Of a DNA stretch of 64,000 nt, positions 1 to 64,000 are shown piece after piece. The translations under genes were made by a program, and so were the position numbers. The DNA is from Acidimicrobiaceae bacterium (lineage in GTDB: Bacteria; Actinomycetota; Acidimicrobiia; Acidimicrobiales; Aldehydirespiratoraceae). Within the stretch, counting starts at the first letter, position 1, and each line of letters opens with the position of its first letter. The notes beneath the pieces are model-generated. The model was not told where the DNA came from and did no database searches. It saw only the letters and a list, made by a program, of their open reading frames with translations. The stretch covers positions 2,449 to 66,448 of the forward strand of contig JABIQM010000086.1 of the NCBI GenBank assembly GCA_018699415.1, written 5' to 3'.

Positions 1-709
1 GGTTGTGAAAGCCCTGTAGTGGGTTCTGGGTGGGATCGGGGGCGTAGTGCTTTGGCGTGTTGTAGCCGATGAGGATCAGTTCAGCGCCGCCGAGAGCGAG
101 ACAGCGGTACGTCTCTGACCAACGGCGGTCGTTGCACGTGGCCATCCCGACCACGCCGCCAAACGCCTCAAAGGTGGGGAAGTCGTCGCCGGGCTCAAAG
201 TAGCGGCGCTCAAGGTGTTGGAACTCGCGCCACGGCTCATGCTCGCGATGACCGGGCAGGTGGACCTTGTGGTACTTGCCGACGATGGAACCGTCTCGTT
301 CCACAAGGATCTGGGTGTTGTACCGATGGCCGTCCGGCGTGAGCTCGGCATAGCCGAGCGCGAAACCGATGCCGAGTTCTTTAGCGCGGTCGAAAAGCGG
401 TTGTGTGTCGGGGCCTGGCATCTCGGTCTCGTAGAACGAGTCGAGCGTGAGGTCGTCCTCTCCCTCCACATACCAGCGTGGAAAGAACGTGGTCAGCGTG
501 AGCTCGGGGTAGACGATGAGTTCGACCTTGTTGTGCCCAGCCTCCTCGAGCAGCAAGAGCATGCGGTTGACGACGCTCACCCGGGACTCGTGCCGGGCAA
601 TTGGCCCCATCTGGCCGGCCGCGATTCGCAACGGCCGACTGGCGGGACTCTTATGAGCGCCAGCCGACGCTGAATCAGGATCGTGGGTGGCGTTGAGCCG
701 AGCGATCAT
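1..709 (-). CDS. N-carbamoyl-D-amino-acid hydrolase-like carbon-nitrogen hydrolase (nitrilase superfamily); 3' part lies outside the window
   Basis: Not in the ORF track because it is open to the window edge. Hand translation of the minus strand from ATG at 709 gives MIARLNATHDPDSASAGAHKSPASRPLRIAAGQMGPIARHESRVSVVNRMLLLLEEAGHNKVELIVYPELTLTTFFPRWY...GKYHKVHLPGH...GGVVGMATCNDRRW. This shows the Glu/Lys/Cys (CNDRRW) triad context typical of D-carbamoylases. The ATG overlaps the TGA of the upstream gene (ATGA). Confidence 0.8.
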   Translation of the reverse strand, partial: MIARLNATHDPDSASAGAHKSPASRPLRIAAGQMGPIARHESRVSVVNRMLLLLEEAGHNKVELIVYPELTLTTFFPRWYVEGEDDLTLDSFYETEMPGPDTQPLFDRAKELGIGFALGYAELTPDGHRYNTQILVERDGSIVGKYHKVHLPGHREHEPWREFQHLERRYFEPGDDFPTFEAFGGVVGMATCNDRRWSETYRCLALGGAELILIGYNTPKHYAPDPTQNPLQGFHN

Positions 710-1968
710 GAGTGAGCAAGCTCCAGCATCACATGAAGGAGGACGTTGGCGCCCGCCTCAAGGTCTGAGGGTGCGGTGTATTCGGCGGGGTTGTGTGAGA
801 TGCCGTCGACGCTCGGCACGAAAACCATGCCGGTCGGGCAAATGCGAGAGAGCATCTGGGCGTCGTGACCGGCGCCTGAGGGCATTCGCATCACGCTCAA
901 GCCCTGAGTCGTAGCGGTGTCTGCGACGAGATCGATGACATGGTCGTCGAAGACCACGGGATCGAACCGGGCAAGGGTGCGTGTCTGAAGGGCGACGTTC
1001 TCTGCCGCTGCTGCGGTGTGCAGGAACTCGTCGACGCGGCGTTCAGCTTCGAGTAGGACAGCGTTGTCGGTGTGGCGAATGTCGATGGTGAACGTGGCGC
1101 TGGCGGGTACCACGTTGATGAGGTTGGGGTGTAGCTCGATGCGGCCAACGGTGCCGACCTGTGGATGGCCCAGTTCGAGTGCCAGCTCCCGAACGAATGC
1201 GGCGGTTTGGAAGGCGACGAGGCCCGGGTCTTTTCGCAGCGCCATCGGTGTGGTTCCAGCGTGATTGGACTCACCTGTGACTTCGACTTCTGTCCAACTG
1301 ATGCCCTGGACACCGGTGACGGCACCGATGTTGATGCCTTCGGATTCGAGGACAGGACCCTGCTCAACGTGCAGTTCGACGAATGCGTGCGGCGCTGCAG
1401 CGGGGAGTGGGGCCGGGCCGAGATAGCCGATTCGTGCGAGTTCTTCGCCCAAGATGGCACCGTCGATTGACTCAATTCCGTGGGCCTCTTCGACGGACAT
1501 GCCGCCGACGTAAACGAGGCTGCCGAGCATGTCCGGGGGGAAGCGGGCTCCTTCTTCATCGCTGAAGAAGCCGACGGCGAGAGGACGATGCGGCGTGACG
1601 TCGGCAGTGCGGAGGGTTTCGATAATCTCGAGCCCGGCGAGCACGCCGAGGTTTCCGTCATAACGGCCACCGGTGCGGACGGTGTCGATGTGGCTGCCAC
1701 ACATGACGGGCGCGCCCTCGGTCGCTCCGGCCATCACACCAATCACATTGCCGATCGCATCGATGCTGATGTCAAGGTCGAGGTCGCGCATCCAGCCGAC
1801 AACAAGGTTGCGTCCACGCTTGTCCTCATCGGTCAAGGCGAGGCGTGCGCAGCCTTCGGTCCCCTCAATTGCCCCGATTTCTGCAAGTGCGCCGAGGCGG
1901 TCGATAAGGCGATCGATATCGATTCGAAGATCGTTCGTTTGCAGATTCTTTGCCTTCACGTTTGTCAT
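706..1968 (-). CDS. M20-family Zn-dependent amidase (N-carbamoyl-L-amino-acid hydrolase / allantoate amidohydrolase type)
   Basis: 420-aa ORF with GSHIDTVRTGGRYDGNLGVLAGLE and SGAGHDAQ motifs typical of AmaB/AllC/HyuC-type M20 amidases. Confidence 0.85.
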   Translation of the reverse strand: MTNVKAKNLQTNDLRIDIDRLIDRLGALAEIGAIEGTEGCARLALTDEDKRGRNLVVGWMRDLDLDISIDAIGNVIGVMAGATEGAPVMCGSHIDTVRTGGRYDGNLGVLAGLEIIETLRTADVTPHRPLAVGFFSDEEGARFPPDMLGSLVYVGGMSVEEAHGIESIDGAILGEELARIGYLGPAPLPAAAPHAFVELHVEQGPVLESEGINIGAVTGVQGISWTEVEVTGESNHAGTTPMALRKDPGLVAFQTAAFVRELALELGHPQVGTVGRIELHPNLINVVPASATFTIDIRHTDNAVLLEAERRVDEFLHTAAAAENVALQTRTLARFDPVVFDDHVIDLVADTATTQGLSVMRMPSGAGHDAQMLSRICPTGMVFVPSVDGISHNPAEYTAPSDLEAGANVLLHVMLELAHS

Positions 1969-1980
1969 CGTCCGAACAAT

Positions 1981-1995
1981 TTAACAAACTGTCAA
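1981..1995. promoter_or_regulatory. AT-rich near-palindromic operator candidate TTAACAAACTGTCAA in the 30-bp divergent gap
   Basis: Lies between the divergent start codons at 1968 and 1999. Matches TTTACAAAGTGTAAA at 8654-8668 at 12 of 15 positions. Confidence 0.35.
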
Positions 1996-1998
1996 GCA

Positions 1999-2517
1999 AT
2001 GCAGGGAACCAACAAACCAAAACCTCCGAGCGAGGATGGCCGCATCGTGCGCGCGGAGTTCCTTATCGAGCCATTTGTGGAGGGTTCCCCGGGCCCTCAC
2101 GTGAAGGCTGCGCTGGAGGCGTGCCGGGCCGCAGGTTTCGAACCCGACGTCGGAGCTTTCGCCACCACGATTGACGGATCGTTTGATGACGTCATCACAG
2201 CCGTTGATCAGTTGGTGCGTGCTGCATACGAAAACGGTGCCTCTGCGGTTCAGGTGCGCGTTGGCGAGCCCGAAGCCGCTGCCCGCTTCAGCAACCTGCA
2301 CGATGCCCTTGCACGCATGGTGGGAGCGGTCGAAGATGAACTCGGTTCGCCGCTCGCCGACCTCGGGCGAGGGGGCAAGCAGGCCGCAGTACGGATCCTC
2401 GATGAACGTGGCGCCTTTCTTCTTCGCAAGGCCGTTGAAGCGGTCGGCGAGATCATGGGCGTAAGCCGAATCACGATTTACAACTATCTCAACGCTGTCG
2501 ACAGGGCCGCTGAATGA
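1999..2517 (+). CDS. DUF77 (MTH1187/YkoF-like) domain fused to a C-terminal helix-turn-helix; possible regulator
   Basis: Track ORF 1480-2517 trimmed to the in-frame ATG at 1999, the first one downstream of the divergent gene. The N-terminal part (AEFLIEPFVEGSPGPHVKAALE...FATTIDGSFDDVITAVDQLVRAAYENGASAVQVRV) resembles the MTH1187/YkoF fold. The C-terminus (GEIMGVSRITIYNYLN) is HTH-like. Confidence 0.6.
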   Translation: MQGTNKPKPPSEDGRIVRAEFLIEPFVEGSPGPHVKAALEACRAAGFEPDVGAFATTIDGSFDDVITAVDQLVRAAYENGASAVQVRVGEPEAAARFSNLHDALARMVGAVEDELGSPLADLGRGGKQAAVRILDERGAFLLRKAVEAVGEIMGVSRITIYNYLNAVDRAAE

Positions 2518-3878
2518 CCGATCTCCTGATCCGCAACGCGGCACTTGTGGCCACTGTCGATGCCGAACGTCGCGAACTCGCCGGTGGATGGGTTGCGGTG
2601 ACCGACGGGCTGGTATCGGGCGTTGGCTCGTCGACAGACCCAGAGCCGGTGGCAGCTCGCATGATTGATGCCGACGGATGCCTGGTCACGCCCGGCCTCG
2701 TCAACACGCACCACCACCTCTACCAGAACCTCACGCGGGCCTATACACCGATGACATCTGCCCCGCTGTTTGGGTGGCTGCAGGCGTTGTACCCGTTGTG
2801 GACCGCAGCGATCGATGAAGAATCGGAGTTCCTGGCCGCCTGGGTCGGCTTGGCCGAACTCGCACTCAGTGGCTGCACTACGTCGAGCGACCATCACTAT
2901 TTGCATCCGCCTCGAGCCGGAGACTTGCTGGGGGCAGAGATAGCGGCCGCCGTCGATCTCGGGATGCGGTTCCACCCGACCTATGGCTCGATGAGTGTGT
3001 CGGTGAAGGACGGCGGCCTGCCGCCCGACAATGCCGTTCGTGACGAAGACGACATCCTCGCCGAGTCAGAACGTCACGTTGCCCGTCATCACGACTCGAG
3101 CCATGGTTCGATGGTGCAGATTGCTCTGGCCCCGTGCTCACCGTTTTCGGTGTCGACCGACTTGATGGTCCGCAGCGCGGAGTTGGCCGAGCGGCTTGAT
3201 GTGCGCTTGCACACGCATCTGGCTGAGAACAGCGAAGACGACGAGTTTGCTGTTGCTACATTCGGCATGCGCCCAGTCGACTACTACGAGCACTGTGGCT
3301 GGATGACCGACCGCACATGGGGTGCGCATGTGGTGATGCCCAATCAGGACGAGGTCGGCCGTCTGGGCTCTGCCGGTGTGGGAATCGCCCACTGCCCGAG
3401 CTCCAACATGATCCTGTCGTCAGGCATTGCTCCCGTGGTTGACATGCACCACGCCGGTTGTCATGTCGGCCTCGGCTGCGACGGCTCGTCCTCGGCTGAC
3501 TCCGCCTCGCTCTGGCAAGAGGCTCGGCTGTCGATGTTGGCGGGCAAGCTCAAGTCCGGTGCCGACAAGATGACCGCTCGGCTCGCGTTGGAGATCGCCA
3601 CCAGAGGTGGGGCCGGCTGCCTCGGACGAGTTGGTGAGATCGGTGAACTATCGGTTGGAGCGGTTGGCGACGTTGCCGTGTGGAAGATGGACGGCCCGGT
3701 CTTTGCCGGTGTCCTCGACGATCTAATTGAGGGTTGGCTGCGTTGTGGCCCGACCGCGGCATGGCACACGATTGTGGCCGGTCGTCCCGTCGTCGAGAAC
3801 GGACTTCTCATGTCCCCAAAGCTCGACGAGATGTTGGCCGACCATCGCGTCGCCGCTCGCCGCTTCCAGCCGGTGTAG
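2514..3878 (+). CDS. Amidohydrolase-superfamily deaminase, 8-oxoguanine deaminase-like
   Basis: 454 aa. N-terminal LLIRNAALVATVD...VTPGLVNTHHHLYQNLTR metal-binding motif, plus the later HLAE and HC/DG motifs typical of guanine/8-oxoguanine/cytosine deaminase relatives. Start overlaps the previous stop by 4 nt. Confidence 0.75.
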   Translation: MTDLLIRNAALVATVDAERRELAGGWVAVTDGLVSGVGSSTDPEPVAARMIDADGCLVTPGLVNTHHHLYQNLTRAYTPMTSAPLFGWLQALYPLWTAAIDEESEFLAAWVGLAELALSGCTTSSDHHYLHPPRAGDLLGAEIAAAVDLGMRFHPTYGSMSVSVKDGGLPPDNAVRDEDDILAESERHVARHHDSSHGSMVQIALAPCSPFSVSTDLMVRSAELAERLDVRLHTHLAENSEDDEFAVATFGMRPVDYYEHCGWMTDRTWGAHVVMPNQDEVGRLGSAGVGIAHCPSSNMILSSGIAPVVDMHHAGCHVGLGCDGSSSADSASLWQEARLSMLAGKLKSGADKMTARLALEIATRGGAGCLGRVGEIGELSVGAVGDVAVWKMDGPVFAGVLDDLIEGWLRCGPTAAWHTIVAGRPVVENGLLMSPKLDEMLADHRVAARRFQPV

Positions 3879-4026
3879 GTATGAGTGACCTGGTAGCCCG
3901 GTCGCTGGCCACCACATCCTCGAACAGGTTTGGGAGCGCGTCCTCGCGCAGCGCGCTAGCGGCCGTCTTTGATTGAGATGCAGCACGGGTTGAACTCGAA
4001 CGCTCCAACTTCTCTACGATCGGGCA

Positions 4027-4938
4027 ATGAGAGCAAGATACGAACGATTTCGGGTTCGGGTTAGTGGTGGCGAGATCACGTGTGGTCGGTGGGGTACGGG
4101 TGACACGGTTGTTGTGGCATCGCACGGCATCACCGCGAATCATTTGTCATGGCAGGCGGTTGCGGAGCTTGTGGTCGAGCGCAGCGATGACTCGGTGTCT
4201 CTCGTCGCGCTTGATCACCGTGGACGGGCCGGATCAGCCGATACGCCGGGTCCATTCGGGTTGCAGGCTCACGCTGACGACCTCGTTGCCGTACTCGATC
4301 ATCTCGGTTTGGAAACGGCGACCCTTGCCGGGCACTCGCTCGGCGGGTTCATCATCGCCAACGCCGCTGAGCGTCATCCCGCTCGTGTCGAGCGACTGGT
4401 GCTTGTCGACGGTGGCGTGCCGTTCCCGAGCGCTGGCCCTCCGCCCAACCCGGCCACGGTCGATGTCGAGGCCGTGGTTCAAGCCGTGATCGGCCCGGCC
4501 CTCGATCGGCTCGACATGCGTTGGCCCGACGAGGACTCCTATGTCGACTTCTTCCGTGCTCACCCCGCGTTCCAACTGCCGAACGAGTGGACCGCTGGGG
4601 TCGAGGACTATGTCCGCTACGACGCCGTCGCGACCCCTGAGGGTGAGATCCGCTCGTCGGTCAACAAGGAGGCGGTCCTCGTCGACGGCGGTTCCGCGAT
4701 TGTTGACCCCGCGGCCGCAGCCGCCATTGAGCGGATCCTCACGCCGACGACCTGGGTCTGGTGTCCTCGGGGTCTCCTTGACCAGACGCCCGGGCTGTTC
4801 CCGCCGGAGCATGTCGAGGAGCAAGCCGGCCGACTCGCGCACGTCACGCCCTTGTTCGCTGCCGACACGAACCACTACACGATCGTCACCGCCGATTTTG
4901 GTGCCGGCATCGTCGCCGACGTGATCCTCGGAAAGTAA
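4027..4938 (+). CDS. alpha/beta-fold hydrolase
   Basis: 303 aa with GHSLGG nucleophile elbow and HG oxyanion-region motif (VVASHGITANH). Confidence 0.8.
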   Translation: MRARYERFRVRVSGGEITCGRWGTGDTVVVASHGITANHLSWQAVAELVVERSDDSVSLVALDHRGRAGSADTPGPFGLQAHADDLVAVLDHLGLETATLAGHSLGGFIIANAAERHPARVERLVLVDGGVPFPSAGPPPNPATVDVEAVVQAVIGPALDRLDMRWPDEDSYVDFFRAHPAFQLPNEWTAGVEDYVRYDAVATPEGEIRSSVNKEAVLVDGGSAIVDPAAAAAIERILTPTTWVWCPRGLLDQTPGLFPPEHVEEQAGRLAHVTPLFAADTNHYTIVTADFGAGIVADVILGK

Positions 4939-4945
4939 CGCGGGA

Positions 4946-7186
4946 TCAGACCCCAGCGTTGCGGAGGCCTGCCATCACTCGGCTGGGGGTGAGCGGGAAC
5001 GCGTCGAACCAAACGCCGGTGGCGTCATGGACGGCCGCGGTGACTGCGGGCGCGTAGGTGATGAATGGCATCTCGGCGACGCCTCGGGCACCGAACGGGC
5101 CGAGCGGATCGGCGAGCTCAAGGATCTGTGATTCGACCTCGGTCGGGATATCGCCGATGCCGGGGATCAGATAGCCCGATAGCCGAGGGTTGGTGATGAA
5201 CCCATCGCTGATCTGAAGGTCCTCGCTCAGCACGTAACCCTGGGCCTGGACCACGCCGCCCTCGACCTGACCTCGAAGCATGCGGGGGTTGATGGCGCGG
5301 CCGACGTCATGGGTGGAGATGACCCGGTCGACCCGGATATGACCGGTGCCGATATCGACGGTGACCTCGACGGCTTGCGCCATGTACGCGTAAGAGAAGT
5401 TGGGTTGGCCCTTGCCGGTCTGCTCATCGAGGGCCTCTGTCGGTGGCGGGGTGTAGCGGAACCTGCCGATGGCTGGCCGTTCGCCATCACGCCACGCCTT
5501 GTCGGCCTCCTCGGACGCGCCGAGAATCGAGTTTCCGGACATGAAGGTCAACCGACTCGCCGACGCAGAGCCGGGGTCGCCGGAGGTCGCTGTGTCGGAG
5601 AAATGGCCTCGCACCTGATCAAGCGGCACGCCTGTGGCCTCGGCAGTCATCTGGCGCATGGCGAGATGGTTGCCTTGGCCGACTTCAGCAGCGCCATGGA
5701 AGAGGTCGGCCGAGGTCGGTTCCTCGCCGTCGCCGTGAAGATGGATCTCGGCCTCGCATCGCTCGGGGAAACCGAATGAGAAGCCAACGTTTTTGAAGCT
5801 TGTTGCAAAACCGCGCCCGCGGCGAATTGCGTCCAGCTTGGATGGCAATGTGGCAATCGGTGCGAACGGCTTGACCTCGCCCATCGGCTCGCTGAACCCG
5901 GCCCGGTTGGCGCATGCAGAAATGACCTCGACTGCGGTAACACCGTCAGGTAGCAGAGCCTGAGTAATGCCTTCATCACCGTCGACAACGGCATTGAGGA
6001 GTCGTAGTTCAACGGGGTTGATCTCCAAGGCCTCCGCGAGCTTGTTCATCGATGATTCGATGGCGAATGCTCCCTGTGGGCCACCAAATCCGCGGAATGC
6101 TCCGCCAGGCACTGTGGTGGTGTAGACGACGCGGCTGTCGATACGGGCGTTGGGAACCCGATACGAACCGCCGACAGATAGGTGGGTGTTGCCCAGCACC
6201 TTGTTGGACGTGTAGTTGTACGCCCCAGCATCAAGGGTGACATCGGCTTCAAGGGCGGTGATGATGCCGTTGTTCGTGGCGCCGAGCCGAACGTGGATCT
6301 GGCCCCGGTGGCGCTTGTGGTGACCGACAATCGATTCTTCGCGTGACCATCGGCAGTGAATCGGGCGGTGCTCGCCCCGTTCGGCGAGCCGCATTGCCGC
6401 CAGGCCAAGCACGATCTGGATGGACATGTCCTCTTTGCCCCCGAAGGCGCCACCGATTGCCTTATAGATGATCCGTACCTGTTCATCGGGCAAACCCAGG
6501 ACATGAGCTACTTGTGCGCGGTCTTCAGAGGTCCACTGGCCACCACCCTCAATGGTCACCCGACCTTCATCGTCGATATAGGCGGTGCCTGCCTCGGGTT
6601 GCAGGTAGGCGTGCTCCTGATGGGGGACCATGTAGGTGTCATCGATCACGATGTCGGCCTCGGCCCAACCGGCGGCGAGGTCGCCTTTTCGGATCTTCAA
6701 CGGGTTGTAGGCATTCGTCGGCAAACCGTTTTCCGGGTGCAGCAACGGAGCGTCGGCGGCGAGCGCGTCATCGATCGAGGCGACGAGCGGGAGGTCTTCC
6801 CAGTCCACCTCAAGCGCCGCAGCACCAGCACTGGCCGCAGCACGTGTCTCACCGATCACAACCGCGATCTGGTCCGCTTCCCATCGACTGATCGCGCCGT
6901 CGACGCCGGCAACGCCCGTGTGGTCGGCGCCGACGAGTGCGGGCTGATCGGACATCGTGAGGCCATACTCGTTAACCGGCGCGTCGCGGGCCGTGATGAC
7001 GTCGACGACCCCCGTCACTGAGCGGGTTGCATCGGTCGACATTGACAACATGCGAGCGTGAGGCTTCCCCGAAAATACGATCACTGCATGTAATGCGTTG
7101 TTGGCAACGGCATCGCCGGCGTACTCCATCGACCCATCGGCTTTGGGTGCAGCATCGTGGCGAACGGGGGATTGACCGACGCTCAT
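4946..7186 (-). CDS. Xanthine dehydrogenase family, molybdopterin-binding large subunit
   Basis: 746 aa with aldehyde oxidase/xanthine dehydrogenase a/b-hammerhead and Mo-binding signatures (GGAFGGKE, GGFRGFGGPQ, AEVGQG...). 4-nt overlap with the upstream FAD/FeS gene. Confidence 0.9.
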   Translation of the reverse strand: MSVGQSPVRHDAAPKADGSMEYAGDAVANNALHAVIVFSGKPHARMLSMSTDATRSVTGVVDVITARDAPVNEYGLTMSDQPALVGADHTGVAGVDGAISRWEADQIAVVIGETRAAASAGAAALEVDWEDLPLVASIDDALAADAPLLHPENGLPTNAYNPLKIRKGDLAAGWAEADIVIDDTYMVPHQEHAYLQPEAGTAYIDDEGRVTIEGGGQWTSEDRAQVAHVLGLPDEQVRIIYKAIGGAFGGKEDMSIQIVLGLAAMRLAERGEHRPIHCRWSREESIVGHHKRHRGQIHVRLGATNNGIITALEADVTLDAGAYNYTSNKVLGNTHLSVGGSYRVPNARIDSRVVYTTTVPGGAFRGFGGPQGAFAIESSMNKLAEALEINPVELRLLNAVVDGDEGITQALLPDGVTAVEVISACANRAGFSEPMGEVKPFAPIATLPSKLDAIRRGRGFATSFKNVGFSFGFPERCEAEIHLHGDGEEPTSADLFHGAAEVGQGNHLAMRQMTAEATGVPLDQVRGHFSDTATSGDPGSASASRLTFMSGNSILGASEEADKAWRDGERPAIGRFRYTPPPTEALDEQTGKGQPNFSYAYMAQAVEVTVDIGTGHIRVDRVISTHDVGRAINPRMLRGQVEGGVVQAQGYVLSEDLQISDGFITNPRLSGYLIPGIGDIPTEVESQILELADPLGPFGARGVAEMPFITYAPAVTAAVHDATGVWFDAFPLTPSRVMAGLRNAGV

Positions 7187-8637
7187 GTGACGTTCACCGC
7201 TGCAGTTCGGATGGCTTGGATGATGGGGTAATAGCCGGTGCAGCGACAGAGGTTTCCGGAGAGGCCGAGCCGGATCTCATCGTCGGTTGGGTCGCTCATC
7301 TCCTCGAGTAAGGCGGTACCGGTGACAATGAATCCTGGAATGCAGAATCCGCACTGCACAGCGAACTCATCGATGAATGCTTTCTGGATTCTGTGGGGGT
7401 CGTCAGGCCCGGGAGCGACCCCTTCAACGGTGACGATCTCTGCACCGGTGGCTTGGGCAGCATTGACAAGACAGCTCATGACATTGCGGCCGTTGAGCTG
7501 CACGGTGCATGCGCCACACTCGCCTTCTGCGCACCCTTCCTTGGTGCCGGTGAGGCTGGCCTCGTCACGTAGCCAGTCGAGCAGATTCGCAGATGCTGCG
7601 CCGGGCGCGGTGAACCGTTGACCATTGAGGGTCACAACGATTTCGGTGGTGTCGCTGATCGACGCCATGTCCTCTGAACAAGGCCGGTCGTGTGAGGTCA
7701 CCGTCAAGCAGACGGGTCGAGCAGGCCATGCGGCAGCGGAGAGGCCTTCCCGGATGGCGGTGAGAGCCCGAGTGATCAAGGTGGGGATGGTGTCGACGCG
7801 ATACGTCGCTGTCGCTCTCACGTCATCGAGCGGAGAGACGGCGTCGGCTGCGGCTTCAGCAGCTTGTTTGATCGCGTCGTCGGTGAGTCGCGAGCCGATC
7901 AATGCGGCCGCCGCCTCTGGGAGAAGGACGACGCGTGCTGCGACACTCCCGATCGCTATCCGTGCTCCGCGCACGATGCCGACAACATCTCGGTCGACAA
8001 CGATCCCGAGATGCACAACCGAGATGGCCTGGGCGGAGCGGTTGCCCAGCTTTACCCAGATGCCGTCCTCGGGTGACGACATTGCAGGAAACTCAATTGT
8101 GGTGATGAGTTCGCCTGGCTCGATGTCGGTTGTGCGAAAACCGGTAACGAAGTCGTCGAGTGGGAGTGTGCGCTCGCCTGAGAGGGACGCCAGCGTGACG
8201 GTGGCATCGAGCGCTAGTAGAGCTGAGATGGTGTCGTTGGCTGGACTGGCGGTTGCGATGTTGCCGGCAATGGTGGCTCGGTTGCGTAGCTGTGGCGAGC
8301 CGATCTCGAGACATGCCTGAGCGAGAGGTAGGCCGACTGTCGGGAGTTCGGGATGGGAGATGACTTCGTTGTGCGTCATTCCGGCGCCGATACGGACGCG
8401 GCCATCGTTGATCGTGATGCCGCGTAGTTCGGCGAGGCCGCTGAGGTCGAGCAACATGACCGGCTCACCCGGCCCGCCCCGGTGGAGATCGAGAAGGAGA
8501 TCAGTGCCGCCCGCGATCGGCTGAACAGCAGGGTTTGCCGCCAAAATCTCGAGAGCGTGGGTGAGGCTGCGAGGGCGTTCGACGGCCTGTACAACTCGAC
8601 CTAGTTCCTGAACGGGGTGCAGTTGACTGGCAGTCAT
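7183..8637 (-). CDS. Fused FAD-binding (CoxM-like) and [2Fe-2S]-binding (CoxS-like) subunit of a xanthine dehydrogenase family enzyme
   Basis: 484 aa. The N-terminal part has a PIAGGTDLLLDL FAD-binding motif. The C-terminal part has GCAEGECGACTV, CGFCIPG and LCRCTGY cluster motifs. Domain order is FAD then FeS. Confidence 0.9.
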   Translation of the reverse strand: MTASQLHPVQELGRVVQAVERPRSLTHALEILAANPAVQPIAGGTDLLLDLHRGGPGEPVMLLDLSGLAELRGITINDGRVRIGAGMTHNEVISHPELPTVGLPLAQACLEIGSPQLRNRATIAGNIATASPANDTISALLALDATVTLASLSGERTLPLDDFVTGFRTTDIEPGELITTIEFPAMSSPEDGIWVKLGNRSAQAISVVHLGIVVDRDVVGIVRGARIAIGSVAARVVLLPEAAAALIGSRLTDDAIKQAAEAAADAVSPLDDVRATATYRVDTIPTLITRALTAIREGLSAAAWPARPVCLTVTSHDRPCSEDMASISDTTEIVVTLNGQRFTAPGAASANLLDWLRDEASLTGTKEGCAEGECGACTVQLNGRNVMSCLVNAAQATGAEIVTVEGVAPGPDDPHRIQKAFIDEFAVQCGFCIPGFIVTGTALLEEMSDPTDDEIRLGLSGNLCRCTGYYPIIQAIRTAAVNVT

Positions 8638-8653
8638 TTGGCGTGATCCTTCA

Positions 8654-8668
8654 TTTACAAAGTGTAAA
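8654..8668. promoter_or_regulatory. Inverted repeat TTTACAaagTGTAAA upstream of the xdh-type operon
   Basis: 6-bp perfect arms with a 3-bp spacer, beginning 17 nt upstream of the minus-strand start at 8637. AT-rich in a GC-rich context. Related to the site at 1981-1995. Confidence 0.4.
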
Positions 8669-8704
8669 GCACGCGAACTGGTTTGGAGAAGACACCCGCC
8701 ATGT

Positions 8705-10339
8705 TCAGCATCCGAACGCAGCGCTCACCAGAGCGCGAGGATCCGCTGCGCCGGCGAGCGTCCCGTGTTCTGTGACCTCGATCAGGTGGGCATGGCCGAA
8801 GGTGCTGGGGCTATCGTCGACCACGATGGTGACGTGGCCACGTTCTGCCAACGGGCCGTGCCAGCCGATGGTGGGGTCTTCGACGATGACGCGCCGTCCA
8901 ACGCCGGGACGCCAGGTCTCGAAGCCGGCGGAGTGGTCATCGGGTCCCAAGGTCCAGCGGGCTGCACTGATGGTCGAACCAGGAGATTGACCGAGACCGA
9001 GCGAACGAGCGATGAGTTGAAGCAAGATCTGCGGCTGGGCATCGCCGCCCATCGTGCCGATCACCTGATGGAGGTCGCCGTTTGGCTTCGTGACAAGGGC
9101 CGGGGCCAGTGTGTGTGGTGGCCGGCGTCCAGGCGCGTACTCAGCGGGGTGTCCCGGCAGAAGCGAGAAGCCGATACCGCGGTCGTGTACGAAGATCCCC
9201 GAGCTTCCCGCGATCAGGTGGGCGCCGAACCCGCTGGCGTTGGAATTGATGAGCGATACGCCCATGCCCTCGCCATCGATCACGCAAAGGTAGGTGGTGT
9301 CGCCGAGCGCGGCTGGTGCGGCGACGTTGCCCGCTCGTTCCAGATCGATTGCCGCTCGCCTGGTGCCAAGGAGACTGGGCTCGACCAGGGCTTGGCCATC
9401 GGCATACTCGTGGAGAACCCGTGTCCGATCATGGCCGGCTTGAGAGGCAGCTTCGATGAGGAGATGGGCCCAGTGTTCGTTGGGTTCCGGCGGCAGCGGT
9501 AGGCCCTGCGCGATCCATGCTCCGGACAGAGTCAGGTATCCCTGCGAGCTCGGAGGCGTCGTCCAAAGTACGTGACCGAAGGCTTCAGCTCGCACGGGAT
9601 CAACCCAGTGAGCGATCGGCTGGTCGAGGTCGCTGGCGATGAACTCGGCAGGAGCATCACCGGTGAGACGGTCGCCCAATGCGAGGAGCCCTTCGCCGAA
9701 CTCGCCGCCATAGAAGCCCGCACGTCCTTGGTCGACGATCGCCCGCAGCGCCCGCGCCGATCCCGGCCGCTGCACAACCTGACCCGCGCTGAGGTCGCCG
9801 GGAATGTCGGTATTGTCCGGCACGGCGGCCACGAGGTGTGCTCCGCTGGCGAGCCCCGGCGAGGCGGCGTACCCCTCATCAGCGAGTCGGATGGCTTCTG
9901 CCAGCACATCGCCCAACGCCAGACGCCCGAAGCGCTCATGAAGCGCCAGCCACCCGTCGACCGCTCCCGGCACGGTGACCGAGGAGATGTGTCCCTTCAA
10001 GGGAATGTAGTCGTGACCCTCAGCTCGAACCCGATTGGCATCGGCCCCCGAACCAGCAAATCCTGCCGCGTTCAGGGTGAGAGGAGGCCCCGAGCCGTCG
10101 TGCACGAGTGCCCACAGGTCACCACCCATCCCACACATGTTCGGAGCGATTACTGCCAGCGCGGCGTTGGCCCCAATGGCCGCGTCGACGGCAGACCCGC
10201 CGCGCCGCAAAAGCTCAACCCCAGCGGCTGTTGCGACGGCATCGATGGTCGACACCATCCCGGCGCGGGCGTAACGGGTTGGAGCGTGCAGTCGAGTGGT
10301 CATCACCGCAGCCTGCCCCCTGTGGCGAGTCCACGCCAC
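8705..10339 (-). CDS. gamma-glutamyltransferase family protein
   Basis: 544 aa. LGDTTYLCVIDGEG (Thr nucleophile context) and TMGGD motifs typical of GGT/Ntn hydrolases. Confidence 0.85.
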   Translation of the reverse strand: MAWTRHRGQAAVMTTRLHAPTRYARAGMVSTIDAVATAAGVELLRRGGSAVDAAIGANAALAVIAPNMCGMGGDLWALVHDGSGPPLTLNAAGFAGSGADANRVRAEGHDYIPLKGHISSVTVPGAVDGWLALHERFGRLALGDVLAEAIRLADEGYAASPGLASGAHLVAAVPDNTDIPGDLSAGQVVQRPGSARALRAIVDQGRAGFYGGEFGEGLLALGDRLTGDAPAEFIASDLDQPIAHWVDPVRAEAFGHVLWTTPPSSQGYLTLSGAWIAQGLPLPPEPNEHWAHLLIEAASQAGHDRTRVLHEYADGQALVEPSLLGTRRAAIDLERAGNVAAPAALGDTTYLCVIDGEGMGVSLINSNASGFGAHLIAGSSGIFVHDRGIGFSLLPGHPAEYAPGRRPPHTLAPALVTKPNGDLHQVIGTMGGDAQPQILLQLIARSLGLGQSPGSTISAARWTLGPDDHSAGFETWRPGVGRRVIVEDPTIGWHGPLAERGHVTIVVDDSPSTFGHAHLIEVTEHGTLAGAADPRALVSAAFGC

Positions 10340-10371
10340 ATGGTCGTGAAGCGTGGGTAGCCTCAGCGGCG

Positions 10372-10617
10372 ATGCACGATCCCGACGAACCCCTCAATCC
10401 CGTGGTTGGGTCCACCGACGCAGCGGCGCATGCAGACGCTGAGGTCGACGCCGATCCAGCCCCGGCGGGGGATGTGGAGAACGACACTGAGTTGGATCAG
10501 CTCGAATCGGATCTTGAGAGTGTCGATGCGGCCCTACGAGCGCTCGACTCCGACGAAATCGATCAGGCCGAGGCGCTGACCGCAACGCTCGGGGACGAAG
10601 CGTCGGTCGAAGACTGA
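10372..10617 (+). CDS. small acidic hypothetical protein
   Basis: Track ORF 10108-10617 trimmed to the in-frame ATG at 10372, just past the divergent GGT start. 81 aa, rich in D/E, with a helical LDQLESDLESVDAALRAL segment. Its stop lies 1 nt before the ABC1 kinase start. Confidence 0.4.
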   Translation: MHDPDEPLNPVVGSTDAAAHADAEVDADPAPAGDVENDTELDQLESDLESVDAALRALDSDEIDQAEALTATLGDEASVED

Positions 10618-10618
10618 C

Positions 10619-12082
10619 ATGCGGAGCAGCAGTCGCCTGCTGATCCTCGTTTTCATCGGTGGCGCGATAGTCGTCTGGCGACGGATGCGTCCGGGCACTG
10701 GGAAGGACAGCCCGATCACTCATGTCAGTCGTGCGCAGCGCACGACTGCGATGGCGCGCCTTGCAGCGCGACGGACCACGGATCGGACATGGACAAAGGC
10801 CCGCCAGCGGCTTGCTTCGGACGAGACACGCCGCCGACTCCAAGCTGACCTCGAGCGTCGTGATGCCGAGGACGTTGTGAGCGCCCTTGGGAACATGAAG
10901 GGCGCGATGATGAAGCTCGGCCAGATGGCCAGCTATCTCGACGAGGGTATGCCCGGGCCGATGCGCGAAGCGCTGGCTGGTCTCCGCAGTGATGCGCCGC
11001 CGATGCCCGGCGACCTTGCGCTCAGTGAGATCGAACGGTCCCTCGGTGCCCCCCTGCACGAGCTGTTCAGAGAGATCGACTCCGAGCCGATGGCGTCAGC
11101 CTCAATCGGTCAGGTCCATCGTGCCATCACCGCAGACGGCCGAAAGGTTGCGGTGAAGGTGCAGTACCCGGGCATCGCTGGCGCCATTGCGGCCGACCTC
11201 GACAACTCCGAAGCACTGGCGATGGTGCTGTCGATGGTCTTCCCTGGACTTGATCCCAACGAGCTCGTCGGTGAGTTGCGGGAGCGGGTCACCGAGGAAC
11301 TCGACTATGTCAACGAAGCCTCGAACGTTCGAGCGTTCGTCGATTACTACCGCGGCCACCCACATATTTGGATTCCCGACGTGATTGAGGAACTCAGCAC
11401 CGGTGACGTTCTCACGACCGAACTGGTCGAAGGCGCTCGATTCGAAGAGATCTACGAACGGCCCCAGGAGGAGCGAGACCGGATCGGTGAGATCCTCTAC
11501 CGGTTCGTGTTCCGGAGCTTGAACCGTCAGTACGTGTTCAATGGCGACCCGCATCCGGGTAACTATCTGCTGGCCGCTGATGGTCGACTGGCGTTTATCG
11601 ACTTTGGTCTGGTGAAGCACTTCGAGGAAAACGAGGTCCAAGAATTCGCTCGTCTCATCCGAGCGATGCTCGACCGTGACGCCGTTGAATTCCGCCGTAC
11701 CGCTGAAGAGGTGAAGGTTCTCCGGCCGGGGGCACCGTTCAGTGATGACGAGATCTTCGACTGGTTTGCCGCCTACTACGAGCTGATCCTCGAGAACAAG
11801 CTGCTGACTGTGACCCCGGAGTACAGCGCCCGCTTGCTCTTCAAGACGTTCGATGCTCGCACGAACGAGATTCTCAAGCACGCCAACGTCCCACCGACCT
11901 TCGCGCTCATTCAGCGAATCAACCTTGGCTTGTTTTCGCTCATGGGCAAGCTCGAAGCAACGGCGAACTGGAGGGCCATCTCCGAGGAGCTGTGGGTCTG
12001 GACCGATGCTGGACCGTCCACGCCGATGGGCGAGGACGAGGCGGCGTGGGTGGCCAGCGGGGTTAGCGGGGCCGGTCGCTGA
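10619..12082 (+). CDS. ABC1/UbiB-family atypical kinase
   Basis: 487 aa with the hallmark ASASIGQVHRA...VAVKVQYPG motif and an N-terminal TM segment. Confidence 0.85.
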   Translation: MRSSSRLLILVFIGGAIVVWRRMRPGTGKDSPITHVSRAQRTTAMARLAARRTTDRTWTKARQRLASDETRRRLQADLERRDAEDVVSALGNMKGAMMKLGQMASYLDEGMPGPMREALAGLRSDAPPMPGDLALSEIERSLGAPLHELFREIDSEPMASASIGQVHRAITADGRKVAVKVQYPGIAGAIAADLDNSEALAMVLSMVFPGLDPNELVGELRERVTEELDYVNEASNVRAFVDYYRGHPHIWIPDVIEELSTGDVLTTELVEGARFEEIYERPQEERDRIGEILYRFVFRSLNRQYVFNGDPHPGNYLLAADGRLAFIDFGLVKHFEENEVQEFARLIRAMLDRDAVEFRRTAEEVKVLRPGAPFSDDEIFDWFAAYYELILENKLLTVTPEYSARLLFKTFDARTNEILKHANVPPTFALIQRINLGLFSLMGKLEATANWRAISEELWVWTDAGPSTPMGEDEAAWVASGVSGAGR

Positions 12083-12620
12083 CGGCCAACAGGTAGCCGG
12101 TGGCTCGTTCGGCGAGCGGGTAGCGATCCACGATGGCATCGAACTCGGGCCCGTGATGGGGAACGAGCAGGTGAGCAAGTTCGTGGATGATGACATAGTC
12201 GAGGACCCACGGTGGAACGTCGACCAGACGATCTGAGATGCGTATATCTCGCGAGTCGATCGTGCATGAGCCCCAGCGTTGACGCTGCACCTTCGACCAG
12301 GTGATCGACTCTGGCTCAGGCAAGGCAAATTCGTGGGCGAGCGTGCGAGCCCGACCGTCGAGGTTGACGGCTGCGGACTTGCGTTCACGCTCGATCCGCT
12401 CGACTACGCCGTCAACGAAGTGGGCCTCATCAGCGGTGGTCATCCAGGCGGGGATACGGACGCGGATAACGCCGTCGATGACCTTGGCCGACACCGTCTT
12501 GTTGCGCTTGTCGCTGCGTATTACCTCGACTGGGTAACGCGTGGACATGCGTCGACCAGCCGCTGCTGGGTGTGATGGTTCGCGCCCCCTTTCAGTGGCG
12601 TTCACATTTTCGGTTGCCAT
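12063..12620 (-). CDS. YgjP-like (DUF45) zinc metallopeptidase
   Basis: 185 aa with QRQRWGSC and HELAHLLVPHH (HExxH) motifs. Start overlaps the stop of the upstream phosphatase gene by 1 nt. Confidence 0.8.
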   Translation of the reverse strand: MATENVNATERGREPSHPAAAGRRMSTRYPVEVIRSDKRNKTVSAKVIDGVIRVRIPAWMTTADEAHFVDGVVERIERERKSAAVNLDGRARTLAHEFALPEPESITWSKVQRQRWGSCTIDSRDIRISDRLVDVPPWVLDYVIIHELAHLLVPHHGPEFDAIVDRYPLAERATGYLLAVSDRPR

Positions 12621-13219
12621 CAGACGGCATCCCGATCAGTGTCGAGGGTGATGTCGTCGGGTGCGAGCTCGATCCGTTCTCCGAGTTTCCAGCAATTGCC
12701 GTCGTGATGGATCCAGCAACCGCCGAGGTTGGGGATGCGGCCGCGATCTTCGCCGAGATGCTCCTCGATCGAATAGATGAGTCCGCCGTGAGTGATGATC
12801 AGAACCTCGCCAAAACCCCCTGTACGGACGTGAATCTCGTCCATCGCTTCAAGGGCGCGAGCGACCAGCTCGTCGTCGGACTCCCACCCAGGGGGCCAGA
12901 TCCTGGCCGCCAGGTTGCCCGGCCAGCGGTCTTCTATTTCGTCTCTCGTGAGGCCCTGGTACTCGCCGGCTTGGCGTTCTATGAGGCGTTCATCGACGAG
13001 TACCGGGCCAACGCCGGTGGCCTCGCTGATGACGGTGGCGGTGTTGTGCGCTCGTTCGAGGGTGCTGGCCACAATCGCGTCAAACACGCCGGCGTTGAGG
13101 CCGGCTGCTCGCGCCTGGGCCCAGCCGAGCTCAGACAGCGGCGGGTCGGACTGCCCCTGCCATCGGCCGAGGGCATTCCATTCACTTTGTGCATGGCGGG
13201 CGAGGAGAAGATTTAGCAT
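12620..13219 (-). CDS. histidine phosphatase (phosphoglycerate mutase) family protein
   Basis: 199 aa with N-terminal LLLARHAQSEWN (RHG-type catalytic His motif) and a later ITHGG motif. Confidence 0.85.
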   Translation of the reverse strand: MLNLLLARHAQSEWNALGRWQGQSDPPLSELGWAQARAAGLNAGVFDAIVASTLERAHNTATVISEATGVGPVLVDERLIERQAGEYQGLTRDEIEDRWPGNLAARIWPPGWESDDELVARALEAMDEIHVRTGGFGEVLIITHGGLIYSIEEHLGEDRGRIPNLGGCWIHHDGNCWKLGERIELAPDDITLDTDRDAV

Positions 13220-13369
13220 GCGCGGCCGACCGTACTGTCGCCCTGTGTCAGTGAAGCGGATGGGTCGAGATCGAGCCGGATGTCAGTCGATCGTCTCGGG
13301 CTAAACGGCGAGCCGCGGGCGGGCGACGAGGGGTACGAGATCCCGGGCCTTGGCAGATAGCGTGGCGCG

Positions 13370-13606
13370 ATGGTCCGACTTCGGTTGTTCGCGAGTGCTC
13401 GAGAGGCGGCGGGGACTGGGTCCGACGAGTTCCCCGGCGGGAGTGTCGGTGAGATACTCGACCAGGCCGGCGAACGCTATGGCGAGCACTTCGTGCGACT
13501 GCTCGACACTTGCAAAGTCTGGTGCAATGGCGAACCCGCCGACCGTGAGCACTTGGTCTCGGACGGCGACGAGATAGCAGTCCTTCCCCCAGTTTCGGGC
13601 GGCTGA
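13370..13606 (+). CDS. MoaD/ThiS-family small sulfur-carrier-like protein
   Basis: 78 aa. VRLRLFASAREAAG start and C-terminal EIAVLPPVSGG ending in Gly-Gly. Confidence 0.75.
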   Translation: MVRLRLFASAREAAGTGSDEFPGGSVGEILDQAGERYGEHFVRLLDTCKVWCNGEPADREHLVSDGDEIAVLPPVSGG

Positions 13607-13632
13607 TCCGAACGCCGGTAGACTCCGGTCTG

Positions 13633-14157
13633 ATGATCCGTAACCTGCAGCGCGTGCTTGAGCCGACCTACCTGTCAGGTTTGGTCGCTTTGTCAACCGA
13701 CCATGTCCGTGAGATGCGTCGAGACTGCACCGATCTGGAGAATGGTTTCTCCTACGTGCGCCGTGTTGCGCAGGGCCGACTCGATCTCCTGTCCAAGGAA
13801 ACCGAGAGTCGGGCGAGCGGTGGTGGTGGTGATCTCCGCGACCTGGTTGAGCGGCTTCCCGAAATGTTGAGTGCCGGCGTTCGTGGCGGCGGCGGCCGCG
13901 TCGAGCAAGAACTTCAACCCCCAGACCATGTTGTCGATCCACTCACCGACAAACTCGATGGCGTTGTGGGTCCCAGCATGATCGCCTCTGTCGCCGAACT
14001 CCCCGATGAGGCGTTGTCCTCCGGCGTGATCGCCCTCTCCAACTTTGAAGAGGAATTGTCGACCGCTCGTCGCTCACTCCATAGTGTGATCGACTCCATC
14101 AATGATGAGCTCGCTCGCCGTATTACCCACAGCGAGTCGCCGGTAACTCCAGCCTGA
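13633..14157 (+). CDS. RsiG-like helical protein with two E-x3-S-x2-R-x3-(Q/H)-x3-D motifs (candidate c-di-GMP-binding anti-sigma factor)
   Basis: 174 aa. Motif 1 is ENGFSYVRRVAQGRLD (nt 13738-13785). Motif 2 is EEELSTARRSLHSVID (nt 14047-14094). The N-terminal EPTYLSGL...REMRRDCTDLE resembles the RsiG family. Confidence 0.5.
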   Translation: MIRNLQRVLEPTYLSGLVALSTDHVREMRRDCTDLENGFSYVRRVAQGRLDLLSKETESRASGGGGDLRDLVERLPEMLSAGVRGGGGRVEQELQPPDHVVDPLTDKLDGVVGPSMIASVAELPDEALSSGVIALSNFEEELSTARRSLHSVIDSINDELARRITHSESPVTPA

Positions 14158-14196
14158 TCATGATCACGGTTTGGCGCCATTCGGAATGCAACGGAC

Positions 14197-15429
14197 ATGA
14201 GATCGGTTGAATACGCCGTGAACCGAGCAGCCGTTCTTTCCTTGCACACGTCCCCTCTGGTCCAGCCAGGCGGCGGCGACGCGGGCGGAATGAACGTCTA
14301 CGTCCGTGAGTTGGTGTCGTCGTTGGCTCAGGCCGGCACGGAATGCACGGTGTATGTGCGGCGTTGGACCGAGGGTCTGGCTGATGTTGTTGAGGTCGAA
14401 CCTGGTTTTCGAGTGCGCCATGTTGATGCCGGACCTCTCGATCTGGCCAAGGAAGATCTGCCATCGGTTGTGGACGAGTTCACGGCTCGGGTTCGTGACG
14501 ATTTGGTGAAGAATCCGGTTGACGTCATCCACGCTAATTACTGGCTGAGTGGTATCGCTGGTCATCATCTCAAGCACGAGTTGGAACTCCCGCTTGTGTC
14601 GACGTTCCACACTCTCGCTCGGGTCAAAGCTGAAACCGGAGATCTCGAGCCTCAGGCTCGTATCGATGCCGAGGCTGATGTCATCGCATGCAGCGACGTC
14701 ATCACAGCCAACTCGGTCACCGAATTGCATGAGCTTGTCACCCACTACGGCGCCGACCCCGATCGCATCGAGGTCGTGCCGCCAGGCGTTGATCACGCGT
14801 TCTTCTCTCCGGGTGCTCGCAGCGGTGCCCGCTATGCGCTCAGGTGGGGGCAGGAACCGGTGCTCTTGTTCGTCGGCCGTATCCAGCCGCTCAAGGGTGT
14901 CGACATCGCGGTTGAAGCACTTGACCTGATTGAGCGCAGCGATGCGCGGCTGGTCATCGTTGGTGGTTCGAGCGGTCTCGAGGGCGACGATGAGGTTCGT
15001 CGTGTCGAGAAGATCATTGACGCCCGCGGTCTCGTTGACCGGGTCACCATCATTTCGCCACAGCCCCACCATGTGTTGTCTACCTACTATCGCGCCGCCG
15101 ATCTCTGCTTGGTGCCGAGTCGGTCCGAGTCGTTCGGTCTGGTAGCGCTCGAAGCGGCCGCATGTGGTACCCCCGTCGTGGCCTCTGATGTCGGTGGGCT
15201 ACGCACCCTGGTCGACCACGGTCGCACTGGTCTTCGGATCAGTGGCCGCAACCCCGCCGACTTCGCTGCTGCAGTCGATCGAATTCTCGGCGACCCGGTG
15301 CTGGCGGACCGGCTCTCGCTGCGTGCTGCTGAAGCTGCTGCGGCGTACACCTGGACCTCGATGGCGGCTCGCTTGCGTCGCGTCTACGACGACCTCTCGG
15401 CTCGAGCCCTCGTCGACTGCCTGGGCTAG
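14197..15429 (+). CDS. mshA: D-inositol-3-phosphate glycosyltransferase (mycothiol biosynthesis), GT4
   Basis: 410 aa. LSLHTSPLVQPGGGDAGGMNVYVREL is the MshA-type N-terminal signature. C-terminal GT4 E-x7-E region (PSRSESFGLVALEAAACGTPVV). Confidence 0.85.
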   Translation: MRSVEYAVNRAAVLSLHTSPLVQPGGGDAGGMNVYVRELVSSLAQAGTECTVYVRRWTEGLADVVEVEPGFRVRHVDAGPLDLAKEDLPSVVDEFTARVRDDLVKNPVDVIHANYWLSGIAGHHLKHELELPLVSTFHTLARVKAETGDLEPQARIDAEADVIACSDVITANSVTELHELVTHYGADPDRIEVVPPGVDHAFFSPGARSGARYALRWGQEPVLLFVGRIQPLKGVDIAVEALDLIERSDARLVIVGGSSGLEGDDEVRRVEKIIDARGLVDRVTIISPQPHHVLSTYYRAADLCLVPSRSESFGLVALEAAACGTPVVASDVGGLRTLVDHGRTGLRISGRNPADFAAAVDRILGDPVLADRLSLRAAEAAAAYTWTSMAARLRRVYDDLSARALVDCLG

Positions 15430-15893
15430 TGCAGTCACCTCCAGCGTCGGCGGAAGAACTGGCTGCGCTTGAAGCTCAAATTGATGGCTGGCTCGAACGC
15501 GAATCGATGGAGAACTCAGCGATCGATGCGTTCGAGCGAGACACTGGTGACCTCGCGCGCTGGTATGTGCGCCTCCTCGGCGAAGAGAAAGACATCTGGA
15601 CAGCGTGGCTCACGTTGGGCCAGCGCACGTTGCGTTATGAGACGTATGTGATGCCGGCGCCTGAAGAGAACGAGGGCGAGTTCTATGCCCATCTCCTTCG
15701 TCGCAATCACAAACTCACCGGTCTCAGTCTGGAGATCGGCGAAGAGGAAGCGGTCTTCTTGGCGGGCTCCATTCCGGTTGCGGCCGTGACCGATATCGAA
15801 CTCGATCGAATTCTTGGCTCGATGTGGGCCGCTGTTGAGTTGGTGTTCAAGCCGGCACTGCGAATCGGCTTCGCCTCTCGCTTCAACGCGTAG
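15429..15893 (+). CDS. YbjN-domain protein
   Basis: 154 aa. Translationally coupled to mshA (the start at 15429 overlaps the mshA TAG stop by 1 nt). Same mshA-neighbour position as the conserved hypothetical gene found in mycobacteria. Confidence 0.55.
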   Translation: MQSPPASAEELAALEAQIDGWLERESMENSAIDAFERDTGDLARWYVRLLGEEKDIWTAWLTLGQRTLRYETYVMPAPEENEGEFYAHLLRRNHKLTGLSLEIGEEEAVFLAGSIPVAAVTDIELDRILGSMWAAVELVFKPALRIGFASRFNA

Positions 15894-15934
15894 CCGGGCG
15901 CTGGGTGACCAGCACCCACATCAACTCACATCCT

Positions 15935-16020
15935 GCAAAATCGAGGTCTCGCGTTCAATAACAGGATTATCAGCTACTATGCGATTGCATATCATGCTAT
16001 TTCATGTCATAATAATCCAT
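15935..16020. other. AT-rich island with nested inverted repeats upstream of proC
   Basis: Outer repeat GGATTAT (15964-15970) / ATAATCC (16012-16018) encloses TATGCgattGCATA (15978-15991). Its composition contrasts strongly with the surrounding GC-rich sequence. Confidence 0.5.
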
Positions 16021-16115
16021 AGCGGGCGGCGGCCCACTCGGGGAAGTGTGGAAGCCGTCGCCCGTCACCTGTCGCCCCTTCCACGGAATCCTCGGCGACC
16101 GCATACGGTGCGGGC

Positions 16116-16904
16116 GTGACGAAACTTCAGATGATCGGTGGCGGCAAAATGGCTGAGGCACTCCTCGGAGGCCTGGTGGAGCGAGGTTGGGCGAGCCCCG
16201 AGGAGCTGCACGTCGTGGAGCCAGCCGAAGAGCGGCATCGTGTGCTCAAGGCCGCCTACCCGGGCATCTCGGTTGACAACGTCCCCGTTGCCAGGGTCGA
16301 TGCGGTCATCGCCGTCAAGCCCAACATCGTCGAGCTCGTTCTCCCAGTCCTACGTGAAGCGGGCGTGGATCGGGTCCTTTCGATCGCTGCCGGTGTGCGC
16401 ACCGACGCGATGGAGGCGGGTCTTCCCGAAGGAACGAGGGTCGTCCGTTGTATGCCCAACACGCCGGCGCTCGTTGGCTGCGGTGCTGCAGCGATAGCCG
16501 GCGGATTGATGGCCACTGAGGCCGATCTCGACTGGGCGGCTGAGATTCTCACCGCGGTCGGCATGGTCGTTGTTGTCGAAGAGCCCGATATCGACGCAGT
16601 CACCGGCGTCTCTGGTTCCGGACCTGCTTATGTCTTTCATCTTGCGGAGGCCATGACGGCTGCAGGAATTGCCGAAGGCCTGAGTCCGGAGACCGCAGAT
16701 GCGCTGACCCGCCAGACACTGCTCGGTGCGGCCACGCTGCTGAGCGAAAGCGGCGAGGACCCAGCCCAGCTGCGAATCAACGTCACCTCTCCGAACGGCA
16801 CCACTCAGGCCGGCCTTGAAGTATTCGCCGAGGCTGACTTCATGGGATTGGTCGCCAGAGTTGTGAAGGCGGCCGCTGATCGTTCACGTGAGTTGGGTGG
16901 ATAG
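16116..16904 (+). CDS. proC: pyrroline-5-carboxylate reductase
   Basis: 262 aa. N-terminal Rossmann motif (IGGGKMAEAL), MPNTPALVG, and C-terminal SPNGTTQAGL motif. Confidence 0.9.
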   Translation: MTKLQMIGGGKMAEALLGGLVERGWASPEELHVVEPAEERHRVLKAAYPGISVDNVPVARVDAVIAVKPNIVELVLPVLREAGVDRVLSIAAGVRTDAMEAGLPEGTRVVRCMPNTPALVGCGAAAIAGGLMATEADLDWAAEILTAVGMVVVVEEPDIDAVTGVSGSGPAYVFHLAEAMTAAGIAEGLSPETADALTRQTLLGAATLLSESGEDPAQLRINVTSPNGTTQAGLEVFAEADFMGLVARVVKAAADRSRELGG

Positions 16905-16913
16905 CGTCATATC

Positions 16914-17786
16914 GTGAGCTTGCGCTTCAACACGGTCTCCTTCCTGTCCGACTTCGGTCTCACTGACGAGTTCGTCGGCGTGGTCCATTCGGTCATCCAC
17001 TCGATCTCGCCTGACGCGCGCGTGGTCGATATCACCCACGGCGTCAATCCACACGATGTGCGCGGTGGCGGACTGGCTCTCGCTCGGGCGGCCAACTATC
17101 TGAACCCCGGTGTGGTCGTAGCTGTCGTCGACCCTGGCGTCGGTACTACTCGCCGGCCGGTGGCCGTAGAGGTCGGTCACGGTGCATCAATTCTTGTCGG
17201 ACCGGACAACGGGCTGCTGGGGCCAGCGGTCGCCCTGGTCGGCGGTGCTACCCGAGCCTTTGAGATCCGCAATCCGGACTACACCCTTCCCCTTAACGGG
17301 GGCGCCACATTCGACGGCCGCGATGTCTTCGCTCCTGCTGCGGCGCATCTCTGCAACGGGGTGCCGATCGAGGCACTCGGTCCCGAGATTGACTCGGCTC
17401 TCCTCGTCCCGGGGGTCATGCCTCTTTCGCACTTCGCCGATGGGGAACTGACTTGCGAGGTGTTCTGGGTTGATCACTACGGTAACTGTCAGCTCAACGT
17501 GGCCCCCAACGAGATTGATGTGTTCGGCCGTGAGTTGGAGATTGAGGTTGCGGGCGAGCCGCGTTTGGCAGTGCGCGTCGATGCGTACGAACAGATCCCG
17601 GTGGGTACCGCTGGGCTCATTGTCGACTCGAGTGGGCTTGTCTCTGTGGCCATCGCCCGTGGATCCGCTGCCGCGGAGTTGGACCTTGGTGAAGCCATCG
17701 AGGTCAAGCTGCGTGCACTCGAAGAAGCCGATCGAGGTGGCGCGGTCACGAATGTCCGACTCGGTCGTCGAAACGGAGAATCATGA
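16914..17786 (+). CDS. SAM hydrolase / SAM-dependent halogenase family protein (DUF62)
   Basis: 290 aa. VSFLSDFGLTDEFVGVVHSVI...DITH and VVDPGVGT motifs typical of DUF62 (5-prime-halo/hydroxy adenosine synthase family). Confidence 0.8.
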   Translation: MSLRFNTVSFLSDFGLTDEFVGVVHSVIHSISPDARVVDITHGVNPHDVRGGGLALARAANYLNPGVVVAVVDPGVGTTRRPVAVEVGHGASILVGPDNGLLGPAVALVGGATRAFEIRNPDYTLPLNGGATFDGRDVFAPAAAHLCNGVPIEALGPEIDSALLVPGVMPLSHFADGELTCEVFWVDHYGNCQLNVAPNEIDVFGRELEIEVAGEPRLAVRVDAYEQIPVGTAGLIVDSSGLVSVAIARGSAAAELDLGEAIEVKLRALEEADRGGAVTNVRLGRRNGES

Positions 17787-17872
17787 GAAGTGCCACCACT
17801 ATCTCGATCGCTATTTTGTTAATGATGATCCTGGGTGCTGGCGCGCTTCAGTTCTTCCTGCTCGCCCGCTGA
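17783..17872 (+). CDS. candidate 29-aa hydrophobic micropeptide (MRSATTISIAILLMMILGAGALQFFLLAR)
   Basis: ATG overlaps the TGA of the DUF62 gene (ATGA). Contains a single predicted TM helix. GC3 is lower than in neighbouring genes and a TTA codon is present, so coding status is uncertain. Confidence 0.25.
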   Translation: MRSATTISIAILLMMILGAGALQFFLLAR

Positions 17873-17892
17873 GTAACCAGCAGACCTATATG

Positions 17893-17929
17893 CAACGCAC
17901 GAATGGGGTCTGTCCCCAGACGTGCGTTG
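17893..17929 (+). terminator. strong stem-loop (9-bp outer stem CAACGCACG/CGTGCGTTG plus inner GGGG/CCCC)
   Basis: Perfect complementary arms read directly from the sequence. Located 21 nt after the micropeptide stop. The downstream U-tract is weak (TTGTTAGG). Confidence 0.4.
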
Positions 17930-18176
17930 TTAGGTCAAGGCTGCGATGCGGTCGCGGGTGAAGGGCTAGGCGCCGGGCCAGACAACTGGCTAGTCGCGAC
18001 GGCGGGGAGCAGCCGGGACGTCTTGTGGCGTAATAGAGGGCGTGATCACGACACCGATTTCGTGGTGAAAGTTTCCTCGAGCGCGAAGTAGACATCCTCC
18101 ATTGACGCCTGCCGGAGGTTGGTCGCGTACTCATCAATTTCGTTGGCAGCGACGACGGGTTCAGTCGTCAGCGAGT

Positions 18177-18860
18177 TTAGGTACCGACGAGCTCAACCAT
18201 TCCGACCAGCATCACGACTCGGGCAGCATCGATGGACGGCGGTGCGAGAGGAGGAAGCGTGGTGCTTGGGGGAACCGTCGATAGAGGTGGCGATGGAGTC
18301 GGGTTGGCCCCGGCGGTTGTGGTTGGCGGGGGAGCAGTGACTGGGGGCGCGGTGGTTGTAGTCGCTGCCGTTTGGCCGGGCACCTTGATAAATCGATGGG
18401 TGGTGTACAACGCGTTCCCAACCCAAACGACGCCGACGCCGATCTGTGTGAAGTCTGGGTCAATGATGTTGGAGTAGTGGCCTGGACTGGCGACAAATGC
18501 GTCGACGAGGATTTGGACACCCCCACCCTTGCCGACGTTTTCGCCCATCTTTGACCACGGGCCGTTGTAGCCGGCGCTGATCGGGTCGGCGTGGAAGATG
18601 CCGCCGGCGTCTGCCATCACCTGTGCGTGGCCGCGGGAAAGGTCGGAGAGTTGAGAGTTCAGCGTGAGTGCAGGTAGCCCAACATTCGCTCGTACCTGAT
18701 TCAGGGCAGTGACGAAGGCGGCCTCGTCTGAGCCGCTGGCTAATGCATCGTCTGCGCTTACGGCGGTGACGGTGGCGACCGCCATCAGTAAGGCGGCACA
18801 GATAGCTCCGAATCGGATCGAAAACCCTGATTTTAGCGAAGCATTAGGTACGCGGAGCAT
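18177..18860 (-). CDS. secreted CAP/SCP (YkwD-like) domain protein with Pro/Thr-rich C-terminal tail
   Basis: 227 aa. N-terminal signal-like hydrophobic segment, then a CAP-domain pattern (FVTALNQVRANVGLPAL...HAQVMA...GENVG...GHYSNI), then a TTTTAPPVTAPPPTTT linker. Confidence 0.8.
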   Translation of the reverse strand: MLRVPNASLKSGFSIRFGAICAALLMAVATVTAVSADDALASGSDEAAFVTALNQVRANVGLPALTLNSQLSDLSRGHAQVMADAGGIFHADPISAGYNGPWSKMGENVGKGGGVQILVDAFVASPGHYSNIIDPDFTQIGVGVVWVGNALYTTHRFIKVPGQTAATTTTAPPVTAPPPTTTAGANPTPSPPLSTVPPSTTLPPLAPPSIDAARVVMLVGMVELVGT

Positions 18861-18982
18861 CTCGGTATGTCTTTCGGCTCGCGCCCCCTTGGTCTTGAGG
18901 ATGAAGCGCGGATTCGGCCCAGTAGTTTCGAGCGCCCTCGGCGTGTAACAATCATGAGCATGCCCACTCCCAAGGGAACACC

Positions 18983-20482
18983 GTGAACCTTGCCAGTCTC
19001 ATTGATGATCATCCAGCCGATCGCACCGCGATCGTTGCCGGTGGTGATCGCATCTCTTATGGGCGTCTACGCGAGGAGGTTGCGAAGACCCGAGGCGTGC
19101 TGGAGTCGCTAGGACTCGAGCCGGGTGATCGAGTGGCGATCCTCTGTGGGACGAATTTTCGGTTCGTGCGAGCCTGGTTCGGCATCCTTGGAGCGGGCAT
19201 GGTCGCCGTGCCGCTCAACCCCCAGAGCCCCGCCCGCGAGATCCAGCGCGAGTTTGCTTCGGCCAACGTGCGGGCAGTCATCGCCGGTCCTGCCGGAGTC
19301 TCCGTCCTCCGTGATCTTGATCGCGCCGAGAACCCCATGCTTGAGCATGTCCTTGTCCCGGCTGGTGTCGAGATTGATGGCGCCGTTGATCTCGACACGC
19401 TTCGAGAGGACGTCATCCCAGCTGAACGGGTCGACCGCGATGACGAAGATCTGGCGGCGCTGCTGTTCACCAGCGGTACCGCCGGTGACCCCAAGGCCGC
19501 CATGCTCACCCATGGAAACCTCGCCGTGAATCTGCGCCAGGTGCAGTCAACGGGCGGACGGATCGCTCGTCCTGATGACGTATCCCTTTGCGTTGTCCCG
19601 CTTTTCCATGTGCTTGGGCTCAACTCCATCCTGAATCTCACGCTCTGGACAGGTGCCACACTGGTGCTGGTAGAGCGTTTTGACCCGGTCTCGATGTTCG
19701 AGACCGTCGCGGAGGAGCGGGTGAGTGTTTTGGTTGGCCCCCCGACCATGTGGGCTGCCATGAGTCAGGTTGACCTCGTGCCCGATGATGCATTGTCGAC
19801 GGTTCGACTCGCAGTCTCGGGTGCGGCAGCGTTGCCGGATCGGGTTGTCGAGGACGTTATGGGTCGCTTCGGCGTGCGGATCTTCGAGGGCTACGGTCTT
19901 ACTGAAGCATCACCAAGCGTCACGGTGTCAACAGAGGACGAGACTCCAGTCGGCAGTATCGGCCGTCCGCTTCCCGGTATTGAGGTGAGGGTCGTCGATC
20001 CCGATGGCGGCGACGTTTACGTCGGTGATGCCGGTGAGATCCTCGTCCGTGGCCCCAATGTTTTTCTCGGGTACCTCGGCGACGATCAAGCCACCTTGGG
20101 GGCTCTCGATGGTGACGGTTGGCTCCACACCGGAGATGTCGCTGTGGTGGATGACGACGGCTATCTCTACATCGTTGACCGAATGAAAGACCTCATCATT
20201 GTCTCTGGCTTCAACGTCTACCCCGCCGAAGTCGAACGGGTTCTCAACGCTCATCCCGCGGTAGCGGAGTCAGGCGTGGTTGGTGTCGCTCATCCCCACA
20301 GCGGCGAAGCGGTGAAGGCCTTTGTGGTCGCCGAGCGTGGGAGCGTCGTAGAAGAAGACGACCTGATCGAGTGGTGCGCCACTGAACTCGCCCGCTACAA
20401 GTGCCCGACCAAGATCGATGTGGTCGACGAGATCCCTCGGGGCCTCGGTGGCAAGATCGTCCGCCGTAAACTCGGCTCCTGA
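18983..20482 (+). CDS. AMP-dependent acyl-CoA synthetase/ligase
   Basis: 499 aa. LLFTSGTAGDPKAAMLTHGNL (AMP-binding P-loop), YGLTE, GWLHTGD and PRGLGGKIVRRKL motifs. Confidence 0.9.
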   Translation: MNLASLIDDHPADRTAIVAGGDRISYGRLREEVAKTRGVLESLGLEPGDRVAILCGTNFRFVRAWFGILGAGMVAVPLNPQSPAREIQREFASANVRAVIAGPAGVSVLRDLDRAENPMLEHVLVPAGVEIDGAVDLDTLREDVIPAERVDRDDEDLAALLFTSGTAGDPKAAMLTHGNLAVNLRQVQSTGGRIARPDDVSLCVVPLFHVLGLNSILNLTLWTGATLVLVERFDPVSMFETVAEERVSVLVGPPTMWAAMSQVDLVPDDALSTVRLAVSGAAALPDRVVEDVMGRFGVRIFEGYGLTEASPSVTVSTEDETPVGSIGRPLPGIEVRVVDPDGGDVYVGDAGEILVRGPNVFLGYLGDDQATLGALDGDGWLHTGDVAVVDDDGYLYIVDRMKDLIIVSGFNVYPAEVERVLNAHPAVAESGVVGVAHPHSGEAVKAFVVAERGSVVEEDDLIEWCATELARYKCPTKIDVVDEIPRGLGGKIVRRKLGS

Positions 20483-21451
20483 TTGATGCGGGCCAGCCGG
20501 CTCGGTGAGGGGCCGATCATCTCGGCCAACTCGGATCCGAGCATCGGTCGCAACATCCAGGGACCATCGGTCATTGGCGTTCCGGACTGGGTGGTGGATC
20601 CCCTTGGTCGCTTCTATCTCTACTTCGCTGACCACAAGGGCGGCCATATCCGCCTTGCCTACGCCGATGCAGTTGAGGGCCCGTGGACCGTTCACTCACC
20701 GGGCGCGCTCGGGCTGGCCGACTCGCACTTTCTGACTGAAGAGATCGAACTCGACGATGCCACGTTCGCCTCCATCGAGGCGGCGTACTCTGGGGCGCTC
20801 GGCGATGCAGCACCCGTGGATCTTCGCTCCGATCTGGTCACTCCTCACATTGCTTCACCTGATGTGCACGTCGATGACGATCGCCGCCAGGTTGTCATGT
20901 ACTTCCACGGCCTCGAGTCGCTTGCGGTCCAGTCTTCACGGCGCGCGGTCTCCCCTGACGGCATCCATTTTGTTGTGGCACCGCTCATCCTCGGTCCGTC
21001 CTACTTCAGGGTCTTTCAATACGCTGGCTGGCACTATGCGCTGGTGATGCCGGGGACCATTCACCGCTCGGTCGATGGAGTTGCGGACTTTCTTGCCGGT
21101 CCCACGTTGTTCGACCCAGCGATGCGTCACTCGGCGGTCCGAGTTGTCGGCGATTTGCTCGAGGTCTACTGGACGCGAGCCGGTGACAGCCCCGAGCGGG
21201 TCTATCGCGCCACGATCGATCTCCGTCCCGACTGGATGGACTGGTCAGTCAGTGCCCCGACGGAGATCTTGCGACCGGAGTGTGACTGGGAGGGTGCCGC
21301 CGAACCACTCGTTCCATCGCTTCGTGGCGCGGTCAACGAACTCGTCAACCAGCTGCGTGATCCGTGCATCTTTGAAGATGGAGGTCGCACGTTCCTCTTC
21401 TACGCCAGCGGTGGCGAGTCCGGAATCGGTCTGGCCGAACTGCTCGGATAG
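20483..21451 (+). CDS. hypothetical protein, possibly a beta-propeller glycoside-hydrolase-like fold
   Basis: 322 aa with good GC3 and abutting the acyl-CoA ligase stop. Repeated W/Y-x-hydrophobic blade-like segments (FYLYFADHKGG, VVMYFHG, TFLFYASGG). I recognise no diagnostic catalytic motif. Confidence 0.5.
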   Translation: MMRASRLGEGPIISANSDPSIGRNIQGPSVIGVPDWVVDPLGRFYLYFADHKGGHIRLAYADAVEGPWTVHSPGALGLADSHFLTEEIELDDATFASIEAAYSGALGDAAPVDLRSDLVTPHIASPDVHVDDDRRQVVMYFHGLESLAVQSSRRAVSPDGIHFVVAPLILGPSYFRVFQYAGWHYALVMPGTIHRSVDGVADFLAGPTLFDPAMRHSAVRVVGDLLEVYWTRAGDSPERVYRATIDLRPDWMDWSVSAPTEILRPECDWEGAAEPLVPSLRGAVNELVNQLRDPCIFEDGGRTFLFYASGGESGIGLAELLG

Positions 21452-21453
21452 CG

Positions 21454-22677
21454 CTAGGGAATCGAGCGAATTGACTTGTGCCAGGAGAGACTGGCGGCGA
21501 CCACGATGGTGGCAGCGCCAACAGTGCGCATCGTGTTGGTTGGCTCCATGAGCCTCGACAGCGCTGCGGCGATGCCGGCACCGATCGGAAGTCCGCCCAT
21601 GAATCCCATCATCATGAGCCCCATGACTCGCCCCATCATCTCTGGTGCAGTGTTGTGCTGCAGGACGGTGCGATGACTGGCCATTGCGACGCCGGCGTTC
21701 ATCCCCCAGGCCAACATGACGGCAACTGCGACGAAAAGGTTGGGCGCGAAGCTGAGTAAGAGTTGGCCGCCGCCAAGCCCGATGCCGATGCAAATGGCCA
21801 TGTTTCGGCCATGGCGAACGTTGGTCTTGTTGGCCATGAATGCCGAGCTGATGAGCATGCCGAAGCCGAATGCCCCGAGGACTGTGCCCGCGCTGGCAGC
21901 TTCGCGTTCGTAGACGTCTTCGACCACGCGAGGCATCGAGATCTGCATGACTGCAAACGAACTCCCGAGAACCAAGCTGATCAGCAGAAGGTTGCGAATC
22001 AGCTCGGTTTGTGCCGCATAGGTGCAACCTTCTCGGATCGACTTTCCGAGGCTTTTCGAAGCTGTCTGTTTGGATCCTTCGGTAATTTCGTCGGGGGGGA
22101 TCACAACCTTGCGGATACTGAGTAGCGAGATCAGTGCGAACCCTGTGAGAAACGCAAATCCGCCGGCGTCACCCAGGACTTGGATTGCCACGCCGGCGAC
22201 GATCACGCCGCTGAAACCGGCTGCCTGCATGGCTCCGTTTTGAAGCGCCACTGCGTTCATTAGCCGATCGCCGGGTACGAGCAGCGAGACCATTGCATTC
22301 AAGTTCGGTGGGTTCACTGTGATGATGGTGCCGATAAAGACAGCGGCCACTCCGGTCCGGAACGGGGTCGCCCAACCGGTGGCAATCATTGCGGTCACGG
22401 TGGCCAGGCCGACGATGAGGGCTGTTGTCCACACGACGAACAACCGCTTGCGGTCAACGCGATCTGAATAGGCCCCAGCGGGGAGCGACAAGAGCATTGC
22501 GGGGAGGCCAAGACAGACGGCAACGAGTCCTTCGGCCGCGGTCCAGTCGGTGAGCGTGATTACGAGCCAGACAAATGTGAACCGTGAAGTTCCGTTGATA
22601 CCGGCGAGGAAGGTCTGGGCGACAAGGAAGCCTCGGTAGTTTTTGTCCTGGAGGAGTTCGCGAGCGGGGTTTGACAT
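21454..22677 (-). CDS. MFS transporter
   Basis: 407 aa with about 12 hydrophobic segments and a GAYSDRVDRKR motif in the loop 2-3 position. Confidence 0.85.
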   Translation of the reverse strand: MSNPARELLQDKNYRGFLVAQTFLAGINGTSRFTFVWLVITLTDWTAAEGLVAVCLGLPAMLLSLPAGAYSDRVDRKRLFVVWTTALIVGLATVTAMIATGWATPFRTGVAAVFIGTIITVNPPNLNAMVSLLVPGDRLMNAVALQNGAMQAAGFSGVIVAGVAIQVLGDAGGFAFLTGFALISLLSIRKVVIPPDEITEGSKQTASKSLGKSIREGCTYAAQTELIRNLLLISLVLGSSFAVMQISMPRVVEDVYEREAASAGTVLGAFGFGMLISSAFMANKTNVRHGRNMAICIGIGLGGGQLLLSFAPNLFVAVAVMLAWGMNAGVAMASHRTVLQHNTAPEMMGRVMGLMMMGFMGGLPIGAGIAAALSRLMEPTNTMRTVGAATIVVAASLSWHKSIRSIP

Positions 22678-22720
22678 AACGGTGTGACACTAGTGAGTTG
22701 GGCCGCTTGTGCGATTGTGA

Positions 22721-22738
22721 TTGTGAATATGTGCACAA
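22721..22738. promoter_or_regulatory. Rex operator (ROP)-like site TTGTGAAtatgTGCACAA
   Basis: Matches the TTGTGAA-N4-TTCACAA Rex consensus with one mismatch. An extra TTGTGA half-site lies directly upstream (22715-22720). The site is 18 nt upstream of the rex ATG and next to a TANNNT box (TACGTT, 22744-22749). Confidence 0.6.
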
Positions 22739-22755
22739 GCTCGTACGTTGGACGT

Positions 22756-23403
22756 ATGGCTGGATCGGGACACATCCCCGAAGCAACTGTCGCTCGGCTC
22801 CCGCTTTACCTGCGGGCGCTTGGGGAGGTCGCGCCACCCGGGCAGAGCACTGTTTCGTCCGAAGAATTGGCCGATCTTTCTGGTGTGAATGCAGCCAAGG
22901 TCCGCAAGGATCTTTCCTACCTCGGCACGTATGGCACGCGCGGGGTTGGCTACGAGTCCGACTATCTGAAATTTGAAATCAGCCGTGCGCTTGGTCTGTC
23001 CAACACCTGGCCAGTGGTGGTGTGTGGCCTCGGCAACCTTGGCCGCGCTCTCGCTAACCACACCGGGTTCACCGATGCCGGCTTCCCGGTTGCCGCTGCC
23101 GTTGATACGGACCTTGACAAGATCGGCGCCACAATCGATGGCGTACCCGTGTTTGCGCCCGCAGACCTGAGCGAAGTAGTCAACGAGTTCGAGATCGCCA
23201 TCGGAGTCATCGCTACACCGGCGAGCGCCGCGCAGGGAGTCGCCGAGGCACTCGTCGAGGCTGAGGTGAAGTCGATCATGAGTTTCGTCCCAACAGTTCT
23301 GACCGTCCCCGACGACGTCGAATTGCGGGTGGTTGATTTGGCCACCGAGCTTCAGATCCTCGGCTTTCATCTGCACCGCTCGAATGGGGAGGTGGGGACG
23401 TGA
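22756..23403 (+). CDS. rex: redox-sensing transcriptional repressor Rex
   Basis: Track ORF trimmed to the ATG at 22756, downstream of the operator. IPEATVARLPLYLRAL...LSYLGTYGTRGVGY...VVCGLGNLGRALAN (winged helix plus Rossmann GxGxxG) is the classic Rex pattern. Confidence 0.9.
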   Translation: MAGSGHIPEATVARLPLYLRALGEVAPPGQSTVSSEELADLSGVNAAKVRKDLSYLGTYGTRGVGYESDYLKFEISRALGLSNTWPVVVCGLGNLGRALANHTGFTDAGFPVAAAVDTDLDKIGATIDGVPVFAPADLSEVVNEFEIAIGVIATPASAAQGVAEALVEAEVKSIMSFVPTVLTVPDDVELRVVDLATELQILGFHLHRSNGEVGT

Positions 23404-23450
23404 CGGTTACGGCCCGATCGGCTTCTCGCGCCGCGCGAAGGGTACGATAG

Positions 23451-24716
23451 ATGCCGATGTCTCTCGTCGCTATCGGCTGCAACCACCGTTCCACGCCGCT
23501 CGATTCTCTCGAACGCATGACGGTCGCGCCCGAGGAACTGTCGAAGGCTCTCGCCGACCTCGGGTCAGCGGAGAACCTTTCCGAAGTCGTCGTCCTGAGC
23601 ACCTGCAACCGCGTCGAGATCTACGCGCTCGCTGAGCGGTTCCATGGTGGCTATCACGACGTGCGCGAGTTCTTGTGTCGTCACGCCGGTCTCGCCCCAG
23701 AAGATGTGGCCGACCATATTTACGCTTTGCACGACATCGAGGCCGTCCGGCACCTCTTCTCTGTTGTCTCCGGGCTCGACTCCGCGGTTGTGGGTGAGCA
23801 CGAAATACTCGGTCAAGTCCGCAACGCTTGGGACACTGCCCGCGATGAAGGCACGTTGGGGTCCACGCTCGAGCCGCTATTTCGGCATGCGGTCGAGTGT
23901 GGCAAGAAGGTTCGCACCGAGACCACCATTGGTCGAGGCATCGCTTCTGTCAGCCAGGCCGCTGTTGCCATGGCAAAGGATCGCCTCGGTGCGCTCACTG
24001 ATCGAACTGTGCTTGTGCTCGGCGCGGGCGAGATGGCCGAAGGCACCGTCAAGACCCTCGCTGCCGCTGGTACCCAGCAGATTTTTGTTGCCAATCGCAC
24101 ATGGGATCGGGCCGAGCGACTTGCCGGTGTCTGTGACGGTCAAGCCGTGGCTCTCGACAACCTCACCGACACACTCGCTCATGTCGACGTCCTCGTCACC
24201 ACCACCGGGGCCACCGACCTGATTCTCGAACGCACCGCTGTCGCCGATCTCTTGGCGTCGCGTGAAGGTCGCGAGCTCTTGATTGTCGATGTGGCCGTGC
24301 CTCGTGATGTTGACCCTGAAGCCGCTGACCTGTCTGGTATCACCCTCCTTGATATGGAAGCGATCGGTGAGTTCATCGAAGTGCAGATGGAAGGCCGCAC
24401 TGCAGTTGTGGTCGATGTCGAGCACATCGTCACGAATGAGGTTGAACGATTTCATGCCCTCAACTCAGCTCGCGAAGTCGCACCGCTGATTGGTGAGCTA
24501 CGGGGCAAGGCGGACAAGATCGTTGATGGCGAACTCGATCGTTTCTCGGCCAAACTCGCCGACCTCGAACCGGCTGAGCGTGCCGCGGTCGAAGCACTGG
24601 CCCACGGTTTGGTCAACAAGATGCTCCATGAGCCCACGGTTCGGTTGAAGGACGCTGCCGGCAAGGCCCGCGGCGACCGTCTCGCCGAATCGCTACGCGA
24701 TCTGTTCGATCTCTAG
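23451..24716 (+). CDS. hemA: glutamyl-tRNA reductase
   Basis: 421 aa. VLSTCNRVEIY (catalytic Cys), HLFSVVSGLDSAVVGE and LGAGEMAE NADPH-binding motifs. Confidence 0.95.
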   Translation: MPMSLVAIGCNHRSTPLDSLERMTVAPEELSKALADLGSAENLSEVVVLSTCNRVEIYALAERFHGGYHDVREFLCRHAGLAPEDVADHIYALHDIEAVRHLFSVVSGLDSAVVGEHEILGQVRNAWDTARDEGTLGSTLEPLFRHAVECGKKVRTETTIGRGIASVSQAAVAMAKDRLGALTDRTVLVLGAGEMAEGTVKTLAAAGTQQIFVANRTWDRAERLAGVCDGQAVALDNLTDTLAHVDVLVTTTGATDLILERTAVADLLASREGRELLIVDVAVPRDVDPEAADLSGITLLDMEAIGEFIEVQMEGRTAVVVDVEHIVTNEVERFHALNSAREVAPLIGELRGKADKIVDGELDRFSAKLADLEPAERAAVEALAHGLVNKMLHEPTVRLKDAAGKARGDRLAESLRDLFDL

Positions 24717-24723
24717 AGCGGGC

Positions 24724-25614
24724 ATGTCTCAGAGCCGGCCGTTGCGAGCCGCCACCCGCGGAAGTGCTTTGGCGTTGTGGCAGACCCGTCATGTTGCGGA
24801 CTTGCTTGGTTACCCGATCGAAGAAGTGGTCGTTTCGACGGTCGGTGACCGGCGTACGGATGTGCCAATCCACTCGATGGGAGGCAAGGGCGTGTTCGTC
24901 AAAGAGGTTCAGGCCGCAGTTCTCGATGGCCGCGCTGACTTCGCCGTGCACTCCGGCAAGGATTTGCCAGCGGTCACACCCGACGAGCTTGTCGTTGCCG
25001 CCATCCCCGCCCGGGCCGATGCTCGTGACGCGCTGGTCGGTGCGTTGTGGGACTCGCTTGCCCCAGGCGCCAGGGTCGCTACGGGATCTGTGCGGCGTAG
25101 AGCGCAGATGGCGTGGCACCGGCCTGACCTGAAGTTTTCAGAGCTCCGCGGCAATATCCAAACCCGTCTTGAGAAGGCTGCCGGCTTCGATGCGATTGTC
25201 ATGGCTGCCGCCGCCATCGAACGTATGGACATCGACGCTGGCGTCGTCGACGTGCTTGACCCGTCCATCATGGTGCCCCAGGTTGCGCAAGGTGCGCTGA
25301 TGATCGAATGCCGTGCCGATGATGTCGACACGCTGGCCGCGCTTGCCATGATTGATGACGCGCCGACCCGTCGGGTCGTCGATGCGGAGCGTGCGTTCTT
25401 GTCCGAGCTGGGCGGCGACTGCGATCTTCCGGCCGGCGCCTACGCGGTGCTGATCGGTGACGAGATCGAACTGGTCGGTATGTTGTCGTCGCTGGATGGG
25501 CGAGTGCTCATTCGCGAGCGGCGCATCAGTTCCGAACCTGAGGTGCTTGGTCGGAGCGTGGCCCGGTTCCTGCTCGACGACGCCGGAGGCACGGACCTCC
25601 TCGCTGACATCTGA
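24724..25614 (+). CDS. hemC: hydroxymethylbilane synthase (porphobilinogen deaminase)
   Basis: 296 aa. ATRGSALALWQT, GGKGVFVKE, LRGNIQTRL and ELGGDCDLP motifs. Confidence 0.95.
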   Translation: MSQSRPLRAATRGSALALWQTRHVADLLGYPIEEVVVSTVGDRRTDVPIHSMGGKGVFVKEVQAAVLDGRADFAVHSGKDLPAVTPDELVVAAIPARADARDALVGALWDSLAPGARVATGSVRRRAQMAWHRPDLKFSELRGNIQTRLEKAAGFDAIVMAAAAIERMDIDAGVVDVLDPSIMVPQVAQGALMIECRADDVDTLAALAMIDDAPTRRVVDAERAFLSELGGDCDLPAGAYAVLIGDEIELVGMLSSLDGRVLIRERRISSEPEVLGRSVARFLLDDAGGTDLLADI

Positions 25615-26414
25615 TGACTGTCGGGCCGCTGTGCGGACTCCGGGTGGTGGTCCCACGTCCTCGTTCTCAGGCCGCTGCGCTTGTTGCTGCGCTTGAGGCA
25701 GTTGGGGCGACAGCTCTATCGGTGCCGGTGATCGACATTGTCGACCCCGACGATGGTGGGGCGGTCTTGGAGTCGGCCGTGCGATTGCTTGCGCCCAGCG
25801 ATTGGCTTGTCTTCACTAGTCCCAATGGCGTATCTCGGGTCGACTCGGCCGAGGTTGCGACAGGTGTTCGCATCGCGTGCATCGGGCCAGGCACCAGAGC
25901 CCGAGCGGAGGCCCTCGGGTTCACTGTTGATCTTGTTCCCGATCGATCGATTGCAGAAGGGCTTATCGAAGCTTTCCCTGCCCCGCCTGTGTCTGGCGGA
26001 CGAGTCGTGCTCGCCCGGGCCGCTTCGGCCCGATCGGTGCTGCCTGACGAGCTACGCGCCGCGGGATGGAGCGTTGAGGATGTGACCGCCTATCACACGG
26101 TCGCAGTGACGGTCGATGACTCGGGCCGAGAGGCATGTAGCGATGCCGACGCGGTGGTGTTCACATCGGGTTCCACAGTGACCCACCTCGTCGACCAGGT
26201 TGGCGTCGATGGGCTTCCGCCGGTGGTCGCCGTCATCGGCCCCGCCACTGCTGAGGTTGCTGTGGATCTCGCAGTTGAGGTCACCGCCGAAGCCGCCATT
26301 CATACGATCCCGGGCCTGGTGGACGCACTGGTCGACTATTTCAACGATCGGGTCGTGATCCACACCGAGGATGGCTTCGACACCGGCCAGGCTCCCGGTG
26401 CTGGCCCTGTCTGA
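25614..26414 (+). CDS. hemD: uroporphyrinogen-III synthase
   Basis: 266 aa. HemD-like pattern (LVFTSPNGV ... VVFTSGSTV). Position directly after hemC, with the ATG at 25614 overlapping the hemC TGA stop by 1 nt. Confidence 0.8.
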   Translation: MTVGPLCGLRVVVPRPRSQAAALVAALEAVGATALSVPVIDIVDPDDGGAVLESAVRLLAPSDWLVFTSPNGVSRVDSAEVATGVRIACIGPGTRARAEALGFTVDLVPDRSIAEGLIEAFPAPPVSGGRVVLARAASARSVLPDELRAAGWSVEDVTAYHTVAVTVDDSGREACSDADAVVFTSGSTVTHLVDQVGVDGLPPVVAVIGPATAEVAVDLAVEVTAEAAIHTIPGLVDALVDYFNDRVVIHTEDGFDTGQAPGAGPV

Positions 26415-26621
26415 CCCACACGTATTGTTGCCCCACGATGTCGCTGCTATCCGCACATCTGGATCGACGAGTCCGTGCAGGATTGCGGGCGTGAGCGGCT
26501 CGTCGCCGAGGACCCTCGGTGTGGTCTGCGGCGGTAGTAGTTGGAGACGAATGAGCCGTTCACGGAAATGATCGCCTTCTACCGGTTCGCTCTTGACCTT
26601 GATTGAGGTCATGATCACCGG

Positions 26622-27266
26622 ATGATTCTTTCCGCCGTCATATTTGACTTCGACGGCACGATCGCCGACACGGAGTGGCCGATCTTTGAGATGGTACGAG
26701 CCGCTTATGAGGCACACGACCTCGAGGTGCATCTTGAGGACTGGGTGCATTCGATCGGCAAAGCCGACAATCGCCCCTTGCACGAGCATCTCGAAGAACG
26801 CCTCGGACGGCCTCCTGATGCCGACGCAATCGAGCAGGCCCGTGCGGCCCACGAGCATGCTCGTTACTCGGTCCCGGCCTTGCCCGGCGTTGTCCAGCTG
26901 ATCGAAGCCGTCGTAGCCGCCGGCCTGCCGTTGGCGGTAGCAAGCAGTTCGCCGATTTCGTGGGTTGACCCTCATCTTGAGCGGCTCGAACTCCGTCGAC
27001 ACTTCGCCGCAGTCCGCACCCGTGACCATGTCGATCGCGGCAAGCCCCATCCCGACCTGTTCCTCGCTGCGGCTGCTGCGCTTGAGGTCGATCCGGTCGA
27101 GACTCTGGTCATCGAAGACTCAAAGCACGGTTGCTCTGCCGCCAAAGCCGCAGGGATGACGTGCATCGTGGTCCCTAATCGCATCACCAAGCTCGACGTC
27201 CACCCCGACGCAGACATCGTTCTTGACTCCCTGCTGGACTTCCCGTTCCGCCGTTTCGGCCTCTGA
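26622..27266 (+). CDS. HAD-superfamily hydrolase (beta-phosphoglucomutase-like subfamily IA)
   Basis: 214 aa. VIFDFDGTIADTE motif I, SSS motif II, K...EDS motif III/IV. Confidence 0.85.
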   Translation: MILSAVIFDFDGTIADTEWPIFEMVRAAYEAHDLEVHLEDWVHSIGKADNRPLHEHLEERLGRPPDADAIEQARAAHEHARYSVPALPGVVQLIEAVVAAGLPLAVASSSPISWVDPHLERLELRRHFAAVRTRDHVDRGKPHPDLFLAAAAALEVDPVETLVIEDSKHGCSAAKAAGMTCIVVPNRITKLDVHPDADIVLDSLLDFPFRRFGL

Positions 27267-27337
27267 AGCTTTTCCAACGAGGGAGTCGGCCCCGCTCGCC
27301 TTCGTCGGCGCAAAACGTGAGGCGCTAGCATTGCGGG

Positions 27338-28318
27338 GTGAGTTTTCCGCAGCGTCGCCTTCGTCGCCTTCGTCGTACTCCTGCCCTTCGGCGGATGGTC
27401 CGTGAAACACGGCTTCATCCCGATGATCTGATTGCGCCGCTTTTCGTGCGTGAAGGCATTGATGAGCCGCAACCGATTGGATCCTTGCCGGGCCAGATGC
27501 AGCACTCTCGTGAGTCGTTGCGCGAAGAGGTTCGCCAACTCAAGGACCTCGGCGTTCCTGCGGTGATGTTGTTTGGCGTTCCGCTGAACAAGGATCATGA
27601 GGGGACCGAGGCGTTCAACCCGGATGGCATTGTGCAACTGGCGATCCAGGATCTGCGCGATGACCATGGTGACGACCTCGTGATCATCCCCGACCTTTGC
27701 GTCGACGAATACACCGACCACGGCCACTGTGGCGTGCTCGACGATCTCGGTCAGCCCGACAACGATGCCACTCTTGAAATCTATGAGCAGATAGCAGTTG
27801 TCCAGGCCGCCGCCGGAGCCGACATTGTGGCTCCGAGCGGAATGATGGACGGTCAAGTATTCGCTATTCGTGAAGCGCTTGATGACGCCGGCTTTGATGA
27901 GGTTGCCATCCTCGCCTATGCGGCAAAGTACGCCACGGCTCTCTATGGCCCTTTTCGGGACGCGGTCGATGTCACCATTGTCGGTGGCGGTGACCGGAGG
28001 GGCTACCAGCAAGATGTTGCCAACGCCCGCGAGGCGATGGAAGAGATCCGCGAGGACATTGGCGAAGGCGCGGACATCGTCATGGTCAAGCCCGCCATGC
28101 CCTACCTCGACGTGATTTCCCGAGTTCGCCAGGAGATCGACATCCCGTTAGCGGCGTATCACGTGAGCGGTGAGTATGCGATGGTTCATGCCGCTGCTCA
28201 GAACGGTTGGCTCGAGCTTGAGCCCGTGGCGTTTGAACACATCGGTGCGATCAAGCGAGCCGGTGCCGATCTCATTCTCACCTACTTCTCCCGACTCATC
28301 GCCGAAGGATTGCAGTGA
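27338..28318 (+). CDS. hemB: porphobilinogen synthase (5-aminolevulinate dehydratase)
   Basis: 326 aa. RRLRRLRRTPALRRMVRET N-terminus, active-site lysines context (VMVKPA), and metal motif DLCVDEYTDHGHCG. Confidence 0.95.
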   Translation: MSFPQRRLRRLRRTPALRRMVRETRLHPDDLIAPLFVREGIDEPQPIGSLPGQMQHSRESLREEVRQLKDLGVPAVMLFGVPLNKDHEGTEAFNPDGIVQLAIQDLRDDHGDDLVIIPDLCVDEYTDHGHCGVLDDLGQPDNDATLEIYEQIAVVQAAAGADIVAPSGMMDGQVFAIREALDDAGFDEVAILAYAAKYATALYGPFRDAVDVTIVGGGDRRGYQQDVANAREAMEEIREDIGEGADIVMVKPAMPYLDVISRVRQEIDIPLAAYHVSGEYAMVHAAAQNGWLELEPVAFEHIGAIKRAGADLILTYFSRLIAEGLQ

Positions 28319-29574
28319 CCACTACCAATGCCAGCCTTTTCGAACGCGCTCAGGCTGTCATCCCTGGCGGGGTGAATTCGCCAGTTCGAGCCTTTGGCTC
28401 GGTCGGGGGCATTCCTTACTTTGTGGCGCGAGCTGAGGGTCCGTTTGTGTATGACGTCGAGGGACGCCGCTACATCGACTATGTCCAGAGCTACGGTCCG
28501 TCGATTCTCGGCCACGCCCATCCGGCGATCATCGGCGCCATCCAGGATGCTGCGGTTCGCGGAACTAGCTATGGGGCTCCGACGGAGAATGAGGTTCTCA
28601 TCGCCGAGGAGATGACTTCCCGGGTCGCAGGAATGGACAAGGTACGGCTTGTGTCGAGCGGCACCGAGGCCACGATGTCGGCAATACGGCTTGCTCGCGG
28701 TGCCACCGGCCGCGACAAGATCATCAAGTTTGCCGGCAACTATCACGGCCATTCCGACTCGCTGCTCGTGGCCGGCGGCTCGGGCATCGCCCAGCAGGGT
28801 CTCGTCGGGTCTGAAGGTGTAACTGCCGGAGCGGTCGCTGACACCGTGGTTGCGCCCTACAACGTTGTGCCTGAGATCGATGAGAGCGTTGCGGTTGTTT
28901 GCGTCGAGCCGATCGCCGCCAATATGGGTCTTGTTGGCCCGGCTCCTGGCTTTCTCGAAGGTCTTCGTGACGCCTGCGACGCCGCTGGAGCGTTGCTGAT
29001 GTTTGATGAGGTCATCACCGGCTTCCGCCTTTGTCGCGGGGGCGCGGCTGAGTGGTTCGGCGTACAGCCTGATATCTGGTGCTTTGGCAAAGTCATCGGC
29101 GGTGGTCTCCCCATGGGTGCCTTCGGCGCCTCTCACCAGATCATGGGCAACCTCGCCCCGCTCGGCGGCGTCTATCAGGCTGGCACTCTGTCCGGGAATC
29201 CGTTGGCAACGGCCGCGGGCCTTACTGCCATGCAACACCTGACTGTCGAGGCCTATGACGAACTCGCTGCCATCGCCGCCCGCCTCGCAGACGGCATGCA
29301 GGCCGCCTTCGATACAGCGGGTGTGGCCGCCGTCGTCCCCCGGATTGGTCCGCTCGTTGGTTTGTTCTTCGGCGACACTGCCCCAACTGACTTCGACAGT
29401 GCCAAGGCGATCTGCGACAACGGCGTCTACGCCAAGTTCTTCCACGGCATGCTTGACCGCGGGATCACGCTCGCGCCGGGCGCTTACGAGGCAATTTTCC
29501 CGTCGCTGGCGCACACCGATGCGGAGATCGACGAGACTCTCGTTGCTGTCGCCGAGGTCGCAGCTGGCCTCTAA
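28315..29574 (+). CDS. hemL: glutamate-1-semialdehyde 2,1-aminomutase
   Basis: 419 aa. LFERAQAVIPGGVNSPVRAF start and DEVITGFR...FGKVIGGGLP (PLP lysine region). Confidence 0.95.
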   Translation: MTTTNASLFERAQAVIPGGVNSPVRAFGSVGGIPYFVARAEGPFVYDVEGRRYIDYVQSYGPSILGHAHPAIIGAIQDAAVRGTSYGAPTENEVLIAEEMTSRVAGMDKVRLVSSGTEATMSAIRLARGATGRDKIIKFAGNYHGHSDSLLVAGGSGIAQQGLVGSEGVTAGAVADTVVAPYNVVPEIDESVAVVCVEPIAANMGLVGPAPGFLEGLRDACDAAGALLMFDEVITGFRLCRGGAAEWFGVQPDIWCFGKVIGGGLPMGAFGASHQIMGNLAPLGGVYQAGTLSGNPLATAAGLTAMQHLTVEAYDELAAIAARLADGMQAAFDTAGVAAVVPRIGPLVGLFFGDTAPTDFDSAKAICDNGVYAKFFHGMLDRGITLAPGAYEAIFPSLAHTDAEIDETLVAVAEVAAGL

Positions 29575-29599
29575 TACGCACTACGAACAAGGATTGAGT

Positions 29600-30376
29600 A
29601 TGAGCAAGAAGACACTGTTTGGTGGAGTGCTGGCGGTTGTAGCGGTTCTTGGAATCGTGGTGTGGTGGTTTGTTTTTAACGGCGATGCGCCGGACGAAGT
29701 GTCGGTTGATGCCGCCAGTGCGCAGTTGGATGAGGATCTTGCTGCTGCGGCAGGTGATGATTCAGATGATGCCGTGCCCGATGATGCCGTGCCCGATGAT
29801 GCCGTGCCCGATGATGGCGACGTCAATGCAACCTGGATTATCGATGATGAGATCGGTTCGTTCGACTTTGAGACCGCCAGCGGCAGCTTTGCTGGCTTCC
29901 GGGTTGATGAAGAGCTCACGGTCGGCGCGGTTGTCGCCGTCGGCCGCAGCGGTGGCGTCACTGGCGCACTTACCATCGAGGGTGGCAGCCTCACCGCTGC
30001 GAACATCGTTGTCGACATGACCACGATCATCTCCAACGATCAGCGACGCGAGAGCGCCATTCGTAGAACTATCGACGCCAGCAGCTTCCCGACTGCCAGT
30101 TTCACGCTGACCCAGCCGGTCGAACTGCCCGCTGGTCTTGCTGATGGAGAGACCGTGACCGTCGCCGCTGTTGGAGATCTCACCATCGCAGCAACAACCA
30201 ACGAGGTGACGTTTACCATTACGGCGGTCCTGCGTGCCGACGGCTTCGGCATCGTTACCGGCTCGGCTGGGATGGTATGGCAAGACTTTGGCATTACTCC
30301 GCCGTCAGCCCCGGTCGTCGTTTCGATCGCGGATGAGGGCGTTATTGAGTTCCAGCTCATCGTTACCAAGGGGTAG
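29600..30376 (+). CDS. membrane-anchored YceI-like domain protein with acidic DDAVP repeats
   Basis: Track ORF 29255-30376 trimmed to the ATG at 29600, after the hemL stop. Has an N-terminal TM (LFGGVLAVVAVLGIVVWWFVF) and a YceI-like body (SFAGFRVDEEL...GDLTI...FQL). Confidence 0.8.
   Translation: MSKKTLFGGVLAVVAVLGIVVWWFVFNGDAPDEVSVDAASAQLDEDLAAAAGDDSDDAVPDDAVPDDAVPDDGDVNATWIIDDEIGSFDFETASGSFAGFRVDEELTVGAVVAVGRSGGVTGALTIEGGSLTAANIVVDMTTIISNDQRRESAIRRTIDASSFPTASFTLTQPVELPAGLADGETVTVAAVGDLTIAATTNEVTFTITAVLRADGFGIVTGSAGMVWQDFGITPPSAPVVVSIADEGVIEFQLIVTKG
29765..29816 (+). repeat. in-frame 15-nt tandem repeat GATGATGCCGTGCCC, three exact copies plus a partial copy
   Basis: Exact copies at 29765-29779, 29780-29794 and 29795-29809, followed by GATGATGGC. 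Encodes DDAVP-DDAVP-DDAVP-DDG. Confidence 0.9.
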
Positions 30377-30416
30377 GCGATCTCAGACCCTGCTGATCCT
30401 GATCACGTGCACCACC

Positions 30417-30674
30417 ATGGCTGTCTCCTTCTTCTCGTTCACAGTCACCAACCAGTTCCCGATCGCCGACTACGGGATCGGGCCGACGGAGATTCGCATG
30501 GGTTACTTCGCCCTCAACACCTTCGTTGCCGCTGTCGGCAGCGAGATCTCCAGCCGGAGTATGCCGGTGATGTTCGCCATGAACGGCGCGGCGTTCCTGA
30601 TCCTGACCGCTCAGACCAGTTGCAATCTCTGGTGGATCGATGACCTAGCCAACGTTGACGGTCAGCAGAGATGA
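30417..30674 (+). CDS. small hydrophobic ORF (85 aa), possibly a truncated remnant of a larger membrane-protein gene
   Basis: Strong GC3 bias in frame. ATGA overlap with the downstream flavoprotein gene. Only 40 nt separate it from the upstream stop, so no room exists for an N-terminal domain. Confidence 0.35.
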   Translation: MAVSFFSFTVTNQFPIADYGIGPTEIRMGYFALNTFVAAVGSEISSRSMPVMFAMNGAAFLILTAQTSCNLWWIDDLANVDGQQR

Positions 30675-31873
30675 CTGCAATCGTTGTCGGCGCGGGCCCG
30701 GCCGGCTTGATGGCTGCTGAACGGCTGGTGACGATGGGTCGTCACGTAACGGTCATCGATCAACGCCGATCATTCGGTCGAACGCTGCTGCTCGCTGGGC
30801 GAAGCGGCCTCAATCTGACGCACAGCGAGCCGCTCGATGATGTTCTGGATCGGTACGGCCCTGGTCGTCCGCAGCTTGAACCGATGATCCGGGCGTTCGA
30901 CCCCGTTGCCCTGCGCGCGTGGGCCGACGAACTCGGAGTTGAGACGTTCGTTGGCTCGAGCGGCCGAGTTTTCCCGGTGGGGCAGAAGGCAACGCCTTTG
31001 CTGCGAGCCTGGCTGGCTCGGCTTGTCGAAGCGGGGGTGGAGTTTCGAACCGGACTTGCCTGGTCAGGGTTCGTTGATGGTGGGATCTCTGCTGTTGACG
31101 AGGATGGATCGACGCAGGAACTCCGGGCCGATGGGGTCGTGCTCGCCCTTGGCGGCGGGAATTGGCCGCGGGTCGGAGGTGATGGGAGCTGGATCAAGAT
31201 CCTGCGAGACGCCGGTGTCGAGTGTGTTGATCTCGCCGCTGCGAACGCAGGAGTTCTCGTCGATTGGACCCCCAAGCATCTCGCTGACTTTGAAGGTGAA
31301 CCGCTAAAGAATGTGGCGGTCTCGATCGCCGACCAGACCATCCGGGGCGAACCCGTGGTCACCCGCGGCGGACTCGAAGGTGGGCCCATCTATGGGCTCG
31401 GACCGCAGATACGAGATGAGCTCAGCCGAAACCGCACGGCAACGATCCAGATTGATCTGCTCCCCGACGTTTCGCACAATGGCCTGGGCATTCGGCTCGA
31501 AACGAAACGCCCGAAGGACAGTGTCTCGACATACCTTCGCCGAGCCGGAATCAAGCCCGTCGGTATCTCTCTTCTGCGTGAAGCCACCGGCAATCGGTTG
31601 CCCGACGATCGAGTCGGAATGGCGGCGCTCGTCAAGGCGGTCCCGGTGCTGATCACGGCGATGGCCTCGATCGATCGAGCGATCTCGACCGCAGGTGGCG
31701 TTGCATGGTCAGCGGTTGACGAGTCCCTCCAGCTGAATGCGTGTCCCGGCGTCTATGTCGCTGGCGAGATGCTCGACTGGGAAGCCCCAACCGGCGGCTA
31801 CCTCCTCCAGGCCTGCTTCAGCACCGGAGCCTGGGCCGGGCGGTTCGGTCGAGGCGAGTCCGATGTTGCGTGA
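30671..31873 (+). CDS. HI0933/BaiN-like NAD(P)/FAD-dependent flavoprotein
   Basis: 400 aa. IVVGAGPAGLMAAE dinucleotide motif, SGRVFP, and C-terminal YVAGEMLDWEAPTGGYLLQACFSTG typical of the HI0933 family. Confidence 0.8.
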   Translation: MTAIVVGAGPAGLMAAERLVTMGRHVTVIDQRRSFGRTLLLAGRSGLNLTHSEPLDDVLDRYGPGRPQLEPMIRAFDPVALRAWADELGVETFVGSSGRVFPVGQKATPLLRAWLARLVEAGVEFRTGLAWSGFVDGGISAVDEDGSTQELRADGVVLALGGGNWPRVGGDGSWIKILRDAGVECVDLAAANAGVLVDWTPKHLADFEGEPLKNVAVSIADQTIRGEPVVTRGGLEGGPIYGLGPQIRDELSRNRTATIQIDLLPDVSHNGLGIRLETKRPKDSVSTYLRRAGIKPVGISLLREATGNRLPDDRVGMAALVKAVPVLITAMASIDRAISTAGGVAWSAVDESLQLNACPGVYVAGEMLDWEAPTGGYLLQACFSTGAWAGRFGRGESDVA

Positions 31874-31971
31874 CGAAATCGATGTGTCGTTCCTGTAGGA
31901 GGCATCGGCGACTGGGACCCCAACTCGAGGTGCCACGAAATCACGCCGGAGTTAGACCAGGCGTTAGGTGG

Positions 31972-32847
31972 TCAGATGTCGATCTTGCCGTTCACGCAGG
32001 TGACAGCGTCGCCGCCGACCCAGATCTCACCGTCGGCTTGGTCGACGAACACTCGCCCCGCCCGACCGAGTGCGGTGCCTTGTGCCGCTACATACGGCGC
32101 AGTGAGGGTGCCGTCGGCTAGTAGCCATTGGGCGAGCGCGGCATTGAGACTGCCGGTGACCGGGTCCTCGGCAGGTTGTCCACCAGCGCGAAAGAAGGCG
32201 CGCACCTCAATGGCGATGTCATCGTCCCTGGCGCCAACGGCTCCGATCTTGGCGGTTCCGATCACCCCGACGGGGCTAGGGCCAACGACGCCGATGTCGT
32301 AGCTTTCCACCGCGCCGAAGTCAGGCTCGAGGGCCAGGACGGCCTCTGCACTGGCAAGGCGCACTGCGATCCAGCCCGGGCCATTGTCGCACCATTGAGC
32401 GTCGAGCACATCGGCACGATCGATCTGAAGGACCAGGCAGACACGGGCGATGTCTCTTTCATCAGCGGGACCACTGCGGATGAGATCGGGGGCTGCGAAC
32501 GCCAGCCGCCCATCTGCTTGACGAAGGTTGACGAGGCCAACCCCGCACTCCTGCACGACGATTCCTTCAGTCGCCGGGATGCCCCCAGCTTCGAGCCAAG
32601 CGTGGCAGGTGCCGATGGTTGGATGGCCGGCGAACGGGAGCTCGGACCCGGGCGTGAAGATGCGGACCCGGTAGTCGGCCGCAGCATCTGTTGGCTGCAG
32701 GATGAACGTGGTCTCGCTCAGGTTCGTCCAATGAGCGAACTGCTGCATCTGTTTATCGGAGAGATCATCGCCGTCGAACACGACAGCCACCGGATTGCCG
32801 CGGTAGGGAACCGCCGTGAATACATCAACTTGCTTGAACGGACGCAT
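31972..32847 (-). CDS. PhzF-family isomerase
   Basis: 291 aa. FKQVDVFTAVPYRGNPVAVVFD and ETTF...FTPGSELPFAGHPTIG motifs. Confidence 0.85.
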   Translation of the reverse strand: MRPFKQVDVFTAVPYRGNPVAVVFDGDDLSDKQMQQFAHWTNLSETTFILQPTDAAADYRVRIFTPGSELPFAGHPTIGTCHAWLEAGGIPATEGIVVQECGVGLVNLRQADGRLAFAAPDLIRSGPADERDIARVCLVLQIDRADVLDAQWCDNGPGWIAVRLASAEAVLALEPDFGAVESYDIGVVGPSPVGVIGTAKIGAVGARDDDIAIEVRAFFRAGGQPAEDPVTGSLNAALAQWLLADGTLTAPYVAAQGTALGRAGRVFVDQADGEIWVGGDAVTCVNGKIDI

Positions 32848-32905
32848 CCGCGAACCGTACTAAGTGACGGGCGGACAGAGAAGACGGCGCCATGCAGCCC
32901 GTGCA

Positions 32906-34540
32906 TTACTTTCGCATGGCCCGATACCTGCGGATCAAAGCGTTGGTGCTGGCATCGTGGTTCAGGGCTGGTTCGTGGTCGGCGGCGAGTTCGGGGATGA
33001 TGGCGGCGGCTAGTACTTTGCCGAGTTCAACCCCCCATTGGTCAAACGAGTTGAGTCCCCACACCACGCCCTGGGTGAACACCTGGTGTTCGTAGAGCGC
33101 CACGAGTTGGCCAAGTACCGAGGGGGTGAGCGACGGCGCCATGATTGTCGTCGATGGCCGGTTACCGGGGAACGTGCGGTGGCTGACCAGCGCCGGGTTG
33201 GTCTCGGTCGCTGCCACCTCAGCGGCGGTCTTGCCGAACGCCAGCGCCTCGGACTGGGCGAGGCAGTTCGCCACCAAGAGATCGTGGTGGGCTTCGACCC
33301 CAGTGAGTTGGTCGTTGGTGTGGTCGGGGGCGCTCATCACAATGAAGTCGGTGGGCACAACTGTGGTGCCCTGATGTAAAAGCTGATGGAACGAGTGCTG
33401 GCCATTTGTCCCCGCCTCGCCCCAGATGATCGGCCCGGTTTCGTACGTGACGGGTTCACCATCAAGCCGCACTCGCTTGCCGTTGCTCTCCATGTCGAGT
33501 TGCTGGAGGTAGGCGGGGAATCGATGGAGGTAGCGGGAGTAGGGCAGGACTGCCCGAGTCGGCAGGTCACAGAATGTGCGGTACCAAACTTCGATGAGTC
33601 CAAGGAGTGCCGGAACGTTTTCTGAGAGTGGGGTCGTGACGAAGTGGTCGTCGACGATCCGAAAGCCATCGAGCATTTCGCTGAACGCCTCGGCCCCGAT
33701 GGCAAGCATGAGTGACAGGCCGATGGCGGAGTCCATCGAGTAGCGGCCGCCCACCCAATCCCAAAAGTCGAACATGTTCGCAGTGTCGATCCCAAAGCCG
33801 GCCACGGCATCAGCGTTGGTGGACACTGCGACGAAGTGTTTGGCGACGGCGTCGTCGCCAAGCCGATCGACCAGCCAGCGACGAGCGGACTGTGCGTTGG
33901 CGAGTGTCTCTTGTGTGGTGAACGTTTTTGACGAGACCACGAACATTGTGGTGGCCGGATCGAGCTCAGAAACGGCTGCGGCGAGGTCGCTGCCGTCGAC
34001 GTTGGACACGAACTTGCAGCGGATACGTGGATGGCGGAACGCGGCGAGCGCCTCGTATGCCATGACGGGGCCGAGGTCGGATCCCCCGATACCGATGTTG
34101 ACGACTGTTTCGATGGGTATGCCGGTCGCACCGACCCAGTCGCCGTCGCGCACCCGATCGGTGAACGCCTCCATCTTGGCAAGCACACGGTGTACGCCCG
34201 GCACGACGTCCTCGCCATCAAGCGTGACCATTTGGCCCATCGGGGCGCGAAGTGCGGTGTGTAGAACCGCTCGGTCCTCCGTCGAGTTGATGCGGTCGCC
34301 ACGCATCATTGCTGTCGCTCGATCAGCTACACCGGTCGTCTCGGCCAGCGCGATCAGGTCGGCCAGCACAGCGGGGTTCACCCGATTCTTTGACAAGTCG
34401 ACGACCAGATCGCCGACTGACAAAGTCATACGGCCGACGCGCTCTGGATCGTCAGCAAAGAGCGACCGCAACTCGAGATCGGCGGAATGTTCGGCGTGGG
34501 TGCAAAGCGCCCGCCATGCGTCAGTCATCGTGATGTCCAC
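32906..34540 (-). CDS. pgi: glucose-6-phosphate isomerase
   Basis: 544 aa. [26 protein letters not shown] and [15 protein letters not shown] motifs. Confidence 0.95.
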
Positions 34541-34742
34541 CTGGTCTCCTCGACTTCACTTCCTCGACATATCGTCGCTGAGGCATTCAACCCGTTTGCA
34601 CCATGATCGCGGGCGCAACACCGCAGGCAGGTGACCCAGACGCATGAGTTCTTTATCCCATGTTGCCTAGTCCAATGGTTTCTTGGTTCGATACGGGGCA
34701 CTTTGTTGGACTCGTGGATCACGGCGCTGTTACTTTGCGCTC

Positions 34743-35933
34743 ATGAGCATGAGGCCGCCAGTAGAAAATTGGTCCACCGACTGGGATCATCACGCTCCTG
34801 AGTGGGTTGCAGACCCATGGCCGATTTGGGATGAGCTGCGAACGGGTTGCCCGATCGCGCATACCGATCGCTACAACGAGGGGGTGTGGTTGCCGACCCG
34901 CCACGAGGACCTCTCGGCGATCGCTCACGACACGACCGTATTCTCAAGCGGTCATAGCGGCGCAACCATCGGGGGCACGAAGCAGCGAGCGAAGTTTCCG
35001 CCGATTCATCTTGACCCGCCGGAGCACATGGACGTTCGCCGCGAGCTTCTGCCCTTCTTCAACCCGAAGCGGGTAATGGCCTGGGAGCCAGTCATCGAGG
35101 AGCACTGCGAGGGGCTGGCCCGTGAGCTGATCAAACGCGATGTCGTCGACCTTGCGAGCGACTACGCCGCCCATATACCGGCGGCCGTGATAGCGATGAT
35201 TCTTGGTATCTCACCCTCTGACGGCGACCGGTTCCGGCAATGGATTCACGCGCTCGAGCTTGGGGATCTCGATACGGATATACGCGATGTCGCCGTTGGC
35301 GAAATGGCGGCCTACTTCGGCGCGGTGATCAACGAGCGACGAGCTGACCCCCAAGATGATCTGATCAGTTACCTGCTGGAGATTGAGATCGACGGCGAAC
35401 GATTCGACGATGAGACGCTCCAACGAATACTCACCCTGCAGCTCATCGCTGGGATCGACACGACCTGGGGTGTGCTCGGTGCCTCTCTTTTGCATCTGGC
35501 AAAGACGCCCGCCGATCGTGAGCGCCTCGTCGCTGATCCATCGCGTATCCCGAATGCGATTGAGGAGTTTCTCCGAGCGTTCGCGTCGGTGAGTCTTTGG
35601 CGCACAGTCACCCAACCGGTTGAGATCGGTGGCGTAGAGATGGCCGAAGGTGACACGGTGATGATGGCGTTCCCCGCGGCGTGCCGCGACCCTGAACTCT
35701 TTGAGGATGCAGACAAGGTGCTCATCGATCGCGAACGAAACCGCCATGTTGCGTTCGGTGCCGGGATCCATCGGTGCCTTGGTTCGAACCTTGCTCGGCT
35801 CGAACTCAACGTCGGGATTCGTACCTGGCTGGCGCACGCCCCACGCTTCGAACTGGTGGCGGACGCGAACGTGATCTGGGCCGAGGGCGCGATCCGCGGT
35901 CCTCGTTCTGTCCCCGCTCGGGTCATTCGCTGA
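34743..35933 (+). CDS. cytochrome P450
   Basis: Start set to the in-frame ATG at 34743. I-helix AGIDTT, EEFLR (ExxR) and heme-thiolate loop FGAGIHRCLG. Confidence 0.9.
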   Translation: MSMRPPVENWSTDWDHHAPEWVADPWPIWDELRTGCPIAHTDRYNEGVWLPTRHEDLSAIAHDTTVFSSGHSGATIGGTKQRAKFPPIHLDPPEHMDVRRELLPFFNPKRVMAWEPVIEEHCEGLARELIKRDVVDLASDYAAHIPAAVIAMILGISPSDGDRFRQWIHALELGDLDTDIRDVAVGEMAAYFGAVINERRADPQDDLISYLLEIEIDGERFDDETLQRILTLQLIAGIDTTWGVLGASLLHLAKTPADRERLVADPSRIPNAIEEFLRAFASVSLWRTVTQPVEIGGVEMAEGDTVMMAFPAACRDPELFEDADKVLIDRERNRHVAFGAGIHRCLGSNLARLELNVGIRTWLAHAPRFELVADANVIWAEGAIRGPRSVPARVIR

Positions 35934-35941
35934 AAAGGACA

Positions 35942-35967
35942 GAACCCGCCTCCGAGGAGGCGGGTTC
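35942..35967. terminator. bidirectional intrinsic-terminator-like hairpin GAACCCGCCTC-cgag-GAGGCGGGTTC
   Basis: Perfect 11-bp stem with a 4-nt loop between the convergent P450 and cytochrome c genes. On the minus strand the hairpin is followed by TGTCCTTTTCA. Confidence 0.7.
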
Positions 35968-35998
35968 GTATCAGTTCTGGTTCAGCCAAGCGGCCGCA

Positions 35999-36814
35999 TC
36001 AGCCGGCAGCGTGTTCCTCGTCGCCGTCTGCGCCAGCGCGGGCTGTGTCGATGAGGTACTGAAGATCTTCGGCTTGAAGACCGGAGTCAAGGTCAACGCC
36101 CTCTTCCTCCATCACCTGGAGGAGTTCTTCAAGCAGGTGAAGCTCGGCCTCAGCGGCGACATCGTCGAGACCGCCGTGGGTGACTCGCTCGTAGTAGACG
36201 ACGGCGACAAGTTCTTCTGCGGAAAGGCCGCCACCGAACCCGCTCATTTGACCGAAGCTGCCAGGGGTGCGAGCGCCGCCAGAGCGTGCCGGGTCGCCGT
36301 ATGTGGCAGTGCTGGTTCCAGCGGTGCCGTTGGCAACCCATGCGATTTGGCCGGCGATGCCGTCGTAGGCCTCGCCGGCTTCAGCGCTCGGGAAGGTTAA
36401 CAAGACCTGGCCATCGTTGAGTTGACGACCGGTACCGCCGCCTCCAGTGCCACCATGGCAACTGGCGCATTGGCCGCTGTAGATCTCACCACCCTCGACA
36501 AGCAACCCACCTGCATCGGCGGGGGGATTCTCGAGATAGCCCACGTAGTAGATGGCCCACATCGGCAAGAACAACAGCACGGGAATGATCCACGCCGGGA
36601 TTGTCTTGCGCTTCAGGCCGGCCTCGACGTATGGGGCGACGGGCTCGGGGGCCTTCGGCTCCTCGGGGACGGCTGGTGATGCTGCAACAACAGGGGTGGC
36701 AACGGAAGGCGTCGCGGCCGGTGCGGCGTCGCCGCCTCCACCGCCACCTTCGCCAGTAAGGCGAGCGCGGGCTTCGGCCGCTCGTTTCAGCAGATGCTCG
36801 GGAAGTTCGGTCAC
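35999..36814 (-). CDS. membrane-anchored monoheme c-type cytochrome
   Basis: 271 aa with a GTG start. One CxxCH (CASCH), a distal GQMSGFGG Met-ligand region, one TM (IPAWIIPVLLFLPMWAIYYVGY), and the N-terminal motif MTELPEHLLKRAAEARA. Confidence 0.8.
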   Translation of the reverse strand: MTELPEHLLKRAAEARARLTGEGGGGGGDAAPAATPSVATPVVAASPAVPEEPKAPEPVAPYVEAGLKRKTIPAWIIPVLLFLPMWAIYYVGYLENPPADAGGLLVEGGEIYSGQCASCHGGTGGGGTGRQLNDGQVLLTFPSAEAGEAYDGIAGQIAWVANGTAGTSTATYGDPARSGGARTPGSFGQMSGFGGGLSAEELVAVVYYERVTHGGLDDVAAEAELHLLEELLQVMEEEGVDLDSGLQAEDLQYLIDTARAGADGDEEHAAG

Positions 36815-37038
36815 CGTGGTCTCCGGTGCGGGGCTAAGGACAGATTGGGTGCGCCTTCATACAGTCTTCAAGAAGACGAGGATGATGACACAGACCTCTA
36901 GAGGATAGAGGCAGTGTCGCACGTCCGGCTAAGTGGGCGAAGGAATGTCGCGAGATCTGTCGCCGAATGTGTGAAGTTAGAAATTGACATGGTAAACCCT
37001 CCACCCAACCCGAGGGCTTTGGCCTGATGGGACTACAC

Positions 37039-37066
37039 TTGTGCGCGGTTTCACGAAGTTCGTGAA
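37039..37066. promoter_or_regulatory. overlapping operator candidates: Rex/CRP-like TTGTGCGcggtTTCACGA and perfect palindrome TTCACGAAgTTCGTGAA
   Basis: The 17-bp perfect palindrome lies at 37050-37066. The TGTGc-N6-TCACg element lies at 37039-37056 and abuts a TANNNT box (TACACT, 37034-37039). Both are 27-54 nt upstream of the first gene of the respiratory gene string. Confidence 0.35.
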
Positions 37067-37092
37067 CTCCCGCCTCCCACCTGGAGTCGAGC

Positions 37093-37545
37093 GTGGTTGC
37101 TTTTGTTCTGTCCTGCATCGTTGCCCTCGTGATCACGGGGGGGATCGTCGCGTATTCAAAGCGGTTCCCAGCCGACGCGTCCATGACGTGGGGCCAAGCC
37201 ATGCTGGGTTCATTCATCGTCTTCTTCTTGATGTTCTGGGTCTATGGCGTCGTGCCTCACCAATGGTTGGTGTGGGCTGACAACGAACTCAACTGGCGTG
37301 TTGACAAGTTTTTCGTTGGGCCTGGCGGGATTCTGAAACACTCACGTGACGGCGGCTTCATGCCGCTCGACATCACGTATGTCGTACTCCGTGACCTCAT
37401 CGCCGTGATCATCTATACCGTCGCCTTGGGCGCAAATATTTCCCTGTGGTCAACCTGGCAGAAGCGTGGCCAGGATACCGCTGCTGCTGCGCCTGAGCGT
37501 TCGGCCTTTGGCCGTCCACTCATCAAGGAAGGTTCGTCGTCGTGA
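37093..37545 (+). CDS. small integral membrane protein (unknown function), first gene of the Rieske/cyt b cluster
   Basis: 150 aa with a GTG start and 3-4 hydrophobic helices. 4-nt overlap with the ferredoxin gene. Confidence 0.6.
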   Translation: MVAFVLSCIVALVITGGIVAYSKRFPADASMTWGQAMLGSFIVFFLMFWVYGVVPHQWLVWADNELNWRVDKFFVGPGGILKHSRDGGFMPLDITYVVLRDLIAVIIYTVALGANISLWSTWQKRGQDTAAAAPERSAFGRPLIKEGSSS

Positions 37546-37958
37546 GCAACGTCGATGCAAACCCTCCGATGCCGCTTTTCCGGGATGATTACGTCCTTCA
37601 AGAGGTCGATGGAGCCTGGCTTAGTCAGCAGGTCAAGCCCAAGCAGTTCATTCATATCGACCAGTCCGAGTGCATCATGTGCGAAGGCTGTGTCGACATT
37701 TGCCCTTGGAAGTGCATCCACATGGTGCGCCCGGATGCGATCGACGAAGCGATCGGTACCGAGCAGCCTGGCAGCGACCCCAACGATCATGTGATTTTCA
37801 CGATCGACGATGATGTGTGCACTCGTTGCGCACTTTGCGTTGATCGGTGCCCGACAGGCGTCATAATTCTCGGCAAGATCAGCGATGCGCCCGCTGCCGG
37901 TGACTCTCATCAGCGGACTAATACTCATGGCTACGGATACGGAATGCGCCTCAGCTGA
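37542..37958 (+). CDS. 2x[4Fe-4S] dicluster ferredoxin-domain protein
   Basis: 138 aa. Two CxxCxxCxxxCP motifs (CIMCEGCVDICP and CTRCALCVDRCP). Confidence 0.85.
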   Translation: MSNVDANPPMPLFRDDYVLQEVDGAWLSQQVKPKQFIHIDQSECIMCEGCVDICPWKCIHMVRPDAIDEAIGTEQPGSDPNDHVIFTIDDDVCTRCALCVDRCPTGVIILGKISDAPAAGDSHQRTNTHGYGYGMRLS

Positions 37959-37982
37959 GGCGTAGGAGAAACAAGAACTCAG

Positions 37983-38774
37983 ATGGCTACCGACGAAGAT
38001 GTAAAGAAGCCGTTCCCGCAACGGATGCAGGATTCAATGTCCCAAATGGGGGATCAGATCCAGAGCTCCCAGGCATGGAACTCGATTTTCCGGCCTGGTT
38101 CGATTTTCCGGAAGGGCTACACGGATAGCCCGCGCAACCGGTCCTACGTGATCATGAACAGCGTGTTGTACCACCTTCACCCGGTGAAGGTGAAGCGCCA
38201 CTCGGTGAAGGTCAGCTACACCCTGTGCTTGGGTGGTCTGTCATTTCTCTTGTTCATCCACCTGACGATCACGGGCATCTTCTTGATGTTCTTCTACCGC
38301 CCGACGGCGGCGGCGGCCTGGGATGACATATATACGCTGCAGAACACCGTCACGTTCGGCTTATTGGTTCGCAACATGCACAGGTGGGCGGCTCACCTCA
38401 TGGTGCTGAGTGTGTTCCTGCACATGGCTCGCGTCTTCTACCATGGCGCCTACAAGCCGCCCCGGGAGTTCAACTGGGTTATCGGCGTGATGCTTCTTCA
38501 GTTCACGCTGTTGCTTTCTTTCACCGGCTACCTGCTCCCATGGGATCAGCTGGCGCTCTGGGCTGTGACCGTGGGTACTAACATGATGGGGTATACCCCA
38601 GTGTTCGGTGATCAGGTCCGGTTCGTACTGCTGGGTGGTGTCGAAATCGGCACTGATACTCTGCTTCGTTGGTACGTGCTCCACGTGCTGCTGCTTCCAT
38701 TCGTTGTCGTCATCTTCATGGCGATTCACTTCTGGAGAGTCCGCAAGGACGGCGGCATCTCGGGGCCGTTGTAG
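37983..38774 (+). CDS. cytochrome b6-type (N-terminal four-helix) cytochrome b
   Basis: 263 aa. Helix B His pair HRWAAHLMVLSVFLH (13 residues between the first and last His). Helix D His pair HVLLLPFVVVIFMAIH (14 between, as in b6). YTLCLGG cysteine at the heme ci position. LLPWDQ motif. Confidence 0.9.
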   Translation: MATDEDVKKPFPQRMQDSMSQMGDQIQSSQAWNSIFRPGSIFRKGYTDSPRNRSYVIMNSVLYHLHPVKVKRHSVKVSYTLCLGGLSFLLFIHLTITGIFLMFFYRPTAAAAWDDIYTLQNTVTFGLLVRNMHRWAAHLMVLSVFLHMARVFYHGAYKPPREFNWVIGVMLLQFTLLLSFTGYLLPWDQLALWAVTVGTNMMGYTPVFGDQVRFVLLGGVEIGTDTLLRWYVLHVLLLPFVVVIFMAIHFWRVRKDGGISGPL

Positions 38775-38792
38775 GACCAGGGAGAACAGAAC

Positions 38793-39563
38793 ATGACTGA
38801 AGTTCCCGAACACCTCCGTAAGAAGGCCGCTGAGGCTCGTGCGAAGGCCGATGCTGCAAAGGCTGGACCTGCGTCGTCTACTGAGGAGACAGCGCTTACT
38901 GCCGAGCAGCAGGAAGCAGCATCAAAGATCCCTGCACATTTGCTCGAGCGCTCAAAGGCCGCCGGAGCAAAATCGGGCGGAGGGGAAGCCGGTGGCGTTG
39001 TTGTCACCACTCCCGGTGCTGGCGCCCCTGCGGCGACTGCGGGTGGGCCGGTTCTGACTGGGCCAGGGGGCAACACCCAGCGTTTGCTCACCGTTGTCAA
39101 GTCTGGTTCGATCCAAGACACGAAGTCTTCTCCACAGGACAAGGTTCATACGTGGCCGCACCTTCTTGTGGCCGAGTTCGCAGCAGCTCTCTTCATCACG
39201 GCGTTCATCCTGATCTTCTCGATCTTTGTGAACGCTCCACTGCTTGAGTTGGCCAACTTCAACGAGACGCCAAATCCTTCAAAAGCCCCCTGGTACTTCC
39301 TTGGCCTTCAGGAACTGTTGACCATGTTCCATCCGATGGTTGCTGGCGTGACCATCCCGGGTATCGGCCTCTTTGTGCTGATCCTGGCTCCGTATATCGA
39401 CCGAAATCCCTCGGCCAAGCCTGAGGACCGCAAGTTCGCGATCTCGCTAATGACGATTCACCTGATGTTCTGGGCGATCCTCGTCATGATCGGCTCGTTC
39501 TTCCGAGGTCCAGGCTTCAACTTCGTCTTCCCGTGGGAAGCCGGACTCTTCTTCGAGCTGTGA
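38793..39563 (+). CDS. cytochrome b C-terminal part (subunit IV / PetD-like) with a ~110-aa N-terminal extension
   Basis: 256 aa. APWYFLGLQELL (PEWY-type Qo motif) and three TM helices. The N-terminus is MTEVPEHLRKKAAEARA. Confidence 0.85.
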   Translation: MTEVPEHLRKKAAEARAKADAAKAGPASSTEETALTAEQQEAASKIPAHLLERSKAAGAKSGGGEAGGVVVTTPGAGAPAATAGGPVLTGPGGNTQRLLTVVKSGSIQDTKSSPQDKVHTWPHLLVAEFAAALFITAFILIFSIFVNAPLLELANFNETPNPSKAPWYFLGLQELLTMFHPMVAGVTIPGIGLFVLILAPYIDRNPSAKPEDRKFAISLMTIHLMFWAILVMIGSFFRGPGFNFVFPWEAGLFFEL

Positions 39564-39579
39564 GCAAAGGAGACTGCCA

Positions 39580-40458
39580 ATGATCACCCTCGGAATTATC
39601 GCAATCGTCGTGCTGGCTGGCACCGCCGTTATTGCCATCATGCGCGGTCGTCAGGCCGACGAAGCGGTCGGTATCTTGTCCAGCGAGACCAAGAAGCGCG
39701 ACACTGCTAGTTCGGCGCTCGGTTCAGAAGCGGAGCTTTCCGGCAAGCAGGTTGAGAGGGCTGCGGCGCTTGATCGCAAGGCCTCGTCGCAGCAACTCGT
39801 CCTCGCCGCTGACTCTGCCCCTCCTGCCCCATACGTGCCGCCGGACCCCGAGGTCATCGGTGTCAGCCGACGTCAGTTCTTCAACCGCTCGATCGTTTTG
39901 ATGATGCAGATCGGTCTCGGTGGCTTTGGCGCTGCATGCATTGCCTTCTTGTGGCCCCAGCTTGGTGGCGGCTTCGGCTCGGCCATCAAGATCGGACTTG
40001 TCAGCGACTTGCTCGCCGATATCCGCAGTAACAATGGCTTCCTATACAAGGCTGAAGGCCGTATGTGGTTGACCGAGTACCCAAACGGCGCGGTCGAGAA
40101 GGCTCGAGCCGCGTACTCGGCTCCCGAACTCGCCGGCATGGAGGCAGGTCTCACATTGGGCCTCGATGGTGGCATTCTTGCGCTCTACCAGAAGTGCCCC
40201 CACCTCGGTTGCCGTGTGCCCGAGTGCGGTACCTCTCAATGGTTCGAATGTCCGTGTCATGGCTCGCAGTACAATCGAGTTGGTGAAAAGCGTGGCGGTC
40301 CTGCGCCTCGCGGCATGGACCGTTTCGCGATGAGCATCGGTAGTGACGGTTCACTTACCGTCAACACTGGCGCCATCGTCCAAGGTCCTCCGATCGGCAC
40401 CAACACGACTGGTCAAGAAGCCGAAGGCCCCAACTGCATCGGCCAGTCAAGCCACTAG
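39580..40458 (+). CDS. Rieske [2Fe-2S] iron-sulfur protein
   Basis: 292 aa. CPHLGC ... CPCHGS cluster boxes, an N-terminal TM and a second TM region. Confidence 0.9.
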   Translation: MITLGIIAIVVLAGTAVIAIMRGRQADEAVGILSSETKKRDTASSALGSEAELSGKQVERAAALDRKASSQQLVLAADSAPPAPYVPPDPEVIGVSRRQFFNRSIVLMMQIGLGGFGAACIAFLWPQLGGGFGSAIKIGLVSDLLADIRSNNGFLYKAEGRMWLTEYPNGAVEKARAAYSAPELAGMEAGLTLGLDGGILALYQKCPHLGCRVPECGTSQWFECPCHGSQYNRVGEKRGGPAPRGMDRFAMSIGSDGSLTVNTGAIVQGPPIGTNTTGQEAEGPNCIGQSSH

Positions 40459-40518
40459 TAACCTCCGTCCGTTCCCAAGCTGAGTATTCAGACCAAAGAT
40501 CCAGAGTTCTTCACGCGC

Positions 40519-42003
40519 ATGCTGCTCGCCGCTTCAACACAACGAACCATCGGCCTCGTCATTTTGGCGATCGTCTTTATTGGTGGTCTCGTTTACATCT
40601 ACTTCAACATTCGATCCGCTCGTGATGAGCTCGGTTCCGAAATTGAGTTGGCCGCCAACCGGCGCCAATACATGGACGATGCCGAGCTAGAGACCAAGCG
40701 TCTTGATCTCGCTCTCGGCACCAGCCTCGTGTTGCTGACCATCACGGCGGTCACGCTGCCGCTGTACTGGCTCGGTGAACCCGGTCGCCATGAGGGACGC
40801 GACGTCGACACGTCGCGCATCTTTACCAACCGCGGCGAAGAGATCTATGTCGAAGGCGCCCAGTGCGTCGCCTGCCACGGTTCGGAAGGTTCCGGTGGTG
40901 CTGTTTCCACGGCTATCACTACCGAAGACGGTGGTTTCCTCGCACAGGTGAGCTGGAAAGCCCCCGCCCTGAACACCTTGCTCTCCCGCTTCACCGAGAA
41001 TGAAGTGATTCACACCCTGAACTTTGGCCGCAATGGCGTTATGCCAGCCTGGGGTGGCGGTGGCGGTGGCCCGCTCACCGACCAGCAGCTCGATGAGATC
41101 GTTTACTACATCCGGTCGATCCAGATCGACGAGGATCAGATCAACAGCGAAGTTGACATTGGCATCCGCCAAGGTGTCGAAACCAAACTCCGCGCCGAAA
41201 GCGACGCCGACTGGGCAACTGAGTTGCGTGCAGTGAACGACGCCAAGGACGCCACTGCATGGGACGTCACTTTGGCCAGCCGAGCGACCTTCGGATTCGA
41301 CTGCACCGAACAGACAACTGATAGTCGTTGCGTTGCAGACAACGACGCCTCCCAAGCGCTGCTCGCCGCCGAGACCGTTCATGCGGATGCCCTCGAGTCG
41401 GCGGTCACGTCATGGCTCGCTGATGTGGACGCTGTGCGCCAGAGCGCGTGGGAGGCCGCATTGGCCGCCGACTCGTCGCTCGACAACGAAGGCAACGAGG
41501 ATGCCTGGCGTTTCGCAGCGTTGGAGTTGTTGTCCACCGCTGGAGCGATCGACGGACAAGAGCTGTACTTGGAGTACGGCGAGATCCTCTTCACCAACAC
41601 GGCCGCCGCCGGCACCTACAACTGCGCCCGGTGCCATACCTATGGTTGGAGTTTCGACGCCACGGGGCCCTACAGCCTCGAACTCCAGGGCACCGATGAA
41701 CCCATCCTCGAGAAGTACACGCAGGGCGGTGGCTTCTTTGGCCCCAACCTGCGTGGTGGCACGACGCTCGAACAGTTCGAGTCCGCTGCCAGTCACGTCG
41801 ATTTCATCACCAAGGGTCAAACCATGGGGGCAACATATGGTCGCGGTGGTTCTGGAGGCAACGGTCAGATGCCAGGCTTCGGCCCGAACACTGACTCTTC
41901 CCCCGTCGGCCCGACCATCGCCAGCGGCGACGAGTTCTCGTACCCAGGTTTGCTCACTGACGAGCAAATCGACGCAATCGTTGCATTCGAGAGGAACCTC
42001 TAA
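40519..42003 (+). CDS. membrane-anchored diheme c-type cytochrome with a long inter-domain insertion
   Basis: 494 aa. CVACH and CARCH heme motifs with GVMPAWGG and GQMPGFG Met-ligand regions. Two N-terminal TM helices. Confidence 0.85.
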   Translation: MLLAASTQRTIGLVILAIVFIGGLVYIYFNIRSARDELGSEIELAANRRQYMDDAELETKRLDLALGTSLVLLTITAVTLPLYWLGEPGRHEGRDVDTSRIFTNRGEEIYVEGAQCVACHGSEGSGGAVSTAITTEDGGFLAQVSWKAPALNTLLSRFTENEVIHTLNFGRNGVMPAWGGGGGGPLTDQQLDEIVYYIRSIQIDEDQINSEVDIGIRQGVETKLRAESDADWATELRAVNDAKDATAWDVTLASRATFGFDCTEQTTDSRCVADNDASQALLAAETVHADALESAVTSWLADVDAVRQSAWEAALAADSSLDNEGNEDAWRFAALELLSTAGAIDGQELYLEYGEILFTNTAAAGTYNCARCHTYGWSFDATGPYSLELQGTDEPILEKYTQGGGFFGPNLRGGTTLEQFESAASHVDFITKGQTMGATYGRGGSGGNGQMPGFGPNTDSSPVGPTIASGDEFSYPGLLTDEQIDAIVAFERNL

Positions 42004-43121
42004 TGGAGATGCTCGACATCATCGCCGGTCTCGCCTGGGACCCTGAAATCCGTGGTTTCATGGCTGTTCTCACGGGCATCGTGGTGCTCATGGGGTCGGT
42101 CTGGCTGATTATCAGCACCAATACCGGCCCCCGTCTCGGCACGCTCTTATCGCTCGCTGGCTTCTTCGGCTGGATGGCCATCATGGCCTCAATCTGGTGG
42201 ATTTACGGCATCGGCTACGCCGGTGACAGCCCGGTTTGGGAACAGGTTGAGATCGTTGAGGGAACAGACGATGAGGGCCACCTCACCTTCGCGGCGCTCG
42301 ACGCGACCGACGATCTCGCAACCGAAAATCTAAGCGACGCCCACTCGGTCGTCATCGCAGCCGCTGACCAATTGATCGATGAGTACGGCGATAGCGCACT
42401 CACAATGTCGACGTCGGGCCTCTCGATTGACGATGCTGAGCATCTCGCTGAAGTCCAGATTGCATGGGCCGAATACGGCATCGTCACCGCTGATTCGCTC
42501 ACGCCAGACCAAACCGAAGGGCTATCCGACGACGAGATCGCTGCGCTGGTCGCTTACGAACAAGCCAAGAACGAAGCCACCACGCTCTCGGAGTTGGCTG
42601 CGATCTCACCGGGGCTGATCAACCAAGACAGTAGCGACCTCGGCGGTTGGACCTTGTTGTCCACCGCTCAGTCCGGTGAGGCACAGGCATCGGCAATCGC
42701 GATGCTGCTCCAGTCCGGTGATTTCGACTTCCAGGCGGCAACTGATTTCAAGGTCCTTGAGGCGTTTACTATTGGTGGTAAGCGCGGTCTGCCCGAGAAC
42801 CCGTCCCGCTGGGATCGCATCGAAACCCAGGTTCGCACCGCTCTCACTATCAAGCATCCGACTCGCTATGCCATTGTCCAGGTCCAGCAGGTCACCGAAG
42901 AATCGATCACGAACCTTCCCGGAACCGCTCCAAAGCGCCCGGAGGTTGATCCCAACGCTCCGATCGTGTCAATTGTCATGATCCGCAACCTTGGCAACTT
43001 GCGCCTCGTGCCCGCCATGGTCACGATCGGTTCGCTTATCATCTTCCTTGGCCTCTGCTACATGCTTCACGAGCGCGACAAGCTTGTGCTGGTACGCCGG
43101 GCTGAATTCCAGGCGGGCTAG
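42003..43121 (+). CDS. polytopic membrane protein of unknown function with a large acidic soluble domain
   Basis: 372 aa. Three N-terminal TM helices plus one C-terminal TM helix. The ATG at 42003 overlaps the TAA stop of the cytochrome c gene by 1 nt (TAATG). Its stop lies 3 nt before the nuoA start. Confidence 0.6.
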   Translation: MEMLDIIAGLAWDPEIRGFMAVLTGIVVLMGSVWLIISTNTGPRLGTLLSLAGFFGWMAIMASIWWIYGIGYAGDSPVWEQVEIVEGTDDEGHLTFAALDATDDLATENLSDAHSVVIAAADQLIDEYGDSALTMSTSGLSIDDAEHLAEVQIAWAEYGIVTADSLTPDQTEGLSDDEIAALVAYEQAKNEATTLSELAAISPGLINQDSSDLGGWTLLSTAQSGEAQASAIAMLLQSGDFDFQAATDFKVLEAFTIGGKRGLPENPSRWDRIETQVRTALTIKHPTRYAIVQVQQVTEESITNLPGTAPKRPEVDPNAPIVSIVMIRNLGNLRLVPAMVTIGSLIIFLGLCYMLHERDKLVLVRRAEFQAG

Positions 43122-43124
43122 CAA

Positions 43125-43601
43125 ATGCTCGGCCAGTATCTCCCCCTGCTGGCGCTCTTGGTGCTCGCAGCACTCTTTGCTGCAGGTAGCTTCGTTGCCT
43201 CTGGTCTTTTGGCGCCGCGCGACCCCTCGATTGCCAAGCGTGCTGCGTACGAATGCGGAATCATCCCCAGCCGCGAGACGCCCGAACGATTCCCGGTCCG
43301 GTTCTTCCTCGTGGCAATGATCTTTATCGTGTTCGATATCGAGATCATTTTCTTCTACCCCTACGCCATCGCATTCGGCGGTCTTGGGGTGTTTGGTCTC
43401 ATCGTGATCATGGTGTTCACCTTTGCCGTCTTCGAATCGTTCGTATACCTCATCGGGAACGGCGCCCTCGAATGGGGCCCTCTGAAGCAGGTCGCTCGCC
43501 CGAGTGGTGCCGTGTCGCCTGACCGGACCACCGAGACCACCATCCGGCGGGTCGGCCTTGAGGACCGTGGACTCCCTCTCGACAATGGGCAGGCTGCCTG
43601 A
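43125..43601 (+). CDS. nuoA: NADH-quinone oxidoreductase subunit A (with ~40-aa C-terminal extension)
   Basis: 158 aa. YECG...[24 protein letters not shown] signature. Confidence 0.9.
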
Positions 43602-44197
43602 TGGCGCAAATTCCGCTGCTGGGTGACTCCGCCTCGATCGCCGAATCCGGCCTTGAGGGTATGGATCACAACTTCCTCACAGGCAATATCGAGGACCTCG
43701 TCAAGTGGGCACGATCCCGCAGCTGTTGGCCGGCAACGTTCGGCCTTGCCTGTTGCGCTATCGAAATGATGGCGAGCGGTGCTGCGCACTATGACCTCGC
43801 CCGCTATGGCATGGAAGTCTTCCGGGCCTCGCCGCGCCAGGCCGATCTCATGATCGTTGCCGGCCGCGTCTCTCAGAAGATGGCCCCAGTGCTTCGTCAG
43901 GTGTACGACCAGATGATGGAACCAAAATGGGTCATCTCCATGGGTGTATGCGCCTCCAGCGGTGGGATGTTCAATAACTACGCAATCGTGCAGGGTGTCG
44001 ACGAAGTAGTACCTGTCGATGTCTACGCTCCGGGCTGTCCGCCTGGCCCCGAAACCCTCATGCATGCCATCTTCACGCTTCACGAGAAGATTCAGAGCGG
44101 CGAACTCACGCAGCGTCGCGAAGCATCTGGTGCTGGAGCAGGAATCACGATCGAGCAGCGAGACGGGCAGACCGCCGGTCTTACCATCGGCGGCTGA
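43601..44197 (+). CDS. nuoB: NADH-quinone oxidoreductase subunit B
   Basis: 198 aa. [18 protein letters not shown] and PGCPP cluster N2 ligand motifs. Confidence 0.95.
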
Positions 44198-44199
44198 AC

Positions 44200-44751
44200 A
44201 TGAGTGACGACACCGCAGTTAATGCTGCCGCCGCTGTAGCTGACGATGTAATAGAAGACCAGGGGCCAGGGCACGAAATGCGCTACGGCGCCATCGTCGC
44301 TGACTCCAATGGTGACGTAATCCTCCACGCCTCCGTTGACGACTATCTGGGCGCGATCACCGCAGCACACGCCGATGGCTTCGATCAACTGATCGATCTC
44401 ACTGCCGTTGATTACTTGACCTATGCCGGTAAGCGTGCCCTCCCTGAAGGCGTCGATGCTGGCCGCTACGAACTCGTGACCGCTCTCATCAATCATCACC
44501 GCCGCGAGCGCATCCGCATCCGGGTTCAGCTTGATGGTGACGAACCCACGATTCCGACGGCGTTTGACCTGTACCCCGGCGCCGAGTATCTCGAGCGTGA
44601 AGTTTATGACATGTTCGGCATCGTGTTCGCTGATCATCCCGATATGAGTCGAGTGCTCATGCCCGAGGACTGGGTCGGCCACCCCCTTCGCAAGGACTAC
44701 GCGGTTGGTTCGATCCCAGTGCAGTTCAAGGCAGCGAGCAACCAACGATGA
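44200..44751 (+). CDS. nuoC: NADH-quinone oxidoreductase subunit C
   Basis: 183 aa. EREVYDMFGIVFADHPD...HPLRKDY signature. Confidence 0.9.
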   Translation: MSDDTAVNAAAAVADDVIEDQGPGHEMRYGAIVADSNGDVILHASVDDYLGAITAAHADGFDQLIDLTAVDYLTYAGKRALPEGVDAGRYELVTALINHHRRERIRIRVQLDGDEPTIPTAFDLYPGAEYLEREVYDMFGIVFADHPDMSRVLMPEDWVGHPLRKDYAVGSIPVQFKAASNQR

Positions 44752-46067
44752 CAAGTACCGACCCGGCAAATGTCGAAGGGGCTGGCGGCCACGAAACCGA
44801 TGGTGCTGAGCGCGTGAAGCGCCGCGGCGGCGACTCTGCCGTCCTTCGTCTCAGCGAGGCTGAATGTGCCGAGATCGGCAACGATCCAAGCTCCGGGGCC
44901 GACGACGAGCGCGTATTGCTCAACATGGGACCTTCGCATCCCTCGACTCACGGTGTGTTGCGACTGATGCTCGAAATGGAGGGCGAGACCATCCTTCGCT
45001 CTAAACCTGTTGTCGGATACCTCCATACCGGCATGGAGAAGCAGGCTGAGCAGCTCACCTATCTTCAGGGATGCACCAACGTTACCCGCATGGACTACGC
45101 CTCGCCGCTGTTCACCGAACTGGCGTTCAGCCTTGCCACCGAAAAGCTTCTTGGCATCGAGGTTCCCGAACGAGCCACCTGGATCCGGATGCTCATGTGT
45201 GAGCTCAATCGGATGTCGTCGCATCTTCTGTTCATGGCCACCAACGGCATGGACCTCGGGGCTGTGTCGATGATGATCTACGGCTGGCGTGAGCGCGAAG
45301 AGGTGCTCCGGTTCTTCGAAAAAGTCACTGGCCTTCGTATGAACCACAACTACATCCGACCCGGTGGAGTAGCCGCGGATATGCCCGATGGCTGGGAAGC
45401 CGACGTCGAGCACCTGCTCGAACTGATCCCGCCTCGCCTCGAGGAATACGACATCCTCATGACCGGACAGCCGATCTGGCGCGAGCGTCTTCAGGGCGTG
45501 GGCGTTCTGAACGCCGACGAGGCTCTGGCTCTCTCGGCCACTGGCCCCATTCTTCGCTCAACTGGCTATGCCTGGGACCTCCGCCGCGATGAGCCGTATC
45601 TTGCATATCCCGACGTTGACTTCGACGTCATCGTTGGCAGCTATGGCGACTGCTATGACCGCTACGCAATTCGCCTCAACGAGATCCGCGAGTCGATGCG
45701 TATCGTCGAACAGATTCTCGACAAGATGCCTCCCGGTGAGTACCGGATCCAAGACAAGAAGGTCACGCCGCCACCGCGTGTACGCATCGATCAGTCGATG
45801 GAAGCGCTGATTCATCACTTCAAGATCTTTACCGAAGGCTTCAAGGTGCCTGAGGGTGAGGCGTATGCCTGTGTTGAGTCGCCCCGCGGTGAGCTAGGCG
45901 TTTACATGGTGAGTGACGGCACATCCACCCCGTATCGCATGCATGTCCGCGGTCCGAGTTTCATCAATGTGCAGACCATGCCCCATCTTATGCAGAACGG
46001 CCTGATCGCTGACGGCGTCGCCATCATCTCAAGCGTTGATCCGATCATGGGCGAGGTTGACCGATGA
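44748..46067 (+). CDS. nuoD: NADH-quinone oxidoreductase subunit D
   Basis: 439 aa. NMGPSHPSTHGVLRL, GYLHTGMEK, and C-terminal SVDPIMGEVDR. Confidence 0.95.
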   Translation: MTSTDPANVEGAGGHETDGAERVKRRGGDSAVLRLSEAECAEIGNDPSSGADDERVLLNMGPSHPSTHGVLRLMLEMEGETILRSKPVVGYLHTGMEKQAEQLTYLQGCTNVTRMDYASPLFTELAFSLATEKLLGIEVPERATWIRMLMCELNRMSSHLLFMATNGMDLGAVSMMIYGWREREEVLRFFEKVTGLRMNHNYIRPGGVAADMPDGWEADVEHLLELIPPRLEEYDILMTGQPIWRERLQGVGVLNADEALALSATGPILRSTGYAWDLRRDEPYLAYPDVDFDVIVGSYGDCYDRYAIRLNEIRESMRIVEQILDKMPPGEYRIQDKKVTPPPRVRIDQSMEALIHHFKIFTEGFKVPEGEAYACVESPRGELGVYMVSDGTSTPYRMHVRGPSFINVQTMPHLMQNGLIADGVAIISSVDPIMGEVDR

Positions 46068-46699
46068 CCGAGCACTTCACCACGGCCAATCTGGCGACCG
46101 CTCACGAGATCATTGGTCGCTACCCGAAGCCAAAATCAGCATTGATTCCCCTCTTGCATCTTGCCCAAGAGCAGGACGGCTGGGTTACCGACGAGGCCAT
46201 GCGCCAGATCGCAGAACTCACTGCCACGACGCCGGCTGAGGTGAAGGGAACCGGCTCCTTCTACGAAATGTTCAAGTTCCATCCGGTTGGCAAGTACATG
46301 GTCAATGTGTGCACCAACCTGTCGTGCCAGTTGCTCGGTGGTGAGGAACTGCTCGCTCATGCCGAGGAGAAGCTCGGGGTGAAGGCTGGCGGTACCACCG
46401 CTGACGGAATGTTTACTGTCGAAGACGTGGAGTGCATCGCGGCGTGCACCGAGGCCCCAGCCCTCCAGGTCAATTATCGCTTCCGACACCGCATCACCAT
46501 CGGTGAATTCGATGACCTGATCGACGATATTCGCAGTGGTAAAGCGGATGACATCCCTGAGCACGGCACTCTCGCCCGGGTCCGCCAGTCGATTCCGGCT
46601 GGTTCCGGTGCGGGGATCTATCCGCCCGAGCAGGCCAACGAGGCCCCCGTTTGGCTCGCCCGCAACGATGTGGATAGCGACGAAGGAGGGGAGGCCTGA
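46064..46699 (+). CDS. nuoE: NADH-quinone oxidoreductase subunit E
   Basis: 211 aa. VCTNLSCQLLG ... ECIAACTEAP [2Fe-2S] motifs. Confidence 0.95.
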   Translation: MTEHFTTANLATAHEIIGRYPKPKSALIPLLHLAQEQDGWVTDEAMRQIAELTATTPAEVKGTGSFYEMFKFHPVGKYMVNVCTNLSCQLLGGEELLAHAEEKLGVKAGGTTADGMFTVEDVECIAACTEAPALQVNYRFRHRITIGEFDDLIDDIRSGKADDIPEHGTLARVRQSIPAGSGAGIYPPEQANEAPVWLARNDVDSDEGGEA

Positions 46700-48102
46700 T
46701 GCCAACCCACGACTACATCGCTCATGCTGCCGGGTATGTCGACAACGACGGACCCAAGATTGTCACCAGTCGTTTCCCCTATGAAGATTCGTACACGCTT
46801 GAGCGGTTCGAGGCCACCGGCGGCTACGACGGGTTGCGTAAAGCGCTGAGTCGTCGCCCCAGCGACGTTCACAGCGAGGTTCGTGACGCCACGGTTCTCG
46901 GTCGTGGCGGAGCCGGCTTCCCCGCCGGCGTCAAGTGGGGCTTTATGCCCCCCGGCAAGTTCCCGTACTACCTGGTTGTCAACGGCGATGAGAGCGAACC
47001 CGGCACGTACAAGGATCGGCTCCTCATGGAGCGCGACCCGCACCAGCTGATCGAGGGTTGCCTCATTACCTGCTACGCACTGGGTCTCGCCCAGTGCTTC
47101 CTTTACGTCCGGGGCGAGATGGCGTTGGCCCAAGAGCGCATCGGCGAAGCCCTCAACGACGCATACGCCAACGGGTATGTCGGCCAGAACATTCTCGGCA
47201 CAAACTTCAGCGTCGACATCACCCTTACCTGGGGTGCCGGCGCGTATATCGTGGGCGAAGAGACGGCCCTCATTGAGAGCCTCGAAGGCAATCGCGGTAT
47301 GCCGCGATTGAAGCCGCCCTACTTCCCTGCGGCGATCGGCCTCTACGGTCAGCCAACGATCGTTAATAATGTCGAAACGCTGGCCAACCTGCCATGGCTC
47401 ATGAACAATGGTGCTGACCAGTACAAGACCTACGGGTCCGAGTCGTCACCAGGTACACGCATGGTTGCGGTGTCAGGCCATGTGAAGCGTCCCGGTGTGT
47501 ATGAGATCGAGCAAGGCGTCACGACGTTCCGCGATCTCTTCTATAGCGACAACTTCTGCCAAGGGATTCGAGAGGGCCACGAGCTAAAGATGTTTGTGCC
47601 CGGCGGAGGCTCTGCTCCGTGGCTTTTTCCCGAGCAGGTCGATCTGCCACTCGAAGCGAGTGCAGTCGGCGCCGCTGGTTCGATGCTCGGCTCCGGTGCA
47701 ATCATCGTGATGGACGAGACGACGGACGCGGTGAAAGCCGCTCTTCGACTGGTGCGCTTCTATGCCCGCGAGTCGTGCGGCAAGTGCACTCCCTGCCGTG
47801 AAGGCACCACCTGGGAAGAGCGCGTGATGCAGCGTATTCTTGACGGTGAAGGGCGCCCCAGCGACATTGACATGCTGCTCGATATCGCCGACAACATTTC
47901 GCCTGGCCCATACCCGGTTGCCGCCGATCCTTCACAGGGTCTTGAGGCTGTGCCGTTCCCGCCGAAGCAGACCACAATTTGCCCGCTTGGGCCATCATCG
48001 GTCGCTCCGATTGCGTCGACGATTCGTCGGTTCCGCCACGAGTACGACGCGAAGATCACCAAGCGCGACACCATTCCTGTCACTGTTGAGGCGCTCTCAT
48101 GA
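46699..48102 (+). CDS. nuoF: NADH-quinone oxidoreductase subunit F
   Basis: 467 aa. GRGGAGFPAGVKW (FMN/NADH site), VVNGDESEPGT, and ESCGKCTPCREG (N3 cluster). Confidence 0.95.
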   Translation: MPTHDYIAHAAGYVDNDGPKIVTSRFPYEDSYTLERFEATGGYDGLRKALSRRPSDVHSEVRDATVLGRGGAGFPAGVKWGFMPPGKFPYYLVVNGDESEPGTYKDRLLMERDPHQLIEGCLITCYALGLAQCFLYVRGEMALAQERIGEALNDAYANGYVGQNILGTNFSVDITLTWGAGAYIVGEETALIESLEGNRGMPRLKPPYFPAAIGLYGQPTIVNNVETLANLPWLMNNGADQYKTYGSESSPGTRMVAVSGHVKRPGVYEIEQGVTTFRDLFYSDNFCQGIREGHELKMFVPGGGSAPWLFPEQVDLPLEASAVGAAGSMLGSGAIIVMDETTDAVKAALRLVRFYARESCGKCTPCREGTTWEERVMQRILDGEGRPSDIDMLLDIADNISPGPYPVAADPSQGLEAVPFPPKQTTICPLGPSSVAPIASTIRRFRHEYDAKITKRDTIPVTVEALS

Positions 48103-50582
48103 CCGACACACACGACGCCGTTTCCACTGTCTCGGTCACCGTCAACGGCAACGAGATTGAGGGCAACGTTGGAGAGTTGCTCATCGATGCCTGCGAGCGC
48201 AACGGCACCTACATCCCGCGCTTCTGCTATCACCCGCGCATGACGCCGGTTGGCATGTGCCGCATGTGTCTTGTTGAGGTCGACACGGGTCGTGGGCCGT
48301 CTCTTCAGCCGAGCTGCATGCTGCCAGTGTCCGATGGGATGACTGTCGATACCGAGAGCGAACTCACCAAGAAGGCCCAGGACGGGGTCCTCGAGTTTCT
48401 TCTTATCAACCACCCGCTTGATTGCCCGGTCTGCGATAAGGGCGGTGAATGCCCGCTCCAGGATCAGACCATGGCCTTTGGGCCCGGCGAGTCGCGCTTC
48501 ATCGAAGAAAAGCGGCATTTCGAGAAGCCGATCGCCATCAGCGACACCGTCTACCTCGATCGTGAGCGCTGCATCCTGTGTGATCGTTGTACCCGTTTCG
48601 CTGACGAGGTCGCCGGTGACACTCTGATCCACTTCATGGACCGGGGAAACAACACCCAGGTGAACACCTTCCCCAACGAGCCGTTCGCGTCGTACTTCTC
48701 GGGCAACACCGTGCAGATCTGTCCGGTCGGTGCGTTGACGGCGACGCCTTACCGTTTCAAGGCCCGCCCGTGGGACCTTGAAGAAAACCTCTCAACAGCG
48801 TGGACCGATTCGGTCGGTTCGCGCATCACCGTGCAGTCATCGCGCAACAAGGTCCTGCGTGTCCTTGGCGTCGACAGTGACTCGGTCAATTGGGGTTGGT
48901 TGTCCGATAAGGAACGTTTCGCGTTCGAAGCTCTTAACAGTGCCGGCCGCATTACGCAGCCCCTGGCCCGTGCCGACGCTGACGCTGACTTGGCCTCAAC
49001 AGGTTGGGCTGCGGCGATGCAGACGGTTGTCGATGTGCTCACCGACGTCGACCCCGCTCGGGTTGGCGTGATCGGCGGCGCTCGCCTTACCAACGAGTCT
49101 CAGTACGCCTGGTCCAAACTTGCCAAGAGTGTCATCGGTACCGACAATGTCGATGCTCAGCTCAGTGATGGCCTTCCCGCTGAGGTTGTGCTCGGCTTAC
49201 CTCGGGCGACGATTGCCGATGCCTGTCGCCCTGGTGGCACCATCATTCTGGTGGGCCCCGACCCGAAGGAAGACCTCGGCGCCCTCTTCCTGCGTCTCCG
49301 TCACACTGTGGTCAACGACGGTGCCAGGCTGATTGAACTGACGCCGCACCGCACTGGTCTTTCCGGAATTGCCGCCCACTCTCTTCATCCTCGTCCCGGC
49401 GAAGTTGGCAACCTTGCTGCGGCTCTCGTTGCAGCACGCTCTGGGGTGGCAGTCGACGCCGCCGGGGTCTCAGCCGACGCCATTGCTGCCGCCGCCGCAT
49501 CCATCAGCGGACCGATCACGGTTGTGCTCGGACGCGCCTCGCTCGCTGAGTCATCGGAAGCCGTAGTCGACGCCGCGGCCGCTCTTAACGGACTCGCAAA
49601 CGTCTCGTTCCTGTCGGCACTGCGGCGTGGAAACGTGCACGGCGCGATCGACGCAGGCCTCGCTCCTGGTCTGCTGCCCGGCCGCACGACCCTTGTCGAC
49701 GGTGGTGATGCGTTCACGAAAGCCTGGGGCTCGATTCCCGACGCTCCGGGCCTTGACACTGCCGGCATGCTTGCCGCAGCGGCGACTGGCGACATTGATG
49801 TGCTCGTCCTTCTTGGCGCGGATCCGTTGAGCGACTTCCCCGAAGCCGCTGTAGCCGAAGCCGGTCTCCGTGGTGCCGCCACTGTGATCGCCATCGACAC
49901 ATTGCCCAATGCCTCGGTCCTGGCCCATGCCGATGTGGTTCTGCCTGCTGCGGCAGCCACCGAAGTTGACGGCACCTTCACCAATCTCGAAGGGCGAGTG
50001 AGTGTCTGCGAACAGAAGGTCACACCGTGCGGCACCGCGCGGGCTGACTGGATGATCGCCGCTCAAATCGCTTCTCGATTGGGTGCTGATCTCGGCATCG
50101 ACTCGCCGGCCGCAGCACGCGCCGAACTTGCTGCACTGTCGTCGGTCCATGGTGATCTCACCGAAGAGGCTCTTGGTGCTGCTGGTGTCGAGGGTGTGTT
50201 GTGCGCTGGCAACGGGTCCATCATTGCCCCGGTTGCCAACGACGTAACCGCCCCGATCAACGATGCCTACTCGCTTCGTCTCGTGGCCACTCGGCGGATG
50301 TATGACGCCGGCACAACCCTGGCTCATTCGCCTTCAAGTGCAGGCCTCGCTGCTTCTGTCGAGGTTCGCCTGAACCCGACCGACTTTGACAAGCTTGGTG
50401 TCTCTTCTGGCAGCTTGGTAAAACTGACCTCCAGCAAGGGTGAGTTGATGGCTCCTGTTGTCGCCGATTTGGGTGTGCCGGTCGGTTCGGCGGCCATCCC
50501 GACCAACTCCCCGGACGCCAACGCCAACCGACTGATCGATGCCTCGCAATCGGTCACCGATGTGCGGGTGGAGCGTTCATGA
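48099..50582 (+). CDS. nuoG: NADH-quinone oxidoreductase subunit G
   Basis: 827 aa. N-terminal 2Fe-2S fold (IPRFCYHPRM...CRMCLVEV), HPLDCPVCDKGGECPLQD, and CILCDRCTRF. Confidence 0.95.
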   Translation: MTDTHDAVSTVSVTVNGNEIEGNVGELLIDACERNGTYIPRFCYHPRMTPVGMCRMCLVEVDTGRGPSLQPSCMLPVSDGMTVDTESELTKKAQDGVLEFLLINHPLDCPVCDKGGECPLQDQTMAFGPGESRFIEEKRHFEKPIAISDTVYLDRERCILCDRCTRFADEVAGDTLIHFMDRGNNTQVNTFPNEPFASYFSGNTVQICPVGALTATPYRFKARPWDLEENLSTAWTDSVGSRITVQSSRNKVLRVLGVDSDSVNWGWLSDKERFAFEALNSAGRITQPLARADADADLASTGWAAAMQTVVDVLTDVDPARVGVIGGARLTNESQYAWSKLAKSVIGTDNVDAQLSDGLPAEVVLGLPRATIADACRPGGTIILVGPDPKEDLGALFLRLRHTVVNDGARLIELTPHRTGLSGIAAHSLHPRPGEVGNLAAALVAARSGVAVDAAGVSADAIAAAAASISGPITVVLGRASLAESSEAVVDAAAALNGLANVSFLSALRRGNVHGAIDAGLAPGLLPGRTTLVDGGDAFTKAWGSIPDAPGLDTAGMLAAAATGDIDVLVLLGADPLSDFPEAAVAEAGLRGAATVIAIDTLPNASVLAHADVVLPAAAATEVDGTFTNLEGRVSVCEQKVTPCGTARADWMIAAQIASRLGADLGIDSPAAARAELAALSSVHGDLTEEALGAAGVEGVLCAGNGSIIAPVANDVTAPINDAYSLRLVATRRMYDAGTTLAHSPSSAGLAASVEVRLNPTDFDKLGVSSGSLVKLTSSKGELMAPVVADLGVPVGSAAIPTNSPDANANRLIDASQSVTDVRVERS

Positions 50583-51820
50583 TCCTCGGCCTTGATCCCC
50601 TCTATGCCGGCGACTTCCTGGGTGACCTTCTGGTCACGCTGTTGAAGGTTGGCGTGGCGTTCGTCTTCCTGCTCATCTCGGTGATGCTGATGGTTTGGTT
50701 CGAGCGCAAGCTCATCTCTGACATGCAGAATCGCATCGGCCCGAGCATCGCTGGTCCGTGGGGCATCCTCCAGACTCTGGCTGACGGCATCAAGCTCTTC
50801 TTCAAGGAAGATCTCGTTCCCGACAACGCCGATCGCTTCGCGTTCAAGCTTGCTCCTTACCTCTCGTTGGTCCCAGCGTTTCTCGTCTTTTCCGTAGTTC
50901 CGCTCGGCGGCGACTTCAACGGCGACGACGGCGACGGCGTCATCACCTTGTTTGGCCATGACACCTTCATGCAGGTCGCTGATCCGCCAATGGGCATCTT
51001 GTTCTTTCTGGCGATGTCATCGATTGCCATCTATGGCGTGATGCTTGCTGGTTGGGGTTCGGGATCGAAGTACCCCTTGCTCGGATCCGTCCGTGCGTCG
51101 GCGCAAATGATCTCCTATGAAGCTGCACTGGGCCTTGCCATCGCAGCCGTCGTGTTGCAAACCGGCTCGCTTAGCACGCACGACATGGTGATCGATCAGG
51201 CTGCGCCGGGCTTCTCGCTCGGCTCGTTTGGCATTCCGAACTGGAACATCATCGTGACCGGCATTGTGCCGTTTGTCGTCTTCCTCATCGCCGGTACCGC
51301 AGAACTCAACCGGCCGCCCTTTGACCTTGTGGAGGCAGAGCAGGAACTGGTTGGCGGCTTCCACACCGAGTACTCCTCGATTCGTTTCGCCCTGTTCTTC
51401 TTGGCCGAGTTCATGAACACGATCACGATGTCAGCAGTGATCGTCACCTTGTTCCTAGGTGGTCCTGCCGGTCCGGCCCTTTTCCTGCCGGAAGGCTGGT
51501 GGATTGGCACGATCTGGTTCTTCCTGAAGCTCTTCATCTTCTTGTTTATGTTTGTCTGGTTCCGAGCCACGCTTCCTCGCTTTCGCTACGACCAACTCAT
51601 GGATCTCGGCTGGAAGCTCCTCATCCCGCTGTCGCTCGCCTGGTTCATCATGTTGGCCCTCCTCCGGGTGGCCGAAGGTGAGAACTGGAGTGATGTCAAG
51701 ACATACACTGTCGTACTTGGCTTCATGACCTTCTGTGGCCTGATGGCCACTCTGCTTCTGGCTGCTATCAAAACGGCTCGGTCTGAGCGCATCAACGCGA
51801 TGGAGGATGCCCATGGCTGA
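50579..51820 (+). CDS. nuoH: NADH-quinone oxidoreductase subunit H
   Basis: 413 aa. ERKLISDMQNRIGP, PFDLVEAEQELVGGFHTEYSS, and RATLPRFRYDQLM. Confidence 0.95.
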   Translation: MILGLDPLYAGDFLGDLLVTLLKVGVAFVFLLISVMLMVWFERKLISDMQNRIGPSIAGPWGILQTLADGIKLFFKEDLVPDNADRFAFKLAPYLSLVPAFLVFSVVPLGGDFNGDDGDGVITLFGHDTFMQVADPPMGILFFLAMSSIAIYGVMLAGWGSGSKYPLLGSVRASAQMISYEAALGLAIAAVVLQTGSLSTHDMVIDQAAPGFSLGSFGIPNWNIIVTGIVPFVVFLIAGTAELNRPPFDLVEAEQELVGGFHTEYSSIRFALFFLAEFMNTITMSAVIVTLFLGGPAGPALFLPEGWWIGTIWFFLKLFIFLFMFVWFRATLPRFRYDQLMDLGWKLLIPLSLAWFIMLALLRVAEGENWSDVKTYTVVLGFMTFCGLMATLLLAAIKTARSERINAMEDAHG

Positions 51821-52478
51821 TCCGCTCGATTATTTCCGCGGCTTTGTTGTCACCTTCAAGAAGCTCTTCGAGGATCGCGTTACCGGCGACTATCGAGGCG
51901 GCAAAGCGAAGGAAGGCGCACCGGATAACAAGCGAGTGAAGCCTGCGCGGTTCCATGGTCGCCACGTTCTCAACCGTTACGAAGATGGCATGGAGAAGTG
52001 CATTGGATGCGAGCTGTGCGCCGGGGTCTGCCCCGCCAAATGCATCTATGTGCGTGGTGCCGACAATGACCCCGGCGAGCCCACCTCTCCGGGTGAACGC
52101 TTCGGCTATGTCTACGAGATCAACTATCTGCGTTGCATCCACTGCGACCTGTGTGTCGAGGCGTGCCCAACGCAAGCAATCACTGAGTCGAAACTCTTTG
52201 AGTTCTCGTTTACGAACCGCAGCGATGCCATCTATACGAAGAACGAGCTGGTCGTCGATGACGATGGCATGCCGCAGAAGATGCCGTGGGAAGATTGGCG
52301 TGAAGGTGACGATCAGTTGACTTCGGGGTGGATGCGAGCGACGTCGTCATCCGGAGACCATCGCTACGAAGGTTCTGTGCATTGGGCTGGCGAACTCGGC
52401 TATGGCGTCCGTGCCCCCGAGATTGGCCAAAGCGGGGCAACAGACCCCAGCGAAACTCACGAAGGTGAGGATTCATGA
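51807..52478 (+). CDS. nuoI: NADH-quinone oxidoreductase subunit I
   Basis: 223 aa. CIGCELCAGVCP and CIHCDLCVEACP 4Fe-4S motifs. Confidence 0.95.
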   Translation: MPMADPLDYFRGFVVTFKKLFEDRVTGDYRGGKAKEGAPDNKRVKPARFHGRHVLNRYEDGMEKCIGCELCAGVCPAKCIYVRGADNDPGEPTSPGERFGYVYEINYLRCIHCDLCVEACPTQAITESKLFEFSFTNRSDAIYTKNELVVDDDGMPQKMPWEDWREGDDQLTSGWMRATSSSGDHRYEGSVHWAGELGYGVRAPEIGQSGATDPSETHEGEDS

Positions 52479-53128
52479 GTGAGGAAATCGTCTTCGTCGT
52501 TAGCGCCGCAATTATCTTGGCTGGCGCGCTGGGTGTCGTCCTGTCGAAAAACCCGGTGCATTCGGCCTTGTTCTTGATCCAGACGTTGATGGGCGTGGCG
52601 TTGTTGTTCCTCATTGAGGAAGCGCATTTCCTTGCCGCCGTGCAGGTGGTTGTCTACGCCGGCGCCATCGTGATCCTGTTTCTGTTTGTGATCATGCTGC
52701 TAGGTGTCGATAAAGCCGAAGCTATGGGCGTTGATCCGATCGGTGGTCAGCGCGAGTTGGCACTCGTGATCGGAGCTTCGATCGCGGCGTTTACGATCGT
52801 CACCGTCGGTTGGGCCGTTGATGGTGCTACCGGTGCGGGCCCCTCGTCCCAAGAGCACGCCCTCGACAACGGTTTGACCGATATTGAACGCATCGGCCGA
52901 GTGTTGTTCACCGATTACGCGTTCGGCTTTGAGATCACCGCGGCCATGCTCACCATTGCGGTCATCGGTGCAGTCGTGCTTACCCGCTCGATCAGCCATG
53001 ACGACGTGCTCGACGATCTCGTGCCCGCCTCGATGGCGTTGCCATCCCTTGCTCCGGCCGGAGCCAACGATGAGGATCATGGCGATCACACTGAGGATAA
53101 GACCAGTAACGAGGGGGGAGAGTCCTGA
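52475..53128 (+). CDS. nuoJ: NADH-quinone oxidoreductase subunit J
   Basis: 217 aa. NPVHSALFLI ... VVYAGAIVILFLFVIM signature. Confidence 0.9.
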   Translation: MSEEIVFVVSAAIILAGALGVVLSKNPVHSALFLIQTLMGVALLFLIEEAHFLAAVQVVVYAGAIVILFLFVIMLLGVDKAEAMGVDPIGGQRELALVIGASIAAFTIVTVGWAVDGATGAGPSSQEHALDNGLTDIERIGRVLFTDYAFGFEITAAMLTIAVIGAVVLTRSISHDDVLDDLVPASMALPSLAPAGANDEDHGDHTEDKTSNEGGES

Positions 53129-53433
53129 TGGAACTCACCACTACCTGGTACCTCGTGTTGTCGGCGATGATGTTCTCGATTGGAGCGACAGGTCTGTTGA
53201 TTCGCCGGAACCCACTGGTGATGTTCATGTGCGTGGAACTGATGCTCAATGCCGTGAATGTCTCGTTTGTGGCGTTTGGTGCGGAACTGAATGATGTCGG
53301 CGGCCAGATCGCCGTGTTCTTTGTCCTGGTGGTCGCTGCTGTGGAGGTCGTTGTCGGCCTTGCCTTGGTTGTGGCGATCACCCGTCGTCGAGCGGATGCC
53401 ACCGCCGATGACCTGTCGGTGTTGAGGGGGTAG
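53128..53433 (+). CDS. nuoK: NADH-quinone oxidoreductase subunit K
   Basis: 101 aa. RRNPLVMFMCVELMLNAVN ... AAVEVVVGLA signature. Confidence 0.95.
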   Translation: MELTTTWYLVLSAMMFSIGATGLLIRRNPLVMFMCVELMLNAVNVSFVAFGAELNDVGGQIAVFFVLVVAAVEVVVGLALVVAITRRRADATADDLSVLRG

Positions 53434-53442
53434 GCGTCGCTC

Positions 53443-55737
53443 ATGCTTGATGCTGCTTTTCTGATCCCCGCGTTCCCATTGCTGGGTTTTGTCGCGATCT
53501 TGTTCTTTGGTCGCAAACTTGGTGAGCCGGGGGCGGGTTGGTTAGCCACGTTGGCGATGGGTGGCTCGTTTGCCTCCGCCGTGGTCGTGTTCTTTGGTCT
53601 GGTCAACGAGCCAGCAGAAGAACGCCGCTTCGTGCAGACGTTGTGGGAGTGGGTGCCCGCCGGCGACTTCTCCGTCGACGTCGGCTTCCTGGTCGATCCG
53701 TTGTCGGTCACGATGACGCTGTTCATCACTGGCGTTGGTGCCCTGATCCATCTGTACTCGATTGCCTACATGCACGGCGACAAGAACTTCTCGAAGTTCT
53801 TCCTTTACTTGAACCTGTTCGCCTTCTCCATGTTGATGTTGGTGCTGGGTGACAACATGCTCATCACGTTCCTTGGTTGGGAAGGCGTGGGCGCTTGTTC
53901 GTACTTCCTGATCTCGTTCTGGTTTACCGACGAGGCCAATGCGTCTGCGGGTAAGAAGGCGTTTGTCACCAACCGAATCGGTGACTGGGGCTTCATGGTC
54001 GCCATGTTCCTCACCTTCACCACAATCGGGTCAATTCAGTACGTTGACCTGCTCGGCAACGCCAGCACGCTTACCCAGAACACGGCCACGGCAATCACCG
54101 TCTTGTTGTTCGTGGGTGCGGCTGGTAAGTCCGCTCAGATTCCGCTCTACGTATGGCTGCCCGATGCGATGGCTGGCCCCACGCCAGTTTCGGCGCTGAT
54201 TCATGCTGCCACGATGGTCACCTCCGGCGTCTATTTGTTGACTCGCGTCAACCCGGTGATTGCTGAGTCGGCTGCCTGGGCCCCGTCCATGATCGCCTGG
54301 GTTGGTGCGGGTACAGCCTTGTTCGCGGCCACTGTTGCGGTTGCGCAGAACGACATCAAGAAGGTTCTTGCGTACTCCACCGTGAGCCAGCTTGGCTATA
54401 TGTTCTTGGCTGTCGGCACAGGCGCGTATGTTGCCGCCATCTTTCACATGGTCACTCATGCCTTTTTCAAGGCGCTTTTGTTCCTTGGCTCTGGTTCGGT
54501 CATTCACGGCATGGACAACGATCAGGACATGCGCCACTACGGCGGGCTGCAGAAGTTGATGCCGATCACATCGATCACGTTCATCATCGGCTGGCTCGCC
54601 ATCGCTGGTGTTCCGCCGTTCGCCGGGTTCTGGTCGAAGGATGAAATCCTCGCCTACGCCTATGAAGAAAACGTCGCGCTCTGGGCCATCGGCCTCCTCA
54701 CCGCGATCCTCACCGCTTTCTATATGAGTCGCCAAGTTTTCATGACCTTCTTCGGTCGTTATCGGTTCGCTGACGTGCGTTCGGAGGAGATTGCTGAGAT
54801 CTGGCAGGGCCGCATTGCTCTCGCTGAAGCAGCGCTCGTTGATGCTGAGTCTGAAATCGGAAGTGCCGAGGACGGCATAACCAAGGCCGAGGAGAAGCTG
54901 GCTAAAGCGCAAGAGAAGCTTGAGCAGCGTCAGACGGAGATGGCTGAGGTCGACCAAGCCGATGAGAAAGCTGCCGATAAGGCCACTAAGAATCTTGAGA
55001 AGGCGAACGATGGTGTCGTCAAGGCCCAGATGTCTGTCGACGAAGTCGTGGTATCGGTCGATGAGGCTCGTACCTCTGTGATGCAAGCTCGCCTCGATGT
55101 CGAGTCGATCGTCAACGCTGCTGCTGCTGGTGGGGACGACCTCGACGGTGTCTCCGAAGATGATCTTCCCCCCGCGGTGCGAGCGCGCCGTGAGTACCAC
55201 CCCCACGAGTCGCCGTGGCAGATGACGTTTCCACTGGTCGTGCTTGCCGGTGCGGCGGTGGTGGCGGGAGTGATGAACCTTCCGTTCAGCAGCGATCTCC
55301 ACTTCTTGGGTGACTGGCTCAAGCCATCCACGTTTGGCAATGAGGCTCACCTCAGTTCTGGTGGAGGCACCCTCTGGGTCCTCGCCATCATCGCTGTGGC
55401 CGGTGGCATCGCTGGCATCGCCGCTGCGGTCGCCGTGTATCTCAAAGGCCGGTATCCGGCCGAGAAGATCGAGTTGCCGATTCTTGAACAGGCCTGGCGT
55501 TTCGATCAGACCATCAGCGATTTCATGGGTGGCCCCGGACGCAAGGGCTTTGAACGTGTCGCCTGGTTCGATGCCAGGTTCATCGATGGTGCCGTCAATG
55601 GTGCCGGACGTCTGGTCAGAGAAGGTGGCGGCCAGTTGCGAAGGCTCCAGACTGGCCTTGTGCGTTCCTATGCCGCCTTGGTAGCGGTTGGCGCTGTTGG
55701 CCTCCTTGCCTGGTTCCTCACAAGGACGACGATCTGA
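53443..55737 (+). CDS. nuoL: NADH-quinone oxidoreductase subunit L, unusually long (764 aa) because of a coiled-coil insertion
   Basis: GWEGVGACSY, KSAQIPLYVWLPDAMAGPTPVSALIHAATMV and FWSKDEIL antiporter-like signatures. An extra acidic helical segment at residues ~443-585 precedes the HESPW motif. Confidence 0.95.
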   Translation: MLDAAFLIPAFPLLGFVAILFFGRKLGEPGAGWLATLAMGGSFASAVVVFFGLVNEPAEERRFVQTLWEWVPAGDFSVDVGFLVDPLSVTMTLFITGVGALIHLYSIAYMHGDKNFSKFFLYLNLFAFSMLMLVLGDNMLITFLGWEGVGACSYFLISFWFTDEANASAGKKAFVTNRIGDWGFMVAMFLTFTTIGSIQYVDLLGNASTLTQNTATAITVLLFVGAAGKSAQIPLYVWLPDAMAGPTPVSALIHAATMVTSGVYLLTRVNPVIAESAAWAPSMIAWVGAGTALFAATVAVAQNDIKKVLAYSTVSQLGYMFLAVGTGAYVAAIFHMVTHAFFKALLFLGSGSVIHGMDNDQDMRHYGGLQKLMPITSITFIIGWLAIAGVPPFAGFWSKDEILAYAYEENVALWAIGLLTAILTAFYMSRQVFMTFFGRYRFADVRSEEIAEIWQGRIALAEAALVDAESEIGSAEDGITKAEEKLAKAQEKLEQRQTEMAEVDQADEKAADKATKNLEKANDGVVKAQMSVDEVVVSVDEARTSVMQARLDVESIVNAAAAGGDDLDGVSEDDLPPAVRARREYHPHESPWQMTFPLVVLAGAAVVAGVMNLPFSSDLHFLGDWLKPSTFGNEAHLSSGGGTLWVLAIIAVAGGIAGIAAAVAVYLKGRYPAEKIELPILEQAWRFDQTISDFMGGPGRKGFERVAWFDARFIDGAVNGAGRLVREGGGQLRRLQTGLVRSYAALVAVGAVGLLAWFLTRTTI

Positions 55738-57368
55738 TGACTTCCCTTCTTGCCGCAGAGGCGGGCACCGCAGCGGTCTCGTTCCCCGTCCTGACCGCGA
55801 TGGTCTTGACGCCGTTCCTTGGTGCGATTTTTCTGCTTGTTCTGCCCAACAACCGTCCTGAGTACTTCAAGCAGGTTGCCTTCCTGGTTTCAGCCCTCAC
55901 CGCGGCGATGACCGGTTGGGTCATGATTGAGTTCGATAAGGCCCATGCGGCCACGTTCCAGTTCGTTGATCAGTTCGAGTGGATCGAATCTCTCGGGATT
56001 TCCTGGGCCCTTGGTCTCGACGGGATCTCGTTGTGGCTGGTGGTGCTGACGGGGGCCCTGTTCCCGATTGTGATTCTGGCGCTCGACGCCGAGCATTCGC
56101 CGAAGCCTTACTACGCATGGATCCTTGTTCTTCAGGCCGGCTGTATGGGCGTCTTCTTGGCGCTCGATCTTTTCGCTTTCTTTGTGTTCTTCGAGATCGT
56201 GCTCGTGCCCATGTACTTCCTCATCGGCCAGTGGGGCCATGGTGAGCGGGCCTACGCTGCGACCAAGTTCTTCATCTACACGATGATGGGCTCGGCTCTC
56301 ATGCTCGTGGGCATCATCTCGACCGCTGTCATTACCGCGAATACCACTGGTAACGATCTCACCTTTGGTTTGATCGAACTCGCCGAAGCGCAGGCGTTGG
56401 CGACCAATACGGCTCGCTGGGTATTCCTCAGCTTTGCTCTCGCCTTTGCGGTGAAGGTTCCGCTGTTTCCACTCCACACCTGGCTGCCCGACGCCCACAC
56501 CAATGCGCCAACCGCGGGCTCGGTGATTCTTGCCGGTGTGATGCTGAAACTCGGCACGTACGGCTTCCTCCGCTTCGGCATCTATCTGTTCCCCGAAGCG
56601 GCCGTCTACTTCGCTTCGTGGCTCGTGGCTCTCGGCACGATCGGCATCATCTACGGCGCCGTCGCCGCCACCATGCAACGCGACCTGAAACGACTGGTCG
56701 CGTATTCGTCGGTTGCGCACCTCGGCTTCATCGCGATCGGCACCTTTGCCCTCAATACCGAGGGCATTGAGGGTGGCCTACTCCAGATGGTCAACCATGG
56801 TGTCTCCACTGGCGCGTTGTTCCTCCTGGTCGGCATGATCTATGAGCGACGCCACACCCGTGAAATCTCGGAGCTCGGTGGCTTACAGAAGCCAGCGCCG
56901 ATACTGGCGGGCGTCTTCATGGTCGTCATGTTGTCGTCGGTCGGCCTTCCGGGTCTCAACGGCTTCGTCGGCGAGTTCCTTACCCTGATCGGTGCCTTCG
57001 CCGCCCACCGTTGGTGGGCTGTTGTGGCTGCGTCGGGCGTGATCATCGCTGCCCTCTATCTCCTCTGGGCCTACCAGCGGGTATTCCACGGCTCAGCCGA
57101 GGGCGACAACGCCACGATGCCTGACCTCACCGTTCGCGAAGGTCTCACCATGGTGCCGTTCCTGGTCGCCATCGTGTTCATGGGCGTTTACCCCAAGCCG
57201 GTGATTGAACGCATGGAACCGGCGGTCGATGCCTTGGTTGCTCATGTTGAGACTCACGTCGAAGGCTTCGAGGAGCCGGTGGCGGACATCGCACCTCATG
57301 TCGAGTTGGAGGATCTCTCCAAGCTGGGCACTGATGGACACGGTGAAGAAGACGGAGAGCACGACTGA
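55737..57368 (+). CDS. nuoM: NADH-quinone oxidoreductase subunit M
   Basis: 543 aa. KVPLFPLHTWLPDAHTNAPTAGSVILAGVMLKLGTYG signature. Confidence 0.95.
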   Translation: MTSLLAAEAGTAAVSFPVLTAMVLTPFLGAIFLLVLPNNRPEYFKQVAFLVSALTAAMTGWVMIEFDKAHAATFQFVDQFEWIESLGISWALGLDGISLWLVVLTGALFPIVILALDAEHSPKPYYAWILVLQAGCMGVFLALDLFAFFVFFEIVLVPMYFLIGQWGHGERAYAATKFFIYTMMGSALMLVGIISTAVITANTTGNDLTFGLIELAEAQALATNTARWVFLSFALAFAVKVPLFPLHTWLPDAHTNAPTAGSVILAGVMLKLGTYGFLRFGIYLFPEAAVYFASWLVALGTIGIIYGAVAATMQRDLKRLVAYSSVAHLGFIAIGTFALNTEGIEGGLLQMVNHGVSTGALFLLVGMIYERRHTREISELGGLQKPAPILAGVFMVVMLSSVGLPGLNGFVGEFLTLIGAFAAHRWWAVVAASGVIIAALYLLWAYQRVFHGSAEGDNATMPDLTVREGLTMVPFLVAIVFMGVYPKPVIERMEPAVDALVAHVETHVEGFEEPVADIAPHVELEDLSKLGTDGHGEEDGEHD

Positions 57369-59065
57369 TGCTTGCCCAACTAGACAACGTGCCCGTTGAG
57401 ACGCCGGAAATCGTCTGGGCGGGACTGCTCCCGCTCCTGATCCTGTCCGCTGGGGCCTTGCTGCTGGTGATGTTTCGCTCGGTGGTGAAGCGACTACCTG
57501 ACGACATTGAACCGTATTTGGTCACCGCCGTCGGCCCCCTCACCGTTCTTGGCATGTGGTTCGCAGCTGGATTCGCCGGCACCGAGGCTCCACTCGCTGC
57601 TGTTCGTGACGACATCGGCGACCCGGTGTTCTTTTTCGGCTTTGTCCTCGTGATGGCAGTAGCTGGCTCGCTTGTCCGAACGATGGAGATCGGGCTGGAC
57701 GCTGCGGTCACCGCCGGCCTCGGCTTCGCAGCGTTTGCTGCAACCTGGGGCCTATGGGATGACCGTTGGCAAGTTGACGGACCGTTTAACGCCATTGGCG
57801 ATCAGTTCTCGGTTGACGGCTTTGGACTTGTCTTCTCGGGGGTGCTCGCCGCCTCGGTGGTGCTCGTTGCCTTCCTGCTCGACGAATATCTGCGCCGCGA
57901 GGATCTCGACGGACCTGAGATGTACATCCTCATGTTGTTGTCGGCCGCGGGCGGCATCGTGATGTCCGGCGCCAATGACCTGATCGTGATCTTCCTCGGC
58001 CTCGAAACCCTTTCGATTGCCGTGTATGTCATGGCCGCCATGCACAACCGACGAACCGAGTCTCAAGAGGCCGGTCTCAAGTATTTCGTGCTCGGCGCCT
58101 TCGCGTCTGCCTTCCTGCTGTATGGCATCTCGTTCACCTACGGAGCTACCGGGTCGACCAACCTGCTCAACATCCAATCATTCCTGCGCTCGGGCCAACT
58201 CACCGAGAACGGCTTGCTTATGGCGGCGTTTGGCCTCCTCCTGGTCGGCTTCGGCTTCAAGGTCGCGGCCGTGCCATTTCACGCATGGACACCTGACGTC
58301 TACCAAGGTGCGCCCACCCCGGTCGTGGCTTTCATGGCATCGGCAGTCAAGGCAGCCGGGTTTGCTGCATTGCTCCGTGTCTTCATGCTTGGCTTCTTTA
58401 GTCATGTCGATGACTGGCGCCCAGCGGTCGGCGCTCTTGCCGTGCTCACCCTCGTGGTGGGTTCGGTCATGGCCATCGTGCAAAGCGATATCAAGCGCAT
58501 GCTCGCCTACTCCTCGATCAGCCACGCAGGCTTCATTCTTGTTGGCGTGCACGCAGCCTCATTGGCTGGCATCAATTCCGTTGCCTTCTACGCCGTTGCC
58601 TACACGTTCCTTGTCATCGGCAGCTTCGGTGTGCTCACGGTGGTGTCGGGCACAGGTGACAGGGCGACGTCGCTTGATGACCTCAATGGAATGGCAAAGC
58701 GCCGTCCGGCACTGGCCTTCGTCTTCACAGTCTTCTTGCTCGCTCAGGCCGGCGTGCCGCTCACGGCCGGGTTTGTGGCCAAGTTCGAAGTGATCAGGGC
58801 GGCCGTTGACGGCAAGTTCTACTGGCTTGCGGTGGTGGCTATGCTCACGGCCGTAGTATCAGCCTTCTTGTACCTGCGGATTGTGTTGTCGATGTACCTG
58901 GGCACGCAGGATGAGAATGCTGCCGATCTTGGCGATTCGGTCCCCAAGGCAGCGGCTCTGGCGATCGGTATTGCGTTTGTGGTGACCATCGGCTTGGGGA
59001 TCTTGCCTGGACCGCTCAGCGGTCTCGTTGGCGATGCTCTTCCTGCCCTGTCCGGAGCGGGCTGA
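57368..59065 (+). CDS. nuoN: NADH-quinone oxidoreductase subunit N
   Basis: 565 aa. FKVAAVPFHAWTPDVYQGAPTPVVAFMA signature. Confidence 0.95.
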   Translation: MLAQLDNVPVETPEIVWAGLLPLLILSAGALLLVMFRSVVKRLPDDIEPYLVTAVGPLTVLGMWFAAGFAGTEAPLAAVRDDIGDPVFFFGFVLVMAVAGSLVRTMEIGLDAAVTAGLGFAAFAATWGLWDDRWQVDGPFNAIGDQFSVDGFGLVFSGVLAASVVLVAFLLDEYLRREDLDGPEMYILMLLSAAGGIVMSGANDLIVIFLGLETLSIAVYVMAAMHNRRTESQEAGLKYFVLGAFASAFLLYGISFTYGATGSTNLLNIQSFLRSGQLTENGLLMAAFGLLLVGFGFKVAAVPFHAWTPDVYQGAPTPVVAFMASAVKAAGFAALLRVFMLGFFSHVDDWRPAVGALAVLTLVVGSVMAIVQSDIKRMLAYSSISHAGFILVGVHAASLAGINSVAFYAVAYTFLVIGSFGVLTVVSGTGDRATSLDDLNGMAKRRPALAFVFTVFLLAQAGVPLTAGFVAKFEVIRAAVDGKFYWLAVVAMLTAVVSAFLYLRIVLSMYLGTQDENAADLGDSVPKAAALAIGIAFVVTIGLGILPGPLSGLVGDALPALSGAG

Positions 59066-59069
59066 ACAT

Positions 59070-59540
59070 ATGGATGATCCCACTGTTGGCTCTGGCGGCG
59101 CTGACTCCGAGTTGCCGATTAGCTGGGACGAAGCCCGAGAGATCGTTGTGGTTGTCTTGTTGACGGCGGCCGTGCTTCGCGTGTTGTCGCCATTTCTGGG
59201 CTATCTCGATGCGGGAGTGGGGGGAGCGCTCGCCGATGACATTGCTGAGGTCACGCGCAACGCGGATGTCTTCACCGGCATCTTGTTGCTTGGGGCGGGT
59301 TGTCTGGTTGCCACAACGCCTCGGGTCGATGTCGTGCCGGCACTTCGACGAGCTGGGGTTTTCATCGCCACGGCCGTGGCGATGATGGCCGGATGGGCGC
59401 TGGTGGTCGAGCTCACTCGAGCGTCGGGGTCAGGAATGCTGGGCCGATTGCAGTCGGTGTTTGGGCGGAGCGGCCCGGGGCTGCTTCTGGCCGCAACAAG
59501 CGCCTGGCTCGCTCGGCGCGTCATCCCCTTCGGAAATTAG
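59070..59540 (+). CDS. hypothetical membrane protein downstream of nuoN
   Basis: Track ORF 59028-59540 trimmed to the ATG at 59070, after the nuoN stop. 156 aa with 3-4 hydrophobic helices. No motif recognised. Confidence 0.45.
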   Translation: MDDPTVGSGGADSELPISWDEAREIVVVVLLTAAVLRVLSPFLGYLDAGVGGALADDIAEVTRNADVFTGILLLGAGCLVATTPRVDVVPALRRAGVFIATAVAMMAGWALVVELTRASGSGMLGRLQSVFGRSGPGLLLAATSAWLARRVIPFGN

Positions 59541-59826
59541 CCTCGGCGCCAGCCGCAGAATGAATGCGTGTCCGGCGATAACGAAGGAGCTAGCGGTGGC
59601 ACCCTGAGTCCGAGGTGATCAGCTCGCAGCGCCCTCTGTCAGCGGGTATCTGCCGGGGATGAAGGAGTGGTGCGCCCCATGGCTGAGAGAGCCTGTAAAA
59701 ACTTGGTCGAAAACCCGCTACCCGATCACGGTGAAGCGCTCTAGTCGGGGGTAGCCTTTCGGCGCTGGGAAAGGTGCTGTCCCCGGCATTGTTCTGCCCA
59801 AAATTAGCTGGTTAGGCTCTTCATTC

Positions 59827-60192
59827 GTGTCGGATTTTCTCCGTAGCTATCTCACAGTTGGAATCTTTGGCCTTGTTGGCGTCGCCCTTGTTGGGGTGTT
59901 CCTTGGCTTGGGCCGAATTCTGCGTCCTGACCACCCCAACGCCGCCAAGAATGAGGCGTACGAGTCTGGGGTTGAGCCCACCGGCGACATGTGGTCACAG
60001 GCCAACATCCGCTACTACGTGTTCGCCCTTCTCTTCGTCATGTTCGACGTTGAGGCAGTTTTCATCTTCCCGTGGGCTGCGCGTCTCGAGGCCTACGCAG
60101 TCTTTGGTCTGGTCGAGATGGCGATCTTCATCTTCATCCTGCTGCTTGGGCTCATCTACGCCTGGCGTAAGGGAGTGCTCAAGTGGGTCTAG
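59827..60192 (+). CDS. nuoA: NADH-quinone oxidoreductase subunit A, second copy
   Basis: 121 aa with a GTG start. YESG...[23 protein letters not shown] signature. Confidence 0.9.
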
Positions 60193-60683
60193 TCGAATCG
60201 GGAAAGATCGGTGGCGGGCTGCAATCGCTGCTGAACATGAGCCGCAAGTACTCGATGTGGGTGTACCAGTGGGGCCTCGCATGCTGCGCCATCGAGATGG
60301 GCGCGGCCTTTGCATCACCTCGCTATGACGTGATGCGTCTCGGCGTTATTCCGCTGCCTGCCAGTCCCCGGCAGGCCGACCTTCTGGTTGTGTCGGGCAC
60401 CGTCACCGACAAGATGGCGCCCTCGGTCAAGCGTCTCTATGAGCAGATGCCTGAGCCGAAGTACGTGATCTCCATGGGTTCGTGCGCCAACTGCGGCGGC
60501 CCCTACTGGGACAGCTATAGCGTTACCAAGGGTGTCGACCAGATTGTGCCGGTCGATGTTTACGTGCCTGGCTGCCCACCCCGCCCTGAAGCTTTGCTCG
60601 AGGGGATTGTGCTTCTGCAGGAGCGTATTCAGAACGAAGACATGGCTGAGCGTTGGAGGGGTGAGCCGATTGTCATCGACTGA
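60183..60683 (+). CDS. nuoB: NADH-quinone oxidoreductase subunit B, second copy
   Basis: 166 aa. [20 protein letters not shown] and PGCPP motifs. Confidence 0.9.
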
Positions 60684-61356
60684 TGCCTCAACGGAACAAG
60701 ACGCCAGTCCCGCTACCGATGCGGCGCGCGACGAGATCGTCGCTCGCTTCGCGGCCCATCTCGGAGACGGTCTTCTCGAGTCTCATGTTGTGCCTGACGT
60801 TGACATCTGGCTGCGCGTTTCACGCGAGTCGTGGCGTGAGGCTGCCGAGTTTGCCAAGAACGGTCTCGGCTTCGCGTACTTCAGCTTTTTGGGCGGCATC
60901 GATTGGATGCCTTCTCCGTTTGGTCGAGAAATGGACTCGCAGATCGACATTACTCTCGGCAACGACGAAGCCAGCAAAATCGATCAGACCATCGAGCAAG
61001 GCATCGCCGGCGGTGAGACCCGCTTTCAGGTATTCGCCCGTGTCAACGACATCGTCAACGGGCTTGGCATCACGCTGAAGGTCGATCTTGCTGACGACGA
61101 CCTCAGTGTTGACAGCTGGGTTTCCGTCTACCCGGGCGCCAACTGGCACGAGCGCGAGGCGTGGGAGATGTACGGCTTCTCGTTCAATGATCATCCTGGC
61201 CTGCGCGCTCTGTATCTGCCTTCAGATTTTGAGGGCCACCCGTTGCGCAAGGACTATCCGCTGTTGGCGCGCCGCATGAAGCCGTGGCCTGGCATCGTTG
61301 ACGTCGAGCAGATGCCCGGCGAAGGCGACGATGAGGATGGAGCGAGCAGTGACTGA
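60661..61356 (+). CDS. nuoC: NADH-quinone oxidoreductase subunit C, second copy (start uncertain)
   Basis: Track ORF 60532-61356 trimmed to the in-frame GTG at 60661, near the nuoB stop. [19 protein letters not shown]...HPLRKDYP signature. Confidence 0.8.
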
Positions 61357-62527
61357 AGCCGCCCTTAGTAATCGCGCGCAGTTGAGCTATATCGCCGCCC
61401 AGGCTGCCGACGCACGCGTCAATGTGGAACTCGAAACCGAGGGCATGACCCTCAACATCGGCCCGCAGCACCCGGCCACGCACGGTACCCTTCGCATCAT
61501 CGCCAAGCTTGACGGCGAGCAGGTTGTCGCCGTCGACCCGGTGATGGGCTACATGCACCGCGGTTACGAAAAGTTGGCCGAGGTTCGGACATACCCGCAG
61601 GTCACCACACTGATCAACCGCATCGATTGGGTTGGCAGTTTCGCCAACGAGGTGCCGTTCATCCTCGCTGCTGAACGACTGATGGAAGTCGAAGCACCGC
61701 CTCGGGCTCAGTGGATCCGCACGATCCTGTTCGAGATGAGCCGCATCGCCAACATCACCTTGTTCCTCGGGGACATGGGTTTGCAGGTTGGCGCGGTGAC
61801 ACCAGCGTTCTTTGCGTTCCGTGACCGCGAGCACGTCCTCAACCTGATCGAAGCGGTCACCGGTGGCCGCTTCCATCCCAACTTTGACCGCATCGGTGGC
61901 CTCAAGGATGACCTACCCGCAGGGTGGATCACGGAGACCCGCCGGGTCATGAAGAAGATGCGCCAGTATTGTGATGAGATCGAAACCCTCGTCGAGGGCA
62001 ACGAGATTTTCCAGGCCCGTACCCGCGGCATTGGCGTTATTCCTGCCCACATTGGCCTCAGCTACGGCCTCTCTGGCGCCAACATTCGTGGCTCTGGCGT
62101 CGATTGGGACGTGCGTCGCGACAGCCCCTGCGGCATGGTGCACAACGAGACCGATTGGAAGGTCTGGACTCATCCCGACGGCGACTCGTTCGCCCGGTTC
62201 TGGGTGCGTTTGCAGGAGACCCGCGAGAGCACTCGGATCATCGATCAGCTCATCGACAATATTCCGTCGGGGCCGATCATGGCCAAGGTGCCGCGAATCA
62301 TCAAGGTGCCCGCCGGTGAGGCATACGTCGAGACGGAGAACCCGCTGGGCGTCATGGGCTATTACGTGATCTCCAAAGGCGAGCTCGTCCCGTATCGCGT
62401 GAAGATCCGGTCTGCGTCGTTCAACAACATCTCGATCACGCCTTGGCTGCTCAAGGGCGTCTATGTGCCTGACATCATCACGATTCTGGGTTCGCTGTAC
62501 TTCATCTTGGGAGACATCGACCGGTGA
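61331..62527 (+). CDS. nuoD: NADH-quinone oxidoreductase subunit D, second copy (start 61331, 61337 or GTG 61349)
   Basis: NIGPQHPATHGTLRI, GYMHRGYEK, and C-terminal [13 protein letters not shown]. Confidence 0.9.
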   Translation: MRMERAVTEAALSNRAQLSYIAAQAADARVNVELETEGMTLNIGPQHPATHGTLRIIAKLDGEQVVAVDPVMGYMHRGYEKLAEVRTYPQVTTLINRIDWVGSFANEVPFILAAERLMEVEAPPRAQWIRTILFEMSRIANITLFLGDMGLQVGAVTPAFFAFRDREHVLNLIEAVTGGRFHPNFDRIGGLKDDLPAGWITETRRVMKKMRQYCDEIETLVEGNEIFQARTRGIGVIPAHIGLSYGLSGANIRGSGVDWDVRRDSPCGMVHNETDWKVWTHPDGDSFARFWVRLQETRESTRIIDQLIDNIPSGPIMAKVPRIIKVPAGEAYVETENPLGVMGYYVISKGELVPYRVKIRSASFNNISITPWLLKGVYVPDIITILGSLYFILGDIDR

Positions 62528-63564
62528 GCGCGTCTCTCAATATCCTCGGCGAACTCTCGTACTGGCAGCAGACTGGCATCCGTGTTGGCGCTGGCCTGGC
62601 GGCGGTGTTGCTCATCGCTGGCACCTTGGTGTACCTGCATCTGTTCAAGCTGGTGTCGTTTATGCAGAGCCGGCTCGGCCCAATGGAGGCGGGCCCGTTT
62701 GGTTCGCTCCAGCTGCTGGCTGAGGTTGGCAAGTTTCTACAAAAAGAAGACATTTTTCCCCGGAAAGCCGACAGGTTTGTTTTCGCTGCCGCACCGTTCG
62801 TTGTGCTCATGTCGACGTTCCTGCTCGTGGTCGTTGTGCCCGGTGGTCCTGATGCGTGGTTCATCGATACCGAGCTCGGTATCTATCTGGCCATGGCGGT
62901 GTCATCGGTTTCGGTCATCGGGATTCTCATGGCTGGTTGGGGCTCGGCCTCGAAGTATTCGATGCTCGGTGGCTTGCGTGCTACGGGCCAGCTGATCGCC
63001 TACGAGCTTCCCTTAATCCTGGCTGTGCTCGGCGTGGTCATTCAGGCCGGCACCATGAACATGCAGGGCATTGTTTACGCCCAGGCCGAGGGTTCAATCT
63101 TTGGTTGGGACGGCATTGGTAACCCCTACATTCTCACCCAGGGTGTGGCCTTTTTGATCTTCATGGTCGCCATGCAGGCAGAGCTCACGCAGGCGCCGTT
63201 CGATATGCCGATCGCGGAGTCCGAGCTCGTGTCGGGTTACATGACTGAGTATTCGGGCATGCGGTTCCTGCTCTTCTTCATCGGTGAGTTCGCCACCGCA
63301 GGCGTTTTCTCCGCCATTGCCGCCGTGCTCTTCCTTGGCGGCTGGTCGATTCCGGGCATTGACCCCAACGACAACATCATGAACGTCCTCGGGCCGCTCG
63401 TGATGCTTGTGAAGATTGTCGGACTCACGTTCGTTGTCTTCTGGGCCCGCTTTACGTTCCCTCGCTTCCGCGAAGACCAGCTCCAAAAGCTGGCATGGAA
63501 GGTTCTCATTCCGCTCGCTCTCACCAACATCGTGGTGACGGGCATTCTCAAGGTCGCTTTCTAG
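62524..63564 (+). CDS. nuoH: NADH-quinone oxidoreductase subunit H, second copy
   Basis: 346 aa. [34 protein letters not shown] and [12 protein letters not shown]. 4-nt overlap with nuoD, so there is no nuoEFG in between. Confidence 0.9.
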
Positions 63565-63572
63565 GACATCGC

Positions 63573-64000
63573 ATGGGACTCGTACCAGGACTCATTAAAG
63601 GCCTCGGCGTCACCGGTGGCACAATGCTTCGCACCATCTTCCCTGACGGGTTGAAGAAGCCGATCCCCAACCCTGTCAAGGGCGCGGAGACCGTGCAGTA
63701 CCCGCACGAAAAGGAAGCGCCTCCCGCACGCGCACGTGGCGTGATCGCCCTTCACGAGGAGAACTGCACTGCGTGCATGTTGTGCGCTCGTGAATGCCCC
63801 GATTGGTGTATCTACATCGAGGGCCACAAGGAAAAAGCACCGCCTCGTCGAGCCGGCGGCAAGCCACGCAAGGTCAACGCCATCGATCGATTCGACATCG
63901 ACTTTGCGCTTTGCATGTTCTGTGGCATTTGTGTCGATGTCTGCCCGTTCGATGCCCTTTTCTGGAGCCCTGAGTACGAATTCTCTGAGCCACGCATCGC
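63573..64000 (+). CDS. nuoI: NADH-quinone oxidoreductase subunit I, second copy; 3' end outside the window
   Basis: Not in the ORF track because it is open to the window end. Hand translation from the ATG at 63573 gives [27 protein letters not shown]...[30 protein letters not shown]...[27 protein letters not shown], which contains two 4Fe-4S motifs. Confidence 0.85.

Follow-up and report, generated by a model that had tools for sequence, protein, structure and literature searches.

Gene content and setting of the locus

Within the 64,000-nt stretch of DNA analysed here (the window), which comes from an Acidimicrobiales bacterium, seven closely packed genes on the + strand are followed directly by nuoA. 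Their order is small membrane protein, ferredoxin, cytochrome b6, subunit IV, Rieske protein, diheme cytochrome c and a 372-aa membrane protein. We take the locus to encode complex III (quinol:cytochrome c oxidoreductase) of this bacterium, menaquinol as the substrate being our reading. The features of the region are as follows:

35999..36814, − strand: membrane-anchored monoheme cytochrome c, 271 aa (one TM helix, CASCH; Pfam Cytochrom_C, 2e-5)
37039..37056, + strand: inverted repeat TTGTGCGCGGTTTCACGA, Rex-operator-like, read from the sequence, 54 nt 5' of the first gene
37093..37545, + strand: small membrane protein, 150 aa (2–3 predicted TM helices); its stop overlaps the ferredoxin start by 4 nt
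37542..37958, + strand: 2x[4Fe-4S] ferredoxin, 138 aa (two CxxCxxCxxxCP motifs; Pfam Fer4 families at about 1e-10)
37983..38774, + strand: cytochrome b6, 263 aa, four-helix type (Pfam Cytochrome_B, 1e-44)
38793..39563, + strand: subunit IV, 256 aa, 3 TM helices (Pfam Cytochrom_B_C, 9e-7; ExtQ, 51 bits, under its cut-off)
39580..40458, + strand: Rieske [2Fe-2S] protein, 292 aa (Pfam Rieske, 2e-10; boxes CPHLGC and CPCHGSQY)
40519..42003, + strand: membrane-anchored diheme cytochrome c, 494 aa (Pfam Cytochrom_C, 1e-11; CVACH, CARCH)
42003..43121, + strand: 372-aa membrane protein (two N-terminal TM helices, one C-terminal); 1-nt overlap with the cytochrome c stop
43125..44197, + strand: nuoA and nuoB, start of the complex I operon, from ORF translations; abuts the module (context only)

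All six genes of the original prediction are present at these positions on the + strand, and the junction range that it gave agrees with the sequence: a 4-nt overlap, through which the ferredoxin start is coupled to the upstream gene, is followed by gaps of 24 nt (to b6), 18, 16 and 60 nt. The six genes are thus real, but the unit does not end at 42003 as had been proposed, since the seventh gene follows there; the module comprises at least seven genes, and nuoA starts 3 nt past the last of them.

The monoheme cytochrome c gene, transcribed divergently from the module, occupies the equivalent position in 65 of 80 orthologous loci, contig ends cutting some of the others. Its N-terminal peptide is common to subunit IV (MTE[IV]PEHLLKR in 46/63 cytochrome orthologues), and the protein is a candidate electron carrier between the complex and an oxidase. 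The inverted repeat resembles the Streptomyces Rex operator consensus; a TTGTG-N8-CAC[AG]A element occurs in 38 of 80 orthologous upstream regions, with a variable spacer and mostly at −51 to −66 among the examples listed. About 1.6 kb 5' of the ferredoxin gene there is a gene for a cytochrome P450.

Conservation and distribution of the module

Conservation was assessed in 80 species-level Acidimicrobiales genomes and in 93 further, distant loci with more divergent ferredoxins, for which the denominators vary by feature (77, 83 or 35). The module order is kept across the 80 Acidimicrobiales loci, with the small membrane gene 5' of the ferredoxin gene in 79. In the distant set, the ferredoxin gene is followed by b6 in 77/77 and preceded by the small membrane gene in 79/83, and the module is complete in 35/35; the gene for the 372-aa protein is present in all 35 with sufficient downstream sequence, as well as in the Acidimicrobiales loci extending that far. 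When the search was seeded with b6 instead of the ferredoxin, both the ferredoxin and the small membrane gene were found in 4/4 loci. With the same order recurring in more than 170 independent loci, a chance arrangement is excluded, and the co-occurrence survey that had been suggested finds the ferredoxin and the small membrane protein tracking b6 and Rieske in all three sets of loci.

The gene order had been described as non-actinobacterial. This description does not hold: all Acidimicrobiales loci retrieved have the order, as do further MAGs from Actinomycetota, and it is typical for this actinobacterial class rather than foreign to it. The operon, with a chloroplast-like (b6-type) respiratory complex III as its core and with the ferredoxin and small membrane protein, occurs in Acidimicrobiia and other early-branching actinobacteria. 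In the annotated contexts examined, the module is constant while its surroundings vary. The nuoA and nuoB genes lie downstream in 60/80 Acidimicrobiales loci, some of the remainder stopping short of that point, and nuo adjacency is seen in only 12/35 distant loci; annotated distant contexts place the module beside cytochrome c maturation and oxidase genes (ccs/cta/hem). Aerobic respiratory genes (caa3-/cbb3-type oxidase, heme and cytochrome c maturation, or nuo) adjoin it in every annotated context examined.

The split cytochrome b of Ilumatobacter, an Acidimicrobiia strain, was already listed in 2014, the ferredoxin being unmentioned there (PMC4122944). A check for earlier characterization of the exact architecture found no description of it in the searchable literature, and no solved structure.

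Cofactor signatures and accessory subunits

Judged by its sequence signatures, the core belongs to the 'APWY' or 'subfamily G' clade of b6f-like Rieske/cytochrome b complexes; the APWY, CxGG and Rieske S-Y signatures are each conserved in 65–69 orthologues. Cytochrome b6 carries the heme ligands H133, H147, H234 and H249 and the heme-cN cysteine C82 (CLGG). In an alignment to the solved cyanobacterial b6, the four histidines and Cys35 are in register at a constant offset of 47, and hemes bP and bN together with a covalently bound heme cN are predicted in the four-helix protein. In subunit IV, the Qo motif APWY is present in 69/69 orthologues and WPHLL..EF is invariant (PHL...EF in 69/69), its Glu being a candidate ligand of heme cN.

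Cytochrome b6 matches ExtP above the NCBIfam cut-off. The roughly 56 residues that extend its N-terminus on the cytoplasmic side are conserved (W32–Y46, LYHLHP) and fall outside the ranges of the ExtP and PRK03735 models; LYHLHP and the C-terminal motif FWRxRKDGG are invariant among orthologues. Subunit IV likewise begins with some 120 additional cytoplasmic residues, which contain two PEHL-type motifs and are not covered by the ranges of the ExtP, ExtQ and PRK03735 models; the N-terminal motif is present in 65/68 orthologues.

The Rieske protein has an additional N-terminal TM helix and an SRRQFF Tat-like anchor, and among PDB entries it best matches 9rk4 and 9rk3, both Rieske proteins from Kuenenia. 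CxCHGSxY is found in 65/66 orthologues, and by the rule that this S-Y signature marks a high-potential cluster (PMC4122944), the protein is predicted to be of the high-potential type. In the diheme cytochrome c, which starts with two TM helices, a long, weakly conserved insert separates the heme domains; two CxxCH motifs are present in 61/63 orthologues, and a monoheme version occurs at some distant loci.

Clade-specific additions to this core, as judged from sequence comparison, are the ferredoxin and the 150-aa and 372-aa membrane proteins; neither membrane protein had a match in Pfam, NCBIfam or the PDB. The 150-aa protein, for which we propose a role as membrane anchor or accessory subunit, is 34–70% identical within the order and carries a conserved W-rich motif (TW..A...F..YGVVPH.W..WA...L.W) recognizable in distant orthologues.

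Proposed role of the ferredoxin

Motif and TM scans found no TM helix and no twin-arginine motif in the ferredoxin, which is predicted to be cytoplasmic. An insertion of about 20 residues separates its cluster motifs, a ninth cysteine (CPWxC) is invariant, and the N- and C-terminal tails outside the cluster core are almost invariant in Acidimicrobiales. Across the 80 species, its identity is 80–90%, compared with 81–93% for b6 and 52–82% for Rieske, so that its constraint is about equal to that of b6 and greater than that of Rieske. It belongs to a narrow family, with 159 representatives below 1e-10 among 1.84 billion, and every context examined is a module-type position. No genuine fusion to b6 or the small membrane protein was found; the apparent fusions were all frameshift artefacts.

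Of the outgroup matches examined, the single domain most closely related to the ferredoxin lies at the C-terminus of a GltD-like NAD(P) oxidoreductase (P0258); this dicluster domain is 45% identical to the ferredoxin over 78 aa that include the inter-motif insertion and the extra cysteine. The P0258 gene overlaps a Rieske gene, after which a b6 gene starts, an anammox-type architecture. AlphaFold3 models of anammox complexes, whose mechanism is itself a model-based proposal, place the oxidoreductase on the negative (cytoplasmic) side beside a predicted extra, inter-monomer heme b, which its Arg511 and Arg550 adjoin; the ligand of this heme is a histidine near the b6 N-terminus (His43/His62), with a C-terminal Arg or Arg-Lys of b6 nearby (PMC12954380). 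LYHLHP and FWRxRKDGG of the window's b6 lie in comparable regions, a likeness judged by region.

In complexes of this family, quinol is oxidized at the Qo site; one electron passes via Rieske and cytochrome c to the oxidase, and the other crosses the membrane from bP to bN/cN. The constant presence of a cytoplasmic ferredoxin and a small membrane protein in the operon suggests that the complex has an additional electron port at its inner face, and we consider the ferredoxin to be probably a stand-alone FeS module that docks on b6 as such a port. It would correspond, as a separate protein, to the C-terminal FeS domain in the anammox-type oxidoreductase subunit. The b6 dimer would carry it on its cytoplasmic face, where the small membrane protein and the extended N-termini of b6 and subunit IV would keep it in place, and its two clusters would link the n-side hemes and the cytoplasm. 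These clusters may carry low-potential electrons out as a product of Qo-site bifurcation or, alternatively, take up electrons from a cytoplasmic donor and deliver them to heme cN and menaquinone. No flavin/NAD(P) domain or other obvious cytoplasmic partner is encoded within the module, which counts against this reading, since the module itself supplies no destination for the port. The extra low-potential FeS subunit or branch originally suggested is backed by co-conservation and by homology to the FeS domain of a Rieske/b6-linked oxidoreductase. Gene content, cofactor motifs, strict co-conservation and this homology are direct observations; the physical association, the redox contact, the direction of electron flow and the partner are inferences. 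Single-chain AlphaFold2 models (pLDDT 42 and 59) were too low in confidence for use.

Operon membership is equally compatible with the ferredoxin and small membrane protein being assembly or maturation factors instead of stoichiometric subunits, for example by keeping heme and cysteine reduced so that heme cN can be attached through a single thioether on the cytoplasmic side, or by inserting an extra heme. In chloroplasts and cyanobacteria, heme cN depends on a maturation pathway of its own (CCB), and the b6 described here bears the CxGG motif; moreover, the conserved Trp-/His-rich motif of the small membrane protein recalls heme-handling proteins, and cytochrome c maturation genes adjoin the module in several non-Acidimicrobiales loci. 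Such factors, however, rarely match the conservation of catalytic subunits as this ferredoxin does, and among the outgroup matches examined its closest relative is no chaperone but a redox domain from an oxidoreductase subunit. In addition, the Geobacter Ext cluster, to which the ExtP b6 family belongs, has no ferredoxin gene (PMC5877670). We regard this explanation as unlikely.

We are similarly doubtful that the ferredoxin is bound but redox-silent in turnover, left over from an ancestral oxidoreductase subunit on the cytoplasmic side and kept as a structural cap or as a redox/oxygen sensor on the n side of a complex running an ordinary Q cycle. The homology to one domain of a larger subunit whose flavoprotein part is absent, the lack of a partner gene in the module and the consistently aerobic respiratory neighbourhood, where a plain complex III would suffice, are in line with this. 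Against it, all eight cluster cysteines and the ninth are invariant in both deep branches of the family, where overall identity is only 31–43%, which argues for functional clusters; this invariance does not distinguish electron transfer from sensing.

It is very improbable that the ferredoxin serves unrelated enzymes (the neighbouring P450, for instance, or biosynthetic FeS enzymes) as a soluble carrier of the usual kind, co-transcribed for co-regulation only: in actinobacteria, P450s commonly work with small ferredoxins, but no P450 was seen beside the module in the annotated distant contexts examined, where b6 adjacency is strict, the family keeps to the module position, and the long conserved tails are atypical for a free carrier.

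If the ferredoxin does serve as a cytoplasmic electron port, the ferredoxin-bearing complex III would have an additional route for electrons at its inner face.

Gene content and surroundings of the module

The original prediction had described six tightly packed ORFs, and all of them were found on the + strand, at the coordinates listed below. It had ended the module at 42003; the unit instead extends to a seventh gene, memb372, which overlaps the stop codon of the cytochrome c gene by 1 base and is followed by the nuoA start 3 nt downstream. From memb150 to the cytochrome c gene, the junctions consist of a 4-nt overlap and then gaps of 24, 18, 16 and 60 nt. PDB sequence searches with memb150 and memb372 returned no match.

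Genes of the module and the divergent cytochrome gene upstream of it
35999-36814, - strand: membrane-anchored monoheme cytochrome c, upstream of the module
37093-37545, + strand: memb150, a 150-aa membrane protein with 2-3 predicted transmembrane (TM) helices and no family match
37542-37958, + strand: fdx, a 138-aa ferredoxin with two CxxCxxCxxxCP motifs
37983-38774, + strand: b6, 263 aa, matching Pfam Cytochrome_B (1e-44)
38793-39563, + strand: SUIV, the subunit-IV-like protein, 256 aa, matching the C-terminal part of cytochrome b/PetD (Cytochrom_B_C, 9e-7)
39580-40458, + strand: Rieske protein, 292 aa
40519-42003, + strand: cytochrome c, 494 aa, with two CxxCH motifs
42003-43121, + strand: memb372, a 372-aa membrane protein

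At the memb372/nuoA junction (42003-43125), the two genes lie only 3 nt apart and no convincing terminator-like site was seen, so complexes III and I of Acidimicrobiales may be co-transcribed. A Rex-operator-like inverted repeat, TTGTGCGCGGTTTCACGA, is located at 37039-37056, 54 nt 5' of the module's first gene. The pattern TTGTG-N8-CAC[AG]A occurs in 38 of 80 orthologous upstream regions, most of the printed examples lying between -51 and -66, and across orthologues the half-sites are conserved and the spacer is variable. The presence of rex-hemACD, hemB and hemL genes in the window, already pointed out in the original prediction, was confirmed; the rex gene lies at 22684-23403, and rex adjoins the module in several of the 93 module loci with more distant ferredoxins (hereafter, distant loci). 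These sequence features suggest a putative NADH/NAD+-responsive control of a joint complex III-complex I transcription unit.

The N-terminus of SUIV (38793-38850, + strand; MTEVPEHLRKKAAEARAK) and that of the divergent monoheme cytochrome c (36760-36814, - strand; MTELPEHLLKRAAEARAR) share a near-identical cytoplasmic start peptide, followed by a low-complexity linker, in two otherwise unrelated membrane proteins. The motif is kept in 65 of 68 SUIV and 46 of 63 monoheme cytochrome c orthologues, SUIV contains a second copy (IPAHLLERS), and these two proteins gave the only matches in a six-frame translation of the window. The shared peptide might serve for docking or targeting. Just upstream of the monoheme cytochrome c gene lies a cytochrome P450 gene (34683-35933); no P450 adjoined the module in those annotated distant contexts that were examined, which makes this enzyme an unlikely partner of the ferredoxin.

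The fdx, b6 and SUIV genes (37542-39563) share one reading frame, with single stops and linkers of 5 to 8 codons between them. Apparent fusions among these genes are numerous in public protein sets; those inspected were frameshifted read-throughs from error-prone assemblies, and the one contig inspected was indel-rich. Candidate fusions of fdx with b6, or of the membrane protein with fdx, in seven database proteins (P0132, P0143, P0155, P0205, P0215, P0228 and P0438) were rejected, as all of them contain wrong-frame stretches.

The Rieske/cytochrome b core and its relatives

Aligned with solved cyanobacterial and chloroplast b6, the window b6 scores 165 bits with a constant offset of 47. Its H133/H147 and H234/H249 fall on the heme ligands H86/H100/H187/H202 with the 14/15-residue spacing of the b6 type, and C82 (C82-L-G-G), the putative attachment site of the n-side heme cN (ci), is in register with Cys35, the cysteine that covalently holds this heme in b6, the CxGG motif being present in 65 of 65 orthologues. 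As in these b6f complexes, b6 is split from SUIV, which contains three TM helices, the quinol-oxidation site (Qo) motif APWY at residue 165 (69 of 69 orthologues) and an invariant Glu within WPHLL..EF. Judged by eye, this residue would lie near the position of the glutamate thought to ligate the low-potential heme cN (PMC12954380). The Rieske protein presents CPHLGC at 206, CPCHGSQY at 224 and a Tat-like SRRQFF followed by a TM helix, and its top-scoring PDB entries are 9rk4 and 9rk3, both of them Rieske proteins of Kuenenia, with measured potentials of +303 and +335 mV. The S-Y signature after CxCH, kept in 65 of 66 orthologues, indicates a predicted potential above 260 mV for the window protein, following the rule that associates this signature with values >260 mV (PMC4122944).

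Cytochrome f, present in b6f proper, was not found, the c-type subunit being a class I diheme cytochrome c, and no ORFs for the small subunits PetG/L/M/N were identified among the module genes; by gene content, therefore, the core is b6f-like rather than b6f. Its motifs (APWY, split cytochrome b and CxGG), together with the ExtP-model score given below, place the predicted complex in the APWY clade (Kao & Hunte 2014), which we equate with subfamily G of Dibrova et al. (PMC5600118). The split cytochrome b of Ilumatobacter was already listed in 2014, in a paper that does not mention the ferredoxin and at a time when no APWY complex had been characterized (PMC4122944). Outside the ranges of the ExtP and classical b6 models, the window b6 has an N-terminal extension of ~56 residues; an LYHLHP located 16-18 residues before the heme-cN cysteine and a C-terminal FWRxRKDGG are both invariant.

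The cyanobacterial/chloroplast b6f complexes differ from the module in their Qo motif, PEWY instead of APWY. Cultured members of the Acidimicrobiia are reported to use menaquinone, and the quinol of the module is probably menaquinol rather than plastoquinol. The ferredoxin partner of b6f is transient and soluble, whereas that of the module is operon-encoded and presumably permanently bound. Electron donation from ferredoxin to heme cN at the stromal side during cyclic electron flow is an old proposal that continues to be debated (10.1101/2020.08.22.262592; PMC5600118).

The QcrABC and PetCBDA reductases of Bacillus and heliobacteria resemble the module in being b6-type complexes of Gram-positive bacteria that have heme cN and include a cytochrome c among their subunits (diheme in heliobacteria, as in the window), in their respiratory or menaquinol context and, judged by eye, in the Glu of subunit IV described above. 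Their operons follow the order Rieske, b6, subunit IV, and, to our knowledge, include no ferredoxin and no extra membrane proteins. Their Qo motif is PDWY or PEWY (PMC4122944), and the window b6 reaches 210 bits against NCBIfam PRK03735, for a cut-off of 325. Actinobacterial QcrCAB (cytochrome bcc), in turn, has in common with the module the phylum, the diheme cytochrome c and a role in conveying electrons from menaquinol through cytochrome c to an aa3 oxidase. However, QcrB is unsplit (~540 aa), whereas the cytochrome b of the module is split, and QcrCAB has another gene order and lacks both the heme-cN motif and the ferredoxin. The window b6 and Rieske proteins score 113.9 and 21.2 bits against NCBIfam QcrB_actin and QcrA_actin (cut-offs of 500 and 275, respectively), and independent evolutionary origins have been described for QcrCAB and the APWY-type complex (PMC4122944).

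Against the NCBIfam ExtP equivalog, which lacks the N-terminal extension, b6 obtains 302.9, just above the cut-off of 290, and SUIV obtains 51 against ExtQ, for which the cut-off is 150. We assigned b6 to the same APWY clade as Geobacter ExtP. The context of the extHIJKLMNOPQS genes (porin, rhodanese and 5- to 12-heme cytochromes; PMC5877670) is absent from the module, and the Geobacter Ext cluster contains no ferredoxin; ExtM was considered as a ferredoxin counterpart and rejected, being a 12-heme cytochrome (PMC5877670). Because the cut-off is just passed, PGAP labels the b6 relatives P0406, P0427 and P0498 as 'selenite/tellurite reduction operon b-type cytochrome ExtP'. Given that the Geobacter Ext context is missing, the ExtP name in Actinomycetota is probably a systematic and misleading over-annotation.

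Conservation of the ferredoxin and comparison with anammox complexes

The two CxxCxxCxxxCP motifs of the ferredoxin are located at C44-P55 and C93-P104, and the Fer4_7, Fer4_9, Fer4_10 and Fer4_21 profiles score above their gathering cut-offs; the protein is a predicted 2x[4Fe-4S] ferredoxin of bacterial type. Its sequence shows neither a signal peptide nor a Tat motif or TM helix, and it should therefore be cytoplasmic. Both deep branches of the family have kept the eight cluster cysteines, a ninth cysteine (CPWxC) and an insertion of ~20 residues between the motifs. Single-chain AlphaFold2 models built on shallow alignments were too poor to interpret (pLDDT of 42 for the ferredoxin and 59 for b6).

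More than 2,100 close relatives of the ferredoxin were found at 80-90% identity, the named ones all belonging to Acidimicrobiales/Acidimicrobiia MAGs. One genome per species was scanned, and the best 80 of at least 588 matching stretches were compared. The same gene order was observed in 80 of these 80 loci, absent genes lying mostly at contig ends: cyt c (-) / memb150 - fdx - b6 - SUIV - Rieske - cyt c - memb372 - nuoA - nuoB. Given the identity ranges of the ferredoxin and b6 (see table), the ferredoxin is under a constraint similar to that of the catalytic core, and the same holds for its N- and C-terminal tails, which lie beyond the cluster core.

Identity to the window proteins in the 80 Acidimicrobiales loci
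Ferredoxin: 80-90%
b6: 81-93%, where full length
Rieske: 52-82%
memb150: 34-70%
Cytochrome c: 38-69%

The ferredoxin family is narrow: when 1.84 billion representative proteins were searched exhaustively with HMMER, 159 fell below 1e-10, and many of these are fragments. Full-length members with only 35-47% identity are found within the same module, and the named relatives of these distant ferredoxins are 'Actinomycetota bacterium' MAGs. The 93 distant loci comprise 80 that a profile built from these distant ferredoxins retrieved from metagenomes and 13 from look-ups. The original prediction had named a lack of co-conservation of the ferredoxin and the small membrane protein with the b6/Rieske genes as evidence against it; the loci contradict such a lack. 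In addition to the 80 of 80 Acidimicrobiales loci, b6 lies immediately 3' of the ferredoxin gene in 77 of 77 distant loci that extend far enough, a homologue of the small membrane gene lies 5' of it in 79 of 83, and both extra genes are present in four of four loci seeded by b6 instead of the ferredoxin, one of them (L175) from a MAG labelled Acidobacteria. The b6, SUIV, Rieske and cytochrome c genes and that of the second membrane protein are jointly present in 35 of 35 distant loci. An obligatory link of the module to complex I was rejected, because nuo genes are downstream in only 12 of 35 distant loci; the neighbours found in their place, in the annotated contexts, are genes for cytochrome c maturation, cbb3-/caa3-type oxidases and heme A synthesis, rex and hem genes.

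The cytochrome c subunit varies among these loci. In some modules outside Acidimicrobiales it has one heme motif (L090 12810-13553 and L092 12769-13464), and it has two in Acidimicrobiales and in the distant loci L086 and L087; the window protein (40519-42003) contains a long and poorly conserved insert between its heme domains. In L086 (2690-4740) and L087 (1056-2953), whose taxonomy derives only from the labels of related MAG proteins, the module adjoins COX1 and FixO genes of a cbb3-like oxidase. Ccm genes for cytochrome c maturation by system I, unexpected in Actinomycetota, are also present in one of the two.

Outside the family, the representative search retrieved polyferredoxin-like multi-repeat proteins and two GltD-like proteins, the NAD(P) oxidoreductase P0258 and the fragment P0267. 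P0258 contains Fer4_20 and Pyr_redox_2 domains, and its C-terminal dicluster domain is homologous to the ferredoxin, with 45% identity over 78 residues that include the insertion between the motifs and the ninth cysteine. The P0258 gene and the start of a Rieske gene overlap, and beyond the latter the contig breaks off early in a b6 gene, whose partial N-terminal sequence, ...NVFLHL, resembles NSVLYHLHP of the window b6. Judging by the genes in sequence, this arrangement is the architecture described for Kuste4569-4574 and Kustd1480-1485 of the anammox bacterium Kuenenia. A likeness between the N-terminal tail of the ferredoxin and the N-terminus of P0258 was also considered, which, had it held, would have pointed to an origin by deletion of the flavoprotein core; it was rejected as not significant, its profile score being reached in 573 of 2000 shuffles.

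These anammox complexes (the proposal of Kartal et al.; PMC12954380) share with the module a four-helix b6-like cytochrome b, a separate SUIV, the heme-cN motif, a Rieske protein with high-potential features and a cytoplasmic FeS protein encoded with the Rieske/b6 genes. In them, a cytoplasmic NAD(P) oxidoreductase is the proposed acceptor of the low-potential electron from Qo-site bifurcation, and AlphaFold3 models display FeS clusters that lead, one after another, from the b6 dimer to FAD (PMC12954380). The models also predict an extra heme b on the dimer axis, with a His near the b6 N-terminus as ligand, near a C-terminal Arg or Arg-Lys of b6 and beside arginine 511 or 550 of the oxidoreductase (PMC12954380), which we read as belonging to the C-terminal region of that protein. 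LYHLHP and FWRxRKDGG of the window b6 lie in regions that may correspond to those binding this inter-monomer heme b, and we regard this as a lead.

On the other hand, the flavin/NAD(P)-binding part is missing from the module, where the two-cluster domain stands alone as a protein of 138 aa; neither Pyr_redox nor Fer4_20 was detected in the seven module proteins or in the distant modules. Its cytochrome c is mono- or diheme, with one or two CxxCH motifs, whereas the anammox complexes have hexa-/octaheme cytochromes and an HAO-like protein. SUIV has three TM helices in the module and five in anammox, and the module contains two extra membrane proteins of unmatched family. The hosts of the module seem to be aerobic: aa3/caa3- or cbb3-type oxidase genes, or an abutting complex I operon, are found in the annotated contexts that were examined. 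The module itself gives the impression of a housekeeping complex III, in contrast to the several specialized complexes of anammox bacteria.

Proposed role of the ferredoxin and its significance

Based on family knowledge and gene neighbourhoods, the core would oxidize quinol and reduce cytochrome c in a Q cycle, and so supply oxidases of the aa3/caa3 or cbb3 type. We consider that the ferredoxin is probably a bound subunit in redox contact with this core, as its sequence and gene context suggest. It would form a two-cluster electron port at the cytoplasmic face, in contact with heme cN/bN and docked by the b6 and SUIV extensions and the small membrane protein, and could be viewed as the anammox-type subunit reduced to a minimum, with no flavoprotein. 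At Qo, the oxidation of menaquinol by a high-potential Rieske protein would provide a large driving force, the same argument made in the anammox paper for a very low-potential branch (PMC12954380).

Other roles for the ferredoxin were weighed. A function as an assembly factor seems improbable, and a structural or sensory vestige seems equally so. That it is an unrelated soluble carrier is very improbable, and its gene lies directly 5' of b6 in all loci examined.

A stronger reading, which we judge less likely than not, is that in Acidimicrobiia and allied early-branching Actinomycetota a ferredoxin permanently bound at the cytoplasmic face of the housekeeping complex III exchanges electrons with heme cN/bN and serves one of two functions. 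Under the first, bifurcation at the Qo site, with a high-potential Rieske protein acting on low-potential menaquinol, would generate low-potential reductant in an aerobe. Under the second, the complex would be a built-in ferredoxin:menaquinone reductase.

The core family, the split cytochrome b of Acidimicrobiia and, as a proposal, the cytoplasmic FeS subunit of anammox are already known. The conserved seven-gene module with a stand-alone dicluster ferredoxin and two unmatched membrane proteins appears to be undescribed, though operon figures may depict the gene. Judged from its loci, it has the appearance of a housekeeping complex III, and the actinobacterial lineage that carries it is widespread and apparently aerobic. 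Either function, if true, would represent a new mode of respiratory coupling in abundant, partly culturable bacteria, and the finding would provide a natural precedent for the long-disputed route from ferredoxin to b6f in cyclic electron flow.

With two clusters and no flavoprotein, the module offers a minimal version that makes two questions on the n-side of b6-type complexes tractable. One, testable in culturable aerobes, is whether cytoplasmic FeS clusters can take up the low-potential electron in place of, or alongside, the Qn-site quinone, as proposed on AlphaFold3 models for the uncharacterized anammox complexes (PMC12954380). The other, also testable, is the exchange between a ferredoxin-type cluster and heme cN, the FQR route debated for photosynthetic cyclic electron flow (10.1101/2020.08.22.262592; PMC5600118).

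The module was found throughout Acidimicrobiales. Members of this order are common in oceans, lakes, soils and activated sludge, and if their respiratory chain departs from the textbook actinobacterial bcc-aa3 scheme, genome-based metabolic models would be affected.
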